Positions 1 to 64,000 of a stretch of 64,000 nucleotides of DNA are shown piece after piece. The notes under the pieces were generated by a model that was not told the DNA's origin, did no database searches, and saw only the letters and a program-made list of their open reading frames with translations. The position numbers and the translations under genes were made by a program. Within the stretch, counting starts at the first letter, position 1; each line of letters starts with the position of its first letter. The DNA comes from a virus. Its lineage: Duplodnaviria; Heunggongvirae; Uroviricota; Caudoviricetes. The stretch is from the IMG/VR virus record IMGVR_UViG_3300020045_008999, positions 448,001 through 512,000 of that record. The stretch is one strand, 5' to 3'.

Positions 1-412
1 CAGTGATACCCGCAGCCCTAGACGATACGAATATTGGACATCCATCGTCAACTAATGATTTTGCTTCTTTACCAAAATAAGTAGATAGTAATTTAATTTG
101 ACCATCAACTCTATTATGTTCCTTAACATATGTTGCGCTGGTGATTAAGTGTGATGCTCTCGACAAAGATGTATCAAATACATCCGGATGGTCAAATTCA
201 CCATATACTACACCCATAGTTGCAATTCGTTCATTCATCTCATCTAAACATGGTAAGAACTTAGGCGCGGTATATACTCTTTGATTTCTATTAAGAACAT
301 CAAATTCAGTAAATATTCCACCTAATGTATAATCTTTCGTCTTTGAAGATGATACATTCTCATTAATGCTCAGTGGATTAGTGTTGTTTTCAACAATTAA
401 TACTGGTTTCAT
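1..412 (-). CDS. Prohead core (maturation) protease, T4 gp21-like; partial, runs off the window start
   Basis: Manual translation from ATG at 412: MKPVLIVENNTNPLSINENVSS...NRNQRVY...YGEFDHP...PIFVSSRAAGIT. NRNxRxY, GE(L/F)DHP (His) and SSR(A/G)xG (Ser) are the gp21 motifs. Confidence 0.9.
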   Translation of the reverse strand, partial: MKPVLIVENNTNPLSINENVSSSKTKDYTLGGIFTEFDVLNRNQRVYTAPKFLPCLDEMNERIATMGVVYGEFDHPDVFDTSLSRASHLITSATYVKEHNRVDGQIKLLSTYFGKEAKSLVDDGCPIFVSSRAAGIT

Positions 413-526
413 GTATGAATATTTTTTTTTCTGTTTTATATATAAAATAACAAAATCAAAAAAACACACCTTGGATTGTTTATACGTTTTGGTAGTATAT
501 TGGTATAAATTATATGTTTGTAGAAA

Positions 527-868
527 TTATTTCTTGTCTTTCATTATCTTATTAAGGTAGTTTAGACCAGCATAAATATCAACAACTCTTAATTTTAGCA
601 CAGATTGTGAGGCGGGTGATGACATACTGGCTCCCTTTTTCTTAACAAGTGCTGTGATGTATACAACGTCACCTCTTTTAATTGGTTTATTTGTTAAATC
701 GGCATCGATTGCAACTAAGCCACTTTCAACCAAATGTTCTTCCGGCTCAGGTTCATTGAAAACATCTATTATTGAATCGATTACATATTCACCACTTTTC
801 AAAGCATCCAAACTTATTTCGAATTCCGGATTCTCTAGGTCAGAGGATAATGCAGTGAATTTTTTCAT
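527..868 (-). CDS. Hypothetical protein, possibly head-associated
   Basis: 113 aa ORF upstream of and co-oriented with the prohead protease; TAATATATA motif upstream. Confidence 0.6.
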   Translation of the reverse strand: MKKFTALSSDLENPEFEISLDALKSGEYVIDSIIDVFNEPEPEEHLVESGLVAIDADLTNKPIKRGDVVYITALVKKKGASMSSPASQSVLKLRVVDIYAGLNYLNKIMKDKK

Positions 869-882
869 AATGTGGAACTTTT

Positions 883-900
883 TTTTAATATATATTAAAA
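883..900. promoter_or_regulatory. Palindromic TTTTAATATATATTAAAA; candidate bidirectional phage (late) promoter
   Basis: Perfect 18-bp palindrome between divergent genes. The same TT(T/A)ATATATA motif precedes many genes in the window. Confidence 0.6.
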
Positions 901-923
901 ATTAAAAACAAAAAATTTTTACA

Positions 924-2255
924 ATGGCAAGACTAATAACACTCAACGATATCAATGATGTAACATTGATAGATGAAATTTTAAGTAACGACCTCACCAT
1001 ATTTGAAGATGTTCAGGGTTCGAAAATTTATGTAATGTTTAGTAAGGATGGTATCATCATTAAGCCAAAATCATTACAGGCAAATCAGTTAAATATTCTC
1101 GACTTAGCAATCCAAAAGTATTACAATCGTGCCATTGATTATTTAAGCGCGTTGGATACTAGAACATTGTCTATGTTGAACAAAAAATGGTGGTTTTGTT
1201 TTGAATATTTTCCGGATGAACAACCGGCAAATATTGAATATGCAAGGGTACCTAAGAATAACTTGGTACTATCTTCAATTTATAAGGGGGATAAGTATGA
1301 ATATACTGTTGAGGAATTGGACGAATACGCAAGGTTACTTGATGTTGATATAATCCCAATAATATTCAAAGGAAAGTTAAGCGATAGTTCTCAAGAAGCT
1401 ATAAAGTATTTTCTAAATACCAGTGAATCAGATTTAGAGTTTGTGTTCGGCGAGAGTTCATTTGCATTCTTTTTTTACAAATTACTAAATCCCGCACTGA
1501 CAAATTCATTCTTAATGAATGATTTCCAAAAAAACATTCAAAAGTTAGTAATTAGAATAGATAACAAGGATGTGTCGTTTGAAATTTTAAACCCGCTATA
1601 CCGTAGAGTAAATGATCAAAATATGACAGATTTTACGGATATTTATACATTAATTTTAGTAAATTTCTTAACATTTATACAATCGGTAGATCTTGATAAA
1701 ATTAAATTATCAGGCAAGACCAGAGAAGATGTCTATATTTATTTGATGTGCAAATTATACAACTTATACATATCCGAGGTAAAGGATGATCTATTGAATT
1801 TTGACTTCATAGTACCTGAATTTTTTGACAAGGATAAATTTCGCATTAACACGGAAATGATAGATAATAAAATGACACGTGAGTATATAAAAGACTCCAA
1901 AAAACTGGAATACATATTAAAGGTAATACTTGGTTCGTTCAATAAGAAAAGGAAAGAAAATAAAAAAGTTGGAGTTTTCACAGAATCCACCATTATAATT
2001 TTTAATCAATTCGTGGATCAATTGTTTAGAATAATTGATATCCAATTGGCAAAGAGTACTGAAGCGGAATTAGCAAATAAAGGGTTGTTAAATTTCGAAG
2101 ATTTTTTTGATATTAAGATCGAAAAAGATGGTGATGGTGATGTGTACCCAGATGTATTTGATGAAATTATTGGTACCGGAAATTCAGAGAAAAAGAAAAA
2201 AGGTATGAAATTATCGCCAGTTGATTTTACCAAAAAAGAAGTTGATGATCTATAA
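924..2255 (+). CDS. RNA-ligase-like (nucleotidyltransferase fold) protein with degenerate motif I
   Basis: EDVQGS in place of EKxDGS; FCFEY; IIPIIFKG; KLVIR; FEILNP resemble Rnl motifs I, III, IV and V. Confidence 0.45.
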   Translation: MARLITLNDINDVTLIDEILSNDLTIFEDVQGSKIYVMFSKDGIIIKPKSLQANQLNILDLAIQKYYNRAIDYLSALDTRTLSMLNKKWWFCFEYFPDEQPANIEYARVPKNNLVLSSIYKGDKYEYTVEELDEYARLLDVDIIPIIFKGKLSDSSQEAIKYFLNTSESDLEFVFGESSFAFFFYKLLNPALTNSFLMNDFQKNIQKLVIRIDNKDVSFEILNPLYRRVNDQNMTDFTDIYTLILVNFLTFIQSVDLDKIKLSGKTREDVYIYLMCKLYNLYISEVKDDLLNFDFIVPEFFDKDKFRINTEMIDNKMTREYIKDSKKLEYILKVILGSFNKKRKENKKVGVFTESTIIIFNQFVDQLFRIIDIQLAKSTEAELANKGLLNFEDFFDIKIEKDGDGDVYPDVFDEIIGTGNSEKKKKGMKLSPVDFTKKEVDDL

Positions 2256-2260
2256 AAATA

Positions 2261-2292
2261 AAAACCATTTTGAAACAAACAAAATGGTTTTT
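2261..2292 (+). terminator. Intrinsic terminator
   Basis: AAAACCATTTTG...CAAAATGGTTTTT hairpin right after the stop at 2255. Confidence 0.65.
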
Positions 2293-2308
2293 CTCTAATA
2301 TATATTAT

Positions 2309-3478
2309 ATGAAAATAATCACACCAAAAACCTCAATATTTCAATTTTTACCACATGATCTACTCCCTTTATGTGGCCATACAAAAATAAAATACCATAA
2401 TGCAAATCTGAAAACCGCGTATCTAATTGATATAATCCACCACATGATTTTAAAGTATTACTTCCGAGATGACAACCGGTTCAACATTTCAGCGACAATT
2501 TTCAAAGAAAAGTATGGTAAAATATATAATTATTATATGGAATATCTATGTGATAAAGGAATGATTAGACTGGTGAAAAATTACAACTGTGGTAAAAATT
2601 CAAAAGTTTACGCATTGGCCGACTACATAATAGATGGCAAAATAACTAGATATTATAATACGGATACCGTATTATTGAAAAAACATAATAAGAGAATGGC
2701 GGCATATGAATCATCATACGATGATGGATTAATTGATCGTGATGTTAGAATTAAATTAATAGAAAATTTATATTCTGTAAATATTGACGTTGAGGCCGCT
2801 ATGTATTACTTGAATAACATAGTACATTCGGTTGATGCATATAATAAAAATGTATATAGTGTAGAATCTATCAAAAATTTACACATATTTTACCACTTTG
2901 ACGGATATGGTCGCATGCATACCAATTTCACAATTTTAAAATCGCACATTAGAAAAAATTATTTACAAATAGATGGACAAGAATTAATGGAGTTGGACAT
3001 AAATAATAGCCAACCGTTGTTCCTCACTAAAATTATAGATGAAACAATATTAAATGGTGTCGATGATGATGAATTTAGATTATTTAAATATCTAACACAA
3101 ACCGGCAACTTATACCAATACATTATTGACAATTCGAAAAAGTCCGCAAAATCAGAAGTGAAAAAATTAACGTATAAAGTTTTATTTGGCAAAAACTACC
3201 CAAATATGAATGATGCGATTTTCAACTATCTATTTCCAACGATACACCAATTTATAAAAAATTATAAATACCGACACAAAAATCACAAAATATTATCACA
3301 CCAACTACAAAAATTAGAATCAAACTTAATATATAATGTTATTATTAAAGAAGTGATGGCAATTAATCCAGATATAAAATTTGTGACTATACATGATAGT
3401 ATATTATTTCCAAAAAAATATGAAGCGATAGTGTCCAAAGTTTTTAATGATAATATAAAAAAAGAATTTGATATATGA
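2309..3478 (+). CDS. Family A polymerase-related protein (TV-Pol-like), N-terminal HTH-like region
   Basis: GRMHT, motif A ELDINNSQP, motif B KKLTYKVLFG, LQKLES, motif C TIHDS. Start moved to ATG 2309 because 2270 lies within the terminator. Confidence 0.7.
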   Translation: MKIITPKTSIFQFLPHDLLPLCGHTKIKYHNANLKTAYLIDIIHHMILKYYFRDDNRFNISATIFKEKYGKIYNYYMEYLCDKGMIRLVKNYNCGKNSKVYALADYIIDGKITRYYNTDTVLLKKHNKRMAAYESSYDDGLIDRDVRIKLIENLYSVNIDVEAAMYYLNNIVHSVDAYNKNVYSVESIKNLHIFYHFDGYGRMHTNFTILKSHIRKNYLQIDGQELMELDINNSQPLFLTKIIDETILNGVDDDEFRLFKYLTQTGNLYQYIIDNSKKSAKSEVKKLTYKVLFGKNYPNMNDAIFNYLFPTIHQFIKNYKYRHKNHKILSHQLQKLESNLIYNVIIKEVMAINPDIKFVTIHDSILFPKKYEAIVSKVFNDNIKKEFDI

Positions 3479-3627
3479 AGGATTATGGATTGGCTTTAAT
3501 TAGTGGTGAGGTAATAAATAAAGTACGTATTGGAAATCGCATGATGGCAGTTACTTATTTTGCAAAAGTCAAAAAGTTACAAGAAACTGACTTAATACGA
3601 ATATATGAAGTTATTCTATTAAAATAA
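3475..3627 (+). CDS. Small hypothetical protein (50 aa)
   Basis: ATGA overlap with the upstream stop; fills the gap; MKDYGLALISGEV... Confidence 0.45.
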   Translation: MKDYGLALISGEVINKVRIGNRMMAVTYFAKVKKLQETDLIRIYEVILLK

Positions 3628-3645
3628 AATTATAATATATACAAC

Positions 3646-4215
3646 ATGATAAACCTTCTAGATGTGAAAACGTCCTACATACTTTTTACACCGGATCACA
3701 CATCTAGTGGGTACAGTTGGTTATGTGAAAAATATACTAGCCTAACACATGCTAAGGGTTATTCCGATATTGAACTGATATCATCTGACAATGATAATAA
3801 CTATTGCATTACATATGTCTCATATTGTGAGAACGCAATCAATGATAAAATTCGTTTGGATGCAATCGCATTAATGAGTGAATTTGGGGCTAGTTCAATT
3901 ATCGTAAAATATTTTGGTGAAAATAAACCAACAAAAATTCTTGAAAATGGCTCCGAGCGATTATTAGACATTTCATTTTACAGTAACGTAGTAAATGAAC
4001 GTGTTTATATACAAAATGGAATTTCATTTATATTCGAAACTTTAAAGCGGTTTTACTTTCCGACTAAAAAAGAGGATCTTCATAAAAACATGGTAATTGA
4101 ACTATATAACGATACCAAATGGATTGAATACGTAGTTGATGATGTTGAGACTGAATGGGAGGATATCTACGAACTATTTGCCAAGTATGAGAAAATAAGA
4201 ATTCATAGAGATTAA
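3646..4215 (+). CDS. Hypothetical protein
   Basis: 189 aa ORF; TAATATATA just upstream of ATG. Confidence 0.7.
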   Translation: MINLLDVKTSYILFTPDHTSSGYSWLCEKYTSLTHAKGYSDIELISSDNDNNYCITYVSYCENAINDKIRLDAIALMSEFGASSIIVKYFGENKPTKILENGSERLLDISFYSNVVNERVYIQNGISFIFETLKRFYFPTKKEDLHKNMVIELYNDTKWIEYVVDDVETEWEDIYELFAKYEKIRIHRD

Positions 4216-4228
4216 AAGTGAACATTTA

Positions 4229-4260
4229 TTTGGATATATCATATTTTAGTTATACATTTG
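4229..4260 (+). promoter_or_regulatory. Bacteroidota-type sigma70 promoter (TTTG-N20-TACATTTG)
   Basis: -33 TTTG at 4229-4232 and -7 TAnnTTTG at 4253-4260. Confidence 0.65.
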
Positions 4261-4283
4261 AGGTATATAAAAAATCAAACATT

Positions 4284-5060
4284 ATGAAAACTTCTAAGGA
4301 TTCTGAACACATTATATCTGATTTATTAGTTAAGATGAGCCCAACATTAGATAAAATGGTGCAGCGCATAAAATCAGACTACGAAGCATCACATGAACAG
4401 CTATTTACCAAATACGATGAAATTTACACCCGACTATTTTTAGAAAAAGACATTGTTAAATCATTCTCATCATATGCACAAGCTAGTGATAAATTGGAAT
4501 CATTCCAACTACACGGATCAATATCTGGACAATTGAAAATATCAGCAAGGATAACGCGTGGTGATATTACGTATACCCACCTGACCGATGTCATATATGC
4601 TGGGGGACACAATATTCAAAAATTACACTACAGATATTTGACTAAAAGTGAATTACCAAAAACCGGTGATAAAACAATATTAGATAAATTTACAGCGGCC
4701 ATCAGTAGGTTAACTAAAGTAGAGGCTATATCAAATGATATTTTACGTTATAAAAAACAAATTGATAAAATGAATATTGACATCGAAAATAAACTAAAAA
4801 TGTCCGATGAAGATATTCTGAATAAATCAGAATCATATATAACATTATCTAAGATAACATGGGATGTCATAATTGAACGTGGGTGTGATAAAAATTATGA
4901 TTACAATCAAGATAATTTCATAAAATCACAAGATGATTATCGCACAAACTGTATAAATCACCACAAGACCATGATTAACTCGAATCAAAAATCGGTCAAA
5001 AGTATATCGATTCTTATACAAAAATTAGAATCTAAGCGAGACGCAATATTGGAAGATTAA
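4284..5060 (+). CDS. Hypothetical protein with coiled-coil C-terminus
   Basis: Long ORF; start moved to ATG 4284, downstream of the promoter. Confidence 0.7.
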   Translation: MKTSKDSEHIISDLLVKMSPTLDKMVQRIKSDYEASHEQLFTKYDEIYTRLFLEKDIVKSFSSYAQASDKLESFQLHGSISGQLKISARITRGDITYTHLTDVIYAGGHNIQKLHYRYLTKSELPKTGDKTILDKFTAAISRLTKVEAISNDILRYKKQIDKMNIDIENKLKMSDEDILNKSESYITLSKITWDVIIERGCDKNYDYNQDNFIKSQDDYRTNCINHHKTMINSNQKSVKSISILIQKLESKRDAILED

Positions 5061-5794
5061 ATATATCTGTTTAATCTTCCAATATTTTTTTGAACGGTAT
5101 TTATAAATCTATCAATTTCAACATCTGACATTTTCACCAAATCACTATACAATTTTGCATTTTTCGAATAAAATTCTGCATCAATTTGTTCAATTGGGTG
5201 GTATAGATGATATGCATGATTATTACACTGGTACCAATTCAGTTTATGTTTAATGAGGATATCCAATCCAATATCTTCATATCCATATCCCTCGAATAAT
5301 TCACACCATCCACCGATTTTCTTAATCGATTCAGTTTGGAAAAAACATATACCATTTGTCAAATTTGCATCTAAGAAATCAACTGCGGTTTCTATACTAA
5401 AAATATCAACATTGAGTTGACTAGAACTATATTTATCTAACCTATTTATTTTTTCATATGGGGCAATAAATTCATACTTATTTAACAATTTCAATGATTC
5501 TAAAAATGGTTCATAATCCATAATTATATCACAATTTCCAAAAATAACATTTGGTGTATTACAATACTTAAGTCCTACATTAAATACCCACGAACGGTTA
5601 TAATTTGGGTTATGTGTTTCAATAAATATATGCTTAGCACTTATATTGAGATTTGAAATTTTACTATGACGATCAGCCTCAATCACGATGACGTCCAAAT
5701 TATCTAGTCGATTCAACCAATCTATTGTTTTGAGTAAATTACTCAATTGATGTGTACTGTGCTTATATCCTATTATATATGTGTATTTATTCAA
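5057..5794 (-). CDS. Glycosyltransferase (GT2/GT7-like galactosyltransferase)
   Basis: NRSWVFNVG, FGNCDII (DxD position), GGWCELFEGYGYED, YHLYH. Confidence 0.85.
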   Translation of the reverse strand: MNKYTYIIGYKHSTHQLSNLLKTIDWLNRLDNLDVIVIEADRHSKISNLNISAKHIFIETHNPNYNRSWVFNVGLKYCNTPNVIFGNCDIIMDYEPFLESLKLLNKYEFIAPYEKINRLDKYSSSQLNVDIFSIETAVDFLDANLTNGICFFQTESIKKIGGWCELFEGYGYEDIGLDILIKHKLNWYQCNNHAYHLYHPIEQIDAEFYSKNAKLYSDLVKMSDVEIDRFINTVQKNIGRLNRYI

Positions 5795-5875
5795 TGCTTT
5801 TATATTTAATATTTTATATTTTATAAAAAAAACACCATTTAGTTTATTACCTTTGTGAAATATAATATATACACT

Positions 5876-6352
5876 ATGATAACAAATAGTAATAGGACAC
5901 TTTTTTTAAAATCCAATTTTATAAATTCGCAATATATTACAAAATATATTGATTTTTTATCTATCGATGTTAATTTTTTATATTTAGATTTTTCCAATAA
6001 TAAAGATGTATTAACATCTAAAGTAAATCACCAGAGAGTAAATATCACAAATATTTCGGATATAATACTTGGTAATTTAAGAAATGTTGATCACATTATT
6101 ATAGACATTCCGCTTGGTTATAATCATATTTTTTTAGATACCTTGGCTAATATCTTACATACAATTACCGTTAAGTATTCAGTCATTACTCACAGCATAA
6201 ATTCAAATATTACTAAATTTGTAAAATTCGATGAATGTTATTTGTTAAATGAAAATTCACTTACTAATATCGTTTCAGAAAATGAATTATATTTTGAAAA
6301 TTTCAAAAAAGAATACATTAGAATTGCTACAATTAACGATATATTGAAATAA
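5876..6352 (+). CDS. Hypothetical protein with C-terminal R-x3-I-x2-IL motif
   Basis: Ends ...YIRIATINDILK; TACCTTTG promoter at 5848-5855. Confidence 0.65.
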   Translation: MITNSNRTLFLKSNFINSQYITKYIDFLSIDVNFLYLDFSNNKDVLTSKVNHQRVNITNISDIILGNLRNVDHIIIDIPLGYNHIFLDTLANILHTITVKYSVITHSINSNITKFVKFDECYLLNENSLTNIVSENELYFENFKKEYIRIATINDILK

Positions 6353-6568
6353 TTAGCTACGTAACATACCTGGGTTTTTATACTCTGAACTACTAACTAT
6401 TTCAAGAAGTTGATCAGTTGATAGTGAATTCTTATCCCAGCCTTTCGTACTACTGTAAGAAACTATGAATTGTTCTCTTAAATTCTCAAGTTCTATTTTA
6501 CTTAGGTTGTTCCCGGACTTTATCATTTCACCATCGGTGTAGATGTTTTTCAGCATATTATTTTCCAT
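6353..6568 (-). CDS. Small hypothetical protein
   Basis: 71 aa ORF; TTTAATATATA upstream on the minus strand. Confidence 0.6.
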   Translation of the reverse strand: MENNMLKNIYTDGEMIKSGNNLSKIELENLREQFIVSYSSTKGWDKNSLSTDQLLEIVSSSEYKNPGMLRS

Positions 6569-6620
6569 TTTGATATATTTTTTTGATATATATTAAAAAA
6601 ACTTTCTTACATTTGTAATC

Positions 6621-7136
6621 ATGTTAATTAAAGCTAAAGGAATACTCAATTTTAACCCGGTCGATATCACTAAAAAGCACGAAATGCAATCGGCTTGGAA
6701 AACTGTGGCCATGATCGAAATAGATAGTGAAATTGATCAATATTATAAATGGTTTATCGAGACTCGATTTTCACTTAAATTGAATAAAAATCTAAGAGGT
6801 AGCCACATTACGTTTATTTCAGATATATTGGATCGGGATTTATATGAAGTAATTTCAACGAAGTATAATGGCAAAGAAGTCGATTTCTACTATTCAATCG
6901 AACCATTCACAAATGGCGAACATTGGTGGCTTAGGGTATTTTGCTTTGATATTGAACCAATTCGCGAAGAACTTAATTTAGACAAATATCCATATTTCGG
7001 TCTTCATTTAACCTTGGGTCACGTAACCACTACCAATTCAATACATGGTGAATACATAAAAGAGGTTTGCAATTTTCACAAACTTTTACTTTCAGAACCG
7101 AGGAAACCGTTTGACCAATACACAATTATAAAATAA
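6621..7136 (+). CDS. 2H phosphoesterase family protein
   Basis: Two HxT motifs (SHITF, LHLTL) about 70 aa apart; TACATTTG promoter at 6608-6615. Confidence 0.75.
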   Translation: MLIKAKGILNFNPVDITKKHEMQSAWKTVAMIEIDSEIDQYYKWFIETRFSLKLNKNLRGSHITFISDILDRDLYEVISTKYNGKEVDFYYSIEPFTNGEHWWLRVFCFDIEPIREELNLDKYPYFGLHLTLGHVTTTNSIHGEYIKEVCNFHKLLLSEPRKPFDQYTIIK

Positions 7137-7164
7137 TATAGTTAATCAATCAATTGAATCTAAT

Positions 7165-7491
7165 ATGTTAATATTATTAAAATGTATCAATCCCCTCAAC
7201 ACTGATCGTGAAAATGTTAAATTGTCTGATTTTGAAATAATTGATAGTATACCATATACAACAAATCTTGATATAATCAATGAAATGGTATTCATCAGGC
7301 ATGATTACACTCTAGTATATAAATTATACGACAGTATTATTCCACCTAATGGCATTTACCCTTTATACAATGCAGTTGATTGGACTACGTTGATGGGGAA
7401 CGCTACATTGGCAGCCATTTTAGTAAATGGTAATCATCCAAAATTCAGACCAATCATGCGTGAGGTGATAATATCATCAATTATAACTTAA
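7165..7491 (+). CDS. Hypothetical protein with C-terminal R-x3-I-x2-II motif
   Basis: Ends ...MREVIISSIIT. Confidence 0.6.
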   Translation: MLILLKCINPLNTDRENVKLSDFEIIDSIPYTTNLDIINEMVFIRHDYTLVYKLYDSIIPPNGIYPLYNAVDWTTLMGNATLAAILVNGNHPKFRPIMREVIISSIIT

Positions 7492-7823
7492 TGAAAATAT
7501 ATTCAATAATTTCCACAAAAATAAATCATGTTAGTTCAAATGCAATTGTCGCAGATGAAATTTCCAATTATGCAATGTCCGACATAAAAATAATACACAA
7601 TTTCTATGGCGATCTTAATTTGAACGTAATTAATAATTACATTAAGAGTACTGAGTCACTTCCATTAATCATTAATTCTGATCTACATTACATAGACACG
7701 GATGGATTATGTTTGATCTTATGGTTACAGAATACTAATCAAATATATGCATTAATTGACAGCACCTCTAAAGCATTTATACACATTGGACGTTCTATAA
7801 TAATTACAAATATTCTAAAATAA
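7491..7823 (+). CDS. Hypothetical protein with C-terminal R-x3-I-x2-IL motif
   Basis: Ends ...GRSIIITNILK; start overlaps the upstream stop. Confidence 0.6.
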   Translation: MKIYSIISTKINHVSSNAIVADEISNYAMSDIKIIHNFYGDLNLNVINNYIKSTESLPLIINSDLHYIDTDGLCLILWLQNTNQIYALIDSTSKAFIHIGRSIIITNILK

Positions 7824-7838
7824 TTACAATATATTGCT

Positions 7839-8333
7839 ATGAATAAGATTAAATGTAAAGATTTTTTTATAATTAAAGTATTAAATTATGCAGATAAAAA
7901 GATACTTACTAAATGGCACATTGAGGGCGGGCCAATGCCCACACAACACCGGGAACGTGCAGAAATGGATTATCATCTATATAGCGAGTTTGTCAAATAC
8001 GTAACTGGTCGTTCCCTTGATGAATGGCGACCAACATATCACTATGATACAATGAATTGTGTAAGTGAAGAAATATATGAACACTATGGCATAATCATAC
8101 AAGATAACGAAGGTTATCGAACTTTCTTAATCCCGATAGGCAATACAAAATGTATCAATTGGATTACCAAACATATCAAAGCACCATATCGAATAGTACA
8201 GAAAATCGTACTAGGTTCTAGTAGATTTGATGGTTTAATAAGATATGGATGCAGAGAACGCTGTATTGAGTTCCAAAAACAAAATGCTGATTTTCTCAAA
8301 CAAATATATCCAGAACAAAAAAACCCACTATAA
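7839..8333 (+). CDS. Hypothetical protein
   Basis: 164 aa ORF in the operon. Confidence 0.65.
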   Translation: MNKIKCKDFFIIKVLNYADKKILTKWHIEGGPMPTQHRERAEMDYHLYSEFVKYVTGRSLDEWRPTYHYDTMNCVSEEIYEHYGIIIQDNEGYRTFLIPIGNTKCINWITKHIKAPYRIVQKIVLGSSRFDGLIRYGCRERCIEFQKQNADFLKQIYPEQKNPL

Positions 8334-8347
8334 TTATAGTGGGTTTT
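8320..8347. terminator. Bidirectional terminator overlapping two convergent stop codons
   Basis: Perfect 28-bp palindrome AAAACCCACTATAATTATAGTGGGTTTT. Confidence 0.7.
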
Positions 8348-9122
8348 GTGTATCGGTATAATGTTTGGTTATTCGTTCGTTTGCTGAATGATAATATGTT
8401 GGATCATTTTCAATAATAATAAATTTACGATTACTATTTATGGCGGCGATAGCAGATGAACCTGATCCACTACAATTATCCAATATTATTTCACCAGTAA
8501 CTGAATAAGTGTTTATTAAATATTCTAATAAATCAACCGGTTTTTGTGTAGCGTGGATTGATTTATAATTCGAATTAGAATATTCAAGTATCTGTCGTGG
8601 ATAATTTTCATATTGAATTACCCGCTCTAAAGGTGTTGCCTCCCGAAAATGGTTCACTTTACCATTGCCCGTATAATTTTTCGGACGCTTCCATTTTTTA
8701 TTCACTTCGACCAGACCCTGTGGATAATAGGGCATATTATTCCGGGACCCATTTGCGGTTGATCCATTGGAAAATACTATGATTTCTTCTACATCTTTCA
8801 ATGGTTTTAACTTTGCGTTTACATACCCACCAGGTCTACTTTTCTTCCAATACATCATATATTTAAACATACCTGGATTACTAGTTATGAGCAGAGATGT
8901 AAACGGCTGTTGGCCAAATAATACAATAGCCCCATTATCTTTTATTATTCGATTGTATTGTACCCATAGTGGCTCAAATGGGATAATATTATCCCACGAG
9001 CAAGCAGTGGTCCCATATGGGAGGTCACACAATATCATATCAATTGATTTGTCTGGAATATCATTCATTACCACTAAACAGTCACCTAAATATGATTTAC
9101 CATTTATAAATTCAGTCGTCAT
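8334..9122 (-). CDS. Orphan DNA methyltransferase (N6A/N4C, beta class)
   Basis: DLPY motif IV, HATQKP, LDNCSGSGS SAM-binding motif; no cognate nuclease adjacent. Confidence 0.9.
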   Translation of the reverse strand: MTTEFINGKSYLGDCLVVMNDIPDKSIDMILCDLPYGTTACSWDNIIPFEPLWVQYNRIIKDNGAIVLFGQQPFTSLLITSNPGMFKYMMYWKKSRPGGYVNAKLKPLKDVEEIIVFSNGSTANGSRNNMPYYPQGLVEVNKKWKRPKNYTGNGKVNHFREATPLERVIQYENYPRQILEYSNSNYKSIHATQKPVDLLEYLINTYSVTGEIILDNCSGSGSSAIAAINSNRKFIIIENDPTYYHSANERITKHYTDTQNPL

Positions 9123-9146
9123 TATTCTATGTTTTAGTTATTAATA

Positions 9147-9665
9147 TTATCCAAAATCAATGTCGAAATAATCAAAATTTACTCCATTTGCACTTACTTC
9201 CAATTCATCATGTCTTAGTAATTGATATTCGAAATACCTACCACATCTAAACAATGAACGAATAAATTGTATATTTTCAGAATCTTTATTAATGAGATCA
9301 ACGTTTACCATTAGGCATATTTCCTTACGATTATCTTCCGGAATATATCCTACAATGTCATCAGCATTATTCTTATTGGTACGATCTTTTCCATATGAAA
9401 TGAATTTAACATCTAATACCTCATCATTCACTGTATAAGTAATTTTCACATCATCATTACTTACTAAACTATGGTCTTCTTCTCGCAGAAATACTCGTAT
9501 ATATGCATAAGTTGCCTGTTCTTGGGTTATTTCGGATTTGGTATGGCGGCGATAATCCACGAAGTTCGCATCATCTAGATTAATTTCTTGTATAGCAGAT
9601 TGTAATGATTTTAGTCGGTTTGGTATTTCTTTGCGCTCTGGGAATTCGGCATCATCGATATTCAT
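9147..9665 (-). CDS. Hypothetical protein
   Basis: 172 aa ORF. Confidence 0.65.
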   Translation of the reverse strand: MNIDDAEFPERKEIPNRLKSLQSAIQEINLDDANFVDYRRHTKSEITQEQATYAYIRVFLREEDHSLVSNDDVKITYTVNDEVLDVKFISYGKDRTNKNNADDIVGYIPEDNRKEICLMVNVDLINKDSENIQFIRSLFRCGRYFEYQLLRHDELEVSANGVNFDYFDIDFG

Positions 9666-9751
9666 AATATTATTTTTATTTAGAGTTTATATCATATAAG
9701 TATAATTTAGTTTATATTTATTTAATATATACATGAAAACTATCACTCAAT

Positions 9752-10507
9752 ATGATCTATCGATTTAATGAACACAAAGAGGAAAATAATGAAGAACGTT
9801 ATAGGCCTATACATTCATTTACCATAAAAGATAAACTTTCTGATAAAATATGGGAAACCGACGACATAATTATGGAGCCGATTCGAGAACAATTACTGAC
9901 AATTGCAAATGATTTATTTGATAAATTAGAACTTGATATTAAATTGGAAGATATTATATTAACCGGATCATTGGCAAATTACAATCATTCCGAATATAGC
10001 GATTTCGATATACACCTATTATTAGACTTCAAATTAATCAATAATGATTATGAGTTTGTTCGCAAGTATGCCGACTCAATTGCAGCCGTATGGAATTTAC
10101 AACACGAAATTGTAATAGCGGGATATGATGTCGAAGTTTACTTACAAGATATAAATGAAATACACAATTCTACCGGTCAATATTCATTGTTAAATAACCA
10201 GTGGAATATAAAACCAGAAATATCAAATTTTAAACCGGATGAAGAGTTAATCAAGATAAAATCAAAAAGTATTATGGACCGCATCGATGAAATTTCTAAA
10301 AGTTATGAAGATGGTCTCGATTATGAAACCTTGATCACCGATATCAAACGAATTTTTAAAAAAATAAAAGATGGTAGAAAATCTGGTCTAGTAAGGGAGG
10401 GTGAATACTCAATTGAGAATTTAGTTTTTAAGTTACTTAGAAGAAATGGTTATATTGAGAAAATAATCGATATAAGAAGAGAATCATATGATAAAAAATT
10501 CAAATAA
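9752..10507 (+). CDS. Pol-beta-superfamily nucleotidyltransferase
   Basis: LTGSLANYNHSEYSDFDIH (GS-x-DxD) and DVEVY; N-terminus MIYRFNE. Confidence 0.8.
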   Translation: MIYRFNEHKEENNEERYRPIHSFTIKDKLSDKIWETDDIIMEPIREQLLTIANDLFDKLELDIKLEDIILTGSLANYNHSEYSDFDIHLLLDFKLINNDYEFVRKYADSIAAVWNLQHEIVIAGYDVEVYLQDINEIHNSTGQYSLLNNQWNIKPEISNFKPDEELIKIKSKSIMDRIDEISKSYEDGLDYETLITDIKRIFKKIKDGRKSGLVREGEYSIENLVFKLLRRNGYIEKIIDIRRESYDKKFK

Positions 10508-10512
10508 AACAG

Positions 10513-11196
10513 ATGACATTACTAGAGATTGAAAATACCTTTAAGGAAATATTTAGAGAAGATGAAGGATTGGTAAAAACGGTAGATACTGTTTACGAAA
10601 AAACCAATGATGGTGAATTGAAATTAGTAATTTCAATTCATGGCCTTAGCGTGGAAGATACTATTATCATACATACTAAATTCATATTCAGAGTAGATGA
10701 TCAAAAAACAAAATTATTGGATAATTCATTCACATACTTATATGATATTAACTGTTTTTATCACAAAGTTGAATTCAGAAACGTGATCGATATGAAGCAT
10801 AAAATTGAACAAATTATAGATTCGAACAATTTTGGTCAAGATTTACAGCTACTATCAGACTTCATAGAAGCACCAGCCACTTTCCTAAACCATTACTTAC
10901 GCCAGTCTAAGATTACCGATTATTCGATATTCAGTGTCATATATGAACCAAAATTTAAAATAGTACCTTGTCACGAATTATCATTTGATTTTGATATAAA
11001 TATTAATGATAACTATACCATAAATCTAATTATACGCAAGACTGATAAAAAAACCCCAGAAGATATTAATAAATACTCACTGAAGTTAAAGATGTTAGAT
11101 CAAACAATTAGCGAAGAAGTTGATACACTTTTAAATTTACACGCGACCATTGGATCGTGTATTGCTAACATTTTAGATAAAAAATTAAACCAATAA
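10513..11196 (+). CDS. Hypothetical protein
   Basis: 227 aa ORF in the operon. Confidence 0.7.
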   Translation: MTLLEIENTFKEIFREDEGLVKTVDTVYEKTNDGELKLVISIHGLSVEDTIIIHTKFIFRVDDQKTKLLDNSFTYLYDINCFYHKVEFRNVIDMKHKIEQIIDSNNFGQDLQLLSDFIEAPATFLNHYLRQSKITDYSIFSVIYEPKFKIVPCHELSFDFDININDNYTINLIIRKTDKKTPEDINKYSLKLKMLDQTISEEVDTLLNLHATIGSCIANILDKKLNQ

Positions 11197-11199
11197 ATA

Positions 11200-11883
11200 A
11201 TGTTGAAGAAATTTAGAGATTTTAGTAAAATAAACGAAACATCAGAATTCAATAACCAACGAATGGGCAATGATCCTGGTTCAATTGCCGGTGGTGTGGA
11301 CGATCCTAGTTTATCTCTGAATTCATATGATAAACATCAATCAAAAATTCAACAAGGCATGTCGGTGTTGAATGGTTTAGCTATGCAAGCAAGTCCAAGC
11401 ATCAATGGTCTAAAAGGTAAATTGGCATTAGAAAATCAAAATATAGACAGTGTTAAAATACTCCGAATTGTTCCGAAAAATTTAATAAAATATGATGCAT
11501 ATATCACATTTGTTATACAAAATATTGAATATTGGGGAATGGTTGAAGATATTACGTCAAGAGATGCAGTGTTAACTAGTGAAGTTTTCAATGATCAGGG
11601 CCTAATACAAAGTACTGAGTGGATTATTCGGACAAAGGGGACCATAATTAAAGCAATAAATGAATGGATGTGTCCGAAAGAGGGTAGTTATACATTATTA
11701 ATAGATGATATAAAATGTAATAATAATGCTACTGGTGAATATACCTCTATTGAAAAAAATACAGTTGTTGAAGTTATACGTTCACACGACAACACAATAC
11801 TAATCAGTGTGAATAACGAACGATTCACACTGAGTGGTAAAAATTATATTTATTTCAATTGGTGGTTTTCACCGGTTGATTAA
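11200..11883 (+). CDS. Putative virion/head-internal protein
   Basis: N-terminus MLKKFRDFSKINE matches the shared targeting-like peptide. Confidence 0.6.
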   Translation: MLKKFRDFSKINETSEFNNQRMGNDPGSIAGGVDDPSLSLNSYDKHQSKIQQGMSVLNGLAMQASPSINGLKGKLALENQNIDSVKILRIVPKNLIKYDAYITFVIQNIEYWGMVEDITSRDAVLTSEVFNDQGLIQSTEWIIRTKGTIIKAINEWMCPKEGSYTLLIDDIKCNNNATGEYTSIEKNTVVEVIRSHDNTILISVNNERFTLSGKNYIYFNWWFSPVD

Positions 11884-13532
11884 ATTTGAATAACCTCTAG
11901 GTGAATTTTAATGCGTTGGATATTTCCCGACATTTCTCTAAACCCAAGACGAAATTGTGTGGATGAGATTGGTTTGAACACAATTTGTGCAAGGTCATTA
12001 TCAAGATCCATATTTGAAGAATCACTTTGTATGAAGCTTCTAACATAGTAATTAGTCCCAACCATGGGATTTGCAATAGTCACCAATACAAACGAATCTG
12101 ATCCAGAACTTGAAATTTGCGCGGCTGCAATCACATCACCACTAACACCTAATGTAGTCGCTGATGAGTTAACATCAAAAAATGCAAACCATCCCACATT
12201 TCGGGTCTTATCAATTTTCGCAAAATATTCCTTAGGCATTAAGCCATTTTTCACAGATGACGCTACATAATTCACATCTGATAACATAGCCGGTATCGAA
12301 CGGGTGGTAACCATTCCACTTTCACTTACCAACATTTCATCACTTACCGATGTTGAATTTCCGACATTACCAATTCGCATCACCCCAAGTTTATCAATGC
12401 TAAGCAAATCAAATCCAGTGGAAACCAAACGAACATTGATACCTTCGTTTCCACTACTACCAGTGGTCCTAGCAACTTGACCTATAAATATTCCATTGGT
12501 AACATTTCCTATATTTTTACAGATAATACCAGCTCCAAGTACTTGTGTATTAGTAGGTAGTACACTTTCAGTGTTTTCTATCTTTAAAATTGGTCCACTA
12601 CCATTCACAAATGCACCTAACACATCAACGGTATAACCTGGAGCTTTATTATTAACACCAATTCTACTGTTAGCAGAGTCTATTGTTAAATTATAAGCCA
12701 GTTCACTACCAAAATGTTGCTTATTCACAAATGGATCTCTCTCCCAAAACGTTTTTGTAGTTCCCGGTGTCCCGAATGAGGCATCAACCGAAATAGCATT
12801 GTGGTAAGTAAAACTACTCCAGTTATTACCAGTGGCTGATCGCTTGGCAAATTCTTGTATATATACGTCATTGCCCACATTTGCTTTCACACTTGTTAGC
12901 TTACTATATGCATTCAAAGTGGTACCTAAATCAACCAGTGGTGACACCGCGAATATACCACTTACTACGAAATCTGTATATCCAATAGTCATACGTGGAA
13001 TCATCGATGATACACTTCCGGGCACACGATTATTTATACCGATTACACCATTTGAAAAATAAAAACTAGCAGAACCTCTGACATTCGAATCTATAGCACC
13101 CCCATTTAACCAGTTATCAGAAATAACATTACTAGTTGAGTTGCTAGAAAAGTACATAGGCACCCCAGTACCAATATTTGAATTTATTTGCAATTCCGAT
13201 TTTGGGCTAATTGCATTTATCCCTAAATAACCATTAGTACCAGAGTTGATATTAAGATGTATAAATGTTGCCGCAATTGTGGACCCAGTATTCCAATATG
13301 CCAATGTATTCAAAATTCCAGTACCTACTGAATAATCACCAACTACTACCCAGTTCTGAGTCACATCATTCCAGGTATAGGTTTTGCGATCGTCGATTTG
13401 AAAAACAGTTAAGTTATCATAGCGATATGTGAGTGGTATCGAATTTCTCTCGACCGCATTAGCAACCAATGTTCTCCCATCAATTGGTTTTTTTACATTT
13501 ATATTAAAATTATCTATTAATGAAATTGACAT
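11880..13532 (-). CDS. Putative tail fibre / virion structural protein
   Basis: PIDGR N-terminal motif, GIN..P repeats, G/S/T/N-rich beta composition. Confidence 0.6.
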   Translation of the reverse strand: MSISLIDNFNINVKKPIDGRTLVANAVERNSIPLTYRYDNLTVFQIDDRKTYTWNDVTQNWVVVGDYSVGTGILNTLAYWNTGSTIAATFIHLNINSGTNGYLGINAISPKSELQINSNIGTGVPMYFSSNSTSNVISDNWLNGGAIDSNVRGSASFYFSNGVIGINNRVPGSVSSMIPRMTIGYTDFVVSGIFAVSPLVDLGTTLNAYSKLTSVKANVGNDVYIQEFAKRSATGNNWSSFTYHNAISVDASFGTPGTTKTFWERDPFVNKQHFGSELAYNLTIDSANSRIGVNNKAPGYTVDVLGAFVNGSGPILKIENTESVLPTNTQVLGAGIICKNIGNVTNGIFIGQVARTTGSSGNEGINVRLVSTGFDLLSIDKLGVMRIGNVGNSTSVSDEMLVSESGMVTTRSIPAMLSDVNYVASSVKNGLMPKEYFAKIDKTRNVGWFAFFDVNSSATTLGVSGDVIAAAQISSSGSDSFVLVTIANPMVGTNYYVRSFIQSDSSNMDLDNDLAQIVFKPISSTQFRLGFREMSGNIQRIKIHLEVIQI

Positions 13533-13535
13533 GGA

Positions 13536-15179
13536 TTAGTGTTTTATTTTATATGTTGCTCGGAAGCTATTGTTCAAATCACCAACAGTGGTTAGATTTG
13601 GGGTATTTAGGGTGGGTGTGTATACATAAACAACGTAAGGAACATTCGTCCATTTAGAGTTTGTGGTTAAATTCAGGTCATATTTGGTAAACGAGTTTAT
13701 GAATTCGAAGCCAGAATATGTTATACTACTAACCTCTGTGACTAGTGGACCACTCACATATTCATATTTAGGATGCATATAATAAATACAAACATTATTC
13801 CCAACAAAGTCAAAATCTTGCTCGTCGAATATATTAGTGACTATCTTTCTAATCCCAACAGTTTGTGTGGTAACCAATGAATTAATCAAGACATCAATCC
13901 CAACTTTGGTATTTGTAGCAGTCGCAGATGTTCCCCACATAAATGGATATACTTTGTTCAAATAAACCGAACTAGATACCTCGGTACCAGTATTATCAGT
14001 TACTCTAATTGTAAATTCTTTTCGGCGATCAGTTGCAACTACGCTAGTTGGTATAGATATGGGTGATGTACTGGTATATGATGTATTTAGCGGGGTTCCA
14101 ATTATCGGGAAATTTGCTAAGTTTATTGGGTTTATCGTGTTGATATTATTAGACTTTTTCACTATACTAAACACATATTGAATTGAGGTTATATCCCCAT
14201 ATTCATAAATTATTTCACTAGTTCCATTTGTACTATTGTTTGGTGAAATTAGTATAGTGAGCTCCGTTGTCGGTTGTACATACATATATAATAATCGATT
14301 TATAACGTTTTCAAATGTTGCATTTACAAATAAATCACCGGCCATAATACCACCAATATCATATGGCACTGGGATAGGCAACTGATCATCATCTACAGGT
14401 GACGTATATAACAAAGGCACTTCAATGTCATTAGTTGTAATTTTAACTGGGAATCCAGTAATAGATGCTTCGCCATCAGAATATATACTATTGACAGTAC
14501 CATCTTCACTAAGCTCAACTCGACCCTTTATGTGATCATATCTAAGAACCTGGTTATGATAATCAGACAATTCAGATGGATCATAATATTTATTATAGGC
14601 CAACCCATTTATAAATATATTACCCCCAAATTGAGTTGCCCCGGTCGCACCCATTCCTACTGTACCGGCACTTAGTTCAATGTTACCATAGTTGATACCA
14701 TCACTTGTGGAACTGTTAACGATAACCAAATTTGAATAACTCGCACCGACAATGAATTTTGATTCAATGTATGGTGCAGAATTGTGTAATATGTCACCCA
14801 TACCAGATAATATTGAAATTCTGGTATTCTGAGTCACATTGTCCGATTTATTATTATAAAAATAAAAATCAGTTAAGTTAGAAGCCATCAATGAGCTAGT
14901 CATTATGTCAGTATTCGAATATTTTCGTTTACCAAAATACATAGTTTCTTTATTATCAGAATTCCCACCAGATCCGGAATACCCAATAAAATTTCGTAAA
15001 TTATCAGAAGTTTTAGTAAATTTAAATGGAATGTTTTCCCATAATGTATAAACCGCATCTCTCACATCTTTAGGGGACACCATCTTAGCAGTATTATCTG
15101 GAATTTGTGATAATATTTGGCTTATATCATTTAAATTTGAACTCTCAATTGGGAATGTATATGAACTATATGTTGACAT
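13536..15179 (-). CDS. Putative virion structural protein
   Basis: 547 aa S/T/N-rich ORF upstream of the tail-fibre-like gene; late-type motif at 15202-15212. Confidence 0.55.
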   Translation of the reverse strand: MSTYSSYTFPIESSNLNDISQILSQIPDNTAKMVSPKDVRDAVYTLWENIPFKFTKTSDNLRNFIGYSGSGGNSDNKETMYFGKRKYSNTDIMTSSLMASNLTDFYFYNNKSDNVTQNTRISILSGMGDILHNSAPYIESKFIVGASYSNLVIVNSSTSDGINYGNIELSAGTVGMGATGATQFGGNIFINGLAYNKYYDPSELSDYHNQVLRYDHIKGRVELSEDGTVNSIYSDGEASITGFPVKITTNDIEVPLLYTSPVDDDQLPIPVPYDIGGIMAGDLFVNATFENVINRLLYMYVQPTTELTILISPNNSTNGTSEIIYEYGDITSIQYVFSIVKKSNNINTINPINLANFPIIGTPLNTSYTSTSPISIPTSVVATDRRKEFTIRVTDNTGTEVSSSVYLNKVYPFMWGTSATATNTKVGIDVLINSLVTTQTVGIRKIVTNIFDEQDFDFVGNNVCIYYMHPKYEYVSGPLVTEVSSITYSGFEFINSFTKYDLNLTTNSKWTNVPYVVYVYTPTLNTPNLTTVGDLNNSFRATYKIKH

Positions 15180-15207
15180 CTATAAGATATTGATTTTTAT
15201 GTATATA

Positions 15208-15774
15208 TTAAAAATTGATATAGTCCTTTATTTTCATTAGCATATAATCAGTGATCAAGTCAGATGGGTTTAGACTATTTAAGTATTTCGTATCAACCTT
15301 AACCGATTTACTTTTACCCTCAGCAACACTTCCATCACCATCAGCTGCCACTTCTGTATAGTCACGCTCGGTCAATTGAATGATAGCAGCATGGTATTTA
15401 TTAACATGTCCTTTAGTCATAAATAATGGCTTTAAGAATTCAATGTTGAAATCTGGGCGGATTATAATCCCTGCTTCTTCCTGAATTTCTCGCAACAATG
15501 ATTCCTCAGGGGTTTCGTTTTCTTCCATAGATCCACAAATTAAGGTAAGGTGATACTCCTGACCATCGCGATACTTAAAGGTTGGTATATATTCTTCGCG
15601 AACAACTATTTTATTTAAATCAATTAGATAAATTATACAAACCACTACATCACTTTCACTAACCAGTGACCAATCTTCATATCCAATTATTTTAATATAT
15701 CCATCATCATATTTGACATCATCCTTAGAAATTTCAACTGTTGTATCAGCTTTTATATTAGTAAATTTTTCCAT
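15208..15774 (-). CDS. Nudix hydrolase (ADP-ribose pyrophosphatase-like)
   Basis: Complete Nudix box GSMEENETPEESLLREIQEEAGI. Confidence 0.9.
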   Translation of the reverse strand: MEKFTNIKADTTVEISKDDVKYDDGYIKIIGYEDWSLVSESDVVVCIIYLIDLNKIVVREEYIPTFKYRDGQEYHLTLICGSMEENETPEESLLREIQEEAGIIIRPDFNIEFLKPLFMTKGHVNKYHAAIIQLTERDYTEVAADGDGSVAEGKSKSVKVDTKYLNSLNPSDLITDYMLMKIKDYINF

Positions 15775-15841
15775 ATATCAAATAGTTTTCTTGTATATAT
15801 TAAATAAAATCACTATCTTTACTAAAATAAATAAATTTATT

Positions 15842-16084
15842 ATGAGATTTTTAATATTTTTATGGAATATTCCAATGCTGTTAATCCGGTTTTTTGGTAG
15901 TATATTGGTCGAATGCACTATATTTACTATTCTGTACCTATCAGTATCGCCAATTATCGGTGGATTTTGGTCATGGATTTTAGCTGCAGTATTTATATGT
16001 TGGGTAGTTATAGATTGTATTCTCAGAATAGTAGTCGGGGGATCTGCCAGTATCATAAGATACATTTTCTCGTTTACCCAATAA
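15842..16084 (+). CDS. Small membrane protein
   Basis: MRFLIFLWNIPM... with two or more hydrophobic segments; start moved to ATG 15842. Confidence 0.5.
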   Translation: MRFLIFLWNIPMLLIRFFGSILVECTIFTILYLSVSPIIGGFWSWILAAVFICWVVIDCILRIVVGGSASIIRYIFSFTQ

Positions 16085-16619
16085 TGTCCATTATTCGGGC
16101 ATTTCTAAATTCGACAATATATTTTTGATAATTGTCCAAATGTTCTTTATACCTAGTTATCAGTGTATAAAATTCAGAAGAAATCATTATACTTCTTTGT
16201 TCCAATTCAAACTCACAATCAATTCCGCCCGAATCTACAATTCGCACATCACCATCCTCCACATCCGGTGAAATTTTAAGTATAATATTATAGTTAACAA
16301 ATGCAGAATCATCGGCTAATATATTAGCAATAATTTTATCATACAATCGACTACCCAACGTTGTCATATAAATTTCATCACTCCCAACTTCCTGAAAATT
16401 AATATAATATCGTTGGTAATTTACCCATTGCATACAATACACCGAATGTTCATCATTATTGTTGTGGTTAAATAAAGTTTTTATCAGGTTTATGTTTCGT
16501 TCAGAAACTACATATATATTGTCATCAATACTAATATACCTAATGCAATGCAAATGCTCACCTATTTTATTAGGTATTATCTTTATTTCTTTCCCATTAA
16601 ATTTGGACAATGCTATCAT
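16074..16619 (-). CDS. Hypothetical protein with C-terminal R-x3-I-x2-II motif
   Basis: Ends ...FRNARIMDIIG. Confidence 0.6.
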   Translation of the reverse strand: MIALSKFNGKEIKIIPNKIGEHLHCIRYISIDDNIYVVSERNINLIKTLFNHNNNDEHSVYCMQWVNYQRYYINFQEVGSDEIYMTTLGSRLYDKIIANILADDSAFVNYNIILKISPDVEDGDVRIVDSGGIDCEFELEQRSIMISSEFYTLITRYKEHLDNYQKYIVEFRNARIMDIIG

Positions 16620-16930
16620 TAATATAAAAATTTACGCCCTTCTTCTACATAATTAGATAATTCACTATTTATTTTAGCAATAATTTCAAGTGAGTCATTT
16701 AATTTGGATCCCAGTAATTCAAGATTAATACTAGCATCGTCAATTTGGTCATTTGTCTTCGCTGACTTACTACGATACTTTGATAATTCCATGTATAACT
16801 CATTAACAGTTCGTTGAGTATCTTCGATTGTCTGCAAAACCACCGACATTTCATCGCTAATTTCACCAACCCGTTCATTTGATATATCAACCAAATCGTC
16901 AATACTTTCGTTATACTTTAGAATTTTCAT
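16619..16930 (-). CDS. Coiled-coil protein, putative head-internal
   Basis: N-terminus MKILKYNES; heptad pattern. Confidence 0.6.
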   Translation of the reverse strand: MKILKYNESIDDLVDISNERVGEISDEMSVVLQTIEDTQRTVNELYMELSKYRSKSAKTNDQIDDASINLELLGSKLNDSLEIIAKINSELSNYVEEGRKFLY

Positions 16931-16960
16931 ACATTACTGATTATATTTAAGGTATATATA

Positions 16961-16992
16961 AAAAAAAAGTGGTGACATATATCACCACTTTT
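16961..16992 (-). terminator. Intrinsic terminator after clpP
   Basis: AAAAGTGGTGA-catata-TCACCACTTTT with A8 run. Confidence 0.7.
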
Positions 16993-17014
16993 CAGTTTAC
17001 ATTATTAGCCAATG

Positions 17015-17734
17015 TTATTCTTGACTGACTTCTTTATAATATTCTTCCCATCCCTCCATTTGAGTACTAATACTTGGGTTAGTAGCAACACCAACAACTT
17101 CATCGATCAACCCAAAAGCTAATGCTTCATCAGAATTGTACCATTTGTCGCGATTAGATGCATTATACACGTCCTTGAAATCTTTACCACAATTTGCTGC
17201 AATTTTTTTCATCAAGAGAAAGTTGTGTTTTTCAGTTTCTCTATGACTAATTCTATTATCAGCAACATGTCCTTGTGAGCCAGAACTTGCTTGATGTACC
17301 ATAACACGTGAACTTATCAATGAACTACGCTTTCCCTTTGTACCATTAGATAAAATTACGGCACCCATAGAAGCTGCCATACCAACACAAATCGTAGCAA
17401 CATCTGGTTTTATAAGATCCATGGTGTCACACATACCATTCCCAGCTATCACACTTCCGCCCGGACTAGAAAGGTTTATAGTTATATCCTGTGCTGACAT
17501 TGACTCTAAGTACAAAAGTTGTGCCTGTACAATACTTGCCATATCATCATTCACCGCACCAAATATCCACAACATACGATCTTTCATCATCCTACTAAAG
17601 ATGTCCATCTGAGTAACATTTAGGTTACGTTCCTCTAAAATGTAAGGGGTTGTGTAATTCTCGTAATAATGCATTTGCATACTGGATATGCCACTTGATA
17701 GTGCATATCGTCTAAAGTCTTTACCGTATTCCAT
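17015..17734 (-). CDS. clpP: ATP-dependent Clp protease proteolytic subunit
   Basis: DIFSRMMKDR, AQLLYL, SPGGSV, GMAASMG (Ser), MVHQ (His), RDKW..EALAFGLID; TATATTTG promoter at 17760-17767. Confidence 0.95.
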   Translation of the reverse strand: MEYGKDFRRYALSSGISSMQMHYYENYTTPYILEERNLNVTQMDIFSRMMKDRMLWIFGAVNDDMASIVQAQLLYLESMSAQDITINLSSPGGSVIAGNGMCDTMDLIKPDVATICVGMAASMGAVILSNGTKGKRSSLISSRVMVHQASSGSQGHVADNRISHRETEKHNFLLMKKIAANCGKDFKDVYNASNRDKWYNSDEALAFGLIDEVVGVATNPSISTQMEGWEEYYKEVSQE

Positions 17735-17827
17735 ATTTATAATATATTTGTTTAAAATACAAATATAAATTCTTTTTACGAGAATAAAAAATTAATATAT
17801 AACTAAAATATAAAAATATCATTTAAG

Positions 17828-18049
17828 ATGGGACATATTAAAAAATTTGAAGACTTTTCGTTTGCAGATGCACCAACAAAAGAACCAGCGGTTAAACCAA
17901 GCGTTAAACCAGCAACACCAGGTGTTAGACCAAACAGACCTAGTCCAATCAGAAGAACCATGCCAGCGGTAAAACCCGCCCCTAAAGCGGAACTACCAGA
18001 AGCTTCAATTGAGGATGTAGTGGCTAAATATATCGAATTAACAAAATAG
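17828..18049 (+). CDS. Small Pro-rich putative head-internal protein
   Basis: MGHIKKFEDF N-terminus; PAVKP repeats; TTAATATATA at 17792-17801. Confidence 0.65.
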   Translation: MGHIKKFEDFSFADAPTKEPAVKPSVKPATPGVRPNRPSPIRRTMPAVKPAPKAELPEASIEDVVAKYIELTK

Positions 18050-18056
18050 TAGTAAT

Positions 18057-19550
18057 ATGAAAAATTTTAAAAAGTTTCTAGAAGAAATATCCATAGAGGG
18101 TAACCCAGGGGTTCCAGGTGAAAATGGCAAACAAGTTGGTGATTCTGATTATTTAAAAAATATTGAGTTACGTGCCAAAGAAAGACTTAACATAGAAGGT
18201 GAAAGCGAGCAAAATGGGGATATGTGGAAATATATCCACAAACTAATGGGCGAATTAGTACCAGTAGTACATAGAATGTCAAGAGGAAAAGAAGCAGAAC
18301 TGGAAGCACTAGCAACCGCTGCCATTTTAGATCAATACGGGGAAATTTTAGATGGTGTTGAATTAGATATAAAATTTGGAAATCCAGGTGAGAATTTTAA
18401 AAAAACTCAGGAAGAAGAGGAAGAAGAGGAAGAAATGCCGGAACCACCAAAATTTAACGAAATTACCAACAAAGATTTATTAGATAAAATCCACCGAGCT
18501 AAAATATATAACAATATCATCCAGGGTGAGGCAATCAATACCAAAACAATGTTCCATAGTGAATTTCTAAGAAATGGTATAATTGATATATTTGGACCTG
18601 TAGATGGCCCCATTTATATTAACACACTGGGTGAAATCTCAGAAACTGCTAGTAAACTAGACTGGTTGGCCACCGAAGGCCCAAAGGCAGCCGCGATGGA
18701 ACAAACTAAAGAATCTGGTATGGGCTTTGCAGGTTCGGTAAAAGTCGAATGGAAGCCGAAGAAAGACAAAGCTTCTGACGAGAATGAAGCAGAAGAAGTA
18801 GTTGCAGAAGAAGAAATTGATTATGCAGAAACAGATGAAATAACCCCAATTATTCGTGTAAGAGCGATTGACTTTTCTATGTTGTTACATGAAGCAGTTA
18901 AGGGAATATATGAATTAATAGCAGCAGTGAGTGTACCAGAAATCGGTGCCGATCCAAAAGATATTGAAGACTTCCAAACGGTAAAGGTAAATGTTTCATC
19001 AATGTTGGATGAAGTTGCAGACTTCAAAACTGGTCCAGAAATTGCTGCGGATTTTAGAGATTTCATAAACGAAAATCCAAAAAGTGAAAAAGTGAAAAAC
19101 ATCAGGGCTTTTGTATTTGGAAAACTATGTGATCCAAATTATATGACCGCTGGTGAATTTTTAGAATTTTTCAGAGGGGTATTAAACAACACCCCAAGTG
19201 CTCGTAAAAAAATGGATAAAATTATCGACGAAATTATCGACGAATTAAATGATTATGATAATGACATAAACAGTGATTCAGACAATGATATTCATGATAG
19301 TGTGTATGATTTAATGAACACTGAACCTACACAAACCAATGCACCAAATGAAGAAGAATCTGATACTGATGTTGACTATTCAAAACTTAGCAAATCAGCT
19401 ATACAAGATCTAGTAGATGATGCGCTTGACAGTGGTAATATTGACTTACTTAAAAAGTTAGAACCATTCATGGAAAAAAATACATATAAAATGTACCAGA
19501 ATGAGATTAAAATGATTACCGAACGATTAATAAATATTAAAAATAAATAA
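18057..19550 (+). CDS. Acidic putative virion protein with HExxK motif
   Basis: MKNFKKFLEE N-terminus; LLHEAVKGIYE. Confidence 0.65.
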   Translation: MKNFKKFLEEISIEGNPGVPGENGKQVGDSDYLKNIELRAKERLNIEGESEQNGDMWKYIHKLMGELVPVVHRMSRGKEAELEALATAAILDQYGEILDGVELDIKFGNPGENFKKTQEEEEEEEEMPEPPKFNEITNKDLLDKIHRAKIYNNIIQGEAINTKTMFHSEFLRNGIIDIFGPVDGPIYINTLGEISETASKLDWLATEGPKAAAMEQTKESGMGFAGSVKVEWKPKKDKASDENEAEEVVAEEEIDYAETDEITPIIRVRAIDFSMLLHEAVKGIYELIAAVSVPEIGADPKDIEDFQTVKVNVSSMLDEVADFKTGPEIAADFRDFINENPKSEKVKNIRAFVFGKLCDPNYMTAGEFLEFFRGVLNNTPSARKKMDKIIDEIIDELNDYDNDINSDSDNDIHDSVYDLMNTEPTQTNAPNEEESDTDVDYSKLSKSAIQDLVDDALDSGNIDLLKKLEPFMEKNTYKMYQNEIKMITERLINIKNK

Positions 19551-19556
19551 ACACCA

Positions 19557-21398
19557 ATGAGACTTAAAAAATTCGGGGACTTTAATGTAAAATCCACACC
19601 AATAAATGAAGATATCAAACAAGCTAAAGCTTTTTTGAGAAAACGCATAAAAACAGAGGGAGACAAGCCATCTGATGAAGAAATTTTCGCTGCCGAAAAT
19701 GATCCAAATTTTCTTAAAATTAAAAAAATGTTGGACAAGCATCCAGGATATGTGTATTCATTTACGAAATTTTTCTTTGCGGATAATGTACCGTTAAATG
19801 AACTAGAGACCGCATATAAAAGACTTCAGTCATATAAGAATTCAAAAAACATCAAACCGATCACAGAATATGCGAAAGTAGTGCCAGATGATTTAGATCC
19901 GAGATCTGGGTTTGAGCGAATGACTGATGATTTAGATAACGCGGATACGGATAAAGTTGTTGCTGAGTTTGTAGCACAATTCCCAGGTGCTTTTGTTGTT
20001 AAGGTTGGTGCAAACCAAGGTAGAGAAGTACCATCCATAAAAGATGAGTATAGAAAAGCATCACAGACAATAAAAGATAAAGTAAAGGGTATTGCCCTTG
20101 CATTCGAAACAGTATGTACTGATGAAGATGGGAACGTAGATGTGAAAGCATGTATGAGTAATAAATTAGTCTTTTACAAATCAACAAAAAGATACCAGAG
20201 TTTGAACGAACTTTTAAATGCGGCAAATGCTAATTTAAAATCAGCAAATAATCTTGGTGTATCTAAAATGATAAAATCAATTTCGATGGTTAATGATAAA
20301 TATGGTGAAATAAACGGTGCCGAAATTGTATTTAATGAAAATGAAATTTTAGTTGTTGAAATTAGATCATTCCAAGCAAATAGATTGTTAAATGCAAATA
20401 CCAAACACTGTATTAAGGACACCATAAGTTATTGGAATTCATATATTGGTGGTGATGATATGTATACTAAGCAATATTATATTTATAATTTCAATTTATT
20501 ACCATCTGAAAATAACAGTGTAATTGGAGTGACTATCGATAAAAAACATGACATTTACGCAGCACACGCCAAAGATGATGGTGATGTAAAATCAAGTCTA
20601 AAACGTTTATTAACTTCTTTCAAATCTACATATGACTTATCCGGTGATATCTACAATGAAGTATTGATACCAATGACTGAAAGTGAAATTGAGATGAAAC
20701 GCAGACGTGTTGTTGCAAACAGAGAACTTGTTAAACCTAATTTAACAATTGGTCAATTAACTCAATATATCAAAGATGGTGGAGATCCAAACGTAAACAA
20801 CGGAACTCCTTTAGTAAATGCGATTAAAGCAAATGAAATTGAAATTGCACAAGAATTAATTACAAATTTAGGCGCAATAACAGATATCGGTTCAGCATCA
20901 GAGTATCCAATCAAATATTCAACTTCATTTGATATGATCAAAATGTTGGTTGAACACGATGCCACTATATCATCTGCATTAATAAACCAAGAGAATATTT
21001 TAGGTGATCCAGAAATTATGAAGTTTCTATTAGAAAATGGTGCAAATCCAAATGATGGTAAAGGATTGTCAATCAGAAATGCAGCTAAGAAAGGATATGC
21101 CAAAACAATTGCATTATTAATCGAATATGGTGGAAATTTGGATTCAAGAGCTGGACTAACGGTAAATGTTACTCTAGAACATGCCGATCCGGAATGTTCA
21201 AGAATAGTAGTTGATTATTTAGCTGATCACAAAATGTTATCAGCAGAAAAAATGGAAAAGACTATGAAATGGCTTACCCGTTCAAGTAAAATAAAAAAAG
21301 AAGACAAGCTCATGATTTTCACTATGATCAAAGACAAGTGCGTCGAAGTAGGCGAAGAACATGAATATATCGATGAAGCATTATCAACATTAGAATAA
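19557..21398 (+). CDS. Ankyrin-repeat-containing putative head-internal protein
   Basis: GGDPNVNNGTPLVNAI and LLENGANPN...SIRNAAKKG...LLIEYGG; N-terminus MRLKKFGDF...INE. Confidence 0.75.
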   Translation: MRLKKFGDFNVKSTPINEDIKQAKAFLRKRIKTEGDKPSDEEIFAAENDPNFLKIKKMLDKHPGYVYSFTKFFFADNVPLNELETAYKRLQSYKNSKNIKPITEYAKVVPDDLDPRSGFERMTDDLDNADTDKVVAEFVAQFPGAFVVKVGANQGREVPSIKDEYRKASQTIKDKVKGIALAFETVCTDEDGNVDVKACMSNKLVFYKSTKRYQSLNELLNAANANLKSANNLGVSKMIKSISMVNDKYGEINGAEIVFNENEILVVEIRSFQANRLLNANTKHCIKDTISYWNSYIGGDDMYTKQYYIYNFNLLPSENNSVIGVTIDKKHDIYAAHAKDDGDVKSSLKRLLTSFKSTYDLSGDIYNEVLIPMTESEIEMKRRRVVANRELVKPNLTIGQLTQYIKDGGDPNVNNGTPLVNAIKANEIEIAQELITNLGAITDIGSASEYPIKYSTSFDMIKMLVEHDATISSALINQENILGDPEIMKFLLENGANPNDGKGLSIRNAAKKGYAKTIALLIEYGGNLDSRAGLTVNVTLEHADPECSRIVVDYLADHKMLSAEKMEKTMKWLTRSSKIKKEDKLMIFTMIKDKCVEVGEEHEYIDEALSTLE

Positions 21399-21414
21399 TA
21401 TTCAAACTCGAAAT

Positions 21415-21447
21415 AAAAAATCACATCTTATCGGATGTGATTTTTTT
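21415..21447 (+). terminator. Intrinsic terminator
   Basis: AAAAAATCACATC-ttatcg-GATGTGATTTTTT. Confidence 0.75.
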
Positions 21448-21475
21448 ATATATACACTAAAAAATAATATTATCT

Positions 21476-21832
21476 ATGCAAAGACCAGAAGTAAGAATTG
21501 TTTCAAAACAAGAAGAGATAACGATCGAGGAAACTAACATATCTCAGTATGAAATTGATAATATGATGGCAAAATATGGTTATACACAACCACACCACAC
21601 CCCGGTTACACATAATCCAGATTCTGAACTAACCTTTGAAGAATTAATAAATAGGGAAGAAGCTATAGCTCGCAAATATGATACCCAATCACAATACCCC
21701 CCAGTGTTTACATTCGACCCTAATAAGATGAGATACCAATCATCATCATATGGGAGTGATGACGAATGTGGTGTGGGTTTTAAAATTACAATAACATCGG
21801 ACATGGATATAAATGGAAATATGTATAAATAA
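21476..21832 (+). CDS. Hypothetical protein
   Basis: 118 aa ORF flanked by a TATATA motif and a terminator. Confidence 0.6.
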   Translation: MQRPEVRIVSKQEEITIEETNISQYEIDNMMAKYGYTQPHHTPVTHNPDSELTFEELINREEAIARKYDTQSQYPPVFTFDPNKMRYQSSSYGSDDECGVGFKITITSDMDINGNMYK

Positions 21833-21861
21833 AAAACACCCACTTAAAGTGGGTGTTTTTT
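21831..21861. terminator. Bidirectional terminator
   Basis: AAAAAACACCCACTT-a-AAGTGGGTGTTTTTT between convergent genes. Confidence 0.8.
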
Positions 21862-22218
21862 CTAATTACTTTCGTCAGATTCACTGGGTTCGTCATCAGA
21901 ATCTTCGTATTTTATGATAAAATCTTCACACTTACTGATACTGTCTTCTATACAAGCAAAAGCTTTAACAATTAAATGCCGATCTAAGTCATTAAGAAGT
22001 CCACTATCAAATGTAGCTTGTGCAACATTAATCAGTATATTCAAAGCAGTTGTATTATCAATGATGTCGGTATTAATGATGTCATTAATTGCATTCATTT
22101 GAGCAACCATCCCAGGATCCATGTCATCAGTTATTTGAATTTTTTCACCATCATAATATACTTCATCAACACCTAGGTCAGCATTTACCGGATCTATTTC
22201 TTGAATATTTTTTTTCAT
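21862..22218 (-). CDS. Acidic hypothetical protein
   Basis: 118 aa ORF immediately downstream of the S1 gene. Confidence 0.6.
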   Translation of the reverse strand: MKKNIQEIDPVNADLGVDEVYYDGEKIQITDDMDPGMVAQMNAINDIINTDIIDNTTALNILINVAQATFDSGLLNDLDRHLIVKAFACIEDSISKCEDFIIKYEDSDDEPSESDESN

Positions 22219-22219
22219 A

Positions 22220-23296
22220 TTAAACTATAGATAATGTTATTTTACGAGTTAAACGATCAACAGTCAAAACCTTAACTTTTACGGTTTGTCCAGTTTGTAA
22301 TTTTTTATCACTTTTAGCCACATCGTCATTAGTTATCAAGCCGGTAGTCTCACCGTCTAAGATAATAAGTGTGCCAATTTTATTATCATCTTTTACAATC
22401 CCCGACAATTTTTGGCCCGGTGTAATAGTATCCCATAAGGTTACTTTTAAAACTTGTGTTAAAAATATTTTATTTTTAAACACCTCTTTGATATAAAATT
22501 CAATTCCAACCCCTGGTTTAATATCACTGATATTGTAATCCGGATTTAAATTACTTTTATGTATCATACCGGTTAAACATTGATTGAATTCAACAAATAC
22601 CCCAAAATCGGTAGATCCAGTTACTGTCCCGGACATTAACTCACCGTTGTTTAATCTAGAAACCGCTTCCGGTATTAATGTTTGTAAATACTTTCTTCGG
22701 CTCATTATATAAGTACCCTCATCACTAGAGAATGATTCAATACCTAATTCTAAAGATGTCCCAACAATAGCTTCTGGTGATATAAGACGGTTGATGCCGG
22801 CAAGCGTATTTGGCATGAATCCATTAAGATCAACTCCCATATAATTGAAGACTACGCTAAATCCAGCCGGTGACATATCTTTAATAAAGCCCATAACATA
22901 TTCATCAATTTCAGATGATGCCAAATGTTCATGTACTTTATTAGTGTATATTTGAGCTACACTCCCTTTGATCATGAAATTCTTTTCGAAAACTTCGGTA
23001 ATTATTACATCAACTGAATCACCAATTTCAAGAGTGGCAATTAATCTAGCTTCGGTAGTTTTATTATCGACTCTGACAAAATCTTTTAGATGACCATCGA
23101 AAAGAAAATATTCGTCATTGCTACCATAATAGTTCAGTGAAATAATATCACCCGGTTTTGGTTGATTATACTCGTGTAGATCGTACAATCCAAGCAAAAT
23201 TTTATCTTCTGCATTTAAAACTCTTTCAGAGTATCCCTTTGTACCAAACGTTGTTCCTTCATAGTCAAAATCCGGAATAATTTGCTCATTCTTCAT
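22220..23296 (-). CDS. rpsA: Ribosomal protein S1-like protein (about 4 S1 domains)
   Basis: GTVTGSTDFGVFVEFNQCLTGMIHKSNL, GFMP...IMSRRKYL, GQTVKVKVLTVDRLTRKITLS. Confidence 0.8.
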   Translation of the reverse strand: MKNEQIIPDFDYEGTTFGTKGYSERVLNAEDKILLGLYDLHEYNQPKPGDIISLNYYGSNDEYFLFDGHLKDFVRVDNKTTEARLIATLEIGDSVDVIITEVFEKNFMIKGSVAQIYTNKVHEHLASSEIDEYVMGFIKDMSPAGFSVVFNYMGVDLNGFMPNTLAGINRLISPEAIVGTSLELGIESFSSDEGTYIMSRRKYLQTLIPEAVSRLNNGELMSGTVTGSTDFGVFVEFNQCLTGMIHKSNLNPDYNISDIKPGVGIEFYIKEVFKNKIFLTQVLKVTLWDTITPGQKLSGIVKDDNKIGTLIILDGETTGLITNDDVAKSDKKLQTGQTVKVKVLTVDRLTRKITLSIV

Positions 23297-23344
23297 ATAT
23301 ATTATTTTTTAGTTAATGGTTATATATGATTTTGTTATTAAAGT

Positions 23345-24025
23345 TTATATTTTATTGAAAATTAAATTAAAATAATAATCAAATCCAAATTGTTTATAAT
23401 CTTGAATCTGCTTGAACTGTATTTTCATTATCGAATAATCCGAATTAAAAACTAAAGTAGTATTTAACACTTGTGTATTTTTCACTGTATTATAGCCATA
23501 TACATTACTTCCAATCAATCTACCACTTTCACTAAGACTTACATAATTGACATATAATTCAACTTTATCAAATGCATATCTATTCATTATATTTTCGCGT
23601 ATATAATCACGTATTGATAAGTCAACATCATTATTAAGTAAGTTAGGATTTAAAACATTCGTGAATATCCGACTTCGTTTAATATTACCAAAAATATATT
23701 CTTGAAGTATTTTACGCAAATCAACTTCAACCACCCATGTCACATATCCACTATCTACACCAACCGAAGTATCCTTATACATTACATGATTCAGTTTCTT
23801 TACCATATTCAAATCAACTACATTTGGAACGTTCCGCTGCTCATTAGCAAAATCGATTTGCTCATTTGCCGAATTTTGATAATATGAAATTACTTCGTTA
23901 TCAATATATAAATTATTGGGCAATTCCATCATTTTTGAACCGAAAAAAGTACTATGTTCTTTCATATTTAACAATCCACCGACTTTGTTATACTGATACT
24001 CTGGTGATATATATGTTCGTTTCAT
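23345..24025 (-). CDS. Hypothetical (probable virion) protein
   Basis: 226 aa ORF, last gene of the large structural operon. Confidence 0.6.
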   Translation of the reverse strand: MKRTYISPEYQYNKVGGLLNMKEHSTFFGSKMMELPNNLYIDNEVISYYQNSANEQIDFANEQRNVPNVVDLNMVKKLNHVMYKDTSVGVDSGYVTWVVEVDLRKILQEYIFGNIKRSRIFTNVLNPNLLNNDVDLSIRDYIRENIMNRYAFDKVELYVNYVSLSESGRLIGSNVYGYNTVKNTQVLNTTLVFNSDYSIMKIQFKQIQDYKQFGFDYYFNLIFNKI

Positions 24026-27000
24026 TAGTTGTTTATTTTATTAGTTGTTGTAGTAGGGACTACTTCTAAGTAATATTGCGTGTCCCAATTTGATTTAAAT
24101 ATGAATAAATCCATTACAGAATAACCAAATTCGTCTATCATTGGATATATAGATTGGGTATCTTTAGCATTTCGCAATTTTAAAATATTATTTTTTCGAT
24201 TTACCTTGGAAATCACTAATTCACGAACCATACCAAAATTTACTAACGTAGTGTCAAATTTATAATTCCCGCTTTTATTAATATTAGTCTCAAACAATTC
24301 AATTTTTTGAAAAATAGGCGAATATACACCGGAATGTCTAAACATACTATTATAAACTACATTATTCAATCCATGATACCCACTAACCAAATTAGATTCG
24401 GATGTTCTTTTGTTAATATTCGTTGCGAGTCCAATACCACCGTTGTACCAATTCAATTTTTCATAAGATGATACATTTGATTTATCTAATTGCTTAGATA
24501 TACTAAATTTATTCATATTTAACTGAATATTATTATACTCCAATGATCCGATCAACGTATAAAATTGATCCGGTTTATCAATTGATAAGTAAGTAGGTAT
24601 TTTATGTATATTATTACCATCATAATAATCATATGATCCATTTTCATTAATTACCACGTAACGAATCGATTCAGAAAACCCATTTGTTTTATTCAAATTA
24701 TTAACAACTTCAATGAAATTATTTGCAGTCAATTTTCCATATTCATAAGAGTACAAATTATCGCGCACTACATCCGATATATTCTTCAAAACACCATCGG
24801 ATGAAGTTATATTAATGAAAACATTCTTCCATTTATTATTTATGTAGATTGTTATATAGTTATCAACGGTAGATCCATTTGCGCCAGATATATAATACCC
24901 ACTATTCATTTGGACAATATAACCCATTTCATATAAGTAGTTATTATCAATTTCAAACGAGTGTATTTTGGTCCATACCAAGTTATTATACCCAGGTTCA
25001 CTATTATCCAAATCAGTGCGGGACAATTTATACAAAATTCTATCATTAACCACACATGAGTTAATCACATAAGAGGTGTTAGGCTGCCATACGGGTATAG
25101 TTTTCCATTTCTCAACATCACCAATGGTTAATACATAGTCTTCCCATACCGGACTGTTTCCGGGCTCAGCAACAGCCATACTAACAACCACATTATTAAT
25201 ATTATAACGATATAATTTTCCCAATCGATATACTATGGACCCATCAGCATATTCAAAGGCAGATAATGGGTTCCAAAAATCAATCACATCACTATCCAAT
25301 GATGCCAATTGTCGATATTCACCATCATAGAAAACAATATCACCAATAGCTGGATTTACCGAGTACAATGGTGTCCACACACCATAAAAATTACTATTAG
25401 TAGAATTCGATATACCACTACCCAATACCCATTGGTCCGAATTGGCCGGATTAATATTTGGGTCACTTTCAAATATAATATTACCAACCGTCGGCGCACA
25501 GTTCCATAGTGTCCCATAGTGGTTAACCACATCACCTCTGTTATAATTAATACCATGTTCATAAACGGTGATAGGTACCCACTCACATTCCGCTGGGGTG
25601 TCCATCAAGCCAGTTTTGTCCAACACTTTATCATTATTAGAAAACAATATACTCAATTTATACTCACCATGCGACACACTAGGCACCAAATTCATATCAG
25701 TTATGCCATACCCATCCATTATAATAGAACGAACATCATAAATATTGAATTTCATGCCCCTAAACACGCTATTATCCGGGGTTACACCATCACCATTGTT
25801 AAACGACGACCATTTATTAGTCGATACTGATCCAAATTTATATTCAACGGATTTACCAAAATAATAAGTGAAATAGTCACCACTATACCCACCCATATTT
25901 AGATATTTCTCTAAATCAAAATCATGATTAATATGCAATGAGTGACCGTCATATATTTTGCTACGTTCCTCGGACATTATGGTATAAAAGTAGTCTAAAT
26001 TCCGATCCGAACGATCGGGTAATTCGGAATAAACATTAACACATCTATTGAATTCCTCACCTATTATTGAATTATTCAACAAATGTGGATAATCATGACA
26101 TCCAATCGAATTATCATATCCCCACTTCACCCATTTTGGATTTTTTCGCCACAATGTGCTGAGATCCCCATTCTCAATTTGAAATATTTCAGAATTTCCA
26201 ACGAATTCCGAACTAACCGGTATATTTACCATTACATTATTAATCGTAAATTCATCCATTTCTGGTGGATTTGATGTAGATGCATAGTCCGTGTAATATA
26301 TTTTACTCTCGTCAGTTCGCACCAATGATTCAGCAATTTCGTATTCAAAATCGGCATATTTCGTATTCAGAATACTATTATCAATCGATTTAATATCACT
26401 AAAATTGCATCGATATATTTTAAACGTTTTGGGTGAGTTACCACCAAGTCTCATATCTACATCAATTGTAATATTACCACCACCAGAGGACAAATTTAAA
26501 CCATTTGATGTTGTGGTAAATGCGTAGTCACTATTTATATATAATGTCCCACTAGAATCCATATTCAATTTTAATAAATTACTATCGATATCAATCAACC
26601 ATAAATCAGCGGTTGCAAAATCCAATGACTCCATTACAGTACTAACACCATTGATAACACCATCTTGGGAAATAGTTATTACATTTTTATTAAAATCAGC
26701 ATTTGTCTTACCTACATAGCTTTTATCGGAAACAATTCTCCATTTGGCGATGGTTTTTATTGAATTATTCTGAATAATCACATCCCCGTCAACATTCACT
26801 ATCCCATATCCTACAACATCATCAAATTTCACAACTTGGCTATATATCCCATCAATTTCAATATAATAAATTGAAGCCAAATTCGCATCAATAAATGGTG
26901 TATCAAAGCCTGGATGACTCAATACATTATTATCCAAGACGGTAATTCCAGAAACTAATTCAATAGGTCGATATACGGTCACACGTTTGAAAAGTTCCAG

Positions 27001-27831
27001 GTCATCGAAATAAAATCCCATATATCGGTTAAGCGACCATTTATTTACCGCCAATGGGGTACTTGGCGTATCATCAAACAGGAAACTAATATTTAATATG
27101 TTGGGGAATGCAATGCTATTACTGGAATATAGGTCATATAAATATGAATTCATCCCATGAAACGTATTCTCACTTGATAATACATCCGAAGTCATTAATG
27201 ATTTAGTTACATACCCGCCCCCGTAAACATCAATACCACTGATGGTAGAAAAATACCCATCTCGAAAATCAACATTCAACGAATTAACAATTCGGTAATC
27301 ATTATCTACATAATTTTTATACATCCAATCACCGAACACCGAACTTCGGTTCATATCAAATGATTTTACTACTTTCATATTATTTACAATCTCAACTAAG
27401 AAATTATCCTTATCAAGGTTAATATTACCGGGTCCATCAACTCTAAATATTATAAAATTAGACGGTAAATCACCACTCACATAAAGCGGTGCGAAGTATT
27501 CATATTCCTCAGAATATCCTTTGTTGTTATAAATATTTCTAGCCCCCATGTGATACAAATCATCAATTTGCCCATGGAATGTGGTCCCCATATTGCTATT
27601 ATCCGAATCATATTTCACATCAAAGAAAATATCACTTGGGATTTTATTAGCAAATAAAGATAATGTCTCATCGTATAGGCTATCTTTATTAAATTCATAT
27701 TTTTTATATGACAAACCAGATAATGCAACATTACTATCAATTGATTCCAGAAACATTCGATTTCCGGAATCAATCATTACTTTGGTATTAGTAGTCAACC
27801 CTACATTTGTTTTTAATATTGAAAAACTCAT
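24025..27831 (-). CDS. Large virion protein with carbohydrate-binding-module-like repeats
   Basis: Repeats such as YNRGDVVNHYGTLW, YADGSIVYRLGKLY and WQPNTSYVINSCVVNDRILY resemble CBM5/12. Confidence 0.6.
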   Translation of the reverse strand: MSFSILKTNVGLTTNTKVMIDSGNRMFLESIDSNVALSGLSYKKYEFNKDSLYDETLSLFANKIPSDIFFDVKYDSDNSNMGTTFHGQIDDLYHMGARNIYNNKGYSEEYEYFAPLYVSGDLPSNFIIFRVDGPGNINLDKDNFLVEIVNNMKVVKSFDMNRSSVFGDWMYKNYVDNDYRIVNSLNVDFRDGYFSTISGIDVYGGGYVTKSLMTSDVLSSENTFHGMNSYLYDLYSSNSIAFPNILNISFLFDDTPSTPLAVNKWSLNRYMGFYFDDLELFKRVTVYRPIELVSGITVLDNNVLSHPGFDTPFIDANLASIYYIEIDGIYSQVVKFDDVVGYGIVNVDGDVIIQNNSIKTIAKWRIVSDKSYVGKTNADFNKNVITISQDGVINGVSTVMESLDFATADLWLIDIDSNLLKLNMDSSGTLYINSDYAFTTTSNGLNLSSGGGNITIDVDMRLGGNSPKTFKIYRCNFSDIKSIDNSILNTKYADFEYEIAESLVRTDESKIYYTDYASTSNPPEMDEFTINNVMVNIPVSSEFVGNSEIFQIENGDLSTLWRKNPKWVKWGYDNSIGCHDYPHLLNNSIIGEEFNRCVNVYSELPDRSDRNLDYFYTIMSEERSKIYDGHSLHINHDFDLEKYLNMGGYSGDYFTYYFGKSVEYKFGSVSTNKWSSFNNGDGVTPDNSVFRGMKFNIYDVRSIIMDGYGITDMNLVPSVSHGEYKLSILFSNNDKVLDKTGLMDTPAECEWVPITVYEHGINYNRGDVVNHYGTLWNCAPTVGNIIFESDPNINPANSDQWVLGSGISNSTNSNFYGVWTPLYSVNPAIGDIVFYDGEYRQLASLDSDVIDFWNPLSAFEYADGSIVYRLGKLYRYNINNVVVSMAVAEPGNSPVWEDYVLTIGDVEKWKTIPVWQPNTSYVINSCVVNDRILYKLSRTDLDNSEPGYNNLVWTKIHSFEIDNNYLYEMGYIVQMNSGYYISGANGSTVDNYITIYINNKWKNVFINITSSDGVLKNISDVVRDNLYSYEYGKLTANNFIEVVNNLNKTNGFSESIRYVVINENGSYDYYDGNNIHKIPTYLSIDKPDQFYTLIGSLEYNNIQLNMNKFSISKQLDKSNVSSYEKLNWYNGGIGLATNINKRTSESNLVSGYHGLNNVVYNSMFRHSGVYSPIFQKIELFETNINKSGNYKFDTTLVNFGMVRELVISKVNRKNNILKLRNAKDTQSIYPMIDEFGYSVMDLFIFKSNWDTQYYLEVVPTTTTNKINN

Positions 27832-27832
27832 A

Positions 27833-30800
27833 TTATATATCGGTATTTGAATTGGTCGTACTTGATTTTGATCTACGTTGCTTCACACTTACATTTTGTA
27901 AACTGTCAGAAATACTAGGTACTGTTGATGTTGTTTTTTTAACAATTGTTCGGTTGCGATTAAGTACGAAAATTACAGTAAATACGAATGGTCTATTCTC
28001 AGACTCACTTTCCATAAAAAATTTTATTTTCTTGGTGTGTTTAATCGATTGTGTGAATTTATTCAAGTTAACATACTGAAAATCTTTACCAACCTTAGTA
28101 TTATCCAAAGCATTCATTTTAAAATACACATTAAGGGGAATGTTTATATCATCATTTTCATTAACTCCCACCACTTTAACCTTATCAGAATTCACCTCAA
28201 CTATATTACCTAAATCACTAACAACCGGATGCACACTGGATAATAACTTAGTCGTACTTGCAATTGATGTGCTTGGATCAATCCATTTTGATGAATCCAA
28301 TAATGAATTATTATTATTCACAAATGCTAGAACACTTTTATCAGAATATCCTAAATTAAACTCAGAAGATGCTAAAATATTGGTTATACTATTATTAGTG
28401 CTAAAATTATTTCCAATATTATCAGACAGTTTAACCGCATTATTCTGAGTGATTCCCTCATAATTAACCATCCATATAAATTGGTTGTCTAATTGAGTTT
28501 TAGTTCCCCCTGATACATTAGATGCGATCAATTCATTTTGATCATTTACCCAAAAAGACTGTGGTGCTGCAGGATTATAAATATCAGCCGATGAATAATC
28601 CCGCCCAGATAATAATCCTAATGGCGATTGAGTTGATTTATTCTTCACTTTAAGCATAAAGTCCTTAATTACATATATACTATTCGTATAAACTCTACCG
28701 GTTTGAATTCCGGTCCCGGTAAATGAATCAAGATAGTCCTCACACTCAATGTTAAATGTAATTTCACCGCCATTTTTCACCACAATTTGGTCATTGTTAC
28801 GGAATATTATAACTTCCAATTCACCAGTGGTTTTATTTATTTTTGCTTCTAATGTGCTTATCTTAGCTTCCAAATATTGTAAATATGCATACAAGTCAAT
28901 ATCCATTTTATTAGAATCCTTAAACCCTGATATAATATGTGATGCTTTGTGGTGGTATGTGGTATTATTAATTGTAGTAGTATCACTTAAATGCTCATCA
29001 ACCCCCTTAGCCGCCAAATCACTTTCAATTTGCACCTTCAAATCCTCACGCATGGCCTCTAATTTAATGGTCTCAACATCAATAGAAGCAACATTCATCT
29101 CACTTGGAAATTCACAAAGTAATGTATTGGACCAATCAGATTCAGTCAATGATGATGGGTATCCAACCTCAGAAATAGATTTAATTCGAATTTCAACACT
29201 CTCATTTGAACTAATAGGTATTTCTAGCTGATTCGAGTTAATAACATTACCATCACCAACTAAAGTAGTTTCCCATTTATAAGAATCCGTAGTTACATCA
29301 TATAGACGTTTTCTAGGCTCTGTTAAAAAATTATTCCATGGTGAAAATATTGCAGTTTGTTGCCCATTATCAGCCGCTAATTTATAAGTATCAGTACCAG
29401 ACTCTCTACCATCTAGCGTTAAATAGCGATACTCTATACGAAATTGTACAACCTCTTGTGGTGATGTACCAAATGCAATTGCCGCTGCTGGAATATTCCA
29501 AAAACCCCTAATTCTATATTTTGCAACATCATTATTAGATACCGCATTACTTTCCGATATAATATCAGTTACTAAACTTGATAATAATTTAGACTTGGAT
29601 TCTTTCTGTTTATTTAATTTGACAATTTCATTTTCAAACTGACTCTTTGCAGAATCAGAGGCAAATCTAGTAACGGTCAATTGTTTATTTTTATTCAAAA
29701 TAGCCTCACTCAGCTGTCCTATCTCAGACTTTAAACTAGTTTGTTGATTATATTTTGCTTTCAATGAACTTGATCCATTAGTATCAGTCAAATGTTTATT
29801 AATTTGCACCACTTTAAAACTTTCAGACGAAAGTACTGGTGCATTTGGTACTACTGCATAAATATTTGGAATATTTTTCTTAGTCAAATCACGCAAAACA
29901 GTACCATAATCATCCACCTTGGACACATAATACTGCGAAAGACTCATTCCATTATCACTATCCCCAGAATTTAACTTTAAATCACTAGTCCAATACCCAA
30001 TACCACCAGACCAGTTTTTAGATAAGATATGATTGTCGGTATTGATCGGTTTAATGAACAACACATTGCGCTCATTATAACCTACACTTACACGCAATTT
30101 TTTATTTTGAAATACGGGTGAATATACTTTCAATGTACCCACACCAACTGGAATCGGATCATTCCCTTCTAATCGCTCTAATCGTATTCTCGGATTAGTC
30201 ATAGTAGTAGAAATTTCGATAATTTTATACCGAGTCGTAGATTTATCAACATTGATTATTAATTCCATATTAACCACTAACTCACTAATAACATTTGTTA
30301 GAGTATTAACATATTTCAACGTATCTAAATGATACCATAACATATTATTTAAAGTGTCTTCTTCAATCGATAAAACACTATATTGCCCGTTATACGAAAG
30401 CCTATTAGACTCCATCTGAAAATCTTGTTCGTCATAGTTAATATTTGCAGAATTCTTAATACCCGGTGTAGTAAGCAACCAATTTACAAACTCGGTAATA
30501 TTAATATTAGACTGGTTTCGATACAAAGAGTTGAATGATGCTAGTGCAGTATTCCCATTCGCGGTCAGTGTACCACCAACATCTTCAAATTCAACAATAT
30601 ATCTTCTAATTTTACAAGCACTCACATTATCTTCAACTTTTCCACTAAGATCTAGGTCTATAAAAAGTTGTGGATTTAACAACGAATCAAAAAACCAGTT
30701 TTTACTAATGCTAAAATTACCAATAGGTTCTAATGTAGTTATATCATTAGGTTCTTTATTGAGATCAACGGTGATGACTTTCTTATACTTATTGCTGGCG

Positions 30801-31060
30801 GTCTGAATAAGTGCACCACTACCATTAATGTTATAAATTGATTCTATATTCCCATTTAACCTTTCAATTTCTGATTTCAAATAACCAAAACTTGGAAAAT
30901 TCATCTGCTTACTAATACCGGATTTATCAATAATATTCACACTAATAGATGGGTCCGACGAAATTGTCAACTCATTGAGTTTTGTAAGTAGTTCAACAAC
31001 ATTAGTATTGTACATTATTATTTGTTCGGCAACACTTGGGAAAGAACTTTTTATAGCCAT
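27833..31060 (-). CDS. Large virion/baseplate-type structural protein
   Basis: 1075 aa; coiled coil plus FN3-like segment (EIRIKSISEVGYP...SDWSN); late motif at 31085-31095. Confidence 0.55.
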   Translation of the reverse strand: MAIKSSFPSVAEQIIMYNTNVVELLTKLNELTISSDPSISVNIIDKSGISKQMNFPSFGYLKSEIERLNGNIESIYNINGSGALIQTASNKYKKVITVDLNKEPNDITTLEPIGNFSISKNWFFDSLLNPQLFIDLDLSGKVEDNVSACKIRRYIVEFEDVGGTLTANGNTALASFNSLYRNQSNINITEFVNWLLTTPGIKNSANINYDEQDFQMESNRLSYNGQYSVLSIEEDTLNNMLWYHLDTLKYVNTLTNVISELVVNMELIINVDKSTTRYKIIEISTTMTNPRIRLERLEGNDPIPVGVGTLKVYSPVFQNKKLRVSVGYNERNVLFIKPINTDNHILSKNWSGGIGYWTSDLKLNSGDSDNGMSLSQYYVSKVDDYGTVLRDLTKKNIPNIYAVVPNAPVLSSESFKVVQINKHLTDTNGSSSLKAKYNQQTSLKSEIGQLSEAILNKNKQLTVTRFASDSAKSQFENEIVKLNKQKESKSKLLSSLVTDIISESNAVSNNDVAKYRIRGFWNIPAAAIAFGTSPQEVVQFRIEYRYLTLDGRESGTDTYKLAADNGQQTAIFSPWNNFLTEPRKRLYDVTTDSYKWETTLVGDGNVINSNQLEIPISSNESVEIRIKSISEVGYPSSLTESDWSNTLLCEFPSEMNVASIDVETIKLEAMREDLKVQIESDLAAKGVDEHLSDTTTINNTTYHHKASHIISGFKDSNKMDIDLYAYLQYLEAKISTLEAKINKTTGELEVIIFRNNDQIVVKNGGEITFNIECEDYLDSFTGTGIQTGRVYTNSIYVIKDFMLKVKNKSTQSPLGLLSGRDYSSADIYNPAAPQSFWVNDQNELIASNVSGGTKTQLDNQFIWMVNYEGITQNNAVKLSDNIGNNFSTNNSITNILASSEFNLGYSDKSVLAFVNNNNSLLDSSKWIDPSTSIASTTKLLSSVHPVVSDLGNIVEVNSDKVKVVGVNENDDINIPLNVYFKMNALDNTKVGKDFQYVNLNKFTQSIKHTKKIKFFMESESENRPFVFTVIFVLNRNRTIVKKTTSTVPSISDSLQNVSVKQRRSKSSTTNSNTDI

Positions 31061-31169
31061 CGTTTGGATAATTTTAATTTTAATTATATATTAAAACATT
31101 GTTACCACGTTTAAAAATTTTTATGTACATTTGCTCTCAAAGTATTTTAACGATTAAAAAACATAACAT

Positions 31170-33008
31170 ATGAACCCAATAGAAGAACTAGCAGCAAACA
31201 TTAGAATTTGGAATAAAGCATATCGAATTGGTAATTCGATAATAAGTGACGCACAATATGATTACGCAATCGAACAATTATATGAACTGGATCCCAATAA
31301 CGAGGTATTTTTCGAAATCGGGCATGTCATCATAGATGAAGCACGTAAGGCTAATCTTCCAACGGTAATGGCTTCAATGGATAAGTATAAAACCGAAGAA
31401 GATCTAATGAAAAAATGGATCAATAAGATTGGGTTAATACCAACTGATGAAATTATCATCAGCCCTAAACTAGATGGGATATCTTTCTGCGTGATAGAAG
31501 ACAAGAAAGAAGGATTCACCAGAGGGGATGGTACTATTGGTCAAAAGTCAAACGAACATCTTAGTATGGTTGGTAACAACACATTAACCAACCCCATACC
31601 TAATTGTATCACTTTTGGTGAAGTAGTTATGGCCAAACAAGTATTTGTTGACAAATATTCGGAAGATTTCGCAAATCCGAGAAATTATGTCGCGGGCTTG
31701 TTCAATTCAGATGATGCAACCGATCCATTATATGATTGTGATTACATAAGATATGGACTAATCACCGATGATAAACGATTCCAAACAAAAGAAGATAAAT
31801 TTATCTACTTAAATGAAAATCAGTCAGTTAAAATTAATTATTCGGTAATTAAAGTTCAAGATTTAACCGAAGATTTATTGATTAACCTATTCAAAGAATG
31901 GTCAGATGTATATGATATAGATGGATTGATCTTAGAAGTGAATGATCTTATCAAACAAGAACAACTAGGCCGTGAACGCAACCAAAACCCAGCATGGGCC
32001 AGAGCATTTAAACACAATAGTTTCGAAATGACTGCGGAGGCCGGAATATTAGACCTACAATATACGATTTCAAAACAAGGTTTCTTAAAGCCTGTTATTT
32101 ACATCACACCCACTAAATTAGATGGTGCTACTGTACGAAAAATTACTGGGAATAACGCACGCTTCATCAAACGGATGGGAATTGGAGTTGGTGGGAAAAT
32201 ATTAGTAAAGCGCAGTGGTATGGTTATCCCATTAGTGGTTGCAGTTCTCGAAAGGAAAGAGTTTATATACCCATCAATAAATGGTGTCGAAATTGTATGG
32301 AATGCATCCGGTGCCGAATTAATGACGTTGACTATAACTGACGATCAACGCTTCAAACAAGCGGTTTCATTTTTTGAAATTCTAAAAGCAGATAACTTCT
32401 CAGAGGGTACAATTCGCCAACTTTGGGATAATGATTTCAATTCTATCCATAAAATTGCAAATATTACACAAGTCGAACTATCTAAATTGCCCGGTTTTGC
32501 TGATAAAAAATCGGAAATTGTATTCAATTCGATAAAAAAATCATTAAATAACGTACCGCTATCCAAACTACAACATGCTTCTGGACTATTCAAACAGTTA
32601 GGAAGTAAGAAACTATTATTACTTGAAGATTTCATTGAAATTCCAAAAGTTTCTGAGATCATACAAATCGAGGGATTTGCAGAAGTATCCGCCCACGCAT
32701 ATTTAGAAGCCATCAACGAATTCAACGAATTTATAATAGGGCTACCGGTAACTATTAGCAAAAAAACCATCATTGAAAAAGTAAGCAATGATATGGATGG
32801 TATGGTATTTGTATTCAGTGGGATCCGCTCCAATGAGATGGAAGATGTGATAGTATCTCGTGGTGGGAAAATTGCATCAGGCATTTCTAAGAATACTACA
32901 CATTTAGTTATGAAAGCAAAAGGCAGCGGAAGCTCTAAAGAAAATAAGGCAATCGATTTAGGGGTTGTTATATTAACGTTAGATGAATTACAAAAATTAA
33001 TAGCATAA
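31170..33008 (+). CDS. ligA: NAD-dependent DNA ligase
   Basis: ISDAQYD domain Ia, PKLDGIS, TRGDG, DGLI, AFK, OB fold, HhH, C-terminal BRCT; TACATTTG promoter at 31126-31133. Confidence 0.95.
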   Translation: MNPIEELAANIRIWNKAYRIGNSIISDAQYDYAIEQLYELDPNNEVFFEIGHVIIDEARKANLPTVMASMDKYKTEEDLMKKWINKIGLIPTDEIIISPKLDGISFCVIEDKKEGFTRGDGTIGQKSNEHLSMVGNNTLTNPIPNCITFGEVVMAKQVFVDKYSEDFANPRNYVAGLFNSDDATDPLYDCDYIRYGLITDDKRFQTKEDKFIYLNENQSVKINYSVIKVQDLTEDLLINLFKEWSDVYDIDGLILEVNDLIKQEQLGRERNQNPAWARAFKHNSFEMTAEAGILDLQYTISKQGFLKPVIYITPTKLDGATVRKITGNNARFIKRMGIGVGGKILVKRSGMVIPLVVAVLERKEFIYPSINGVEIVWNASGAELMTLTITDDQRFKQAVSFFEILKADNFSEGTIRQLWDNDFNSIHKIANITQVELSKLPGFADKKSEIVFNSIKKSLNNVPLSKLQHASGLFKQLGSKKLLLLEDFIEIPKVSEIIQIEGFAEVSAHAYLEAINEFNEFIIGLPVTISKKTIIEKVSNDMDGMVFVFSGIRSNEMEDVIVSRGGKIASGISKNTTHLVMKAKGSGSSKENKAIDLGVVILTLDELQKLIA

Positions 33009-33012
33009 AGCT

Positions 33013-33387
33013 ATGGATATTATTATAAACATACTAGCCCTATTGTGCGGCATCGGAATTGGTTGGCGTACCCATGTTCTACACCTGAGACATAAAGAGC
33101 CGGTTATAATATATCCCAGAGGGGTGATTGGCCAAACACTTTCTACTAGTGATACTAAGGAATTCGATATTCAACTTGAAATTAAGGCCATAGAGTCTAC
33201 TTCGGATTCAGTCAAGATCTCACTCACCAATGTAATAATTATGCAAAGTCACTATGATACTCATATTATTCGTGCAAAAATAAAAGCATTGTATGAAGGC
33301 AGGTGGGTGATGAAAGATAGTATTGTATGGATTATAGAACCAACAGTAACAAATCGCATAAATACGATCAACAGTATTTTGAAATAA
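33013..33387 (+). CDS. Membrane-anchored hypothetical protein with C-terminal R-x3-I-x2-IL motif
   Basis: N-terminal hydrophobic helix; ends ...NRINTINSILK. Confidence 0.6.
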   Translation: MDIIINILALLCGIGIGWRTHVLHLRHKEPVIIYPRGVIGQTLSTSDTKEFDIQLEIKAIESTSDSVKISLTNVIIMQSHYDTHIIRAKIKALYEGRWVMKDSIVWIIEPTVTNRINTINSILK

Positions 33388-33556
33388 ACTATTATGAACC
33401 TAAAAAATAATTGATTGTCAAGTAGTTGTAAAATAATTAAAAATATTCTTTTTATTTCTGAAAAGGACTAAACTTTTTACAATATATATGGTATAAGATA
33501 AACATCTATCAATGATAGACAACTAAAACCAATAAAAAAAAAATAACGGCAATCAA

Positions 33557-34144
33557 ATGACAACTACTATCGAAAATTTCAAAGAACATGAAGACCTTTT
33601 CAAAAAACAAACTGGGTTAGATTTCAATTATGCATATAATAAGTATTACACAAAATTAGTTTATTATATCAGTAAAAGATGTCCTGATATACAACAGGCG
33701 GAAGATTTATCAACAAAATCATTTATACGATCAATTGAAAAAATCGACCAATTTGACAAAACAAAGGCACAGTTTTCAACTTGGTTATTTAGAATCGGTA
33801 GAAATATTGCATACAAAGAAATGGATGACAATAAACACATTTCATCTATTGACGTTGAATATGATAAGCAAGGAACTACTATGAAAGAGTTTATTCCAAA
33901 TTCGGAAGAAGACGAAGTAGAAGACCTAATTATCAAAAAAGGTAGAATTATGCTAGAACATATTTCTAAATTAAGAGAACCGTACAGAAGAGTTATTGAA
34001 ATGAGGGAATTAGATAACTTATCTTATCAAGAAATTTCTGAAATTTTAGGCGAAAACCTAAACACAATCAAAAGTCGCATAAAAAACGGCCGAATACTTT
34101 TAATAAATTCCACTAAAAAAGAATTTAAATTACTAGACAAATAA
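33557..34144 (+). CDS. ECF-type RNA polymerase sigma factor
   Basis: AEDL...F, FSTWLFRIGRN (region 2); LSYQEISEILGENLNTIKSRIKNGR (region 4). Confidence 0.92.
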   Translation: MTTTIENFKEHEDLFKKQTGLDFNYAYNKYYTKLVYYISKRCPDIQQAEDLSTKSFIRSIEKIDQFDKTKAQFSTWLFRIGRNIAYKEMDDNKHISSIDVEYDKQGTTMKEFIPNSEEDEVEDLIIKKGRIMLEHISKLREPYRRVIEMRELDNLSYQEISEILGENLNTIKSRIKNGRILLINSTKKEFKLLDK

Positions 34145-34155
34145 AAAAAATAAAT

Positions 34156-34476
34156 ATGACAAACCTTACTATAATAAATCCCGAAAATATTCAACAATTC
34201 ACAGAATCCGGAGTAGTAATAATTGACGTATGGTCACCAACTTGCGGACCTTGTCTTCAATTATTACCAATTTTCGAACAAATTGCTAATGATTTAACGG
34301 ATGTTGCATCCTTTGGGAAATTAAATGCACAGGACCACCGAGATGTTGCAGTCGATCTCAATGTACGATCAATCCCAACCTTACTATTTTATAAAGATGG
34401 GGTGGTTGTAAATCGCACAGTAGGATTGAAAAGCCCTGAGGAAATCAAAACAATCATATTGGAAATTTCAAACTAA
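34156..34476 (+). CDS. trxA: Thioredoxin
   Basis: WSPTCGPC, VRSIPTLLFYKDG. Confidence 0.9.
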   Translation: MTNLTIINPENIQQFTESGVVIIDVWSPTCGPCLQLLPIFEQIANDLTDVASFGKLNAQDHRDVAVDLNVRSIPTLLFYKDGVVVNRTVGLKSPEEIKTIILEISN

Positions 34477-34484
34477 TTAAAATT

Positions 34485-34510
34485 AAAAACCTGTTTTTTA
34501 CAGGTTTTTT
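34485..34510 (+). terminator. Intrinsic terminator
   Basis: AAAAACCTGT-tttt-t-ACAGGTTTTTT. Confidence 0.7.
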
Positions 34511-34522
34511 ACATTTCAATAT

Positions 34523-34945
34523 ATGATACCTTCCGACATAAATTGTGCCGAACACCACAGTATAGTTATAAAAATATTAAATAGTAAAATTACTATAAAT
34601 AATATAATATCATTTGTAGAGAAAATCACTTTGACAGACAAATCGAATTTTTATTATGTAAATTCAATTGATTCATATACAACTGACTTTAAAGGATTAT
34701 TACGCCAAATTAAAATTCGTGAAATTTTGGAAAATACTAATACATCCATTTTAGTATTACATAATATGCATCATTATTCTGCGGATTTCAAGTTAAGGAA
34801 TTTCATTTCTGAAAATAAAAAACAAATGAAAATTATACTAATTGAACAGAATACTATTAATTTTAAGGACTTACTAATTTCAGACTTAGTGATCGGTCTT
34901 AAATCATCTAATAATTTTAGTATAATCAAAAACCGATTCATATAA
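34523..34945 (+). CDS. Hypothetical protein with internal R-x3-I-x2-IL motif
   Basis: LLRQIKIREILE. Confidence 0.55.
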   Translation: MIPSDINCAEHHSIVIKILNSKITINNIISFVEKITLTDKSNFYYVNSIDSYTTDFKGLLRQIKIREILENTNTSILVLHNMHHYSADFKLRNFISENKKQMKIILIEQNTINFKDLLISDLVIGLKSSNNFSIIKNRFI

Positions 34946-34956
34946 ATGTTTACAAT

Positions 34957-35358
34957 ATGGTTCCAGAATTCAATTCACTACATCGATGCACGACGTACTA
35001 CTTCGATAATAATTCGCAAAATATTGAAGAAGAGTTTTCATTAAATATAAATATTTTTAGGCCACATATCACAGAAACTTCACAAAGAAATGATATACTA
35101 CGTCAATTACACATACACAACATCCTAAATAACTCAAATTGTGCTATTGTATATTTTGATAGTAATAATTTTAATAATACGAGACATTTATTTATGTTGG
35201 TATCTGAGTTTAATATATTATTTGATAAAATTCGAATTCTTGTTAAGATAAACAAAGTGACACACGATCAAATATACCATTCACTGGTAGCTTGGTCCAC
35301 TTTAGTAGTCAGCGTTATAGAAAATAAAGAAATAATTCTCAAAAATTGTAGCGCATAA
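34957..35358 (+). CDS. Hypothetical protein, possible paralog of the upstream gene
   Basis: ILRQLHIHNILN at a similar position; similar ending (IIKNR / ILKNC). Confidence 0.55.
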   Translation: MVPEFNSLHRCTTYYFDNNSQNIEEEFSLNINIFRPHITETSQRNDILRQLHIHNILNNSNCAIVYFDSNNFNNTRHLFMLVSEFNILFDKIRILVKINKVTHDQIYHSLVAWSTLVVSVIENKEIILKNCSA

Positions 35359-35410
35359 ACCAATACATTTTCTTAAATTTGCATAAAAATAAAACAAAAA
35401 CAAAAAAAAC

Positions 35411-36514
35411 ATGATCATAAATTTAAAGTCCGAAACTAACCTATCTGGGTTTTACATTGTTTATAAAGGATCTACGAATCTAGAAAAAAAAGGATGGCGC
35501 GGCATTTCACACCTAATGGAACATTTAGTATTCAAAAGTGTAGATCACCTACAAGAAGATTTCGATAGAGATGGCTTAGAATACAATGCATATACAAGTG
35601 GCAATGAAATTGTATTCTATTTGACCGGATTAGATAGTCGAGTTAATAAATGGAAAAGTACTTTCTTAAATTTGTTACTACAATTTCAAATTACCGAAGA
35701 GGAATTCCACAACGAACGAAAAATTGTACTGGAGGAATACATGGATTGCTTCAATGACCAATCACAAGTACATGCACTGAATCTAAGTAGAAAACTTCTT
35801 AATGATTTCGACGCAATTGGTTCCCGCCAAGATTTAGAAAATCTGACATATCAGGATATAATCGATTTTTTCGATTTACAATATTCAAAGCCTAGTAAAA
35901 TTATTAACGTTTCAAAGGATTCAAATTATTACAATGATTCAATTCAGTTCAGCGATATTGTAATAGACAAAACGTTCGAAATTAAATCGTACGATGTCGA
36001 TTTTGAGTTAAGAAATGAATTCAAAGATAAGACTTCCATAATTGCACTATCACCACTTATTAACGAAGACTTTGGTTATGTAAAATTCATAAACAGCATG
36101 TTATCCATGGGACTAATTTCACCACTATATGATGAAATTCGAGAAAAGAGAGGGTTGGTATACTATGTTCATTGCTATATGTCAATTGTGAATAAACAAG
36201 CGGCTACAATTATAGCAACCGTAACTTCAAATGAAAATACACAAACGGTAACTGATTGCATTGAAGAAATTTTATCAAATCCAGATAAATACATCACCCA
36301 AGAACGACTGGAAGTTGTAAAGGATTACTACATGGCCAGAAAAGAAATCAATGAAATACTAAGGTATAAAAATGTGGATAAATACATTTCAGATATGGAA
36401 ACAATTTATGATATTTTAGATTCCGTTAATTTAGAAAAAATTATTCAGGTCTATAAAAAATATTTTAATTACAGCACATTCCACATATCAAATGATAAAA
36501 CGGAATTTGTTTAA
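35411..36514 (+). CDS. M16 (insulinase-family) zinc peptidase
   Basis: GISHLMEH (HxxEH), NAYTS, ERKIVLEE, EIREKRGLVY. Confidence 0.92.
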   Translation: MIINLKSETNLSGFYIVYKGSTNLEKKGWRGISHLMEHLVFKSVDHLQEDFDRDGLEYNAYTSGNEIVFYLTGLDSRVNKWKSTFLNLLLQFQITEEEFHNERKIVLEEYMDCFNDQSQVHALNLSRKLLNDFDAIGSRQDLENLTYQDIIDFFDLQYSKPSKIINVSKDSNYYNDSIQFSDIVIDKTFEIKSYDVDFELRNEFKDKTSIIALSPLINEDFGYVKFINSMLSMGLISPLYDEIREKRGLVYYVHCYMSIVNKQAATIIATVTSNENTQTVTDCIEEILSNPDKYITQERLEVVKDYYMARKEINEILRYKNVDKYISDMETIYDILDSVNLEKIIQVYKKYFNYSTFHISNDKTEFV

Positions 36515-36515
36515 C

Positions 36516-36547
36516 AAAAAGGTTGGTATATTTATGCCAACCTTTTT
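36516..36547 (+). terminator. Intrinsic terminator
   Basis: AAAAAGGTTGGTA...TGCCAACCTTTTT. Confidence 0.7.
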
Positions 36548-36561
36548 ATATTTTATTTATT

Positions 36562-37107
36562 ATGCAAAATTTATTAGATAAATATGGGATAAATGTAAGA
36601 TACTGCACCCTCCGTAATATGTGGAATCGTGACGTCCATACATACCACAACACAACACATCTTCTGGACCTATACCACCAAATTCATGATAGATACCCAA
36701 ATAGTTGTGATGAACGTGACCTACTTTTATTGGCCGCAATTTTCCATGACATTATATACATCCCTGGTAATACAGACAACGAAGAAAAGTCAGTTGAATA
36801 TTTACAATCGTTATGCGAAGTCATTTCTAGTGATATTTTGACGGTTTGTATTATAATATCTGATACCAAATCACATATACCATCAAATGCTATATCTTCG
36901 GTATTCTGTGATATGGACATGGATATATTATCCAGAAGTTATGATGAATTGATAATATATGAAAATAGAATTTACCAAGAATACAAACACTTATCGGGAT
37001 ATAGAGAGGGTAGGATTGCTTTCATAAATTCCATACTGGTAGAAAATTCAAAAAATTCAATTAACCTACATATGTTAATAGATTATATCACATTTATGTA
37101 TCATTAA
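36562..37107 (+). CDS. HD-domain metal-dependent phosphohydrolase
   Basis: YHNTTH, AIFHDIIY, DNEEKS, DMDMDIL; start moved past the terminator. Confidence 0.85.
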   Translation: MQNLLDKYGINVRYCTLRNMWNRDVHTYHNTTHLLDLYHQIHDRYPNSCDERDLLLLAAIFHDIIYIPGNTDNEEKSVEYLQSLCEVISSDILTVCIIISDTKSHIPSNAISSVFCDMDMDILSRSYDELIIYENRIYQEYKHLSGYREGRIAFINSILVENSKNSINLHMLIDYITFMYH

Positions 37108-37152
37108 ATAAACAAATATGTGTTTTTTATATATAAATAAAAAACACATATT

Positions 37153-37533
37153 ATGGAAGATGCTTTTAACACACAAGATAAATTAGTTGACTATGTAAAT
37201 TATGATTTGGACTCAGTACCAACAGGATATAATTGTTTACCACTTACTGGGACTGGGACTAGTACATCATCTGGGTATATTACAATAGGCAATAATACCA
37301 TCAATTCCGCAGGGATATTATCGAATATTAACTCCATTAATGCTACGGGGGGATATTATTATACATCAGGTGGAGGACTGTTCACACCAACTGAATCCGA
37401 AGAAACTAAATATACAGACTTCATGTTTAAACTTCTTGGTATTGATATGGATTATATAAAATTTATCAACATGACCGAATCTGAAAGAACTGCATTCATA
37501 AGAACTTATGTAATAGCAAATATTGTGAAATAG
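37153..37533 (+). CDS. Hypothetical protein with C-terminal R-x3-I-x2-IV motif
   Basis: G/T/S-rich middle; ends ...FIRTYVIANIVK. Confidence 0.6.
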   Translation: MEDAFNTQDKLVDYVNYDLDSVPTGYNCLPLTGTGTSTSSGYITIGNNTINSAGILSNINSINATGGYYYTSGGGLFTPTESEETKYTDFMFKLLGIDMDYIKFINMTESERTAFIRTYVIANIVK

Positions 37534-37534
37534 A

Positions 37535-38254
37535 ATGAATTTAAATAAAAATTATTATTCAATTTTAAATATTCCTAAAAATTCCGACAAAAAAGAAATA
37601 AAAAAGGGATATTTCGCCTTATCGAAAAAACACCACCCGGATAAAGGTGGGGATGAAGATTTTTTCAAAGAAATTTCAGAATCTTACACCATATTATTCA
37701 ATGAAGTTACCCGGACCGATTATGATAAACGAAGTCGGTTCGGAAATGAATATGATGAATTAAGCGAATTATTGAACTATGAGCAAGACATTACGTGGGA
37801 TGAAAGTAAATATAATAAGTTTAAGAAAGATGACCTCCTAAACATTATTATCGAAGTTCCATCACCATTTATTGGTGTTGTGGAGTACCAAAGATGGGTA
37901 ATTTGTAAAAAATGCAGTGGGAATGGTAAAGATTTGAATTCGAAAATTGTAATAAAGGATCGTAATGGTGATGTAATACGAATGTTTGAGGGTGATGGCG
38001 GTTGTGATTTCTGCGAAGGAAGCGGCAAAGACTGGAAAGGAAATGATTGCTCATTTTGCTTTGGGGCTGGGAAAATTGGTTCTTCCAATTGTAAAACATG
38101 CGATGGTAAAAAACGAATTTTAGGAAATCAAAAATTATCCGGAATATCAATTCCAGATAATTTCGACGATCCTATAAAAGTTCCCAATATGGGTAATATG
38201 TCAAAAGATATCCCTGGGAAATCCGGGCATCTTTTTATTCGCGTACTTATTTAA
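37535..38254 (+). CDS. dnaJ: DnaJ-like co-chaperone
   Basis: J domain with HPDKGG; four CxxCxGxG-type repeats. Confidence 0.9.
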   Translation: MNLNKNYYSILNIPKNSDKKEIKKGYFALSKKHHPDKGGDEDFFKEISESYTILFNEVTRTDYDKRSRFGNEYDELSELLNYEQDITWDESKYNKFKKDDLLNIIIEVPSPFIGVVEYQRWVICKKCSGNGKDLNSKIVIKDRNGDVIRMFEGDGGCDFCEGSGKDWKGNDCSFCFGAGKIGSSNCKTCDGKKRILGNQKLSGISIPDNFDDPIKVPNMGNMSKDIPGKSGHLFIRVLI

Positions 38255-41200
38255 CTTTGAATTCCGAAGGGTGGTGTGGTAGTATAGCCAAATGCTGTAC
38301 TCAAATCAGATACATTACCCAACGAATCCATTGTTTTTATTCTATAATACCTGGTTTTATTAAAACCGACTACATCATAATACGCCACAACAAGTCCAAC
38401 ATCTGCAATTTTCAAATATTGTCCATAAGCTGTTGTTGATCTCCATACTTCATATCCAGCCACCGTATTATCACTACTTCCCACGGACCATTCAACCTGG
38501 ATACCAGTATCATCACTATATGCATATACATCAGATGGCGCAGTTACACTGCTAGGATCTGGAATAACAATCGGTGGACTAATTGTAAAACTTTTAGTGT
38601 AGGTATTAGAATATCTACCATCAATTTTGCCTATTGATCTAATTCTAATATAATATAATTCCCCACTTACCAATCCATTATATACCTGTGTATAATTCCC
38701 AGTAATATTTATCAAATGTTCAATTGGATCACTATATGGAAATGCAGTTCCATATGAAATTTCATATCCTCTTATATTTTGAATATAACTAGGATCATCC
38801 CAACTGATACTAACACTTAGTGAATCAAAGTCAACAATCGGACTCCAAACCAATGGACCCAATATTTCATCACTATTCGTAGTATATGCTGGTATATTTA
38901 ACGATGTGATTCCAATAGTAGAAGTAATGTTATCGATGAAATCATAATCATCACTATATTTAATTTCCGGTGCTGGAATATACTTAGGGGCCTTTGCACT
39001 ATCATCAATGCGCATATTTGAATCATCTTCACCAAAATAATCAAAGAAAGGTATCATGTCTAATTCATTGAAATTTATACTCTTAAATTCGAAGGATGAA
39101 TTAGTCGCATTACTCAACATATATAAATCCAGACTCTTTTTGTTGAAAAAATATTCGCGTCGTATTTTACCTGGTTTATTTTCGGTTAAATGGTTCTCAA
39201 TTGCTTTATTAATCGAATAGTATTGTGGGGTATTGTCAAAATACAAACTTGGGGTATCATTATCATATAACACCGAACCACTAAAACTACGCAAATTGAA
39301 TTCTATAACGGAATATCTACCAGAATCTATTGATTGATACTTTTCATTGTATAAATTAGTCGGACCACTATTATTCAAAACAAACGATGCCCCACTATTT
39401 ACAGAAACAAACATAATATTAGAATTACTTACATCACCCTCTAAATAATTAGCACTCAATGTTGGTAAATCGCTACCACTAATTGTTTTATAATTCCATC
39501 CATTAGTGGTAAACTCACCAATGCTGTTGTTAGTCGCACCAACTTGAAATGGATACGTAAACAAACCATTTTGTGGCAGAAAAGAATTATATGCCGTTTT
39601 CTTAACACCCAAGTCATACGTTTTGAAGTCAATATTATTTAAATTCATAAACCTAGCCCTTGATGATAGTACATCATTAGTGGACCTACCAGAGTGATTC
39701 ATCACCGGAATGTTACGTTGCCATTTATTTGAAAATATGGTATCATCCGAATAAATATTTACTCGATCATTCTCATTATTGTAACGAAATGCTGCCCATG
39801 AACGATAATATCGATCACTTGAATTCACAATTGGACTGGTTATCGGTTGTTTATTTACGTGAAAATTTCGCTTAATTACTACATTATCATAAAAAATAAA
39901 ATTCTGAACCATCGACTCATTACCAATTTTACCACCATCAAATATACCATCAATCATATGCGTTTTATTAAGAACTGTTATATATGGATAACCAGAAACA
40001 ATTCCATAATTCATAATACCATTATAAACACCATTTAGGAACACCCCAGACAACCAAACATTTGAACTCATTTTTATATCATGCATATCAGAGTCTTTAC
40101 GAATTAATCGCAATTGTGAATTTGAAATAACCTCTAACACTACTGTATTTCTACCAGATGTAACCACGGTAGGAATTGACCGAATAACCATATGTCCTTT
40201 CAACAATTTACGATTATCATTATAGTCAATTCCAATAATATTGGAAATTGATATTTTATCACTTTTATTAAATTTCAAAAGTTGAGCATAGTTATCGGTG
40301 GTTGGTTTAATTTCCACTTCAATGGTATAGACAAATTCACTGACTTGGATAAATTCGACAACATCACTTATTAAACAAATACTATCATCAGATCTATATC
40401 CATTTGACCACACCCCATTCTCCCATACCCCATGGGTGAATAATCCATTACCATATTTGAAATGAATCGTGTTTCCATTTTCAACAAATATAGGTGATAC
40501 AATATTTGGCATAGAAATTCCATTAAAATCCGCTAAATTAATCAATTCATTATTCCCGGACTTATAAATTGTTTTTATTCTACTCACTGTTATACTTGGA
40601 ATTAATGCCGTGGCAGCAACACTCCCCTCATTTGATATTCTATATGTGAGTGATTTATTCAAATCATTCTGACTTGGGAAATATTTTATCGGTTGGCTAA
40701 ATGAAATATTTGATAAGCGTATTACCGGTTTACCAGCATCATCAAACCCAACATTACCCGGTAAAATACTAGTCCTATAGCTTGGATTAACATCACCAGT
40801 TAAATCACCAATGTTCAAATACATAAACATATCATCATTCGATGCGCCAAAATTAAAAATAACTTCATAACCATAAAACGGATCTAGAAATACATCTGCA
40901 TCATCATAACATTTAGTATCATCACAATACGACATAGTTAGTCGATATTCATCACTTGATGTAGATGGTTCTTTAGTATATGCGGTTGGTGGTTGTTCAC
41001 CATTCACCGAAACCCAACTATTTGGAAATGCTAAGAAATCACCACTATCTTGAATTGTTTCATAACCACAATAATTTGTTATATGTATTTTATTCTTCAC
41101 ACTAACATCATCAATGCCAGAATCAACAAAATCAATTAGTTTTTTAGAAAAGTCATTAGCAAGAATGCCACTGGTCACATCCAGACCTTCATATGGACTA

Positions 41201-44200
41201 CCATCCCAATTTCCATTTCGCCATCGACCACCTTTCCACAAAACACCGTTCGCTAAACCATAATTCCACACACCATTTTCCCAAATTGATCCCCACATCT
41301 CCCCATTATTGAATGTACCATCAAGCCAATTGGTGTGGTACATCTTACCACTATTGAAGGTACCACCAAGCCAGGTCGTATCTGAAAATTCAGCCACGCC
41401 CCCAAACGTTCTACTTGTATATGGATTGAAAAATCCCCCGTTAAAAAAACCCTTACTGAATGAACCACCAAACCAAATAGAATTGTTGAAATATGCATTA
41501 CTGTGTGTAAAATTTCCACTTTTCCATAACATATTTTTAAATTCAACAAAATTGATATTTTTAACCGCGTCACGCACTCTTTTACCAATATCATAAGTTG
41601 TTTGGTCCACCAAAACTTCAAACTTATTATTAACAACGCTTCCATTTTTCCATATACCATATTGAGCACTCGAAATATCTAAATATTCATTTACTACTTC
41701 GGACACATCAGATGATTCCCACCCACCACCGTTAAAAATACCGTTGGTGAACACCCCATTATTCCAAAAATATCCTTGAAATACACCACCTTGAAATACA
41801 CCATCAAACCAAGTTGGATTTAACCCAAAACCTTTCTTATTTCCAAATTCACCACCATTAAATTCACCACCTTGCCAGGTATAATCCGATTTATTAATAG
41901 AATTTATATTGTTCGCACTATCAGTTGATGTAAATTTACCACCATTAAAGCTACCACCAGTCCACACACCCCCGGAAAAGCTACCACCATTAAAGCTACC
42001 ACCATTCCAGGTCCCACCAATAAATTGACCACCATTAAATGCCCCATTATTCCAAACTAATGTACCACCGAACACTGCGCTCACTACTGTTGTAAATGTA
42101 ACCTGAGTTATACCAGATACTGTAGTTGATTCTGCCGGATATGACATATCACCAAATAATCCACCACTTATAACACCACCTAGCCAGGTTGAATTATAAA
42201 ATTCACCGGATACAAAAGTACCACTATTCCAAATTGATTTATTACGAAACGTTCCATTATTAAAGGTACCACTTAGCCACTCAGAATTAGAAAATATACC
42301 ATTCGAAAATATACCATTCAACCACTTAGAGTGAATGAATGTACCACCATCGAATACATTTGTCAAATTTCCGAACCAAGTTGAATTAGAAAGTATACCA
42401 CCGAGTACTTTCACACCACTACGGAAATAACATTTACTAAATATACCACTTTTTACTGTATTATAATTACTAGTTGAATCGAAACTAGTTTCGATAATTC
42501 GCAACCTATTTATATCACTTAATACCAGGGAAATTGGATTATCAACCGTCTCGGCCTCTATTATATTTCCACTAAGTAGTCCTCGGATAAAAATACCACC
42601 TTTTATTTTAGAATTTGTAATTTTAATTTTAGACAACAGACTAGGAAATTCACTTCGTATAGTAACATTATCAAACACATTACCATCTATAGAACCAAGC
42701 TGAACTTGATCCCCAGTTATACTAACTACTATAAACTCATCGTTAATTATCTCACCATCTTCATAACCACCATCTAACCACACATTTTCACCAACAACAA
42801 GTGGTTTAGTAATCAACTGGGTCAATGCGGGTATTACCACGTACACAATTCCTAAATTTGCATAAATTTGACTTATTGTCAATTCTTTAGGACTCACAAG
42901 TGATCCACTAACCCATTCTGAATCATCTACCAAGCCAGAACTTATACTAAAGTTACTCAATTGAGACCCACTGAACAATAAATTAATATCCAATGCGTTC
43001 ATTATATTATTATTAGTAATGACATTACCAATATGATCTGTATAAAAAGCAAAAGTACTACCACTAACTGGATTTGGTTTCATAACCAAATCAATAGAAT
43101 ATGAATACACATCACGGACTACCACACTTCTAATAAAATTGGGTCCAACTACACTAACAACTGATTTGAATTTATTCTCATCCTTGGTTTTCACCACACA
43201 GATCATTTGATCATTTCCTAAATCAGAATTGTAGAAGTTATCTAAAACTATTTTGGTTTCAATAGGTAGTTTTATTTTTTCATCATCAGCCAATCCAGAT
43301 ATAAAATATGATTTATTTAATTTGGTCACAAATAGACTTTCTAGCGAATCAATTTTATTATAATCCTCTTCGGTAATCCACATTTTTAAAGTTGAATAGA
43401 TATCATTAAATTTATTACTAACAATTGGGATGGCGGCCACACCCGGTGCCAAATCGGACACAATCTCAGCACCCACTACTACAATACCCACATTCGCAAT
43501 TAAACTACTATTCGAAACAAAGCTCGCGTCAATCTGAGAATCAATAACCCTTGAATTTACAATAGTGGATTCACGTACATTTGAATTTGATAAAGTGGAT
43601 TCACTAACTGAAACACTTGTAACATCACACAATTCGTAATTACCACCATAAAGATGTAAATCGAACCCACTCGTATCAATATCCGAATATTTACCAGAAT
43701 TTGACGCGGTTGTAGAAATATTACAGTTTATAAAGTTTCCATTTTTAATAACCCCACCACTAACATTTGAATCAATTACATAATTATATCCAAATCCACC
43801 ATTATTAGTTGGATCAGACACTTGTACAACAACCCCATTTTCCATATGAGCAAATGTAGTTTCCTCACCAATATTAAATATAGAATCCATTTCACCACTA
43901 CTCCAGTCGGAATTTATAAAAAAACCACCATTCCAGTTACCGGTAGATTGCCATTTATTAGGCTCGTGATAAGTACCAAATATACCATCGTTATAATTAC
44001 CCGAAAATACACCACCTCTAAAATTTAATTTAGAAATAATTGGTTGCTTATATACAATGTCTATAAGATACTCGCCGGTATTTCCTTCATACGAATATAC
44101 TGACCTCTGTTTTAATACTATACCATCCACAGTAACGATGTCTTCACCTATTATGAATAATTTACCATTATTACTAAGCCTATCAATACCTGATGAATAC

Positions 44201-44805
44201 TGAATATCGAAAAAATCATCCCCGAACGTATTATAATTCACTCGAACACTGTCATTGACCCACACACCTTCGACAAATCCAAAAAAACTTCCGCGGGGAT
44301 CTGACATAGGTACCGAAGTCATAATACCATTTACATCCACTTCTGTAGTAAATGTACCAAAGGGTACCCCGGACAAATCGAATGAATGGTCTATGAATAT
44401 CATATCGTTCGTTTTACGGTATGCATAGCGGTTTACTTGCACATTATACAAATCAACATAAATATTTTGACAATACTCTAATTCTCTCTGGCTCCTAACA
44501 TTCCAAATTTTTATAAATTTAGACAATTCCAACGCTTCATATGCACCCATACCAAAATTCCAATCAATATCCAATGTTATCTTACATCGATCGATTGCAA
44601 GTACTTTATACCCATCAACATATTTGCTATTCCTAGCATATTTATAAATAAATGAATCACTATCAAAATTTCCATTCAATATGAATAATTTATCACCTAC
44701 CACAGCATTTGTACTATGCTCACTATAAAAAATTGTCTTCTCGACACCATTGATCACTACGCGCTCAGTATGGTTCAATAGTCTAGCAGATTTGGATTTA
44801 CCCAT
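38251..44805 (-). CDS. Giant (2184 aa) virion protein with [W/F]xxGx pentapeptide repeats and C-terminal FN3-like domains
   Basis: WLNGIFSNGIFSNSEWLSGTFNNGTF... tracts; ISWDDP..YEISY..YYIRIRS and VEWS..GYEVWRS..YYRIKTMD. Confidence 0.7.
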   Translation of the reverse strand: MGKSKSARLLNHTERVVINGVEKTIFYSEHSTNAVVGDKLFILNGNFDSDSFIYKYARNSKYVDGYKVLAIDRCKITLDIDWNFGMGAYEALELSKFIKIWNVRSQRELEYCQNIYVDLYNVQVNRYAYRKTNDMIFIDHSFDLSGVPFGTFTTEVDVNGIMTSVPMSDPRGSFFGFVEGVWVNDSVRVNYNTFGDDFFDIQYSSGIDRLSNNGKLFIIGEDIVTVDGIVLKQRSVYSYEGNTGEYLIDIVYKQPIISKLNFRGGVFSGNYNDGIFGTYHEPNKWQSTGNWNGGFFINSDWSSGEMDSIFNIGEETTFAHMENGVVVQVSDPTNNGGFGYNYVIDSNVSGGVIKNGNFINCNISTTASNSGKYSDIDTSGFDLHLYGGNYELCDVTSVSVSESTLSNSNVRESTIVNSRVIDSQIDASFVSNSSLIANVGIVVVGAEIVSDLAPGVAAIPIVSNKFNDIYSTLKMWITEEDYNKIDSLESLFVTKLNKSYFISGLADDEKIKLPIETKIVLDNFYNSDLGNDQMICVVKTKDENKFKSVVSVVGPNFIRSVVVRDVYSYSIDLVMKPNPVSGSTFAFYTDHIGNVITNNNIMNALDINLLFSGSQLSNFSISSGLVDDSEWVSGSLVSPKELTISQIYANLGIVYVVIPALTQLITKPLVVGENVWLDGGYEDGEIINDEFIVVSITGDQVQLGSIDGNVFDNVTIRSEFPSLLSKIKITNSKIKGGIFIRGLLSGNIIEAETVDNPISLVLSDINRLRIIETSFDSTSNYNTVKSGIFSKCYFRSGVKVLGGILSNSTWFGNLTNVFDGGTFIHSKWLNGIFSNGIFSNSEWLSGTFNNGTFRNKSIWNSGTFVSGEFYNSTWLGGVISGGLFGDMSYPAESTTVSGITQVTFTTVVSAVFGGTLVWNNGAFNGGQFIGGTWNGGSFNGGSFSGGVWTGGSFNGGKFTSTDSANNINSINKSDYTWQGGEFNGGEFGNKKGFGLNPTWFDGVFQGGVFQGYFWNNGVFTNGIFNGGGWESSDVSEVVNEYLDISSAQYGIWKNGSVVNNKFEVLVDQTTYDIGKRVRDAVKNINFVEFKNMLWKSGNFTHSNAYFNNSIWFGGSFSKGFFNGGFFNPYTSRTFGGVAEFSDTTWLGGTFNSGKMYHTNWLDGTFNNGEMWGSIWENGVWNYGLANGVLWKGGRWRNGNWDGSPYEGLDVTSGILANDFSKKLIDFVDSGIDDVSVKNKIHITNYCGYETIQDSGDFLAFPNSWVSVNGEQPPTAYTKEPSTSSDEYRLTMSYCDDTKCYDDADVFLDPFYGYEVIFNFGASNDDMFMYLNIGDLTGDVNPSYRTSILPGNVGFDDAGKPVIRLSNISFSQPIKYFPSQNDLNKSLTYRISNEGSVAATALIPSITVSRIKTIYKSGNNELINLADFNGISMPNIVSPIFVENGNTIHFKYGNGLFTHGVWENGVWSNGYRSDDSICLISDVVEFIQVSEFVYTIEVEIKPTTDNYAQLLKFNKSDKISISNIIGIDYNDNRKLLKGHMVIRSIPTVVTSGRNTVVLEVISNSQLRLIRKDSDMHDIKMSSNVWLSGVFLNGVYNGIMNYGIVSGYPYITVLNKTHMIDGIFDGGKIGNESMVQNFIFYDNVVIKRNFHVNKQPITSPIVNSSDRYYRSWAAFRYNNENDRVNIYSDDTIFSNKWQRNIPVMNHSGRSTNDVLSSRARFMNLNNIDFKTYDLGVKKTAYNSFLPQNGLFTYPFQVGATNNSIGEFTTNGWNYKTISGSDLPTLSANYLEGDVSNSNIMFVSVNSGASFVLNNSGPTNLYNEKYQSIDSGRYSVIEFNLRSFSGSVLYDNDTPSLYFDNTPQYYSINKAIENHLTENKPGKIRREYFFNKKSLDLYMLSNATNSSFEFKSINFNELDMIPFFDYFGEDDSNMRIDDSAKAPKYIPAPEIKYSDDYDFIDNITSTIGITSLNIPAYTTNSDEILGPLVWSPIVDFDSLSVSISWDDPSYIQNIRGYEISYGTAFPYSDPIEHLINITGNYTQVYNGLVSGELYYIRIRSIGKIDGRYSNTYTKSFTISPPIVIPDPSSVTAPSDVYAYSDDTGIQVEWSVGSSDNTVAGYEVWRSTTAYGQYLKIADVGLVVAYYDVVGFNKTRYYRIKTMDSLGNVSDLSTAFGYTTTPPFGIQS

Positions 44806-44898
44806 TTTAAAAAATATGTTTACCTATATATAAAAAAGTATAAAGTTTCTATAGAATTTAATATATTTTCAGTACTTTTGTAAAATATATTAAATTAC

Positions 44899-45411
44899 AT
44901 GGTACAAACACTATTATTCACACACTCTATCAATTATGAGGTAGAACTAAAAACTATGCTTAGGCTAATAAAGATTGAGTATTTGATCGCGAAGAATATT
45001 GACATCATCCCTAAGCGAATAATAAATTGTAAAATATATAACGCATTAATACAATTGCCATGTGACGTAATAGTGTCTGGTTCATATGCATTATATATAT
45101 TTGGGTTAATTGATAGAGCTCCAACAGATCTCGATATTGTGGTCAGTTCTGATTCATTATTATCAATGAAAGGCAATTATCTATTTACCACACATTCCAA
45201 ATATAACCAAGGAATTAATGAATCTTGCTTAGTAGGTGGTAAATATTTAGTGGATGTTTTTGTTGAAGACACCCCAAAGTACACTACTTACATGGGAATT
45301 AATATACAAGATCCAATGGATATATTAGATCATAAGTCCCGTCTAGCCCGTATAAAAGATTACGATGATTTTGAACATATAAAAAATAAATTGAATGGAA
45401 ATATTAAATAG
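44899..45411 (+). CDS. Minimal nucleotidyltransferase-like protein
   Basis: VSGSYAL...TDLDIVV, VDVF, KDYDD; TACTTTTG promoter at 44873-44880. Confidence 0.7.
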   Translation: MVQTLLFTHSINYEVELKTMLRLIKIEYLIAKNIDIIPKRIINCKIYNALIQLPCDVIVSGSYALYIFGLIDRAPTDLDIVVSSDSLLSMKGNYLFTTHSKYNQGINESCLVGGKYLVDVFVEDTPKYTTYMGINIQDPMDILDHKSRLARIKDYDDFEHIKNKLNGNIK

Positions 45412-45823
45412 AAAAGCTAAATTCGAATATGAATTTTTAGAGAAATTCCAATGTGGAATTGTTTTATTCGGATCAGAGGTCAAGTCAATAAATGTCGGCA
45501 AAGCTAGTATTGCGGAAGCTTATGTCTATGTAAAGGACGGTGAAGTGTTTATCAGAAATATGCACATCGCCAAATATGAATTATCCACATATAACAACCA
45601 CGAAGAAAAGAGAGAACGCAAACTATTATTGAACAAAAGTGAAATTTTGAAAATTACTAAAGAGGTTAAAAATGTTGGAATTACGATCATTCCACTCAAA
45701 ATTTCGAAAGTAGGTAAAAATTACAAACTTAGTATTGCACTGGCTAAAGGTAAAAAAATATACGACAAAAAACAGGCAATCAAAGAACGTGACATTAAAC
45801 GCGATACTGAACGCAATGAATAG
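45395..45823 (+). CDS. smpB: SsrA-binding protein
   Basis: NRKAKFEY, GIVLFGSEVKS, RERKLLLNKSEI, AKGKKIYDKKQAIKERD. Confidence 0.95.
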   Translation: MEILNRKAKFEYEFLEKFQCGIVLFGSEVKSINVGKASIAEAYVYVKDGEVFIRNMHIAKYELSTYNNHEEKRERKLLLNKSEILKITKEVKNVGITIIPLKISKVGKNYKLSIALAKGKKIYDKKQAIKERDIKRDTERNE

Positions 45824-46262
45824 AAATGAATACAAGGTATATTATATCAATCAAGATGATATTGATTACTATAACGCCGTTATAAATCAAACAAACTATT
45901 CACTGATTACAAAATCACTAGAAGGTGAATACGTATCATACGCTTTACCGCCGATCAGTGCTGGCCAAAATTACATAACTCAGGTAGAACGTATGAATAT
46001 AATATTACGCACTCACACTAGTGATAATAATAAATATCTATACGCAGAAGCCTTCAATCCATTAGTTGGTGGTAAATACGTTGCCATATATTTAAAATTT
46101 ATTAATTTTAAACATACCAATTTTATGATTATGGAAGCACTTAAACTCGCAAAGATGGTAAAAATCTATCCATTTTCATATACATTAGAAGGCATAACAC
46201 CAGTAATGTCTCAGGAATCCATAAGAAACCGAGGAATACAAAATTTATTACAAGATGAATGA
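45816..46262 (+). CDS. Hypothetical protein with C-terminal R-x3-I-x2-LL motif
   Basis: Ends ...SIRNRGIQNLLQDE; start moved to ATG 45816. Confidence 0.6.
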   Translation: MNRNEYKVYYINQDDIDYYNAVINQTNYSLITKSLEGEYVSYALPPISAGQNYITQVERMNIILRTHTSDNNKYLYAEAFNPLVGGKYVAIYLKFINFKHTNFMIMEALKLAKMVKIYPFSYTLEGITPVMSQESIRNRGIQNLLQDE

Positions 46263-46527
46263 AAATATAAGTTACAATATATCAAAATCAACAGTGAATA
46301 ATTGTATAATAACCAATGACCAAAATATATACATCTTTACAGGTGAATTATTATGCGCAAAGTCATATTTACGTGAGGTATTCGAAAGTTACATCGATAC
46401 TGCCAACGATTATGGTGATGACACCGATGAGTACATAACGACGTTGCGTGTTATGGAAACCGTTGACTTTTCAAATATAGAAAATGTTCAACAATTTCTA
46501 ATTTCAATAAATCTACAACTTATATAA
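46255..46527 (+). CDS. Hypothetical protein
   Basis: 90 aa ORF overlapping the upstream stop. Confidence 0.55.
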   Translation: MNENISYNISKSTVNNCIITNDQNIYIFTGELLCAKSYLREVFESYIDTANDYGDDTDEYITTLRVMETVDFSNIENVQQFLISINLQLI

Positions 46528-46559
46528 AAAAAGAGTAAATGTATATTTACTCTCTTTTT
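46527..46559. terminator. Bidirectional terminator
   Basis: AAAAAAGAGTAAAT-gtat-ATTTACTCTCTTTTT. Confidence 0.65.
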
Positions 46560-47023
46560 ATAATTTTAATATTATCTATCGAAAATACCCCAATCGACAA
46601 TATTTCAGATTCCAATTCTTCTTGTATAAATATGGAATCAAATCCATTTCCTAGAGCAGCATAAAATGCATCAACACAAGTCCAATAAGGCAATCCTTTG
46701 AAAATTTGATCATCCAATATATTTTGAATTTCATCTTGATCGCTATAATAATATTGCAAAGACTGCATGAATAATTCATAATGATTTGGATTTTCTAAGT
46801 CAAATGTATTTTTCAAATCAAGTTCAACACTATATAAATATTTACCATATTTCTTAGCATAATCAATGTTTTGAGTGAAGAACCAGGTAGGTATATCATT
46901 TTCAACATATCCCTTATTATTACACAAGCTAAATTCATCAAAAATATTATCGGAACCATGATAATATACATTAGATTTCAAAAATACATTAGCATACTCA
47001 TTAAACGTAGTTAAAATAAACAT
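46547..47023 (-). CDS. ADP-ribosyltransferase-like protein (ART-PolyVal-like pattern)
   Basis: YYHGS, WFFT...YAKKYG..LYSVEL, GFDSI, VFSIDNIKII; N-terminus ..TTFNEY. Confidence 0.65.
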   Translation of the reverse strand: MFILTTFNEYANVFLKSNVYYHGSDNIFDEFSLCNNKGYVENDIPTWFFTQNIDYAKKYGKYLYSVELDLKNTFDLENPNHYELFMQSLQYYYSDQDEIQNILDDQIFKGLPYWTCVDAFYAALGNGFDSIFIQEELESEILSIGVFSIDNIKIIKRE

Positions 47024-47067
47024 TTATTGACTTTTATTTATCTATATATTAATTACACAATATATAA

Positions 47068-47886
47068 TTAATAAACAAAATAAATATTTTCATTATTACA
47101 TTGCGGACATTTTATAATTGCGGAGTAATCTTCGGTTTCCGACAAATGAATCAATTCCGATTTCATAAACCCATCACATCGACATGATAAATTATTACAC
47201 TCAGCTTCAACAGGGTAACCACTTCGGGTGGTCTTTACAATTTCCACATTCGGATTTATTATTGCAACACTATCCCACTTTGAATAATCATGTGACCACC
47301 CTATTATTTTATGCCTAGGTTGCGCTAATTTAGTTAGTTTCTCAAACCATTCCAAACTACTAAATGTTGTAGAGAATGTTATATAATCCGCATGATTGAA
47401 ATATTCCAATATTACATCTTCCGATTTCAAATCAAAAAAATTGATAGTTACAATCTTTTTATTAGGAAATCGTCGTTTCAATGATTGGACCCATTTATAT
47501 TCCGCTTTTGAATCGTTCTCACAAATAACAACTTCGCCATATTCATCTATTGGGAAATGTGAATCGTATTTCTCAGCAATTATTTCATTATGCACAAGTA
47601 ACATGTAGGATCCGGATGGTCTTATTAGTATAGACTTATTATATTTTTCTACTATTTTCTCATAGTCAAGTTCTTGTGTACCCAACATAATCATTCGATG
47701 GCGTAGATCTTGTTTATCTGGTTGGTCCACTTTGTGTAATTGACTTATTTCACTTCTGATCATAATTTCCACCATATCAGAGGAAAGATTTTCAGGTTCT
47801 TTTACATTTGGTTCTAATACCAAAAACCAATTAGAATGTCCAACAACTTTCACATACTTATTCATTATTGATAATTTTCCCATCAT
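47068..47886 (-). CDS. Hypothetical protein with C-terminal zinc ribbon
   Basis: CNNLSCRC...CPQC; TATATTTG promoter at 47980-47987. Confidence 0.65.
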   Translation of the reverse strand: MMGKLSIMNKYVKVVGHSNWFLVLEPNVKEPENLSSDMVEIMIRSEISQLHKVDQPDKQDLRHRMIMLGTQELDYEKIVEKYNKSILIRPSGSYMLLVHNEIIAEKYDSHFPIDEYGEVVICENDSKAEYKWVQSLKRRFPNKKIVTINFFDLKSEDVILEYFNHADYITFSTTFSSLEWFEKLTKLAQPRHKIIGWSHDYSKWDSVAIINPNVEIVKTTRSGYPVEAECNNLSCRCDGFMKSELIHLSETEDYSAIIKCPQCNNENIYFVY

Positions 47887-48020
47887 AATTTGTTTAAAAA
47901 TTTAACTTATTTTCTCAATTTAATCACGACATCCGTTATCTGATTATGTAAATAAATATGGATTCGCGATTAATTTAAACAAATATATGTATAAAAATCC
48001 AGAAAACCTAACAATTTATA

Positions 48021-49721
48021 TCATAATGAAATCTCAGACATTATAGTGAACGTGTTTTTCCTAAGTTCAATAATTCTATCGAAAAAATTACGTTCCAAAA
48101 CTGCGTGGTGTACTACAAAAACATTTATGTTATATGAATTTGCAAAGTCCCGCAATAGTGATAAAATGACTTCAATCCAATCAGAATCAACCGATGAAAA
48201 CATTTCATCGAGAAATAAAACGTTTAATGAATTACTCCCTCTTATCAACTTCAAATAAGCGACTAATATTGCAATGTTCACCAGACGACTTTCACCGGTA
48301 CTCAATGAATCATGATCCACCTTCTCAAACCCTTGGAAAATGTCAACATTGAAATCATTATCGATGACAATATTAAAAGGTAAATCCATTTTATTTTTGT
48401 TTTCCAAGATGTATTGATTCAATGGTCCTACTATACTCGCAATTATTGTTCGTCTAATACCTTGGTCACCAAGTATTTTTGTCAGCTCAGCATAATACAC
48501 ATCCCTTTTCGTATTTTGGGTTAAATTTATTTCACATTTATCTTTTCGTGCATTTAAATCATCTATTGATTTCTCAAACTCACTCACGTCAAATGTAGGC
48601 TCTGTATCAATATTTTGTTTTTTTAACAAGTCAGTTATTTTACTTTTATAACTACCCATCAAATAACGCAAATCATTAAACGACTTTGTGGTATTAGCCG
48701 ATATATTATTTAATTTATTCCTCTGTGTACCAAGCGCGGTGAGGTTCGCTTCGATTTCAGTTCTTATCTCAACTAATTTTACCATTTTTAAATCCAATAT
48801 CTGAATAAGTTCTTCATAATGATTGTTCGTAAAATCAGTTGAACATGTTGGACATTTTCCAGAGTTATATAAATCAATTTCAGTTTTGAGTTTACTAATA
48901 TCATGCCTAATTGTCGAATACGATTCTTTCTCGGTTTCAATTTCCAAATACAAACTATTAATTTTGACATTCACGAAATTCACCTTAGTTTGAAGTACAT
49001 CATATTCACTACGCATAGAATTAAATTTGCCTTTCAAATCTAAAATTTCATCAGAAATATTTTGTTGATCATTTACAGTCGCATTATTAATCGATCGCGT
49101 TATAGATGTTTGTATGGTTATTATCGAATCAATAAGAGTATTAATTTCAGAATCTAACTTCAACATATCGGTTTTATTGAACCGGTTCAAATCTTTCAAT
49201 ATAGTATTCATCATAGTAATTGTTTCCAAATTAAAAAGCTTGTCCAATAATAGTTTCTTTTCATCCGGTGTCAGTGCCATGAAGTTTTTGAAATCATTAA
49301 CTGATAGAGATATGAATGAATTGAACGTTTCTAAATTAATACCAACGTAACTTTCTATAAGAGCTTCTAAATTTGTTTTACTAAGTTTAGTATTCTTCAC
49401 ACCATCTTCATAAAGTTCAAGTATATCAGGATTAATGCCGCGAACCACTTCTATTTTCGTACCCTTTGATTCAAATTTAATGCGATTTAATAATTCTCTA
49501 TTGATGCGATTTGGTAAGGATGACAATGGTGCCCATTTGCGAGATCTACCCCGACATTTACCATATAATGTATATTCGAATGAATTTATTAGTGCGGATT
49601 TACCATTACCTATTTTCCCTACTAACAAACACAACTCACCACTCTCGGTATTCAATTGTAATGTTTGTGGATTATTACCATATGATTTGAATCCCTTTAT
49701 AATTAATTCACTTATTGTCAT
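48021..49721 (-). CDS. sbcC: SbcC/Rad50/T4 gp46-like recombination ATPase
   Basis: GFKSYG, Walker A GKIGNGKS, coiled coil with CPTC hook, LSTGE signature, FLDE Walker B, VHH. Confidence 0.92.
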   Translation of the reverse strand: MTISELIIKGFKSYGNNPQTLQLNTESGELCLLVGKIGNGKSALINSFEYTLYGKCRGRSRKWAPLSSLPNRINRELLNRIKFESKGTKIEVVRGINPDILELYEDGVKNTKLSKTNLEALIESYVGINLETFNSFISLSVNDFKNFMALTPDEKKLLLDKLFNLETITMMNTILKDLNRFNKTDMLKLDSEINTLIDSIITIQTSITRSINNATVNDQQNISDEILDLKGKFNSMRSEYDVLQTKVNFVNVKINSLYLEIETEKESYSTIRHDISKLKTEIDLYNSGKCPTCSTDFTNNHYEELIQILDLKMVKLVEIRTEIEANLTALGTQRNKLNNISANTTKSFNDLRYLMGSYKSKITDLLKKQNIDTEPTFDVSEFEKSIDDLNARKDKCEINLTQNTKRDVYYAELTKILGDQGIRRTIIASIVGPLNQYILENKNKMDLPFNIVIDNDFNVDIFQGFEKVDHDSLSTGESRLVNIAILVAYLKLIRGSNSLNVLFLDEMFSSVDSDWIEVILSLLRDFANSYNINVFVVHHAVLERNFFDRIIELRKNTFTIMSEISL

Positions 49722-49765
49722 TTTGATACACTATTTAGAATTATACCGAATGTGATCAAATTAGT

Positions 49766-50209
49766 TTATAGTTCGTTTAAATATAACAACCTTTCTTCTA
49801 TTATCATCAGCGTAGATTCAAATCCATCAATGATTGTTAGACTGATAATTGCATCATACCTATCATGAATAACACTAAACATATAAACGTAATCCCCCAA
49901 ATAATGTACATTGTAATATAAATTAGATTGTCCTGGTCCATAAATCGTAATACATCCATATTCCATCCCAACTGTTATGACTTCGAATTGTTTAAATTTA
50001 TTTAGAATTAAATCCGCTTCACTTTGATCAAATATTTCATATTCTAATATTAAGGCATCGTAAACTGAGTTAATATCATCATCAACTTCACCAAAATTAT
50101 ATTTATCATAACGTTCATTTATCTCAAGTAATGCACTTTCAACATAATTAGTACCGAATTGTATATTTGTAATTTTATTAAAATCTTTAAAAAATTTCAC
50201 GTACCTCAA
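49766..50209 (-). CDS. Family A paralog (1 domain), putative head-internal protein
   Basis: INERYDKYNFG, HYLGDYVY, IIDGFES. Confidence 0.7.
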   Translation of the reverse strand: MRYVKFFKDFNKITNIQFGTNYVESALLEINERYDKYNFGEVDDDINSVYDALILEYEIFDQSEADLILNKFKQFEVITVGMEYGCITIYGPGQSNLYYNVHYLGDYVYMFSVIHDRYDAIISLTIIDGFESTLMIIEERLLYLNEL

Positions 50210-50215
50210 TTTAAT

Positions 50216-50578
50216 TTATAATATTTTTATAGCATTAAGCAATGAATCAAATCCATCAATTATATCAATAGATACGACATGACTCGCCCTATGTTCACAA
50301 ATACAATAACAATAATCACCCAGGTGGAAAATCTCGTAAGTAACTCGATCATCTGTATTCACAATTCTAATAAATGCTATCAATGATGGTGTATTAAATA
50401 TGTCAATTGTAAATCTATCATCATCAATACTAATAATTTCATTTTGTTCGTCATCAGAGAATGAAGTACCGTAGTTATAAAATATCTCTATATAGTCAGA
50501 ATGTAGTGACATATCATTTGTAATTTTTTTACCGAATTCATATCTATCAAATCCTTCAAAAATTCTATAATATCTCAT
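50216..50578 (-). CDS. Family A paralog (1 domain)
   Basis: MRYYRIFEGFDRYEFG, HLGDYCY, IIDGFDS. Confidence 0.75.
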   Translation of the reverse strand: MRYYRIFEGFDRYEFGKKITNDMSLHSDYIEIFYNYGTSFSDDEQNEIISIDDDRFTIDIFNTPSLIAFIRIVNTDDRVTYEIFHLGDYCYCICEHRASHVVSIDIIDGFDSLLNAIKIL

Positions 50579-51336
50579 TAGTTAATTTTTATTTTCAAAT
50601 TCTCTATTACATCATCAATGTTATCAATTAACTCCGCGCACACTACCAAATCATATCGATCCATTGTTAATATTGAATAACAATAATCGTCTAAATAAAA
50701 TACATTATAATATTTAGCAGCACCACTATTATAATGTAATGATATAAAAGAATGGTTGGCGACATGTTCAACCAATCTAACATCAGTATCTATCTCATTT
50801 TCAATCAGACTAAACTCATTCACATCAAACATAATTCGATTACCCATTATCTGATTACAAATCGTATCTATATCGCTTCCATTTTCATATTTACCAAAAT
50901 CATATTTATCAAGTCCTTCACTCACTCTCAACCGGTTGGCAGCCGATTCATATCTATGAATAATTTCATCAATTGCATCATATACATTATCAAAAACTTC
51001 AACATCTACACCTCTACCGGCATATAAATTATATTCCGCAACACCAAATGAATAATCACCAAAATAATATAATTCAATCCCATTACCATGTTCTTCGATC
51101 GCAAGGGAACCTTTACTAATCACAATATAATCATAACTATCATTGGTTTCGGATGAGTCGTAATATGTCACATTTATACTCCTAACAGTTAATTCATTTA
51201 TAACAATTTCAACATCGGCAGCTTCAAATACTATCGCAATACTTCTCATATCTCGATAATTATTACCATTATCATCATTAGAATATTTTTTAACATCATA
51301 TTGATCGAAATCTTCAAATATTTTTATATATTTCAT
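50578..51336 (-). CDS. Family A paralog (2 domains)
   Basis: MKYIKIFEDFDQYD; internal VSEGLDKYDFG; YFGDYSF / YLDDYCY. Confidence 0.75.
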   Translation of the reverse strand: MKYIKIFEDFDQYDVKKYSNDDNGNNYRDMRSIAIVFEAADVEIVINELTVRSINVTYYDSSETNDSYDYIVISKGSLAIEEHGNGIELYYFGDYSFGVAEYNLYAGRGVDVEVFDNVYDAIDEIIHRYESAANRLRVSEGLDKYDFGKYENGSDIDTICNQIMGNRIMFDVNEFSLIENEIDTDVRLVEHVANHSFISLHYNSGAAKYYNVFYLDDYCYSILTMDRYDLVVCAELIDNIDDVIENLKIKIN

Positions 51337-52073
51337 GTGTTAAGTTTATTTTTAAGACTGGATATTAATGCATCTAGACCATCAAAGTTTTCCAGTTCAA
51401 TAACAGTGCGTGCACTACCAACCATGGTAGTTAGGTTATAGCAGTAATCACCCAAATAGCATATCATAAACCCATTACTGATAGATATATGATCCACTTC
51501 ACCACTATTATTAGGAACCCGATAAATATGACACAAGCCAGTTAACTCAGATTTTATTAAGTCGATATCCTCTTGTTCAAAGTTATTTCGTTGTCCCATC
51601 ATCAAATCCCATTCGGTTTCTAAATCAGCACCTGATATTTTAGTAAAGTCATATTTGTCAAAACTTTCATTTATATCTTCATCTGGATCCTCACCATCTT
51701 CATGTTCTATTATTTCAATAATATGCGATATGATACTATCTAAGCCATCAAATGGAATTATAGCCATAACATCATCTGAACTATCATCCATAACAGCTAA
51801 ACAATAACAATAGTCACCCAAAGAATATACGTAATAATACTCCCCCTCATCAACCAACACATCAATGAACATCGATCCAACATTTTTATAGTAATTCTCC
51901 ACCACATCTACATCATCATAGTTTATCGCAGCCTTTATATAAGTTATTTCATCATCAGATAAGTCAATTGCCAATTTAAGCATTTCCAGATATTGCTCTT
52001 CTAAGTCAGTATAGATTGGAACGCCAAAATTATATTGGTCAAAGTTTTCGAATAATTTTATATATTTTCCCAT
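51333..52073 (-). CDS. Family A paralog (2 domains)
   Basis: MGKYIKLFENFDQYNFG; internal INESFDKYDF; LGDYCY twice. Confidence 0.75.
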   Translation of the reverse strand: MGKYIKLFENFDQYNFGVPIYTDLEEQYLEMLKLAIDLSDDEITYIKAAINYDDVDVVENYYKNVGSMFIDVLVDEGEYYYVYSLGDYCYCLAVMDDSSDDVMAIIPFDGLDSIISHIIEIIEHEDGEDPDEDINESFDKYDFTKISGADLETEWDLMMGQRNNFEQEDIDLIKSELTGLCHIYRVPNNSGEVDHISISNGFMICYLGDYCYNLTTMVGSARTVIELENFDGLDALISSLKNKLNT

Positions 52074-53264
52074 TTATCGTTTAATATTACTTTTGTGTAT
52101 ATACCCATTATCCCACTTTTCCAATAATTCAATAAGTATCTCAACAGTAGATTCGAATGTATCAACTGTATATATAGCAATGATATCCGCTGGTTTGCGA
52201 TCCATAACTACCAAACTATAGCAATAATCGCCATGATAATGCATTGAAACACTCAATGGGTAGCTATGATTCAGTCTAATTGTTATGGAATTGGTCAAGG
52301 ATAAATTCGGATATTCTTTAATCACATATTTTTCTTCAAATAATTCATAGATCGATTGTATATCAGCAGCATCCAAATCCTCTATACACTCATATAAACT
52401 TAAATACTCGTGTGTTAAATCACCCTCACGAACACCGAAATCATACTGGTCGAAGTTTTCAAATAATTTCATATCAGTTTTACGAATATCACCACAGTTC
52501 TCTACTATTCCACCATGTGTTTTATCCCATTTTTCCAATATTTCTCTAATAATTTCAACAGTAGATTCAAAAGTATCAACTGTGTGTATAGCAATAATAT
52601 CATTTGACAGATTATTCCAAACCATTAAGCTATAGCAATAATCACCATGATAATACATAGAAACACTAGCTGCGTTATTATATTTCAACTCAAATGAAAT
52701 TGATCTAGTTTGAGCGGCCTTAGGGTACTCTTTAATCAAATATTTTTCACCAAATAATTCATACAAAGATTTAATATCATCATTTTCTAAAAGTACACTA
52801 GAGTCATATAGACCAGAAAATTCAAAAGACAAATCGCCCTCTCTAAGGCCGAAATCATATTGGTCGAATTTTTCAAACATTTTTATATTTTCCCATTTTA
52901 TCATTATTTGTTTAATTAATTCGATTGCATCATCTAAGGTATTCAACTTATGAATAACTAATGCTTCATAATTTTGCTCATCAATTTCAGATACCGAATA
53001 ACAATAATCACCATGATAATAAAGTGTCAAACTTAGGTGATCAATCATGGCAGATGCAATCACCATAGTAGATGTTGGTGTTTTTGTAGGATATTCACTA
53101 ATTACATAATTTCCTAACTCAGAATACACCAAGTGTTTAGCATCTTCGTCAAATGGAATTGATGCATGATATGCATGCATGTATTCCGAGTCATCACCAT
53201 TTACAAAAACAGTTCTTCCAAAATCATATGGGTCAAAGTTTTCAAATAATTTTATATGTTTCAT
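52074..53264 (-). CDS. Family A paralog (3 domains)
   Basis: MKHIKLFENFDPYDFG; internal KMFEKFDQYDFG and KLFENFDQYDFG; YHGDYCYS three times. Confidence 0.8.
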   Translation of the reverse strand: MKHIKLFENFDPYDFGRTVFVNGDDSEYMHAYHASIPFDEDAKHLVYSELGNYVISEYPTKTPTSTMVIASAMIDHLSLTLYYHGDYCYSVSEIDEQNYEALVIHKLNTLDDAIELIKQIMIKWENIKMFEKFDQYDFGLREGDLSFEFSGLYDSSVLLENDDIKSLYELFGEKYLIKEYPKAAQTRSISFELKYNNAASVSMYYHGDYCYSLMVWNNLSNDIIAIHTVDTFESTVEIIREILEKWDKTHGGIVENCGDIRKTDMKLFENFDQYDFGVREGDLTHEYLSLYECIEDLDAADIQSIYELFEEKYVIKEYPNLSLTNSITIRLNHSYPLSVSMHYHGDYCYSLVVMDRKPADIIAIYTVDTFESTVEILIELLEKWDNGYIHKSNIKR

Positions 53265-53632
53265 AATTCTATTTTTTTCAATGCTTCTATAACAGACTCA
53301 ATACCATCTACTATTGTCATTTTAACCGGCCTAGTATGTAACCACTCTTTATATACAACAGCATACACATAATCTCCTAAATAATAAACCGTCACGAAAT
53401 TTTCATGGTTTGTTAGTTTCTCTATTTTAACGCACACTTCACCATTATATGTATTCTTGGTATATACAAATATAGATTTCGTTTCGATATGGGTTTCAAT
53501 TTCCCGATATTCAGCAGTATCAAAATCTTGTACGTTTTTAATCATTTCAGCATATGATGCTGAAATATCATCACCATCATATGTTATAAATTCGTATCGG
53601 TCAAAGTTTTCAAATAATTTTATATGTTCCAT
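53261..53632 (-). CDS. Family A paralog (1 domain)
   Basis: MEHIKLFENFDRYEF, YLGDYVY, IVDGIES. Confidence 0.75.
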   Translation of the reverse strand: MEHIKLFENFDRYEFITYDGDDISASYAEMIKNVQDFDTAEYREIETHIETKSIFVYTKNTYNGEVCVKIEKLTNHENFVTVYYLGDYVYAVVYKEWLHTRPVKMTIVDGIESVIEALKKIEL

Positions 53633-53636
53633 AATT

Positions 53637-54050
53637 CTATTTTTTTCCCCATAAATTTTCGTGCAAACATTTTATTACATCATCAATACCATCACACACA
53701 AACAGTTTAACTATATTCTCACTAATTCGGCGAATACTTTCGGCTTTCTCATTATACATTACACCATATGTATAATCCCCCATATACAAAATATAGACAC
53801 AATTCATAATCCGTGGGCTTATACTTGGTGCAACTATGACACCGGTTATTTCGTTACCCCCAACACACAATATTCTCCGAGGACTTACATAATATTCATC
53901 GCCAAAATCTGCTTTAATAAGATCTATATCATCATAAGATATGTCTATAGCCAATTTACGCATGTCGTCGTATATTACTTCGAGATCTTTATATATTCTA
54001 CCAAAATCATATCTATCAAAGCTTTCATACATTTTTACATACCTACCCAT
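53637..54050 (-). CDS. Family A paralog (1 domain), first gene of the array
   Basis: MGRYVKMYESFDRYDFG, YMGDYTY, VCDGIDD; TTTAATATATA at 54055-54065. Confidence 0.75.
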   Translation of the reverse strand: MGRYVKMYESFDRYDFGRIYKDLEVIYDDMRKLAIDISYDDIDLIKADFGDEYYVSPRRILCVGGNEITGVIVAPSISPRIMNCVYILYMGDYTYGVMYNEKAESIRRISENIVKLFVCDGIDDVIKCLHENLWGKK

Positions 54051-54126
54051 GTTCTATATATTAAAAAAGATTTGGTATATTACATCCAATGCAGTATCTT
54101 TGTATTTGTAATTTAATATATATCAC

Positions 54127-54507
54127 ATGGATTTAGATAAACAATATTCTGAGATTAAAATTAAATTTGATAATGCGCGCAACAAATTGGCTGAGCTCGA
54201 AAATTCGATAAATTTAAAGGATTCCGACTACTTACTGATACGATCCAAAGATTCGGATAACTATTATATATTAGCTCACGCAAAAGACAAATCAACTATG
54301 AAATCCGGAACGAAATCAGTAGTTGCGGATTATATACGAAAATCTGGCATTGACCTTGATAGGATCAACGGCATAGAATTAATTATGCATTACCAACGAC
54401 CAAGAATTAAAAAATACGATCAATTTATAGATACTATAAATGATGCGGTGGATTCATTGGATGATAAGATAAATGACCTAGGATTCGCATTAAAAAATAA
54501 AAAATAA
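54127..54507 (+). CDS. Family C paralog (1 domain)
   Basis: DY...KSGTKSVVADYIRKSGID..I..I.LI; both promoter types upstream. Confidence 0.65.
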   Translation: MDLDKQYSEIKIKFDNARNKLAELENSINLKDSDYLLIRSKDSDNYYILAHAKDKSTMKSGTKSVVADYIRKSGIDLDRINGIELIMHYQRPRIKKYDQFIDTINDAVDSLDDKINDLGFALKNKK

Positions 54508-54511
54508 CACA

Positions 54512-55081
54512 ATGGACCATTTAAAAAAATTTGATGAACTAATTGAGCTTGGCGATAAAAGACACCGTTTAGCAAAAGAATTGAAGAAATCGGTTGAATA
54601 TGAAAAATGTGATTATAGCATTGCTAAAGTGGACTCGATGGCCTATGAAGTAAGGTTTGTGTTAATCCGCAAAAGTGACAAAAAACAATTAACACACGGA
54701 TCTGCTACCGAGGTTAAGAGATACATTGAAAGAATAGGAATCGATCATAATAATATATTTAACATAGACCTAATCGGTATTATAATAGATAAAGTAGAAC
54801 TAGAACCATATAAAAAATTTATAGAATTAGCTGACGAGGGCGCAAAGAAATTTCGCGAACTCAAAGATTCTAAAATGTTTCATGATGCCGATTATGTAGT
54901 AATCAAGGACGGCCTACCTGGTCATTTCAAATTGATTGATACCAAAACCAGTACTATTAAAACATCCGGTACCCCATCTCGTATTCGAAGTTACCTGAAT
55001 CTGAGAAAAATAGACAAATCAGCAGTTTTTAAATACGAATTAATTGAAATTCAAGCTAAGAAACCTAATCAAAACGGTTAG
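54512..55081 (+). CDS. Family C paralog (2 domains)
   Basis: MDHLKKFDE; THGSATEVKRYIERIGID and TSGTPSRIRSYLNLRKID. Confidence 0.65.
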   Translation: MDHLKKFDELIELGDKRHRLAKELKKSVEYEKCDYSIAKVDSMAYEVRFVLIRKSDKKQLTHGSATEVKRYIERIGIDHNNIFNIDLIGIIIDKVELEPYKKFIELADEGAKKFRELKDSKMFHDADYVVIKDGLPGHFKLIDTKTSTIKTSGTPSRIRSYLNLRKIDKSAVFKYELIEIQAKKPNQNG

Positions 55082-55091
55082 ATAACAAAAG

Positions 55092-55122
55092 AAAAAAGAA
55101 GAGTAATATACTCTTCTTTTTT
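55092..55122. terminator. Bidirectional terminator
   Basis: AAAAAAGAAGAGTA-ata-TACTCTTCTTTTTT. Confidence 0.8.
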
Positions 55123-55137
55123 CGTTTATATTAATGA

Positions 55138-56346
55138 TTAAAATAAATCATCTGCATCGAAATCATCTTCGAATCCGTTGTCATCACCATTTATGGCATC
55201 GAATTCATCTTCTACTGCTTCCATTTCATCAATTGATTTGTATCTAAAATATTCGTTAATAAAAGGTTCCATTTTTTGTAATACATCATCAGTCCATATT
55301 TCTTTAGTGAATAGCTGCTTTAAATAAAATGATTTATCCAAATGTCTAACATACCACTTAATTCCACCCGGAACAAATTTCATCTCACCACTACTAGTAT
55401 CCACCGAATATTTTCCCTTTGCGATACCGATTTCTCGGAAGTACTCTGGGCGAGCAAATGCCTCTAAACCACGATATCGGTTCATACCACGTTCGAATGA
55501 TATTTCAAATTTAACTTGCTTAGGCTTAACCTGACGGTTCTTAACGCACTTCGCAGTTACTACAATACCAGAAGAACTTCCGATATCCATATCATCCCCA
55601 TCTTCTTTCAATTTAGCTTTTGTTAAAAAGGTGATATTATTTGCAGAATAGTAAAGTTGACGACCGCCCTTCATCACCATTTGAGAATACGTTTCTAAAG
55701 TTTCGTAAATTTGATTGTTTACCAAAAATGGTATTTCCAAATAGTTGATATCCTCGGTAATAGAAACGAACATCGAACCAATCGCTTTGGCTTTATTACC
55801 TACTTCAGCTTTAATATCACCTTTCATCAAATCATCTTTCATCTTTCTAGAGGACATCTGTCCTAATGAATCAAGTGCCCAAATTTGTTTTGGCATTTCA
55901 CACCCACTCATTTTCGCTTCTTTCATTTCACCAATAAGTGTAGTCAATGTAATATTAAGTTCCTCAACCTGATTACCACGGATTATTATAAATTTATCAG
56001 GTGAATTATCAATACCATATTTAGGCAATTCCGATCGATTAATGGCATGTTCGGTATCAATATATATAACCGAGTAACCCATTTTCTGTGCTTCTCTAAT
56101 GATATTCAATACTAAAAATGTTTTACCGGTTGCCTCTGCTCCACCGAATACTGAAATACCACGAGATCCTACACCACCAAATAATGAACCGGATAAACAG
56201 GCATTCAATATATACGACCCGGTTGGAATATAACTACGAGTACCCATTGATTTATCAATATGGATCGGCACCGTTTTGGCGATGTTGTCTAAAATTGTTG
56301 CTACTTTACTAAATTCGAATTTCTTTGCTTCTACTTTTTTTGCCAT
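55138..56346 (-). CDS. recA: RecA/UvsX-like recombinase
   Basis: PTGS..LN..LSG, Walker A GAEATGKT, YIDTE, LDSLG, NNQIY, MKGG, KNR. Confidence 0.92.
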   Translation of the reverse strand: MAKKVEAKKFEFSKVATILDNIAKTVPIHIDKSMGTRSYIPTGSYILNACLSGSLFGGVGSRGISVFGGAEATGKTFLVLNIIREAQKMGYSVIYIDTEHAINRSELPKYGIDNSPDKFIIIRGNQVEELNITLTTLIGEMKEAKMSGCEMPKQIWALDSLGQMSSRKMKDDLMKGDIKAEVGNKAKAIGSMFVSITEDINYLEIPFLVNNQIYETLETYSQMVMKGGRQLYYSANNITFLTKAKLKEDGDDMDIGSSSGIVVTAKCVKNRQVKPKQVKFEISFERGMNRYRGLEAFARPEYFREIGIAKGKYSVDTSSGEMKFVPGGIKWYVRHLDKSFYLKQLFTKEIWTDDVLQKMEPFINEYFRYKSIDEMEAVEDEFDAINGDDNGFEDDFDADDLF

Positions 56347-56479
56347 TTTTAATTTACTTTTTTATACAGTATATATAAATTTCACGCACCCCCTTTTCAT
56401 CTTTTTCAAAAAAAGATAATAAGACCATCAAACAATGTGAAATAATTAATATATACATATTAAAAAATAATAATCACAC

Positions 56480-57328
56480 ATGACCAAATCAACTTTCCTT
56501 GAAAAGTCCCGATCAATACATGGATATAAGTACACCTATAAAATTGAAACAGATGATATAAAATTCACCGACATAATAACCGTCATATTAGACGAAATTG
56601 AGTATGAACAGCGATGTATCAACCATTTACAGGGAAAATGTCCAGAAAAACTGAACGCTACTAAGACAACGGATCAATTTATTTCGGAATCTAAGGCGGT
56701 GTGGGGACATACTCGCTTTGATTATACTCACACAATTTATACAAATGCGAAAACGCCGGTTAAATTATTAGATACACTTACCGGCCTTACAGTTGAACAA
56801 ATACCAATTATTCATTTGAAGAAAAATATACCGGTGACCATAAATCAATATGATTTCATGGAAATGTCTAAACGAGTTGCTGATTATTCATTAGAATATG
56901 ATCAGTGTATTTATATTAACAAAACCCACAAAGTCAATTTAAAATGTCCAGAACACGGATTATTCTCAGTTGTCCCATTTAATCACCTTAATTATGGATC
57001 TTCTTGCCCACAATGCACTTATAGTGCTGTTTTAAAGGCAATCAAGAAGCCACTTAATAAATTATACATTCAATATATAACACAAAAGAAGTTTATTGGA
57101 TGTGTAGATGAATACCAACTTCCATTTGATATATACATCCCTAGTATTTTATTAGCAATTGATATACAAACTATAAAATCATCTGAGGTAAATCAAATGA
57201 ATATTGTGAAGAATGAATATTGTGAGGAAAATTTCATAGAATATATCCCAATTGACGAAACCACTAATATAAATGATGTACTGAGTGACTATATATTACC
57301 CAAACTCAAATTAATTCATCACATTTAA
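56480..57328 (+). CDS. Homing-endonuclease-like protein (DUF723-type repeats, zinc finger, degenerate Vsr/PD-(D/E)xK C-terminus)
   Basis: FLEKS..IHG.KY.Y repeats, CPEHG.F...P.NHL..G..CPQC, LPFDIYIP, KNEYC. Confidence 0.65.
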   Translation: MTKSTFLEKSRSIHGYKYTYKIETDDIKFTDIITVILDEIEYEQRCINHLQGKCPEKLNATKTTDQFISESKAVWGHTRFDYTHTIYTNAKTPVKLLDTLTGLTVEQIPIIHLKKNIPVTINQYDFMEMSKRVADYSLEYDQCIYINKTHKVNLKCPEHGLFSVVPFNHLNYGSSCPQCTYSAVLKAIKKPLNKLYIQYITQKKFIGCVDEYQLPFDIYIPSILLAIDIQTIKSSEVNQMNIVKNEYCEENFIEYIPIDETTNINDVLSDYILPKLKLIHHI

Positions 57329-57355
57329 TATATAATAAAAGTTATGTATGAAAAA

Positions 57356-57754
57356 ATGAAACATTTGAAACGGTTCAATGAAAATTTAGTAATTATTTTG
57401 CCCGAAGATGGTTCATATACCAAAATAAATAACGATCAATTTATTCAATTTAATAAAAATTATAAAAAAACTACAGATTGCGATATTGTAATTCAAACAG
57501 AAATTAATCGTTTTTTTAAAGCAGCTTCATCTAATGCAATGATGACTTATTCCAAAACAACTGATCCCAATAGAATACGTTTAGGTAATCCAGATGTGTC
57601 GGTAATTAATATAGATTTATACGATGATAACTGGATAATTATTTACTATTATAGAATAGATGGTTTATTAATGGAATTTTATCTATGTGATGGCGAATAT
57701 GGTATAATCCAGTTCACCAATGACTATATTGAAAATAAAAATATTATTATATAA
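57356..57754 (+). CDS. Family B paralog (1 domain), putative head-internal protein
   Basis: MKHLKRFNE, LPEDGSYTKI, DNWI, YLCDGEYG. Confidence 0.75.
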   Translation: MKHLKRFNENLVIILPEDGSYTKINNDQFIQFNKNYKKTTDCDIVIQTEINRFFKAASSNAMMTYSKTTDPNRIRLGNPDVSVINIDLYDDNWIIIYYYRIDGLLMEFYLCDGEYGIIQFTNDYIENKNIII

Positions 57755-57842
57755 AAAAACACATCACAATTATTATAACTATATATTACCAAAACCTAAA
57801 CTGATTAAACATATTTAATATATAACAAAAGCTAAATATGGG

Positions 57843-58580
57843 ATGATATATTTAAAAGGATTCAATGAAAGTTTAGAAAATTTACCACCTGATGGTGGAT
57901 ATTTAAAGTTAAGTTCAAATGAAATGAAAAGTTTCAGAGAACACTACAAAGTGGTAGAATATAATACTACTACTTATGCATATGCGTATAGTATGTTTGA
58001 AGAAAAATGGTTTAAAAAAATTAACCACGAAGACATTTGGTTGGATATTGATCTATTGAGTGATAATTGGATAGATGTCGAAATACAAATACAGTCGGAA
58101 CTAATGTTTTTTTTATGTGATGGTAGTGATGGATTGGAGAAATTATGTGATGACTTTGCTAAATTTATACCAGGAAAATCAATAACATCAGAAATAAACG
58201 AAAATACAACATACTCATTTCCAAATACCGGAAACTATACTAAGTTAAACCCTGATCAATTTGTGGATTTTTCAGACACATACAAACGGATTCATCATTA
58301 TGCGAATAATGTATATCATCCATTAATTGATATTTTTTTCGAAAAAGTAGTAAACGAATTACCCACTAATTCAGTATTAGTAAAAACACCAACTATGGTA
58401 AAATTTAAACAACGAAATCATACTGTAGTCAGTGTGGATTTTTATGAAGATGATTGGGTAGTGTTTAACTATTACAACTTCTTACTAGATAGTGCAATAA
58501 ACTACTATCTATGTGATGGTGAGGACGGTATAATTAAATTTTCAGCAGACTGGGATAAAAATAAACATGACATCAAATGA
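57843..58580 (+). CDS. Family B paralog (2 domains)
   Basis: MIYLKGFNES; internal INEN; LCDG twice. Confidence 0.75.
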   Translation: MIYLKGFNESLENLPPDGGYLKLSSNEMKSFREHYKVVEYNTTTYAYAYSMFEEKWFKKINHEDIWLDIDLLSDNWIDVEIQIQSELMFFLCDGSDGLEKLCDDFAKFIPGKSITSEINENTTYSFPNTGNYTKLNPDQFVDFSDTYKRIHHYANNVYHPLIDIFFEKVVNELPTNSVLVKTPTMVKFKQRNHTVVSVDFYEDDWVVFNYYNFLLDSAINYYLCDGEDGIIKFSADWDKNKHDIK

Positions 58581-59392
58581 AGCATATAATATCATTCGGA
58601 AAATTAAACGAATCCAATCACATTTATTTGCCGGCTGATGGTGATTATAAAGAATTAAATCAATCTGAGTACAATTCTTTTTTAACACAATACCCTACAT
58701 GTAAATTAGATATTACGAACTCTGCTATACTTTTAGATACTTTACAGGCATTAGCTGAAAAATGTGTTGGTGCAGCAATCAGCAATAGAGGTGGTAGTTT
58801 ATCATATAGAATCCAATCTATTACACATTGGATTGACATCGATATGCGAACAGATAACTGGTTTGCAATTGACGCTCAAGTATTATCTGATACATATAAA
58901 TACATATGTGACGGGGAAGACGGGCTTAATAAATTTATTGAAGATTTTACTGGCATTATGCCAATGGTTAAATCAATGCCTATAAAAGAATCATTGAATA
59001 ATGTCTGGCCAGCAGATGGCAAATATTCTAAATTGACCGGTGCCCAATATATTGAATTCAAAGGGTTATGTACTTACCAGTATGAAAAAGATTCAAATAA
59101 ATTAATAGTTGATTCTATTAGTTTCATTTCTAAATTGTTTTCAGATGAAAATTGTAGAATTAACCCAACAAGAAGAAGCATTGTTTTTGATACACAATAC
59201 AAATCAATGAAAATATATGGTGTGCCACATGTGGATTCTTGGTTCATATTTAGGATCATGACATTTGACACCAACCACCCAGGTAATATAGGGGCAGGTC
59301 AACCCACATCCATAGACTTATACCTATGTGATGGTGAAGACGGTGTAACTGAATTTTTGAAAGATTGTAGAGAAATAATAGAAAATACATAA
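58577..59392 (+). CDS. Family B paralog (2 domains)
   Basis: MKHIISFGKLNES; internal IKES; CDGEDG twice. Confidence 0.75.
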   Translation: MKHIISFGKLNESNHIYLPADGDYKELNQSEYNSFLTQYPTCKLDITNSAILLDTLQALAEKCVGAAISNRGGSLSYRIQSITHWIDIDMRTDNWFAIDAQVLSDTYKYICDGEDGLNKFIEDFTGIMPMVKSMPIKESLNNVWPADGKYSKLTGAQYIEFKGLCTYQYEKDSNKLIVDSISFISKLFSDENCRINPTRRSIVFDTQYKSMKIYGVPHVDSWFIFRIMTFDTNHPGNIGAGQPTSIDLYLCDGEDGVTEFLKDCREIIENT

Positions 59393-61194
59393 TGAAGTAT
59401 ATTAAAAAATTTATTAAAATCAATGAGTCTATTGATCATTTATTACCAGAAGAGGGTGGATATGCTAAACTAGGCTATCAAGAACACGGTTTATTCAGCA
59501 TCAGTTACCCAATTGATTACCAATACGATCTTCGTAGTGATATTTTAATGGATTCAATCAAAACCATGGCCGCGTTATGTGGTGATCCAGATTACCAATC
59601 AAGGACACATCTACCTCGCTTGGTATACAAGATTAATCATGATGAATCCTATGTAGATTTAAAGATGCATATGGATAATTGGATCGTTGTGACCAATCAA
59701 TATAGGGATGAGAATCATTATTTTATATGCGATGGTGAAGAAGGACTGAGTAAATTCATCAAACATTGGAATTATAATATTAGAAATAATAAAAACAATT
59801 TAACAATTTTAGAATCAGTTGACTACTTATTACCACCGGACAACAGTTACACCAGAGTAGGTGATACCAGATTTGCTGAATTTGTAAAAGAATACCCTTA
59901 TATAGAAGACGATACGTTAACACCAGAATTGAAAGATGTGATGCGAGTAATATATGAAAAATGTAGTGATGAAAATGCACATCTATCAAAGCGTGAAGCA
60001 TTATGTTCATATGTGACACCAAGTGAAAATCTATGGATTACTGCAACCGCCTCTGCACATACTGATAACTGGTATTCAATTAAATTTAAACTCGATAGTA
60101 TATATGTAAATCATGCGGCATATTACATTTGTGATGGTATTTCGGGTCTGGAAGAATTCTCACAGGACTGGACCGGATCACACCTTATACAAATTGACGA
60201 AAGTGTCTCTTATCTACCAGAAGGATCTTATTCGAAACTAGATGAAACCGACTTATTAAATTTCATAAATACCTATGGGAAACCACGTATCAATTTAGAG
60301 CTAATGGCGGAATTCAAATCTTATCTAAATACTAATGATATTATAATTATAGACCAAATATCTAGGAATGAGATTATCATAGTAGTACATGGTATGAAAA
60401 TAGCAACTAGTATTTCAGAACATACTGATATGTGGATTTCCATCGTTTATGGTAAAGATTTTTATATTTGTGATCAAGAAGCGGGAATGTATGAGTTATT
60501 CGATATGTTATTCAATAATCGTGTTTTAGAAAACGCTTCTTATTTACCAACCGGATTGTACTCAGAAATTAATGCAGATGATTGGACTAATTTCTTACTA
60601 ACATTTGGTACTGGTGACGTTGATAAACATACGATCGATACATTACTAGTTTATGCTAAAAGTATTGACATAGAACCAACTATTAAAAGCTATAATTATG
60701 GTTTCACACGACCAAATGGCGAACAGTTTTACGCAAGCGTATACAAACATGATGATCACTGGATAAGTGTACTAACATCCGATCGTGGCTTATTTTTATG
60801 TGACCAAGAAGATGGAATGATTGCTCTTTTCAGAGATGTTTTAATGCCAAATGAAAAAAATAACGAAACAATGATAACAGAAAGTATAGAAGACGACGTA
60901 GAAGATGGTAGCTATTTAGAAATTGATAGCGACGATGTTTTAAAAATATGGAAAGATTATGGACCATCGTCTTTTGATATAACTGAAATTGAACAATTAG
61001 CAGATACACTTGGTAAGGAATATTCAATCAATCGTTTTGAAAAAGGTAATATAATAACAATATATAGTCATTCACGACACGAGTCCTCACAGGTGTGTAA
61101 ATTCGATGATGGTTGGTTCATTTGTAATAATGAACCAGATGCAAATTTCCTTTGTGATCAAATTGCGGGTGTGATTCAATTTATTAAATTATAA
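59392..61194 (+). CDS. Family B paralog (5 domains)
   Basis: MKYIKKFIKINES; internal ILES, IDES, VLEN, ITES; CD(G/Q) five times. Confidence 0.8.
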   Translation: MKYIKKFIKINESIDHLLPEEGGYAKLGYQEHGLFSISYPIDYQYDLRSDILMDSIKTMAALCGDPDYQSRTHLPRLVYKINHDESYVDLKMHMDNWIVVTNQYRDENHYFICDGEEGLSKFIKHWNYNIRNNKNNLTILESVDYLLPPDNSYTRVGDTRFAEFVKEYPYIEDDTLTPELKDVMRVIYEKCSDENAHLSKREALCSYVTPSENLWITATASAHTDNWYSIKFKLDSIYVNHAAYYICDGISGLEEFSQDWTGSHLIQIDESVSYLPEGSYSKLDETDLLNFINTYGKPRINLELMAEFKSYLNTNDIIIIDQISRNEIIIVVHGMKIATSISEHTDMWISIVYGKDFYICDQEAGMYELFDMLFNNRVLENASYLPTGLYSEINADDWTNFLLTFGTGDVDKHTIDTLLVYAKSIDIEPTIKSYNYGFTRPNGEQFYASVYKHDDHWISVLTSDRGLFLCDQEDGMIALFRDVLMPNEKNNETMITESIEDDVEDGSYLEIDSDDVLKIWKDYGPSSFDITEIEQLADTLGKEYSINRFEKGNIITIYSHSRHESSQVCKFDDGWFICNNEPDANFLCDQIAGVIQFIKL

Positions 61195-61195
61195 T

Positions 61196-61226
61196 AAAAA
61201 GAGAGAAACCTTCGGTTTCTCTCTTT
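61196..61226. terminator. Bidirectional terminator with UUCG loop
   Basis: AAAGAGAGAAACC-TTCG-GTTTCTCTCTTT between the family B operon and the tRNA 3' end. Confidence 0.85.
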
Positions 61227-61230
61227 CTAG

Positions 61231-61302
61231 TTACGATACTAGGGCTCAAACCTAGGATGAGTGCGCCAAAAGCACTTGTGTTATCAACTACACCATATCG
61301 CA
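61231..61302 (-). tRNA. tRNA-Gln (anticodon UUG); CCA not encoded
   Basis: TGCGATA/TATCGTA acceptor (U1-A72), GTGT/ACAC D stem, AGTGC-TTTTGGC-GCACT anticodon arm, CTAGG-TTTGAGC-CCTAG T arm; 72 nt. Confidence 0.9.
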
Positions 61303-61304
61303 AT

Positions 61305-61338
61305 AAAAAACCAGCCAATTCAAGTGAACTAGCTGGTA
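61305..61338 (-). terminator. Attenuator terminator (3:4 helix) immediately upstream of tRNA-Gln
   Basis: ACCAGCTAGTTC-ACTT-GAATTGGCTGG followed by T6; the tRNA starts 2 nt after the U tract. Confidence 0.8.
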
Positions 61339-61365
61339 AAAAAGTAAATTAGTTTATAAATAATA

Positions 61366-61446
61366 CTAATACATATAACAGACTAGATCAGATTGTACAA
61401 TCTGTCTACTCTGGATCGATAATAATATATTATTAATATTTTTCAT
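61366..61446 (-). CDS. Putative attenuator leader peptide MKNINNILLSIQSRQIVQSDLVCYMY (3 Gln codons)
   Basis: 26-codon ORF starting 4 nt after TTTATATATA (61451-61460); CAG, CAG and CAA lie in a hairpin that competes with the antiterminator. Confidence 0.65.
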   Translation of the reverse strand: MKNINNILLSIQSRQIVQSDLVCYMY

Positions 61447-61494
61447 AATGTATATATAAAATTTCACAGCTTCCTATTTGATTATTTACGATTT

Positions 61495-61704
61495 TTACAG
61501 TTCATTTATGGATATTTCCATAACATATTCGTATTTATCTTCAATCACAACACCGGAAACCAGATTATAATAGAATACTTTAAATTCTTCCCCATTTCTG
61601 ATAAAAGTAAAACCGGTATACTCACCAACACTGGTACTAATTATCCCCACATCAGTAGTGCATGTGAAAAGTTGCTTAGATTTTTTATAAAAATTGTAGA
61701 TCAT
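61495..61704 (-). CDS. Small hypothetical protein
   Basis: 69 aa ORF. Confidence 0.5.
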   Translation of the reverse strand: MIYNFYKKSKQLFTCTTDVGIISTSVGEYTGFTFIRNGEEFKVFYYNLVSGVVIEDKYEYVMEISINEL

Positions 61705-61741
61705 TTTGTTATATTAAGATTAATTCTTGATTATTATTGTA

Positions 61742-62665
61742 TTAAATAATAACAGGAAATTCATCTTTTATACGGATACCGCCTTTAACAGTAATGTTCT
61801 TTCTATACTTGTTCCAGCCCGCAATGGTAAGTCTGATTTTATCAGCATGCGTGATTGAACGACCTTTATCCATTTTAGCATTAGATAACCTATTTCTCAC
61901 TGCTAAAATTGGGGACCCACTTGCCAAACCATCACCAACCATTAATTTGGTCAAAAAAACTTCGGCCATTACTGGATCTTTTTCTGAAAACAAATAATGT
62001 AAACCAGCAACAATACCATTTTCCAATATTGCAACCTGGTTGTTTTTAGGTAAATTGGTCTGGAAATCAACACTATCAAACAATTTAGGAATTTGTTTAA
62101 TATACCCCGCGATGTTGTGGTTCTTTAAGGTAACATGCCCCGATGTAGCAGACTTTGAATTGTTCAACGAATTGTTTTTATACTTAAAGATAAAATTGGC
62201 AGTATTACTTACCAATCTAGGGGTACTGTGTCCCGCAATTTCAGTCACATCAACAAGCGTTCGTATTTTTCCTTGGTCCATATCGTCACATGTTGCCGGA
62301 TCATAACCAATAGAAACTCGGAATGTACTAGTTACCCCAGACATTATAATTGCTCTCAATCGATGTTGGCCATTATTCATGAATCCATCCCAATCAAAAT
62401 GTATTGGATCATTGTAAAATCGCCAAGTACCGTTAAGCATAGCTGCGGCAAATTGTTTAACAAATTGGTTGTTCAGTTTACGATTGTTCTTGATATTACT
62501 CCCTATTAAGGTTTGTGCCAATTCAGGTGTGATTGAAATTGTCATTGAAGTAATTGTAACACCACCAATTACTTCAATACTTGTTGAACATCCCTGTGCC
62601 AAATGTCCCGATAACAAAGTTGTCAATTCTAACATTTTGTTGCCATTTAAATTTGTATTACTCAT
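61742..62665 (-). CDS. ParB/Srx-like N-terminal domain protein (DGQHR-type)
   Basis: NNRKL...V..FA.AM..GTW, I.FD.DG...NGQHRLRAI, DQGK.R. Confidence 0.7.
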   Translation of the reverse strand: MSNTNLNGNKMLELTTLLSGHLAQGCSTSIEVIGGVTITSMTISITPELAQTLIGSNIKNNRKLNNQFVKQFAAAMLNGTWRFYNDPIHFDWDGFMNNGQHRLRAIIMSGVTSTFRVSIGYDPATCDDMDQGKIRTLVDVTEIAGHSTPRLVSNTANFIFKYKNNSLNNSKSATSGHVTLKNHNIAGYIKQIPKLFDSVDFQTNLPKNNQVAILENGIVAGLHYLFSEKDPVMAEVFLTKLMVGDGLASGSPILAVRNRLSNAKMDKGRSITHADKIRLTIAGWNKYRKNITVKGGIRIKDEFPVII

Positions 62666-62683
62666 ATTTATAAATGTTTGTTT

Positions 62684-62699
62684 TTAGCAATATTGCTAA
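62684..62699. promoter_or_regulatory. 16-bp perfect palindrome (operator/parS-like) between promoter and start of the ParB-like gene
   Basis: TTAGCAATATTGCTAA; TATTTTTG promoter at 62710-62717 on the minus strand. Confidence 0.45.
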
Positions 62700-62753
62700 G
62701 TTAAGATTACAAAAATAGTTAATTTTATTCATATAATTATTTTTATTTATAAA

Positions 62754-63005
62754 TTAATATGTTAAAATTTCTTCAATGATAATTTTTCGATAATACATTT
62801 TAAAATCCGGTGATATATCCCTGAATTCACGCAGTATTAATAGAATAAATTCTGTATCATTTTCAGAACTTGTATAATTCATACATAGTGTTAGATATTT
62901 ATTAAGATTATCGTTGCTAATTCCAATTATTGAATAATAAATAGATTTGACAAGTAATTCATCTTTTATTACCTCATACATTTTAGTAATTTCCGCTGAC
63001 GTCAT
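62754..63005 (-). CDS. Family D small protein with C-terminal motif
   Basis: FRDISPDFKMYYRKIIIEEILTY. Confidence 0.6.
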   Translation of the reverse strand: MTSAEITKMYEVIKDELLVKSIYYSIIGISNDNLNKYLTLCMNYTSSENDTEFILLILREFRDISPDFKMYYRKIIIEEILTY

Positions 63006-63013
63006 TAGATTCT

Positions 63014-63379
63014 CTATTTTAAAATATCATTAATTACTGAGTATCGATGTATATTGCGTAAGGTTGATATATCTTTCATGTACAACAATATAATTTCATC
63101 AATATGAGTTTTTAAATATCTATACTTAGCCATTTGTTCCCAACTATTATCAGTCAGTACCCATGCTCTGAATATATAGTATTTTATAAAACGATCGTGA
63201 TTCGAAAAATTATTATTATTATTTTCATAAGTATTTACTAGATCAGAAATAGTGTCACATCTTTCAAAACATAAAAGAATTTTAACACGATGTGTTTTTG
63301 ATATACAACGCCATCTGAGATAATTAATTGACTGTCTAAATAAATCATGTACCATTATTTTTAATGCTATTATTTTCAT
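63014..63379 (-). CDS. Family D small protein with C-terminal motif
   Basis: YMKDISTLRNIHRYSVINDILK. Confidence 0.6.
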   Translation of the reverse strand: MKIIALKIMVHDLFRQSINYLRWRCISKTHRVKILLCFERCDTISDLVNTYENNNNNFSNHDRFIKYYIFRAWVLTDNSWEQMAKYRYLKTHIDEIILLYMKDISTLRNIHRYSVINDILK

Positions 63380-63615
63380 TTTATTATTTTAGCAATAAGC
63401 ATACTTCTCAACAAAATTTTAAATTCCGGTATATCCTCCTTGAAAGCTATCAGCATAAATTCGATGTAGAAGCGTAATTTTTCATCATCTTTACTATTGA
63501 TGAGTAAAGATGATGAAAAATTATCCCATCTGGTGTTACCAACCTCGTAAGTATGATTACTATAATATTCAAATATTATTTTAGTTATATGTGCTTGTGT
63601 TGTTCCTAAACCCAT
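63376..63615 (-). CDS. Family D small protein with C-terminal motif
   Basis: FKEDIPEFKILLRSMLIAKIIK. Confidence 0.6.
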   Translation of the reverse strand: MGLGTTQAHITKIIFEYYSNHTYEVGNTRWDNFSSSLLINSKDDEKLRFYIEFMLIAFKEDIPEFKILLRSMLIAKIIK

Positions 63616-63947
63616 TATCCTAATAATGTAGTAATTGCTTCATTTCGTTTTTTATTCTTAAACTCCGGTATGTCATGTTTGTATAATTCCATTATGTGTG
63701 AAGTTGTATGTACATATTGAGCATAATCAAATTTACCACATGGTAAGCTATTAAGATATTCAATAAAGATTTCCCGACGAGTTAAATCATTTGATAGTGG
63801 TACGACTTTATAATATTCAAATACCACAGAAACCACATGATTATACTCACTAAGTACTTTTGATACATCCCTCCTTTGTGATCTAGTTTTAAAATTTATA
63901 AAAAGAATTATAATATTTATAGCTATTATTATACCGTAAACAATCAT
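63615..63947 (-). CDS. Family D membrane-anchored protein with C-terminal motif
   Basis: N-terminal TM helix; YKHDIPEFKNKKRNEAITTLLG. Confidence 0.6.
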   Translation of the reverse strand: MIVYGIIIAINIIILFINFKTRSQRRDVSKVLSEYNHVVSVVFEYYKVVPLSNDLTRREIFIEYLNSLPCGKFDYAQYVHTTSHIMELYKHDIPEFKNKKRNEAITTLLG

Positions 63948-64000
63948 TTATTACCTATGATTTCATTAATAATTCGTTCTCTGTGAGCTTCTTTAAATTT
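63944..64000 (-). CDS. 3' end of a further motif-bearing protein (partial)
   Basis: ...KFKEAHRERIINEIIGNK-stop; ATGA overlap with the next gene. Confidence 0.55.
   Translation of the reverse strand, partial: KFKEAHRERIINEIIGNK

Follow-up and report, generated by a model that had tools for sequence, protein, structure and literature searches.

Tandem copies of a new domain in a Mahaphage-related megaphage: possible capsid cargo precursors with protease-type sites at their borders

Why should a phage keep eleven diverged copies of one small domain side by side, some encoded singly and some in tandem, and why should the same short motif ending in glutamate stand both at the head of each protein and at each border within it? 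These questions are raised by an array of seven packed, co-oriented ORFs on the minus strand (49766-54050) of the window, the 64,000-nt stretch of DNA analysed here. The window belongs to a 597-kb record of an uncultivated phage, which is a huge-phage relative of 'Mahaphage' and not T-even. The first-pass annotation had interpreted the array as proteins that are packaged in the head and cut by the phage protease, an interpretation that the sequence evidence partly supports. On balance, we lean towards reading the seven genes as one late-type operon that encodes precursors of capsid cargo, which would be cut into single domains.

The count of seven genes and 11 copies was borne out, with 1, 1, 3, 2, 2, 1 and 1 copies in genes A to G, and all four internal junctions that had been quoted are present. 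All features of the array lie on the minus strand, and neighbouring ORFs overlap or abut (ATGA, TAATG, TAAATG). Gene A (53637-54050; 137 aa) and gene B (53261-53632; 123 aa) encode one domain each behind the leaders MGRYVKMYE/S and MEHIKLFE/N, where the slash follows the glutamate of interest; the stop of gene B overlaps the start of gene C (ATGA). Gene C (52074-53264; 396 aa; leader MKHIKLFE/N) contains three domains, C1 (52893-53264), C2 (52479-52892) and C3 (52077-52478), which meet at NIKMFE/KFDQYDFG (Glu131, codon 52872-52874) and TDMKLFE/NFDQYDFG (Glu269, codon 52458-52460). Two domains each are encoded by gene D (51333-52073; 246 aa; D1 51684-52073, D2 51336-51683), with the junction DEDINE/SFDKYDF at Glu136 (codon 51666-51668), and by gene E (50578-51336; 252 aa; E1 50935-51336, E2 50581-50934), with the junction RLRVSE/GLDKYDFG at Glu140 (codon 50917-50919). 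The array ends with the single-domain genes F (50216-50578; 120 aa; leader MRYYRIFE/G) and G (49766-50209; 147 aa). Gene G is without an ATG and would start at TTG or GTG; its first leader is degenerate and is followed by an intact LLEINE/RYDKYNFG.

The repeated unit, of ~115-135 aa, defines a new domain family of ~120 aa. Copies are 21-35% identical to the first copy, and across all 11 the columns E8, D11, Y13, D86 and Y87 (GDY motif) are invariant and F15, G85, Y89 and D108 nearly so. The copies have diversified strongly, keeping the scaffold motifs while other segments vary. A match to a characterised non-virion family would have spoken against packaging, and searches of Pfam, PHROG, NCBIfam, PADLOC and PDB sequences returned no family for the domain. 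Foldseek gave nothing at E<=0.001 against PDB and BFVD, the ESM Atlas yielded unnamed clusters only, and the top Z of a wide VIA-align search (6.9) is at background level, with no DNA mimics of the Ocr or ArdA type among the structural neighbours. The proteins had also been described as very acidic. They are acidic, with pI 4.05-4.89 and D+E content in the 85th-97th percentile of the proteome, but only the gene D product is extreme, being the most acidic protein in the proteome (pI 4.05). Since a conserved beta-sheet-plus-helix scaffold carries hypervariable segments, the family suggests, speculatively, a diversified panel of protein binders, for example host-takeover or anti-defence factors.

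That the repeat is not a product of chance was confirmed with a profile of the 11 copies, which recovered two more copies elsewhere in the phage's own genome (E 1.7e-13 and 2.3e-12) and 73 cluster representatives in a library of 1.8 billion proteins (43 at E<=1e-10); the metagenomic representatives have 1-4 domains per protein. The array had no match by blastn and tblastn in 50,697 phage records, and scans of IMG/VR and JGI metagenomes gave pattern matches, none of which was confirmed by tblastn. The profile found no domain in four related Mahaphage genomes (630-735 kb) that keep the leader system; the same leaders without the domain are seen in LR756502 and LR745206, two published genomes of relatives. 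In a sister phage, a stop and a new leader lie at the C1/C2 boundary, so that C1 is a protein of its own and C2-C3 form a second protein with a full leader. Fused and split forms therefore interchange at this boundary. A point against the cargo reading is that the junctions of C2 and C3 resemble recent fusions of genes in which the leader was simply retained. A possible homology between the array's family (family A) and family B was considered, and the two are not demonstrably related (hhalign probability 5.7%, P 0.0067, collinear alignment); HMM searches found no link between family A, family B and the array near 236-241 kb.

What, then, is the leader? It spans 8-15 residues with the pattern MK[YH][IL]K-x-[FY]-E, and it also stands on proteins that do not belong to the family. 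Its core MK[YH][IL]K, in the form K[YH][ILVM][KR], begins 13 non-family proteins where 0.67 would be expected, and h-N-E-[SN] is enriched 4-fold within the first 22 residues, where 17 proteins have such leader ends. These h-N-E-[SN] leaders resemble the T4 capsid-targeting sequence (CTS) MKTYQEFIAE of IPII and IPIII in the T4 record. Ten leader proteins scanned against Pfam and PHROG had no match, and the leader is absent from sheath, baseplate and portal proteins. It was also considered whether the leader might be a DNA-level copy of a promoter, given that MKYIK codons contain AATATATA; this was judged unlikely, as His replaces Tyr freely and the internal junctions retain the peptide motif only.

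A T4-type head module is encoded, comprising a gp23-like capsid protein (Gp23 family PF07068, 85 bits, above cut-off), a gp20-like portal (T4 portal family PF07230, 177 bits) and a gp21-like prohead protease. The protease ORF (680 aa in all; G000 446370-448412), whose protease domain takes up about the first 220 residues, enters the window with its 5' end at 1-412 on the minus strand, and the remainder, including a series of 14-aa repeats, lies to the left of the window, immediately upstream of the capsid gene. Its identification as gp21-like held up through matches to phrog_207 (3e-23) and, by BLASTP, to T4 gp21 (2e-6); against PF03420 it scores 23 bits, under the 27-bit cut-off. With the capsid protein and the protease as queries, phmmer found no matches among PDB sequences. 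The tail of the protease ORF is scaffold-like, with about ten 14-aa tandem repeats that each contain [IL]-A-E-[NS]. The whole ORF has 19 [ILVM]xE[SN] sites where about 1.8 would be expected (P 1.4e-13), which is the top excess in the proteome, and ten of them fall in the tandem repeats; the T4 scaffold gp22, with 16 [LI]xE sites in 269 aa, offers a parallel. The N-terminus of the capsid protein has two [ILV]xE sites only, VLE/N and INE/N. The latter (INE44/N), as the predicted site, does not align with T4 Glu65, since BLASTP sets T4 LTE65 against ITS, and this speaks against the cargo reading.

All known gp21-type proteases cleave after Glu (PMC5694885). In the array, hydrophobic-x-Glu is found at every leader end and junction, and this motif matches the repeats in the tail of the protease ORF. 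In all 20 true internal junctions of family members, Glu occupies P1 and I, V, L or M occupies P3; S or N follows at P1' in 17 of them, and P2 is variable. At 65 N-terminal sites, P1 is always Glu and P3 is L, I, M or V in all but one. Three of the array's own four junctions fit [ILVM]-x-E-[SN], the exception being MFE/K, and so do the leader ends. AlphaFold2 assigns pLDDT <50 to leader residues 1-8 of C1 and to residues 1-20 and the junction linker 127-135 of D, which are predicted to be disordered.

A promoter-like motif, TTAATATATA (54055-54064, minus strand), lies 4 nt upstream of the gene A ATG. The motif class T[TA]ATATATA precedes the array as well as the capsid, protease, sheath, tube and baseplate-wedge genes, and genes with the leader are enriched for it (odds ratio 6.9, p 2e-5). 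Five DNA-metabolism genes lack it and have TAnnTTTG instead. The term 'late' is not to be taken strictly, because the array reads into an SbcC-like recombination gene in the same orientation with no predicted terminator between them, and because T[TA]ATATATA is also found ahead of uvsX and an HNH gene.

In the mechanism that we propose from these features, the first step is indicated by the sequence: transcription starts from the TTAATATATA motif, and the genes are translationally coupled. The leader, acting like the T4 CTS, would then bring the precursors to the prohead scaffold core, where the gp21-like protease would cut after Glu in [ILVM]-x-E/[SN]. The leader would thereby be removed and the two- and three-domain precursors split, giving 11 different acidic monomers that would each measure about 13-15 kDa and mostly begin with [NS]-F-D-x-Y-D-F-G. 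More speculatively, the monomers may remain in the head and exit with the DNA.

A competing explanation, which we consider unlikely, is that the proteins are never packaged and act in the cytoplasm as paralogous small binders with host-takeover, anti-defence or immunity-like roles. The N-terminus would then combine A/T-rich, start-friendly codons with the first structural element, and the proteins with several domains would remain uncut, like beads on a string. As the glutamate heads the strongly conserved block E-x-F-D-x-Y-D-F-G, which belongs to the domain, folding alone could account for its conservation. However, an extended leader sets MKYIK apart from the domain in about 14 homologues, hydrophobic-x-Glu-[SN] is retained at internal junctions, where no initiation takes place, and the same motif is repeated within the protease-scaffold ORF. 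A role of the leader in translation start is conceivable, given that its codons are nearly all A/T-rich and that in this genome the promoter-like motif often lies right next to the ATG (4-6 nt from it in 58 genes); moreover, 25% of genes begin with MK. Yet the sheath and baseplate-wedge genes have the motif and no leader, and His (CAT) and Tyr occur equally often at leader position 3, with Asn and Asp often encoded by AAC and GAC, a sign that selection acts on the peptide. The shared orientation with sbcC would suit cytoplasmic binders, as would weak fold likenesses to the TriTu immunity protein (7zhm_D; Z 5.9, Atlas TM 0.46-0.56), PsiB (Z 4.7) and anti-CRISPRs (Z about 4), but these likenesses are all at background level, and no toxin partner gene was identified for a TriTu-like immunity reading.

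It is less likely still that the proteins are packaged and cut but serve a structural purpose, as part of the prohead core, of an inner body or of a charge or pressure buffer in a very large capsid. Strong acidity marks T4 core proteins such as gp67, the array family is itself acidic, and gp22 is rich in [LI]xE sites; degradation of core proteins such as gp67 and gp22 by gp21 has been reported (PMC5694885). The heads of phiKZ and SPN3US also contain large paralogue families that vary and have no assigned function (PMC5694885). Against a core structural part, however, the family is missing from the four related 630-735-kb genomes despite their leader system, and conserved scaffold motifs combined with variable segments are more typical of target-binding panels.

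If the array does encode packaged and cut precursors, the implications would reach beyond this phage. It is possible, and we put it forward tentatively, that megaphages fill their capsids by means of cargo polyproteins, in which one leader is followed by 2-4 diversified effector domains and cutting takes place at the borders. Gene fusion and fission would then be a cheap way of changing which proteins are injected and in what amounts, and the T4 principle of 'load, cut, inject' would extend to the largest known phages with a polyprotein layer added. The leader together with aliphatic-x-Glu-Ser/Asn would form a readable code from which the set of packaged proteins could be predicted for uncultivated megaphages, and the array would supply candidates for injected host-manipulating proteins of Bacteroidota phages. 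A literature search retrieved no paper connecting megaphages with capsid targeting.

The closest comparison is with the internal proteins of T4. IPII and IPIII are usually regarded as basic proteins that bind DNA, whereas the array proteins are acidic. IPI, IPII, IPIII and Alt have, like the array proteins, a short leader common to otherwise unrelated proteins, and the T4 CTS loads such unrelated internal proteins into the head (PMC3012670). Both leaders end in aliphatic-x-Glu; that of T4 is removed by gp21, while the one described here is known from its sequence. Both phages have a gp21-family protease, a site-rich scaffold and a T4-type capsid and portal, and as in T4 the locus varies between relatives. 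An ADP-ribosyltransferase with a similar N-terminal extension, encoded near the array, recalls T4 Alt. In contrast to T4, the present phage is a 597-kb Bacteroidota-type megaphage, its protease is fused to its scaffold, and its precursors may contain several domains with a site at each border. No match of the seven array proteins to T4 IP families was found in PHROG or Pfam at E below 0.003.

The head, ejection and inner-body families of phiKZ, 201phi2-1 and SPN3US are, like the array, large sets of copy-number-variable paralogues whose N-termini are conserved despite divergence. They are cleaved after Glu by a gp21-related protease, whereas for the array such sites are predicted from sequence. 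The sites differ, being A/S/G-x-E with long propeptides in the phiKZ type and aliphatic-x-E-[SN] with leaders of 8-15 residues here. PF12699 (phiKZ/SPN3US head paralogue family A) was not matched above threshold in a Pfam scan of the seven proteins, and no description of a tandem-domain precursor layout was found for the phiKZ/SPN3US families in the literature searched. Viral polyproteins provide a further likeness, in that one product contains several units with a conserved protease-type site between them. Unlike in those polyproteins, the units of the array are paralogues of one domain rather than different enzymes, and their putative cutting would take place inside the prohead of a dsDNA phage.

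Seven minus-strand genes (A to G, window 49766-54050), abutting or overlapping through ATGA, TAATG or TAAATG, carry 1, 1, 3, 2, 2, 1 and 1 copies of a small acidic domain when split at the recurring start motif. The 11 diverged copies claimed in the first-pass annotation were borne out by ORF listing, motif mapping and an alignment of ~124 core columns (21-35% identity to the first copy; E8, D11, Y13, D86 and Y87 invariant), and the four internal junctions quoted there were all located in the array. The copy profile matched two further copies in the same genome (record positions 345308-345628 and 568753-569094, E 1e-13 to 1e-12) and, among 1.8 billion proteins, 73 cluster representatives, in which the domain number ranges from one to four. 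Hence the repeat is genuine, and members of the family occur outside this genome. The family was not found in four related huge-phage genomes (LR756502, LR745206, LR756504, LR756501) or among 50,697 phage records. Searches of Pfam, PHROG, NCBIfam, PADLOC and PDB sequences gave no match, to a characterised non-virion family or otherwise, and the domain has no known family. The proteins, described earlier as very acidic, are indeed acidic but only moderately so (pI 4.05-4.89; D+E at the 85th-97th percentile within this proteome). The ~48 nt around the start of gene B and those around the start of gene C, including 14 nt 5' of the ATG, are near-identical (window 53225-53280 and 53595-53650, minus strand), which points to recent recombination or duplication within the array.

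AlphaFold2 modelled the single domain confidently (pLDDT 80.7, pTM 0.78) as two helices, a five-stranded antiparallel sheet and a C-terminal helix. The comparison by Foldseek suggested in the first-pass annotation was less productive, as structural neighbours (Foldseek, VIA-align) stayed at background level, with a best Z of 6.9. Residues 1-8 of C1, a domain of the three-domain gene C, have pLDDT <50, as do residues 1-20 and linker 127-135 of the two-domain protein D, the linker lying directly ahead of the border Glu136; the pTM of 0.47 indicates that the D domains have no fixed mutual orientation. Such borders in the models would be compatible with accessible cleavage sites, although any linker would give a similar picture.

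On balance, the sequences are best read as those of capsid-targeted precursors that the prohead protease would trim and cut apart. Homologues share the N-terminal consensus MK[YH][IL]K[LM][FY]E[NS]FD[RKQ]Y[DE]FG, and in about 14 of them a longer leader, the N-terminal stretch ahead of the domain, is set apart from it, as in MKYIKDINKFELVTE/SVGIYDFG (slashes mark the proposed cleavage point after Glu). At the true internal junctions (n=20), P1 is always Glu and P3 always I, V, L or M; 17 of them have S or N at P1', and P2 is variable. This rule also holds for the 65 N-terminal sites. The main rival takes the proteins for unpackaged cytoplasmic paralogues, in which the Glu is kept because it belongs to the domain, and the form of the leader reflects translation start. 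Bearing on this, the Glu is the first residue of a conserved structural block, a caveat to the border motif; internal copies retain aliphatic-x-Glu and have lost MKYIK. Fused and split forms swap exactly at the border: in a sister phage, C1 is a stand-alone 126-aa protein ending in ...KWENI and the C2-C3 counterpart (79% identical) is a second protein with a complete leader, whereas here C1 and C2 are joined, reading ...KWENI-KMFE/KFD. We regard unpackaged paralogues as rather unlikely, and a structural inner-head role, the second rival, as improbable. That the proteins act as effectors once injected is speculative.

The gp21-like protease that the first-pass annotation placed at window 1-412 is confirmed there as the 5' end of a 680-aa minus-strand ORF (record positions 446370-448412) directly upstream of the capsid gene. 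It matches phrog_207 at 3e-23 and T4 gp21 by BLASTP at 2e-6; its PF03420 score is under the family cut-off. The gp21-like domain is followed by ~ten tandem 14-residue repeats (I-[AS]-Y-S-E-Y-[IL]-A-E-[NS]-L-D-x-N, with [IL]-A-E-[NS] in each) and an acidic tail. With 19 [ILVM]-x-E-[SN] sites against ~1.8 expected (P 1.4e-13), the ORF has by far the top excess of the proteome. We read it as a fusion of protease and scaffold, the scaffold portion of which would display the enzyme's own site, aliphatic-x-E/[SN]; the aliphatic-x-E motif of the repeats is that found at each family A border. The protease N-terminus carries border-type sites (LIVE/N, SINE/N), and that of the capsid protein has only two [ILV]xE sites, VLE/N and INE/N. 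The source record (IMG/VR, 596,785 bp, estimated 98% complete), of which the window covers positions 448001-512000, represents a megaphage and not a T-even phage, since the nearest relatives of its UvsX (44-54% identity) belong to the same four huge phages of 634-735 kb. Despite this affiliation, the head module is T4-type, with a Gp23-family capsid protein (85 bits) and a T4-type portal (177 bits). Two ORFs >100 kb apart (record positions 333267-334724, plus, and 442722-444281, minus) both match family B DNA polymerase, suggesting a split polymerase. Within the library searched, no paper was found connecting megaphages with capsid targeting.

The leader core K[YH][ILVM][KR] is N-terminal in 13 non-family proteins against 0.67 expected, and h-N-E-[SN] is enriched four-fold within the first 22 residues; the leader thus seems portable between proteins. 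The same leaders are present in LR756502 and LR745206, where family A is absent. None was found on the sheath, baseplate-wedge or portal proteins of this phage, and ten leader proteins scanned had no match in Pfam or PHROG. A 120-aa leader protein (record positions 288736-289098, minus strand; MKHIKGINE/D...) continues into a Gly/Ala/Ser-rich stretch similar to the capsid protein segment after INE/N, and may be a minor head protein. In the family B array (window 57344-61194, plus strand; four genes), another domain, of ~110-138 aa (LP-x-x-G-x-Y ... D-x-W ... C-D-G), occurs 10 times, with aliphatic-x-E-[SN] borders as in family A and a leader of the same kind; kinship of the two families is not demonstrable (hhalign probability 5.7%). 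Yet another small domain occurs three times in a pair of genes diverging from array A (window 54127-55081, plus strand). The promoter-like motif of this pair, TTTAATATATA-N4-ATG, mirrors the one in front of array A, and a bidirectional terminator-like hairpin follows at window 55091-55123.

By k-mer enrichment, two upstream motif classes were distinguished: T[TA]ATATATA, ahead of the capsid, protease, candidate sheath, candidate tube and baseplate-wedge genes, and the Bacteroidota-type TAnnTTTG, ahead of ligase, helicase, nucleotidyltransferase, HNH and transposase genes. As T[TA]ATATATA is found ahead of uvsX and one HNH gene as well, it is late-type and not strictly late. Array A has TTAATATATA at 4 nt from its first ATG, and array B likewise carries T[TA]ATATATA, which precedes 12/22 leader genes vs 122/827 (odds ratio 6.9, p 2e-5). 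Genome-wide, it stands 17-24 nt from the start codon in 64 genes and 4-6 nt from it in 58 others, whose mRNAs would then be almost leaderless. No terminator was predicted between array A and the SbcC-like gene into which it reads.

Cleavage after Glu is common to all characterised gp21-type proteases, and the T4 scaffold gp22 is reported to be cut to short fragments by gp21 (PMC5694885); gp22 has 16 [LI]-x-E sites per 269 aa, among them IAEA, LAES and LAEN. A stand-alone ART-PolyVal ADP-ribosyltransferase near array A (window 46547-47023, minus strand; E 1.2e-6, just short of the Pfam cut-off), whose gene has the T[TA]ATATATA motif, bears an MFILTTFNE/Y extension N-terminal to the Pfam domain and may be the equivalent of Alt, which T4 packages. 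The capsid-targeting sequence of T4, cited in the first-pass annotation and read here from the ipII and ipIII genes as MKTYQEFIAE/A, is similar to the leaders MIKKINEFLINE/N and MIVKNFVEFLNE/S of this phage.

Follow-up and report, generated by a model that had tools for sequence, protein, structure and literature searches.

Results

Four adjacent genes and ten copies of one domain

The window analysed here is a stretch of 64,000 nucleotides (positions 448,001 to 512,000) of the IMG/VR record IMGVR_UViG_3300020045_008999. The host genome is that of an uncultivated megaphage of the Mahaphage clade, it is 597 kb long, and most of its roughly 870 genes lack annotation. The clade has no cultured phage (PMC9723777).

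Towards the right end of the window the plus strand carries four adjacent genes, called here B1 to B4 (family B). B1 (57344..57754) codes for 136 amino acids with one domain, its true start is likely Met5 at 57356 (MKHLKRFNEN). B2 (57843..58580; 245 amino acids) and B3 (58577..59392; 271 amino acids) have two domains each, and B4 (59392..61194; 600 amino acids) has five. A regex scan of the translations thus found ten copies distributed as 1, 2, 2 and 5, exactly the array described by the sequence-only reading. Start and stop codons overlap at the B2/B3 and at the B3/B4 boundary. The promoter-like motif TAATATATA precedes B1 (57326..57334, plus strand) in an element of about 60 nt, which is repeated before B2 (motif at 57816..57824, plus strand); this second motif probably drives B2-B3-B4 as a single transcript. 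Directly 3' of the B4 stop codon lies a 16-bp palindromic hairpin (61195..61229, not assigned to a strand), which is shared with a convergent tRNA-Gln gene and is probably a two-way terminator.

The domain is 106-136 amino acids long. The ten copies can be aligned from end to end, with pairwise identities of 17-33%, and seven positions are invariant (E3, Y15, D84, W86, C102, D103 and G107). With an HMM derived from the ten copies, each of them reaches 1e-26 to 1e-42, and the 597-kb genome yields a sole extra copy (C1:311997-312383, E 1e-22), which starts with MKYIKTFSLNES. The full-length alignment, the invariant residues, the HMM scores and the eleventh copy establish that the repeated domain is real and not a product of chance. 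The expected motifs were also found: D-x-W is present in every domain of the four proteins, and the C-terminal motif, described earlier as [YF]-[LI]-C-D-[GQ]-x-x-G, occurs once per predicted domain when written as [YFL][LIF]CD[GQ]xxG. The Cys-Asp pair had been called invariant and possibly catalytic. The Cys is indeed invariant in the ten copies of the window, and nearly so at the first-domain position of 32 two-domain homologs, but it is replaced by Ala in domain 1 of the orthologs P0002 and P0003. Because of this replacement, and because there is no conserved His, the alignments make Cys-dependent catalysis unlikely. The proteins are acidic, with domain pI values of 4.1-5.2.

Searches with the four proteins and their neighbours gave no Pfam or PHROG match for family B, and a Pfam search with 30 homologs returned only three single, chance-level matches. 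There was no match for the domain in a PDB sequence profile search, none by blastn and tblastn against 50,697 phage records, and none at E<=1e-3 in Foldseek searches of the PDB and BFVD. The best VIA-align hit had Z 7.9, a range that is according to the tool common for alpha/beta sandwiches, and neither the wide VIA-align search nor the ESM Atlas offered a convincing structural neighbour.

In metagenomes the domain defines a family with about 300 clusters. Its members have 1-6 copies in tandem and nearly all begin with M-K-Y-L-K-x-F-[NE]-E, and the cluster representatives have the fold motifs in common. Other metagenomes contain orthologs at 76% identity and with domain-by-domain orthology. 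P0005 (2848 amino acids, "39 stretches") was rejected as a false-positive homolog, it consists of a 59-amino-acid satellite-like repeat. No related loci were found when viral and metagenome contigs were searched with B4, B3, P0002 and P0150. The four closest complete megaphage genomes do not have family B; a profile search of them gave one weak match (E 0.005). The family is therefore dispensable, which we count against the interpretation as head cargo proposed below.

The minus strand of the window carries a second array, family A (49766..54050; 7 genes, 11 domains). It has the same leader, junction Glu, size and predicted order of elements as family B, with GDY in the place of DxW and DGxDS in that of CDGxxG. 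The suggestion that the two arrays are distant relatives is plausible: hhalign with a broader profile gave a probability of 92.7% (E 4e-7) with the leaders included, but 45.7% (E 2e-4) when these were trimmed, and 2.3% with the ten window copies alone. Judged from the sequences, a remote kinship between families A and B is likely, though short of proof.

The N-terminal leader

The four proteins start with leaders of 9-13 residues (MKHLKRFNE, MIYLKGFNE, MKHIISFGKLNE and MKYIKKFIKINE; family consensus M-K-Y-L-K-x-F), in which position 4 is hydrophobic and position 7 is Phe, followed by hydrophobic-x-Glu (h-x-E). The T4 counterpart is MKTYQEFIAE (from NC_000866), and the leader matches it, at the level of sequence, at positions 4 and 7. 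In T4 these two positions are the targeting determinants, and h-x-E is the processing determinant (PMC9026906).

About 22-40 proteins of unrelated families carry the leader in the host genome. It was found 5-9 times, compared to 0-1 times for the reversed control, in three related megaphages without family B, and in 14 other viral contigs it stands on unrelated passengers (acetyltransferase-, LRR- and zinc-ribbon-like, as judged by eye). Since it occurs on unrelated proteins and folds, the leader behaves as a portable tag. This portability and the resemblance to the T4 capsid targeting sequence lend circumstantial support to the earlier idea of one N-terminal targeting peptide per protein. An origin of the motif in translation initiation or mRNA structure was rejected, as its synonymous codons vary, which indicates selection on the peptide rather than on the mRNA, and as the motif recurs internally. 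A signal peptide was rejected for want of a hydrophobic core.

The genome contains TAATATATA 175 times, and in 125 cases it lies at most 70 nt upstream of a gene start. It also precedes the major capsid gene and the baseplate wedge genes. Leader-tagged genes are enriched behind it (13/22 vs. 125/869 overall, p 1e-6). An HNH endonuclease gene has the motif upstream too; that it acts as a promoter of late genes only is thus unproven, and we count this against the cargo interpretation.

A Glu motif precedes every domain

The motif [LIVF]-x-E-[SN] stands before every copy, that is at the four N-termini, at the six internal junctions and before the eleventh copy. The regex scan matched exactly the sequences quoted previously for the termini and junctions (FNEN, FNES, INEN, LNES, IKES, INES, ILES, IDES, VLEN and ITES); the single additional motif in the four proteins is IIEN at the C-terminal end of B3. 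The candidate cuts, all on the plus strand, would fall after Glu13 of B1 (codon 57380-57382), after Glu9 (57867-57869) and Glu120 (58200-58202) of B2, after Glu12 (58610-58612) and Glu138 (58988-58990) of B3, and after Glu12 (59425-59427), Glu141 (59812-59814), Glu270 (60199-60201), Glu380 (60529-60531) and Glu497 (60880-60882) of B4.

The junction Glu is invariant within otherwise variable linkers, and its conservation extends to orthologs and to the wider family. The B2 ortholog P0006 keeps both Glu residues despite an indel in the linker, no junction Glu is lost in the B4 orthologs P0002 (6 domains) and P0003 (5 domains), and Glu138 of B3 is invariant in the 32 two-domain homologs. The sequence-only reading had named loss of the junction Glu in orthologs as a refuting result, and this result was not obtained. 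Family-wide, 116 of 151 linkers have the Glu motif, compared to 27.7 expected from shuffles. An N-glycosylation sequon (N-E-S) was ruled out, as the Asn varies (K, L, D, T) and the Glu is constant. The AlphaFold model of B1 (pLDDT 81) has residues 1-24 in coil; in that of B3 both domains are confident and pLDDT is below 50 at residues 1-14 and 133-139. The models thus predict that leader and junction lie in flexible coil outside the fold.

The head module of the host phage

The genome has genes for a capsid protein of the gp23 type (PF07068, E 7e-25) and for a fusion of a gp21-type protease with a scaffold (whole fusion gene G000:C1:446370-448469; its 5' part lies at 2..412 of the window, minus strand). 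The protease was recognized by phrog_207 (E 2e-31) and by BLASTP to T4 gp21 (E 1e-6), in an alignment that covers the LLIE/LIVE N-terminus and the His motif. The match to PF03420 (S77; E 1e-5) has 23.4 bits, below the cut-off of 27, which we likewise count against the cargo interpretation. T4 gp21 cuts after Glu (ITE, LTE, LIE) and removes the leaders of internal proteins (PMC5694885; PMC9026906).

The protease-scaffold protein contains 19 [LIVM]xE[SN] motifs vs. 1.9 expected (p 2e-13) and is the most enriched of 869 proteins; most of the 19 come from one internal repeat in the scaffold part (14 residues, one site per unit) and are not independent events, which also weighs against the argument. 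In the host phage and in 7 relatives, h-x-E-N marks the point where the N-terminal propeptide of the capsid protein ends (variants SINEN, QINEN, QIHEN, QMNEN and TINEN). A protein of 120 amino acids (C1:288736-289098) aligns to the capsid protein from exactly INE onwards (E 7e-6), and in it an MKHIKG leader replaces the 41-residue capsid propeptide.

Discussion

We lean towards reading the four genes as late-made head cargo polyproteins that are cut after Glu, where we infer packaging, cutting, injection and function. Several observations point in this direction: the T4-type head module with gp23-type capsid protein, gp21-like protease and scaffold; the same motif at the capsid propeptide boundary and throughout the scaffold; the 120-amino-acid capsid-like protein with the leader in the place of the propeptide; the match of the leader to the T4 determinants and its portability; the invariant junction Glu in variable linkers, predicted by the models to be low-confidence coil; and the enrichment of tagged genes behind the capsid- and baseplate-associated motif. 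According to the proposed mechanism the leader would bind the prohead scaffold core, like the T4 capsid targeting sequence, and the protein would be enclosed as the shell forms. The gp21-type protease would then cleave each [LIVF]-x-E-[SN] site behind its Glu, removing the leader and releasing the 2-5 tandem domains as separate acidic alpha/beta domains of 12-15 kDa. They would stay in the head beside the DNA and would probably be delivered to the host at infection. Their most likely role, suggested by the example of T4 IPI, would be that of a diversified set of proteins that bind or inhibit host factors, but this is a guess, and so is the name "effector" given to them before.

It is instructive to compare family B with known systems. 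With IPI, IPII, IPIII and Alt of T4 it has in common a short M-K leader with a hydrophobic or aromatic position 4, Phe 7 and a hydrophobic-x-Glu end. As with the T4 internal proteins, the leader is shared by diverse, fast-evolving passengers in a genome with gp21-, scaffold- and gp23-type head genes. No sequence relation to the T4 internal proteins and no fold relation was detected for the domain. Two differences count against the cargo interpretation: P1' is Ser or Asn in family B and mostly Ala in T4, and family B is acidic whereas IPII and IPIII are basic. Furthermore, a single leader followed by up to five domains, each with its own site in front, is not seen in the T4 proteins, the protease of the host phage is, unlike that of T4, fused to the scaffold, and for family B packaging and ejection are proposals. 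Giant phages such as phiKZ and SPN3US also have tandem arrays of diverged paralogs whose numbers vary between relatives; their head paralogs, which like their inner-body proteins are processed by gp175/gp245, share N-terminal propeptides with x-E motifs, some with multiple sites (PMC5694885). There is no homology to these, and neither PF12699 nor another Pfam family matched the four proteins or 30 homologs. The phiKZ motif is S/A/G-x-E, whereas P3 is hydrophobic in family B as in T4, and family B repeats occur within single polypeptides as well as between genes. Many sites per chain, as in the scaffold part of the protease gene described above, are also found in the scaffold core proteins gp22, gp67 and gp68 of T4, which gp21 cuts into small peptides. 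The T4 scaffold fragments are discarded, whereas the pieces between the family B sites are folded domains under purifying constraint, thus presumably they are the product and not waste.

The most serious alternative, which we regard as rather unlikely, is that the proteins are uncut multi-domain binders or decoys in the infected cell, with h-x-E-[SN] capping the N-terminus of the domain, where it would be needed for folding or for contact with a ligand, and with the leader serving another role such as oligomerisation, stability or expression. Unprocessed tandem-domain proteins are common. The conserved part of the repeat unit begins with the Glu motif, and the conserved LP-x-x-G-x-Y comes close behind it, so tandem duplication alone would copy it to every junction, and the conservation of this motif could reflect folding or binding instead of cutting. 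Some homologs even keep whole leaders in their linkers (MKYLKLFEEF), which suggests gene fusion rather than designed sites. Yet the models place leader and junction outside the fold, in coil of low confidence, the same motif recurs at the boundary of the capsid propeptide and throughout the scaffold, the leader is found on unrelated folds, and its synonymous codon variation speaks for selection on the peptide.

We think it improbable that the leader directs the proteins to another part of the virion, to the cell envelope or to a phage compartment, the Glu sites being cut by another protease or not at all. Short, basic, amphipathic peptides like this leader do serve many targeting systems, but it has no hydrophobic signal-peptide core and fits the T4 capsid targeting sequence at the mapped determinants. 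The head protease is the only protease of the genome with a matching known specificity, and the 120-amino-acid mimic of the capsid arm ties the leader to the capsid propeptide boundary. It is very hard to believe that the array is decaying duplicated DNA without a function of its own. The strong divergence of the copies and the absence of the family from the four closest megaphages would agree with decay, but the four open frames, the seven invariant positions, the orthologs in other metagenomes, the shared fold motifs of about 300 cluster representatives and the confident models argue against it.

More tentatively still than for the head cargo interpretation of the four genes, we suggest that phages of the Mahaphage group may use the leader and the Glu site as a general means of loading unrelated proteins by the dozen into their very large capsids, and may have extended this system to polyproteins of up to 5-6 domains, which the head protease would separate in the capsid. 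To our knowledge no phage above 500 kb is in culture. If the proposal is true, it makes an exact prediction for metaproteomics, namely semi-tryptic peptides beginning after each of the listed Glu residues, and the leader together with the h-x-E-[SN] rule would predict head-cargo genes and their mature ends. With cargo polyproteins each packaging event would deliver proteins in multiplied number and variety, and the tandem-domain form would be a new phage route to a higher dose and diversity of delivered proteins. The loading mechanism known from T4 would then be much more ancient than the T-even phages and in use well beyond them.

Architecture of the family B array

The array belongs to an IMG/VR virus genome of 596,785 bp, with about 31% G+C and an estimated completeness of 98%; the window covers C1:448001-512000 of it. 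Its four co-oriented ORFs, B1 to B4 (57344-61194, + strand), encode products of 136, 245, 271 and 600 aa, and the coding regions of B2, B3 and B4 overlap, stop codon on start codon. The sequence-only reading had assigned 1, 2, 2 and 5 copies of one domain to these products, each copy with a D-x-W and a preceding Glu motif. As an observation this was right in all details: a regex scan for [YFL][LIF]CD[GQ]xxG gave the same copy numbers, D-x-W was found in all units, and the ten quoted motifs (FNEN, FNES, INEN, LNES, IKES, INES, ILES, IDES, VLEN and ITES) were all recovered. Cut at these motifs, the proteins yield ten segments of 106-136 aa, which align end to end with 17-33% identity and share invariant E, Y, D, W, C, D and G. 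An HMM made from the ten copies re-scored each of them at 1e-26 to 1e-42, and a genome-wide scan with it found one further copy, a single-domain gene (C1:311997-312383, + strand) whose product has the N-terminus MKYIKTFSLNES. This solitary eleventh copy is distant from the array and adjoins large genes bearing the structural-gene promoter motif; a close homolog of its product, P0036, comes from another metagenome.

Relatives and fold of the domain

Family B had no match in Pfam, PHROGs, the PDB sequence profiles or, by blastn and tblastn, 50,697 phage records. When its profile was searched against 1.84 billion cluster representatives, 308 proteins passed E<=1e-3, of which 37 reached E<=1e-10; all are unnamed metagenomic proteins, the homologs carrying 1-6 tandem copies. 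P0005 (2848 aa, 39 matched stretches) was rejected: it is a tandem 59-aa repeat without the family motifs, a spurious hit that arose from adding up weak scores.

The domains are acidic (pI 4.1-5.2). AlphaFold2, run with 30 single-domain homologs, gave a confident model (pLDDT 81, pTM 0.75) consisting of a strand, two helices, five strands and a C-terminal helix, with residues 1-24 as coil. No convincing structural neighbour was found in Foldseek (PDB, BFVD), VIA-align or the ESM Atlas; the best Z was 7.9, a score that the tool rates as common for such sandwiches. In the model D-x-W occupies the turn preceding strand 4 and C-D the end of the last strand, at the start of the final helix, and from the topology these residues would be clustered. 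A catalytic role of the Cys-Asp pair, which had been considered, is unlikely because two orthologous domains have Ala at the Cys position and no His is conserved.

Kinship with family A, the other tandem-domain array of this genome, had also been suggested. Comparison by hhalign of the ten window copies with the eleven copies of family A gave a probability of 2.3%. A broader family B profile raised this to 92.7% (E 4e-7, whole domain covered), and trimming of the leaders lowered it to 45.7% (E 2e-4) with the register unchanged. The broader HMM further reaches, at E 1e-4 to 7e-3, one protein of family A and two genes belonging to another array, near 237-239 kb. Judged from these profiles, a common origin of the two families is likely, not established.

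Genomic surroundings and expression

Between the UvsX-like recombinase gene and array B lies an HNH/homing endonuclease gene (56480-57328, + strand; phrog_559, E 3e-25). An element of about 60 nt stands ahead of B1 (57288-57350) and again ahead of B2 (57778-57840), with 80% identity and inverted TATATATTA / TAATATATA copies inside, TAATATATA itself being at 57326-57334 and 57816-57824. Since the element of B2 still resembles the final 13 codons of this HNH gene, which ends upstream of B1, the duplicated unit took in the 3' end of an upstream gene. Directly 3' of B4 there is a strong 16-bp palindromic hairpin (61195-61229), common to the convergent tRNA-Gln gene (61230-61302, - strand).

Of the 175 genomic copies of TAATATATA, 125 lie no more than 70 nt ahead of a start codon. 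The capsid gene and the baseplate wedge genes have the motif upstream, and so do 13 of the 22 genes whose products start with the leader, the short N-terminal peptide of the B proteins, as against 125 of all 869 genes (p 1e-6). We regard it as a likely late promoter, and grade it no higher because the motif is also found upstream of an HNH gene.

Other repeats occur nearby and elsewhere in the genome. The adjacent small genes 54127-54507 and 54512-55081 (+ strand) are paralog-like, built of one and two units of about 90 aa; their products had no match in Pfam or PHROG, and between array A and UvsX the pair would make up a third small family of repeats. A set of no fewer than 17 paralogs, about 245-350 aa long, lies at C1:102917-174569, starting MKNLISKEEKDRIDLIC...YSINSDG and located downstream of TAATATATA. 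A small gene at 46547-47023 (- strand), whose product begins MFILTTFNE, also lies downstream of TAATATATA (47043-47051).

The leader

The leaders of T4 (NC_000866) read MKTYQEFIAE in IPII and IPIII and MKTFKEF...ITE in IPI; mutants assigned residues 4 and 7 to targeting and residues 8 and 10 to processing (PMC9026906). Among 146 family B members the consensus is M-K-Y-L-K-x-F-[EN]-E-[FS], in which only Met and Lys are better conserved than positions 4 (L/I) and 7 (F/Y).

The leader is separate from the domain, because it is found on 22-42 ORFs of this genome with unrelated sequences, h-N-E-[SN] is in excess within residues 4-20 (16 observed vs 4.8 expected), and the leader recurs in relatives without family B and on unrelated passengers. 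A strict nucleotide pattern encoding M-K-[YH]-I-K-x-F was counted 5, 6, 5 and 9 times in, respectively, this genome and three relatives lacking family B, its reversed control 0-1 times. MKYLKKFNES was present on 14 other viral contigs, one of which gave a weak family B match; the passengers, judged by eye, include acetyltransferase-like, LRR-like repeat and zinc-ribbon-like proteins. Ten of these contigs were checked and are mostly fragments of large phages, 11-40% complete; three carry a gp23-type capsid gene, with I-N-E-N in all three. An LRR-like protein on another viral contig, L012, is related to the MKNLISKEEKDRIDLIC paralogs and bears the MKYLKKFNES leader in place of their start.

Head genes and the Glu site

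The major capsid protein gene (C1:444612-446285) is of T4 gp23 type (PF07068, E 7e-25). Its product shares 51-67% identity with the capsid proteins of the uncultured 634-735-kb phages LR745206, LR756502, LR756504 and LR756501, and 30% with those of Lak phages; these relatives and the Lak group are the largest phage genomes known, with no cultured representatives (PMC9723777). The adjoining gene (C1:446370-448469, - strand; 5' end in window 2-469) encodes a protein of 680-699 aa, whose N-terminal 270 residues match head maturation proteases, namely phrog_207 (E 2e-31) and T4 gp21 (BLASTP E 1e-6); the PF03420 match (E 1e-5) falls under the curated cut-off. The remainder is scaffold-like, with 8-11 copies of the repeat Y-S-E-Y-I-A-E-N-L-D-x-N-I-x, one Glu site in each. 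The protein looks like a head protease fused to a long scaffold region, whereas T4 encodes gp21 and gp22 by separate genes.

T4 gp21 cleaves behind Glu, e.g. in ITE, LTE and LIE; it strips N-terminal propeptides off gp23, gp24, Alt and internal proteins and breaks the scaffold down to small fragments (PMC5694885; PMC9026906). Such sites are supported in the present phage by four observations. In the capsid protein, SINEN lies some 20 residues upstream of the conserved N-arm, and seven related capsid proteins retain an equivalent h-x-E-N. The protease-scaffold protein contains 19 [LIVM]-x-E-[SN] motifs vs 1.9 expected (Poisson p 2e-13; clearly the top of 869 ORFs). Two sites at its N-terminus, IVEN and INEN, align with LIE of gp21; the sites within the repeat, at one per 14 residues, are not independent events. 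A 120-aa protein (C1:288736-289098, - strand) aligns with the capsid protein from I-N-E exactly (E 7e-6; 44% identity over 45 residues of the N-terminal arm), the six leader residues MKHIKG taking the place of the 41-residue propeptide; by its sequence the protein may mimic the capsid arm or be a small accessory protein of the capsid. Finally, in the model of two-domain B3 (pLDDT 74) both domains are confidently folded, and long stretches with pLDDT <50 are confined to residues 1-14 (leader), 133-139 (junction I-K-E-S) and 166-172.

Fate of the family B proteins

The main rival explanation is that the Glu motif merely marks the domain start and the B proteins act uncut, which we hold to be rather unlikely. 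The ten motifs do keep a distance of about 11-13 residues to the conserved G-x-Y downstream. The linkers around the Glu vary: [LIVMF]-x-E-[SN] is present in 116 of 151 family linkers vs 27.7 in shuffled linkers, and the junction Glu is invariant among 32 two-domain homologs. Loss of this Glu from orthologs had been named as an argument against cleavage; P0002 and P0003, metagenomic orthologs of B4, retain all four internal Glu, with linkers that differ from B4 in length and sequence and, in P0002, a sixth domain gained. An invariant Glu within a variable, apparently unstructured linker looks like a recognition site.

We lean, by a small measure, towards regarding family B as head-cargo polyproteins. 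Packaging, cleavage, delivery and function of these proteins are what we infer: they would be loaded into the head through the T4-like leader, and the loaded polyproteins would then be cut behind each junction Glu.

Follow-up and report, generated by a model that had tools for sequence, protein, structure and literature searches.

A candidate codon-sensing attenuator ahead of a phage tRNA-Gln gene, and codon-matched leaders of tRNA arrays in other tailed phages

Introduction

Does a phage produce a tRNA only when the codons read by that tRNA are being decoded slowly? The question is raised by a tRNA-Gln gene of a tailed phage, which lies directly behind a strong terminator that is itself preceded by a short open reading frame (ORF) containing Gln codons. 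The role of phage-encoded tRNAs has been debated for 50 years, and the proposals are that they compensate for codon usage, that they replace host tRNAs that have been degraded, or that they serve in the evasion of anticodon nucleases (PMC10264068, PMC11555353). The window analyzed here is a stretch of 64,000 nucleotides, bases 448001 to 512000 of a virus record of 596,785 bp (IMGVR_UViG_3300020045_008999), which was judged 98% complete and has a G+C content of ~31%. A sequence-only reading of this window had proposed that the tRNA-Gln gene is controlled by an attenuator, in which a ribosome stalled on the Gln codons of the leader allows transcription to continue into the tRNA. Computational analyses of the locus, of the other tRNA loci in the genome, and of related viral contigs are presented below.

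Anatomy of the tRNA-Gln Unit

The tRNA-Gln gene was found to be part of a closed unit of ~280 nt on the minus strand (61475-61195), consisting of a putative promoter, a leader ORF, a terminator, the tRNA, and a further terminator (Table 1). The elements of the sequence-only reading, namely the promoter motif, the 26-codon ORF with Gln codons at positions 12, 15, and 18, the terminator with its U6 tract, and the tRNA-Gln(UUG) 2 nt further on, were all recovered at the same positions. The terminator ahead of the tRNA is formed by a 12-bp stem (61337-61310), followed by T6, and the tRNA begins 2 nt past this T-run and is not accompanied by any other gene before the next terminator. A separate promoter between the terminator and the tRNA, which had been named as an arrangement that would speak against attenuation, is impossible in a space of only 2 nt. 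The leader ATG is located 3 nt past the promoter core. A GTG start at 61467 (giving 33 aa) was considered and rejected, being located on the 5' side of the promoter core and having no counterpart in the three sister leaders described below. Pfam searches with the neighboring ORFs of 69, 83, 121, 307, and 600 aa gave no matches.

Table 1. Features of the tRNA-Gln unit (positions in the window)
Feature	Position	Strand	Remarks
AGGAAG upstream box	61470..61475	-	9 nt ahead of the promoter core
Promoter motif TTTATATATA(C), core TTTATATATAC	61450..61460	-	phage promoter-like; putative promoter
Leader ORF, 26 codons + TAG	61366..61446	-	ATG at 61446, TAG at 61368-61366
Gln codon 12, CAG	61411..61413	-	within segment 1
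Gln codon 15, CAG	61402..61404	-	within segment 1; segment 2 starts 13-14 nt on
Gln codon 18, CAA	61393..61395	-	5' edge of segment 2
Segment 1	61398..61413	-	pairs with segment 2; both CAG codons inside
Segment 2, anti-terminator strand	61376..61395	-	pairs with segment 1 or with the terminator 5' arm
Segment 3, terminator 5' arm	61326..61338	-	from folding
Segment 4, terminator 3' arm + T6 tract	61305..61321	-	from folding
tRNA-Gln, anticodon UUG, no encoded CCA	61230..61302	-	ARAGORN; Rfam RF00005, 53.4 bits
Second hairpin terminator, 16 pairs + T-run	61195..61229	-	directly 3' of tRNA-Gln; closes the unit

The same elements might be a juxtaposition of ordinary features: a terminator that ends the upstream protein-coding operon, a 26-codon ORF that is present by chance in its 3' UTR, and a tRNA supplied by leaky transcription past the terminator. 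This would fit with the minus-strand genes upstream (63947-61495), which stop 158 nt ahead of the terminator, and with the finding that, of the 2535 short ORFs in this genome, 2.3% have three Gln codons within 7 codons. It is opposed by the complementarity of segment 2 to the terminator 5' arm, and by the distance of 3 nt between the promoter motif and the ATG, which is the modal distance of real genes in this genome (see below).

Folding of the Leader and the Predicted Switch

The whole Gln leader was predicted to fold with a free energy of -43.2 kcal/mol (z = -5.5, relative to shuffled sequences). The proposed helix between segments 1 and 2 (61413-61379), holding both CAG codons, was confirmed as a stable structure (-14.8 kcal/mol, z = -3.8), with none of 200 shuffled sequences being as stable, and the terminator of the unit was also well beyond its shuffled counterparts (-17.4 kcal/mol, z = -6.4). 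For the competing pairing between segment 2 and the terminator 5' arm (2:3), the earlier count of 12 pairs, 2 mismatches, and 1 bulge was reproduced, but the duplex is weak: its energy of -7.8 kcal/mol was matched by 16 of 500 dinucleotide shuffles (6 of 200 in a second test), and folding of 2:3 as a segment gave -10.4 kcal/mol with a z-score of only -1.5. Of the 1:2 / 2:3 / 3:4 layout of trp/his-type attenuators, to which the locus had been likened, helices 1:2 and 3:4 were found as stable structures, and 2:3 as a weak pairing that would compete with both.

The effect of ribosome position was modeled by mask folds, in which 31 nt were masked per ribosome and the RNA was cut ahead of the terminator 3' arm. 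In the Gln leader, placing the A site on codons 11-15 resulted in 9 nt of the terminator 5' arm being paired with segment 2, and a mask centered on Gln codon 12 left segment 2 free for the 5' arm. With no ribosome, or with a ribosome on codons 16-26, no nucleotide of the 5' arm was paired. In equilibrium folds, the Gln terminator was retained in all masked states with a probability of 1.00; because equilibrium always favors the terminator, the switch would have to be kinetic, as in classical attenuators. The spacing from codon 15 to segment 2 corresponds to the reach of the ribosome footprint. A ribosome at codon 18 would cover part of segment 2, so this CAA codon probably has no sensor role.

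The two best-placed sensor codons of the leader are both CAG. A tRNA with the UUG anticodon reads CAA best and CAG through wobble only, and CAA makes up 77% of the Gln codons used by the phage. The pairing of CAG with CUG in segment 2 may be the reason why these codons have been kept in the leader. Gln accounts for 3 of the 25 residues of the leader, in non-consecutive positions (core motif QSRQIVQ, p = 2.4e-2). By itself, the Gln unit is suggestive but not compelling, and exceeds chance modestly; it is the sister loci and the related phages that bring the case far beyond chance.

Sister Loci in the 597-kb Genome

A total of 18 tRNAs and a tmRNA were identified by ARAGORN, at six loci of the 597-kb genome. 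The expectation of the sequence-only reading that a short ORF and a terminator, with codons matching the downstream tRNAs, should also be found at other tRNA loci was borne out: this design is present at four of the five tRNA loci of the phage. At the Met-Tyr locus and at the tmRNA, the promoter is instead of the TAnnTTTG type, and neither a leader nor a terminator is present. The four loci share a common layout, in which the composite motif AGGAAG-N9-TTWATATATAC is followed, 3-6 nt on, by an ATG that opens an ORF of 23-35 codons; a strong terminator comes next, ahead of the tRNA or tRNAs. This composite motif occurs in exactly four copies in the 597 kb, all of them ahead of tRNA leaders. The TTWATATATAC portion occurs 59 times in the genome, almost always preceding an ATG, and a relaxed form of the motif was found ahead of 234 ORFs of at least 60 aa, the commonest spacing between motif and ATG being 3 nt (63 cases). 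This spacing is shared by the Gln leader, which makes its start codon credible, and we infer that the TTWATATATAC motif has promoter activity. For short ORFs behind the relaxed motif, a terminator comes next essentially at the four tRNA loci only.

The leaders of the three sister loci were found to be rich in codons for the amino acids of the tRNAs that they precede. The leader of the Trp-Phe-His-Lys array contains the core motif FKKSFKWFNH, with 12 of its 33 residues being cognate (p = 1.6e-3), and that of the Ser-Arg-Ser array contains SSSSRRS, with 8 cognate residues out of 22 (p = 1.5e-3). The match is most extensive in the leader of the Val-Leu-Ile-Leu-Arg-Asn-Cys-Thr array, where 28 of 34 residues are cognate, 24 of them consecutive (p = 2.2e-6). 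Gln residues are absent from all three sister leaders and present in the Gln leader only, and the true pairing of leaders with arrays ranked first among the 24 permutations. Duplexes between leader and terminator 5' arm were also predicted for the sisters, and were matched by only 4, 1, and 4 of 500 shuffles, respectively, compared with the 16 of 500 for the Gln unit. When a ribosome was placed on the matched codons in mask folds, 6-9 nt of the 5' arm paired with a downstream segment of the ORF at all four loci; when the ribosome was left out or moved towards the end of the ORF, 5'-arm pairing was absent at three of the four.

As a separate observation on composition, Ala, Asp, Glu, Gly, and Pro, amino acids for which the phage has no tRNAs, make up 8 of the 114 residues of the four leaders. 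This scarcity mostly reflects AT-rich composition (p = 0.03 against short-ORF controls).

Codon-Matched Leaders in Other Phages

Viral and metagenome contigs were scanned for the promoter variant, and all fetched loci were then subjected to an unbiased pass for a terminator followed by a tRNA, with an ORF upstream. Together with those of the 597-kb genome, 42 distinct leaders were obtained, on molecules ranging from 50-kb contigs to the 597-kb genome itself. They fall into about seven families, with the amino-acid sets Phe/His/Trp/Lys; Ser/Arg; Asn/Leu/Thr/Val/Ile/Cys/Arg; Asp/Pro/Gln; Gln alone; Ile/Gly; and Tyr/Glu. The sequence-only reading had asked whether leader codons follow tRNA identity in related phages, and in this set they did: for all 106 of the 106 tRNA amino-acid types, the amino acid is present in the tRNA's own leader, a result equaled by none of 5000 shuffles. 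The summed enrichment score was 100, compared with 28 ± 7 in shuffles (again 0 of 5000 equal). The 42 leaders are mutually related and cannot be counted as separate events; independence holds at the level of the seven families, whose amino-acid sets differ. Complementarity between a leader segment and the terminator 5' arm exceeded that of 95% of shuffles in 26 of 40 units, and the median leader:5'-arm duplex was -11.6 kcal/mol, versus -6.6 kcal/mol for shuffled sequences. Comparison of synonymous and non-synonymous changes within families gave no sign of purifying selection on the leader peptides. This would fit a codon sensor better than a functional peptide, although it is not decisive.

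With the same module, and matched codons, at three other tRNA loci of the genome, and with every tRNA type covered across the 42 leaders, we consider the reading by ordinary features (operon terminator, chance ORF, and leaky read-through) to be highly improbable, the least probable of the alternatives.

Dedicated leaders preceding 1-3 tRNA-Gln genes were found on nine contigs. Runs of 4-6 Gln codons, mostly CAA, are present ahead of tRNA-Gln arrays on five contigs besides that of the window, and the motifs of the family include QYQQQQQ, QQYQQQQ, FQQQQQQ, and LQQQQQ. The junction consisting of the T-run, AT, and the tRNA is identical in the Gln-family leaders and in the window unit. In this family, segment 2 spans the stop codon (…AGAUUGA…) and its partner is the terminator 5' arm (…UCAAUCU…). 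The resulting antiterminator has an energy of -10 to -13 kcal/mol and is equal in stability to its own terminator. The pairing is maintained by compensatory change, CAGAUUGA:UCAAUCUG in leader L020 being replaced by GAGAUUGA:UCAAUCUC in leader L010, and in a third leader (L066) the antiterminator is re-written as a version of 11-12 bp. The last Gln codon of these leaders is, by our reading, ~11-15 nt from segment 2, close to the 13-14 nt of the window unit. Covariation was judged from the duplexes of individual sequences; a MAFFT alignment of nine Gln leaders mis-registered three rows in the terminator.

A close homolog of the window leader was sought by blastn against the phage collection, which returned just the tRNA-Gln of phage Gundel_1 (86% identity). 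A search of viral contigs for relatives of the neighboring 307-aa protein found none, and an exact pattern spanning the terminator-tRNA junction of the window had no matches. Since these searches gave no close homolog of the window leader, covariation was assessed in the analogous Gln family rather than in the unit's own helices; the covariation that the sequence-only reading had looked to was therefore found for the antiterminator of that family, but not in a direct homolog of the window leader.

The comparison with the Gln family bears on whether the window unit is still a working switch. It might be a decayed or constitutive version, descended from a true attenuator, in which the strong terminator throttles tRNA-Gln synthesis at a fixed low level and the Gln codons are a remnant. 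The weakness of helix 2:3 (z = -1.5), the retention of the terminator in every equilibrium fold, and the presence of only three Gln codons, two of them CAG, would all be expected of such a descendant, as would the existence of relatives with far stronger Gln runs and with antiterminators that match the terminator in stability. The unit has, however, kept about the same codon 15-segment 2 spacing as relatives that appear to be working, a strong helix 1:2 that contains the Gln codons, and a promoter variant that is common only to the three strong sister attenuators. We regard decay as unlikely. The reading of the unit as a Gln-codon stalling attenuator is supported by the sister loci, by the 42 leaders, and by the antiterminators of the Gln family.

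A cultured example is provided by the Tenacibaculum phage Gundel_1 (MT732474), in which two unannotated units of the leader/terminator/tRNA design were found. Tyr, Ser, Cys, Phe, and Trp are abundant in the first leader, which precedes tRNAs for Phe, Ser, and others. The second contains the motifs NNL, QQNNLP, and M, precedes tRNAs for Pro, Gln, Met, Asn, and Leu, and includes a 10-nt stretch that duplicates sequence of the terminator 3' arm. The promoters of both units are of the Bacteroidota TAnnTTTG type, which points to Bacteroidota as the hosts of the group. Gundel_1 and its host, Tenacibaculum sp. AHE14PA, constitute a cultured system in which attenuation can be tested.

Comparison with Known Regulatory Systems

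Leader-peptide attenuators are well described in enterobacteria, where they include trpL, hisL, pheL, leuL, thrL, and ilvL (theory, PMC1183508; pheL survey, PMC3082878). The window unit resembles them in its short leader, in segments 1:2, 2:3 (here a weak pairing), and 3:4, in the U-tract terminator, and in having its regulatory codons within segment 1. At the sister loci, codons for several amino acids are mixed in a single leader, as they are in the multivalent leaders of ilv and thr. The two groups differ in what is regulated: biosynthetic enzymes in enterobacteria, and a tRNA gene or array in the phages. Membership of the trp/his family is usually tied to a biosynthesis or synthetase target, whereas the target of the window unit is tRNA-Gln. 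In the phage units, the output tRNA is itself the molecule that would be sensed, giving direct feedback on decoding capacity. The phage units also differ in being encoded by a phage, in the (nearly) leaderless mRNA that would be made from a phage promoter, and in listing up to 7 or more amino acids in a single leader.

The pheST attenuator of E. coli, with its pheM leader, controls phenylalanyl-tRNA synthetase. As in the window unit, a component of translation rather than amino-acid synthesis is placed under leader-peptide control; the pheST target is a synthetase protein, the system responds to a single amino acid, and it is cellular, whereas the window unit is viral and its target is a tRNA. 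A full-text literature search gave no report of tRNA genes, phage or cellular, being under leader-peptide attenuation, and none was found in recent papers on the function of phage tRNAs; the sequence-only reading likewise knew of no described case of codon-sensing attenuation of a phage tRNA gene. On these comparisons, the window unit probably extends the known trp/his-type attenuation to a tRNA-gene target.

T-box riboswitches work without a ribosome, by direct binding of uncharged tRNA. They do what is proposed for the phage units, in that they sense tRNA status and control read-through at a terminator that precedes genes related to translation. A ribosome-independent antitermination of this kind, in which the leader RNA binds uncharged tRNA or a protein factor, for example via the AGGAAG box, would make the ORF incidental. 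That T-boxes are established sensors of tRNA in the control of translation-related genes lends this some plausibility, and the AGGAAG box, which is specific to these promoters in this genome, is otherwise unexplained. Against it, a search of positions 60800-62000 gave no Rfam match to a T-box or other riboswitch at E <=1, and neither a specifier nor a T-box sequence was found. Leaders serving up to 8 or more tRNAs cannot hold a specifier and T-box for each, and the matching codons are in frame, in an ORF whose ATG keeps a fixed spacing to the promoter and whose stop codon is in or next to segment 2. Antitermination without a ribosome is consequently judged very unlikely. Rfam matches to the VrrA and RsaOG sRNAs in the same search were sub-threshold (E 0.1-0.9) and were taken as chance.

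Proposed Mechanism and Implications

We consider it likely that the window unit is a working codon-sensing, ribosome-mediated attenuator of tRNA-Gln; the computed support consists of its anatomy, the alternative helices (with 2:3 the weak one), the shared design of the sister loci, the match between leader codons and tRNAs, and the compensatory changes in the Gln family. For the attenuator class as such, that is, tRNA arrays gated by leaders, our confidence is higher than for the window unit.

In the proposed mechanism, the leader would be translated by a ribosome coupled to the transcribing polymerase, and stalling of this ribosome would lead to read-through. When the Gln codons are read fast, the ribosome would cover segment 2 and reach the stop codon, the 3:4 hairpin would form, and the polymerase would halt 2 nt before the tRNA. 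Without translation, helix 1:2 would form, and the terminator would form as well. When charged tRNA-Gln is scarce, the ribosome would stall at codon 12 or 15, within segment 1, and segment 2 would be free to capture the terminator 5' arm ahead of synthesis of the 3' arm, so that transcription would proceed into the tRNA and tRNA-Gln would be produced. The new tRNA-Gln would then relieve the stall, forming a negative feedback loop on decoding capacity. A mismatch in codon usage, decay of host tRNAs, or tRNA-cleaving defenses could each be the trigger of the switch.

It is fairly likely that many tailed phages, from those on 50-kb contigs to the 597-kb phage and including Gundel_1, operate such a closed-loop tRNA supply, in which the leader serves as a test strip of the codons of its array and the tRNAs are made only when decoding slows. 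If this is true, the gating of tRNA arrays by codon-matched leaders would be a regulatory class that has not been described, and one that takes leader-peptide attenuation beyond metabolism, into the translation machinery. It would offer compact codon-specific sensors for synthetic biology, and a rule for annotation, by which small functional ORFs could be found ahead of phage tRNA arrays. It would also provide a direct read-out of the purpose of phage tRNAs. An attenuator with sensor codons cognate to the tRNAs behind it would show the phage to be measuring decoding speed and answering with tRNA synthesis, and each leader would reveal which codons the phage expects to become limiting, making the question of the role of phage tRNAs experimentally approachable.

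Probable attenuator units elsewhere in the genome

Three sister attenuator units are predicted in the 597-kb phage genome in addition to the tRNA-Gln unit, and are followed by the tRNA sets Trp-Phe-His-Lys, Ser-Arg-Ser, and Val-Leu-Ile-Leu-Arg-Asn-Cys-Thr. In each of them, the leader codons match the downstream tRNAs, and the 5′ arm of the terminator is complementary to a segment of the leader. The phage encodes no tRNA for Ala, Asp, Glu, Gly, or Pro, and these five amino acids account for only 8 of the 114 residues across the four leaders, a scarcity that is pronounced relative to the proteome (p = 2e-7), but far less so relative to AT-rich short-ORF controls (p = 0.03).

The AGGAAG box (mostly AAAAGGAAG) was found together with the putative promoter core only at the four tRNA leaders of this genome. 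In related contigs, the box also lies upstream of a small, Cys-rich basic ORF of ~45 aa with the motif CKIQCKRNELKYKQR. Outside the window, at G000:C1 ~539825-539770 (-), a strong G/C hairpin and a T-run directly follow a putative promoter core with no intervening ORF; a small RNA and a dead-end unit are both possible readings of this element.

Positions of the features discussed (G000:C1, the whole phage genome in its own coordinates)
Feature	Position	Strand	Remark
Protein with ribosomal-protein-S1-type RNA-binding domains, 358 aa	window 22220-23296	-	PF00575, E 1.9e-16
Two adjacent ORFs, 271 and 600 aa	window 58577-61194	+	
AGGAAG box	window 61470-61475 and three sister loci		9 nt upstream of promoter core
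Sister attenuator units (predicted)	G000:C1 64185-63971; 69752-69939; 423862-423645	-; +; -	outside window
tRNA-Met, Tyr locus	G000:C1 21222-20977		outside window
tmRNA locus	G000:C1 411350-411712		outside window
HNH endonuclease gene	Gundel_1 (L033, MT732474) 2376-2882		second array, between attenuator terminator and first tRNA (Pro)

Related phages

The HNH endonuclease gene of the cultured Tenacibaculum phage Gundel_1 would, by its position, be co-regulated with the second-array tRNAs. Two unannotated tRNA-like stretches, not called by ARAGORN, directly follow the first Gundel_1 terminator (~1645-1790). Immediately 3′ of the Asp/Pro/Gln-type leader terminator, the related contigs L020 (8000-7930, -) and L093 contain a tRNA-like sequence whose variable arm is long; for this sequence, ARAGORN returned either no call or one with an odd anticodon.

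Neighboring protein genes and stable-RNA expression

The 271- and 600-aa ORFs consist of repeated ~120-aa modules, each with a terminal motif resembling ICDGEEG, and have no Pfam match; the 3′ end of the longer ORF adjoins the closing terminator of the tRNA-Gln unit. The S1-domain protein gene is a further translation-related gene of this phage. The tRNA-Met/Tyr and tmRNA loci carry a different promoter, of the TAnnTTTG type (Bacteroidota-like -7 element), and have neither leader nor terminator, and the phage therefore seems to use two regimes of stable-RNA expression.
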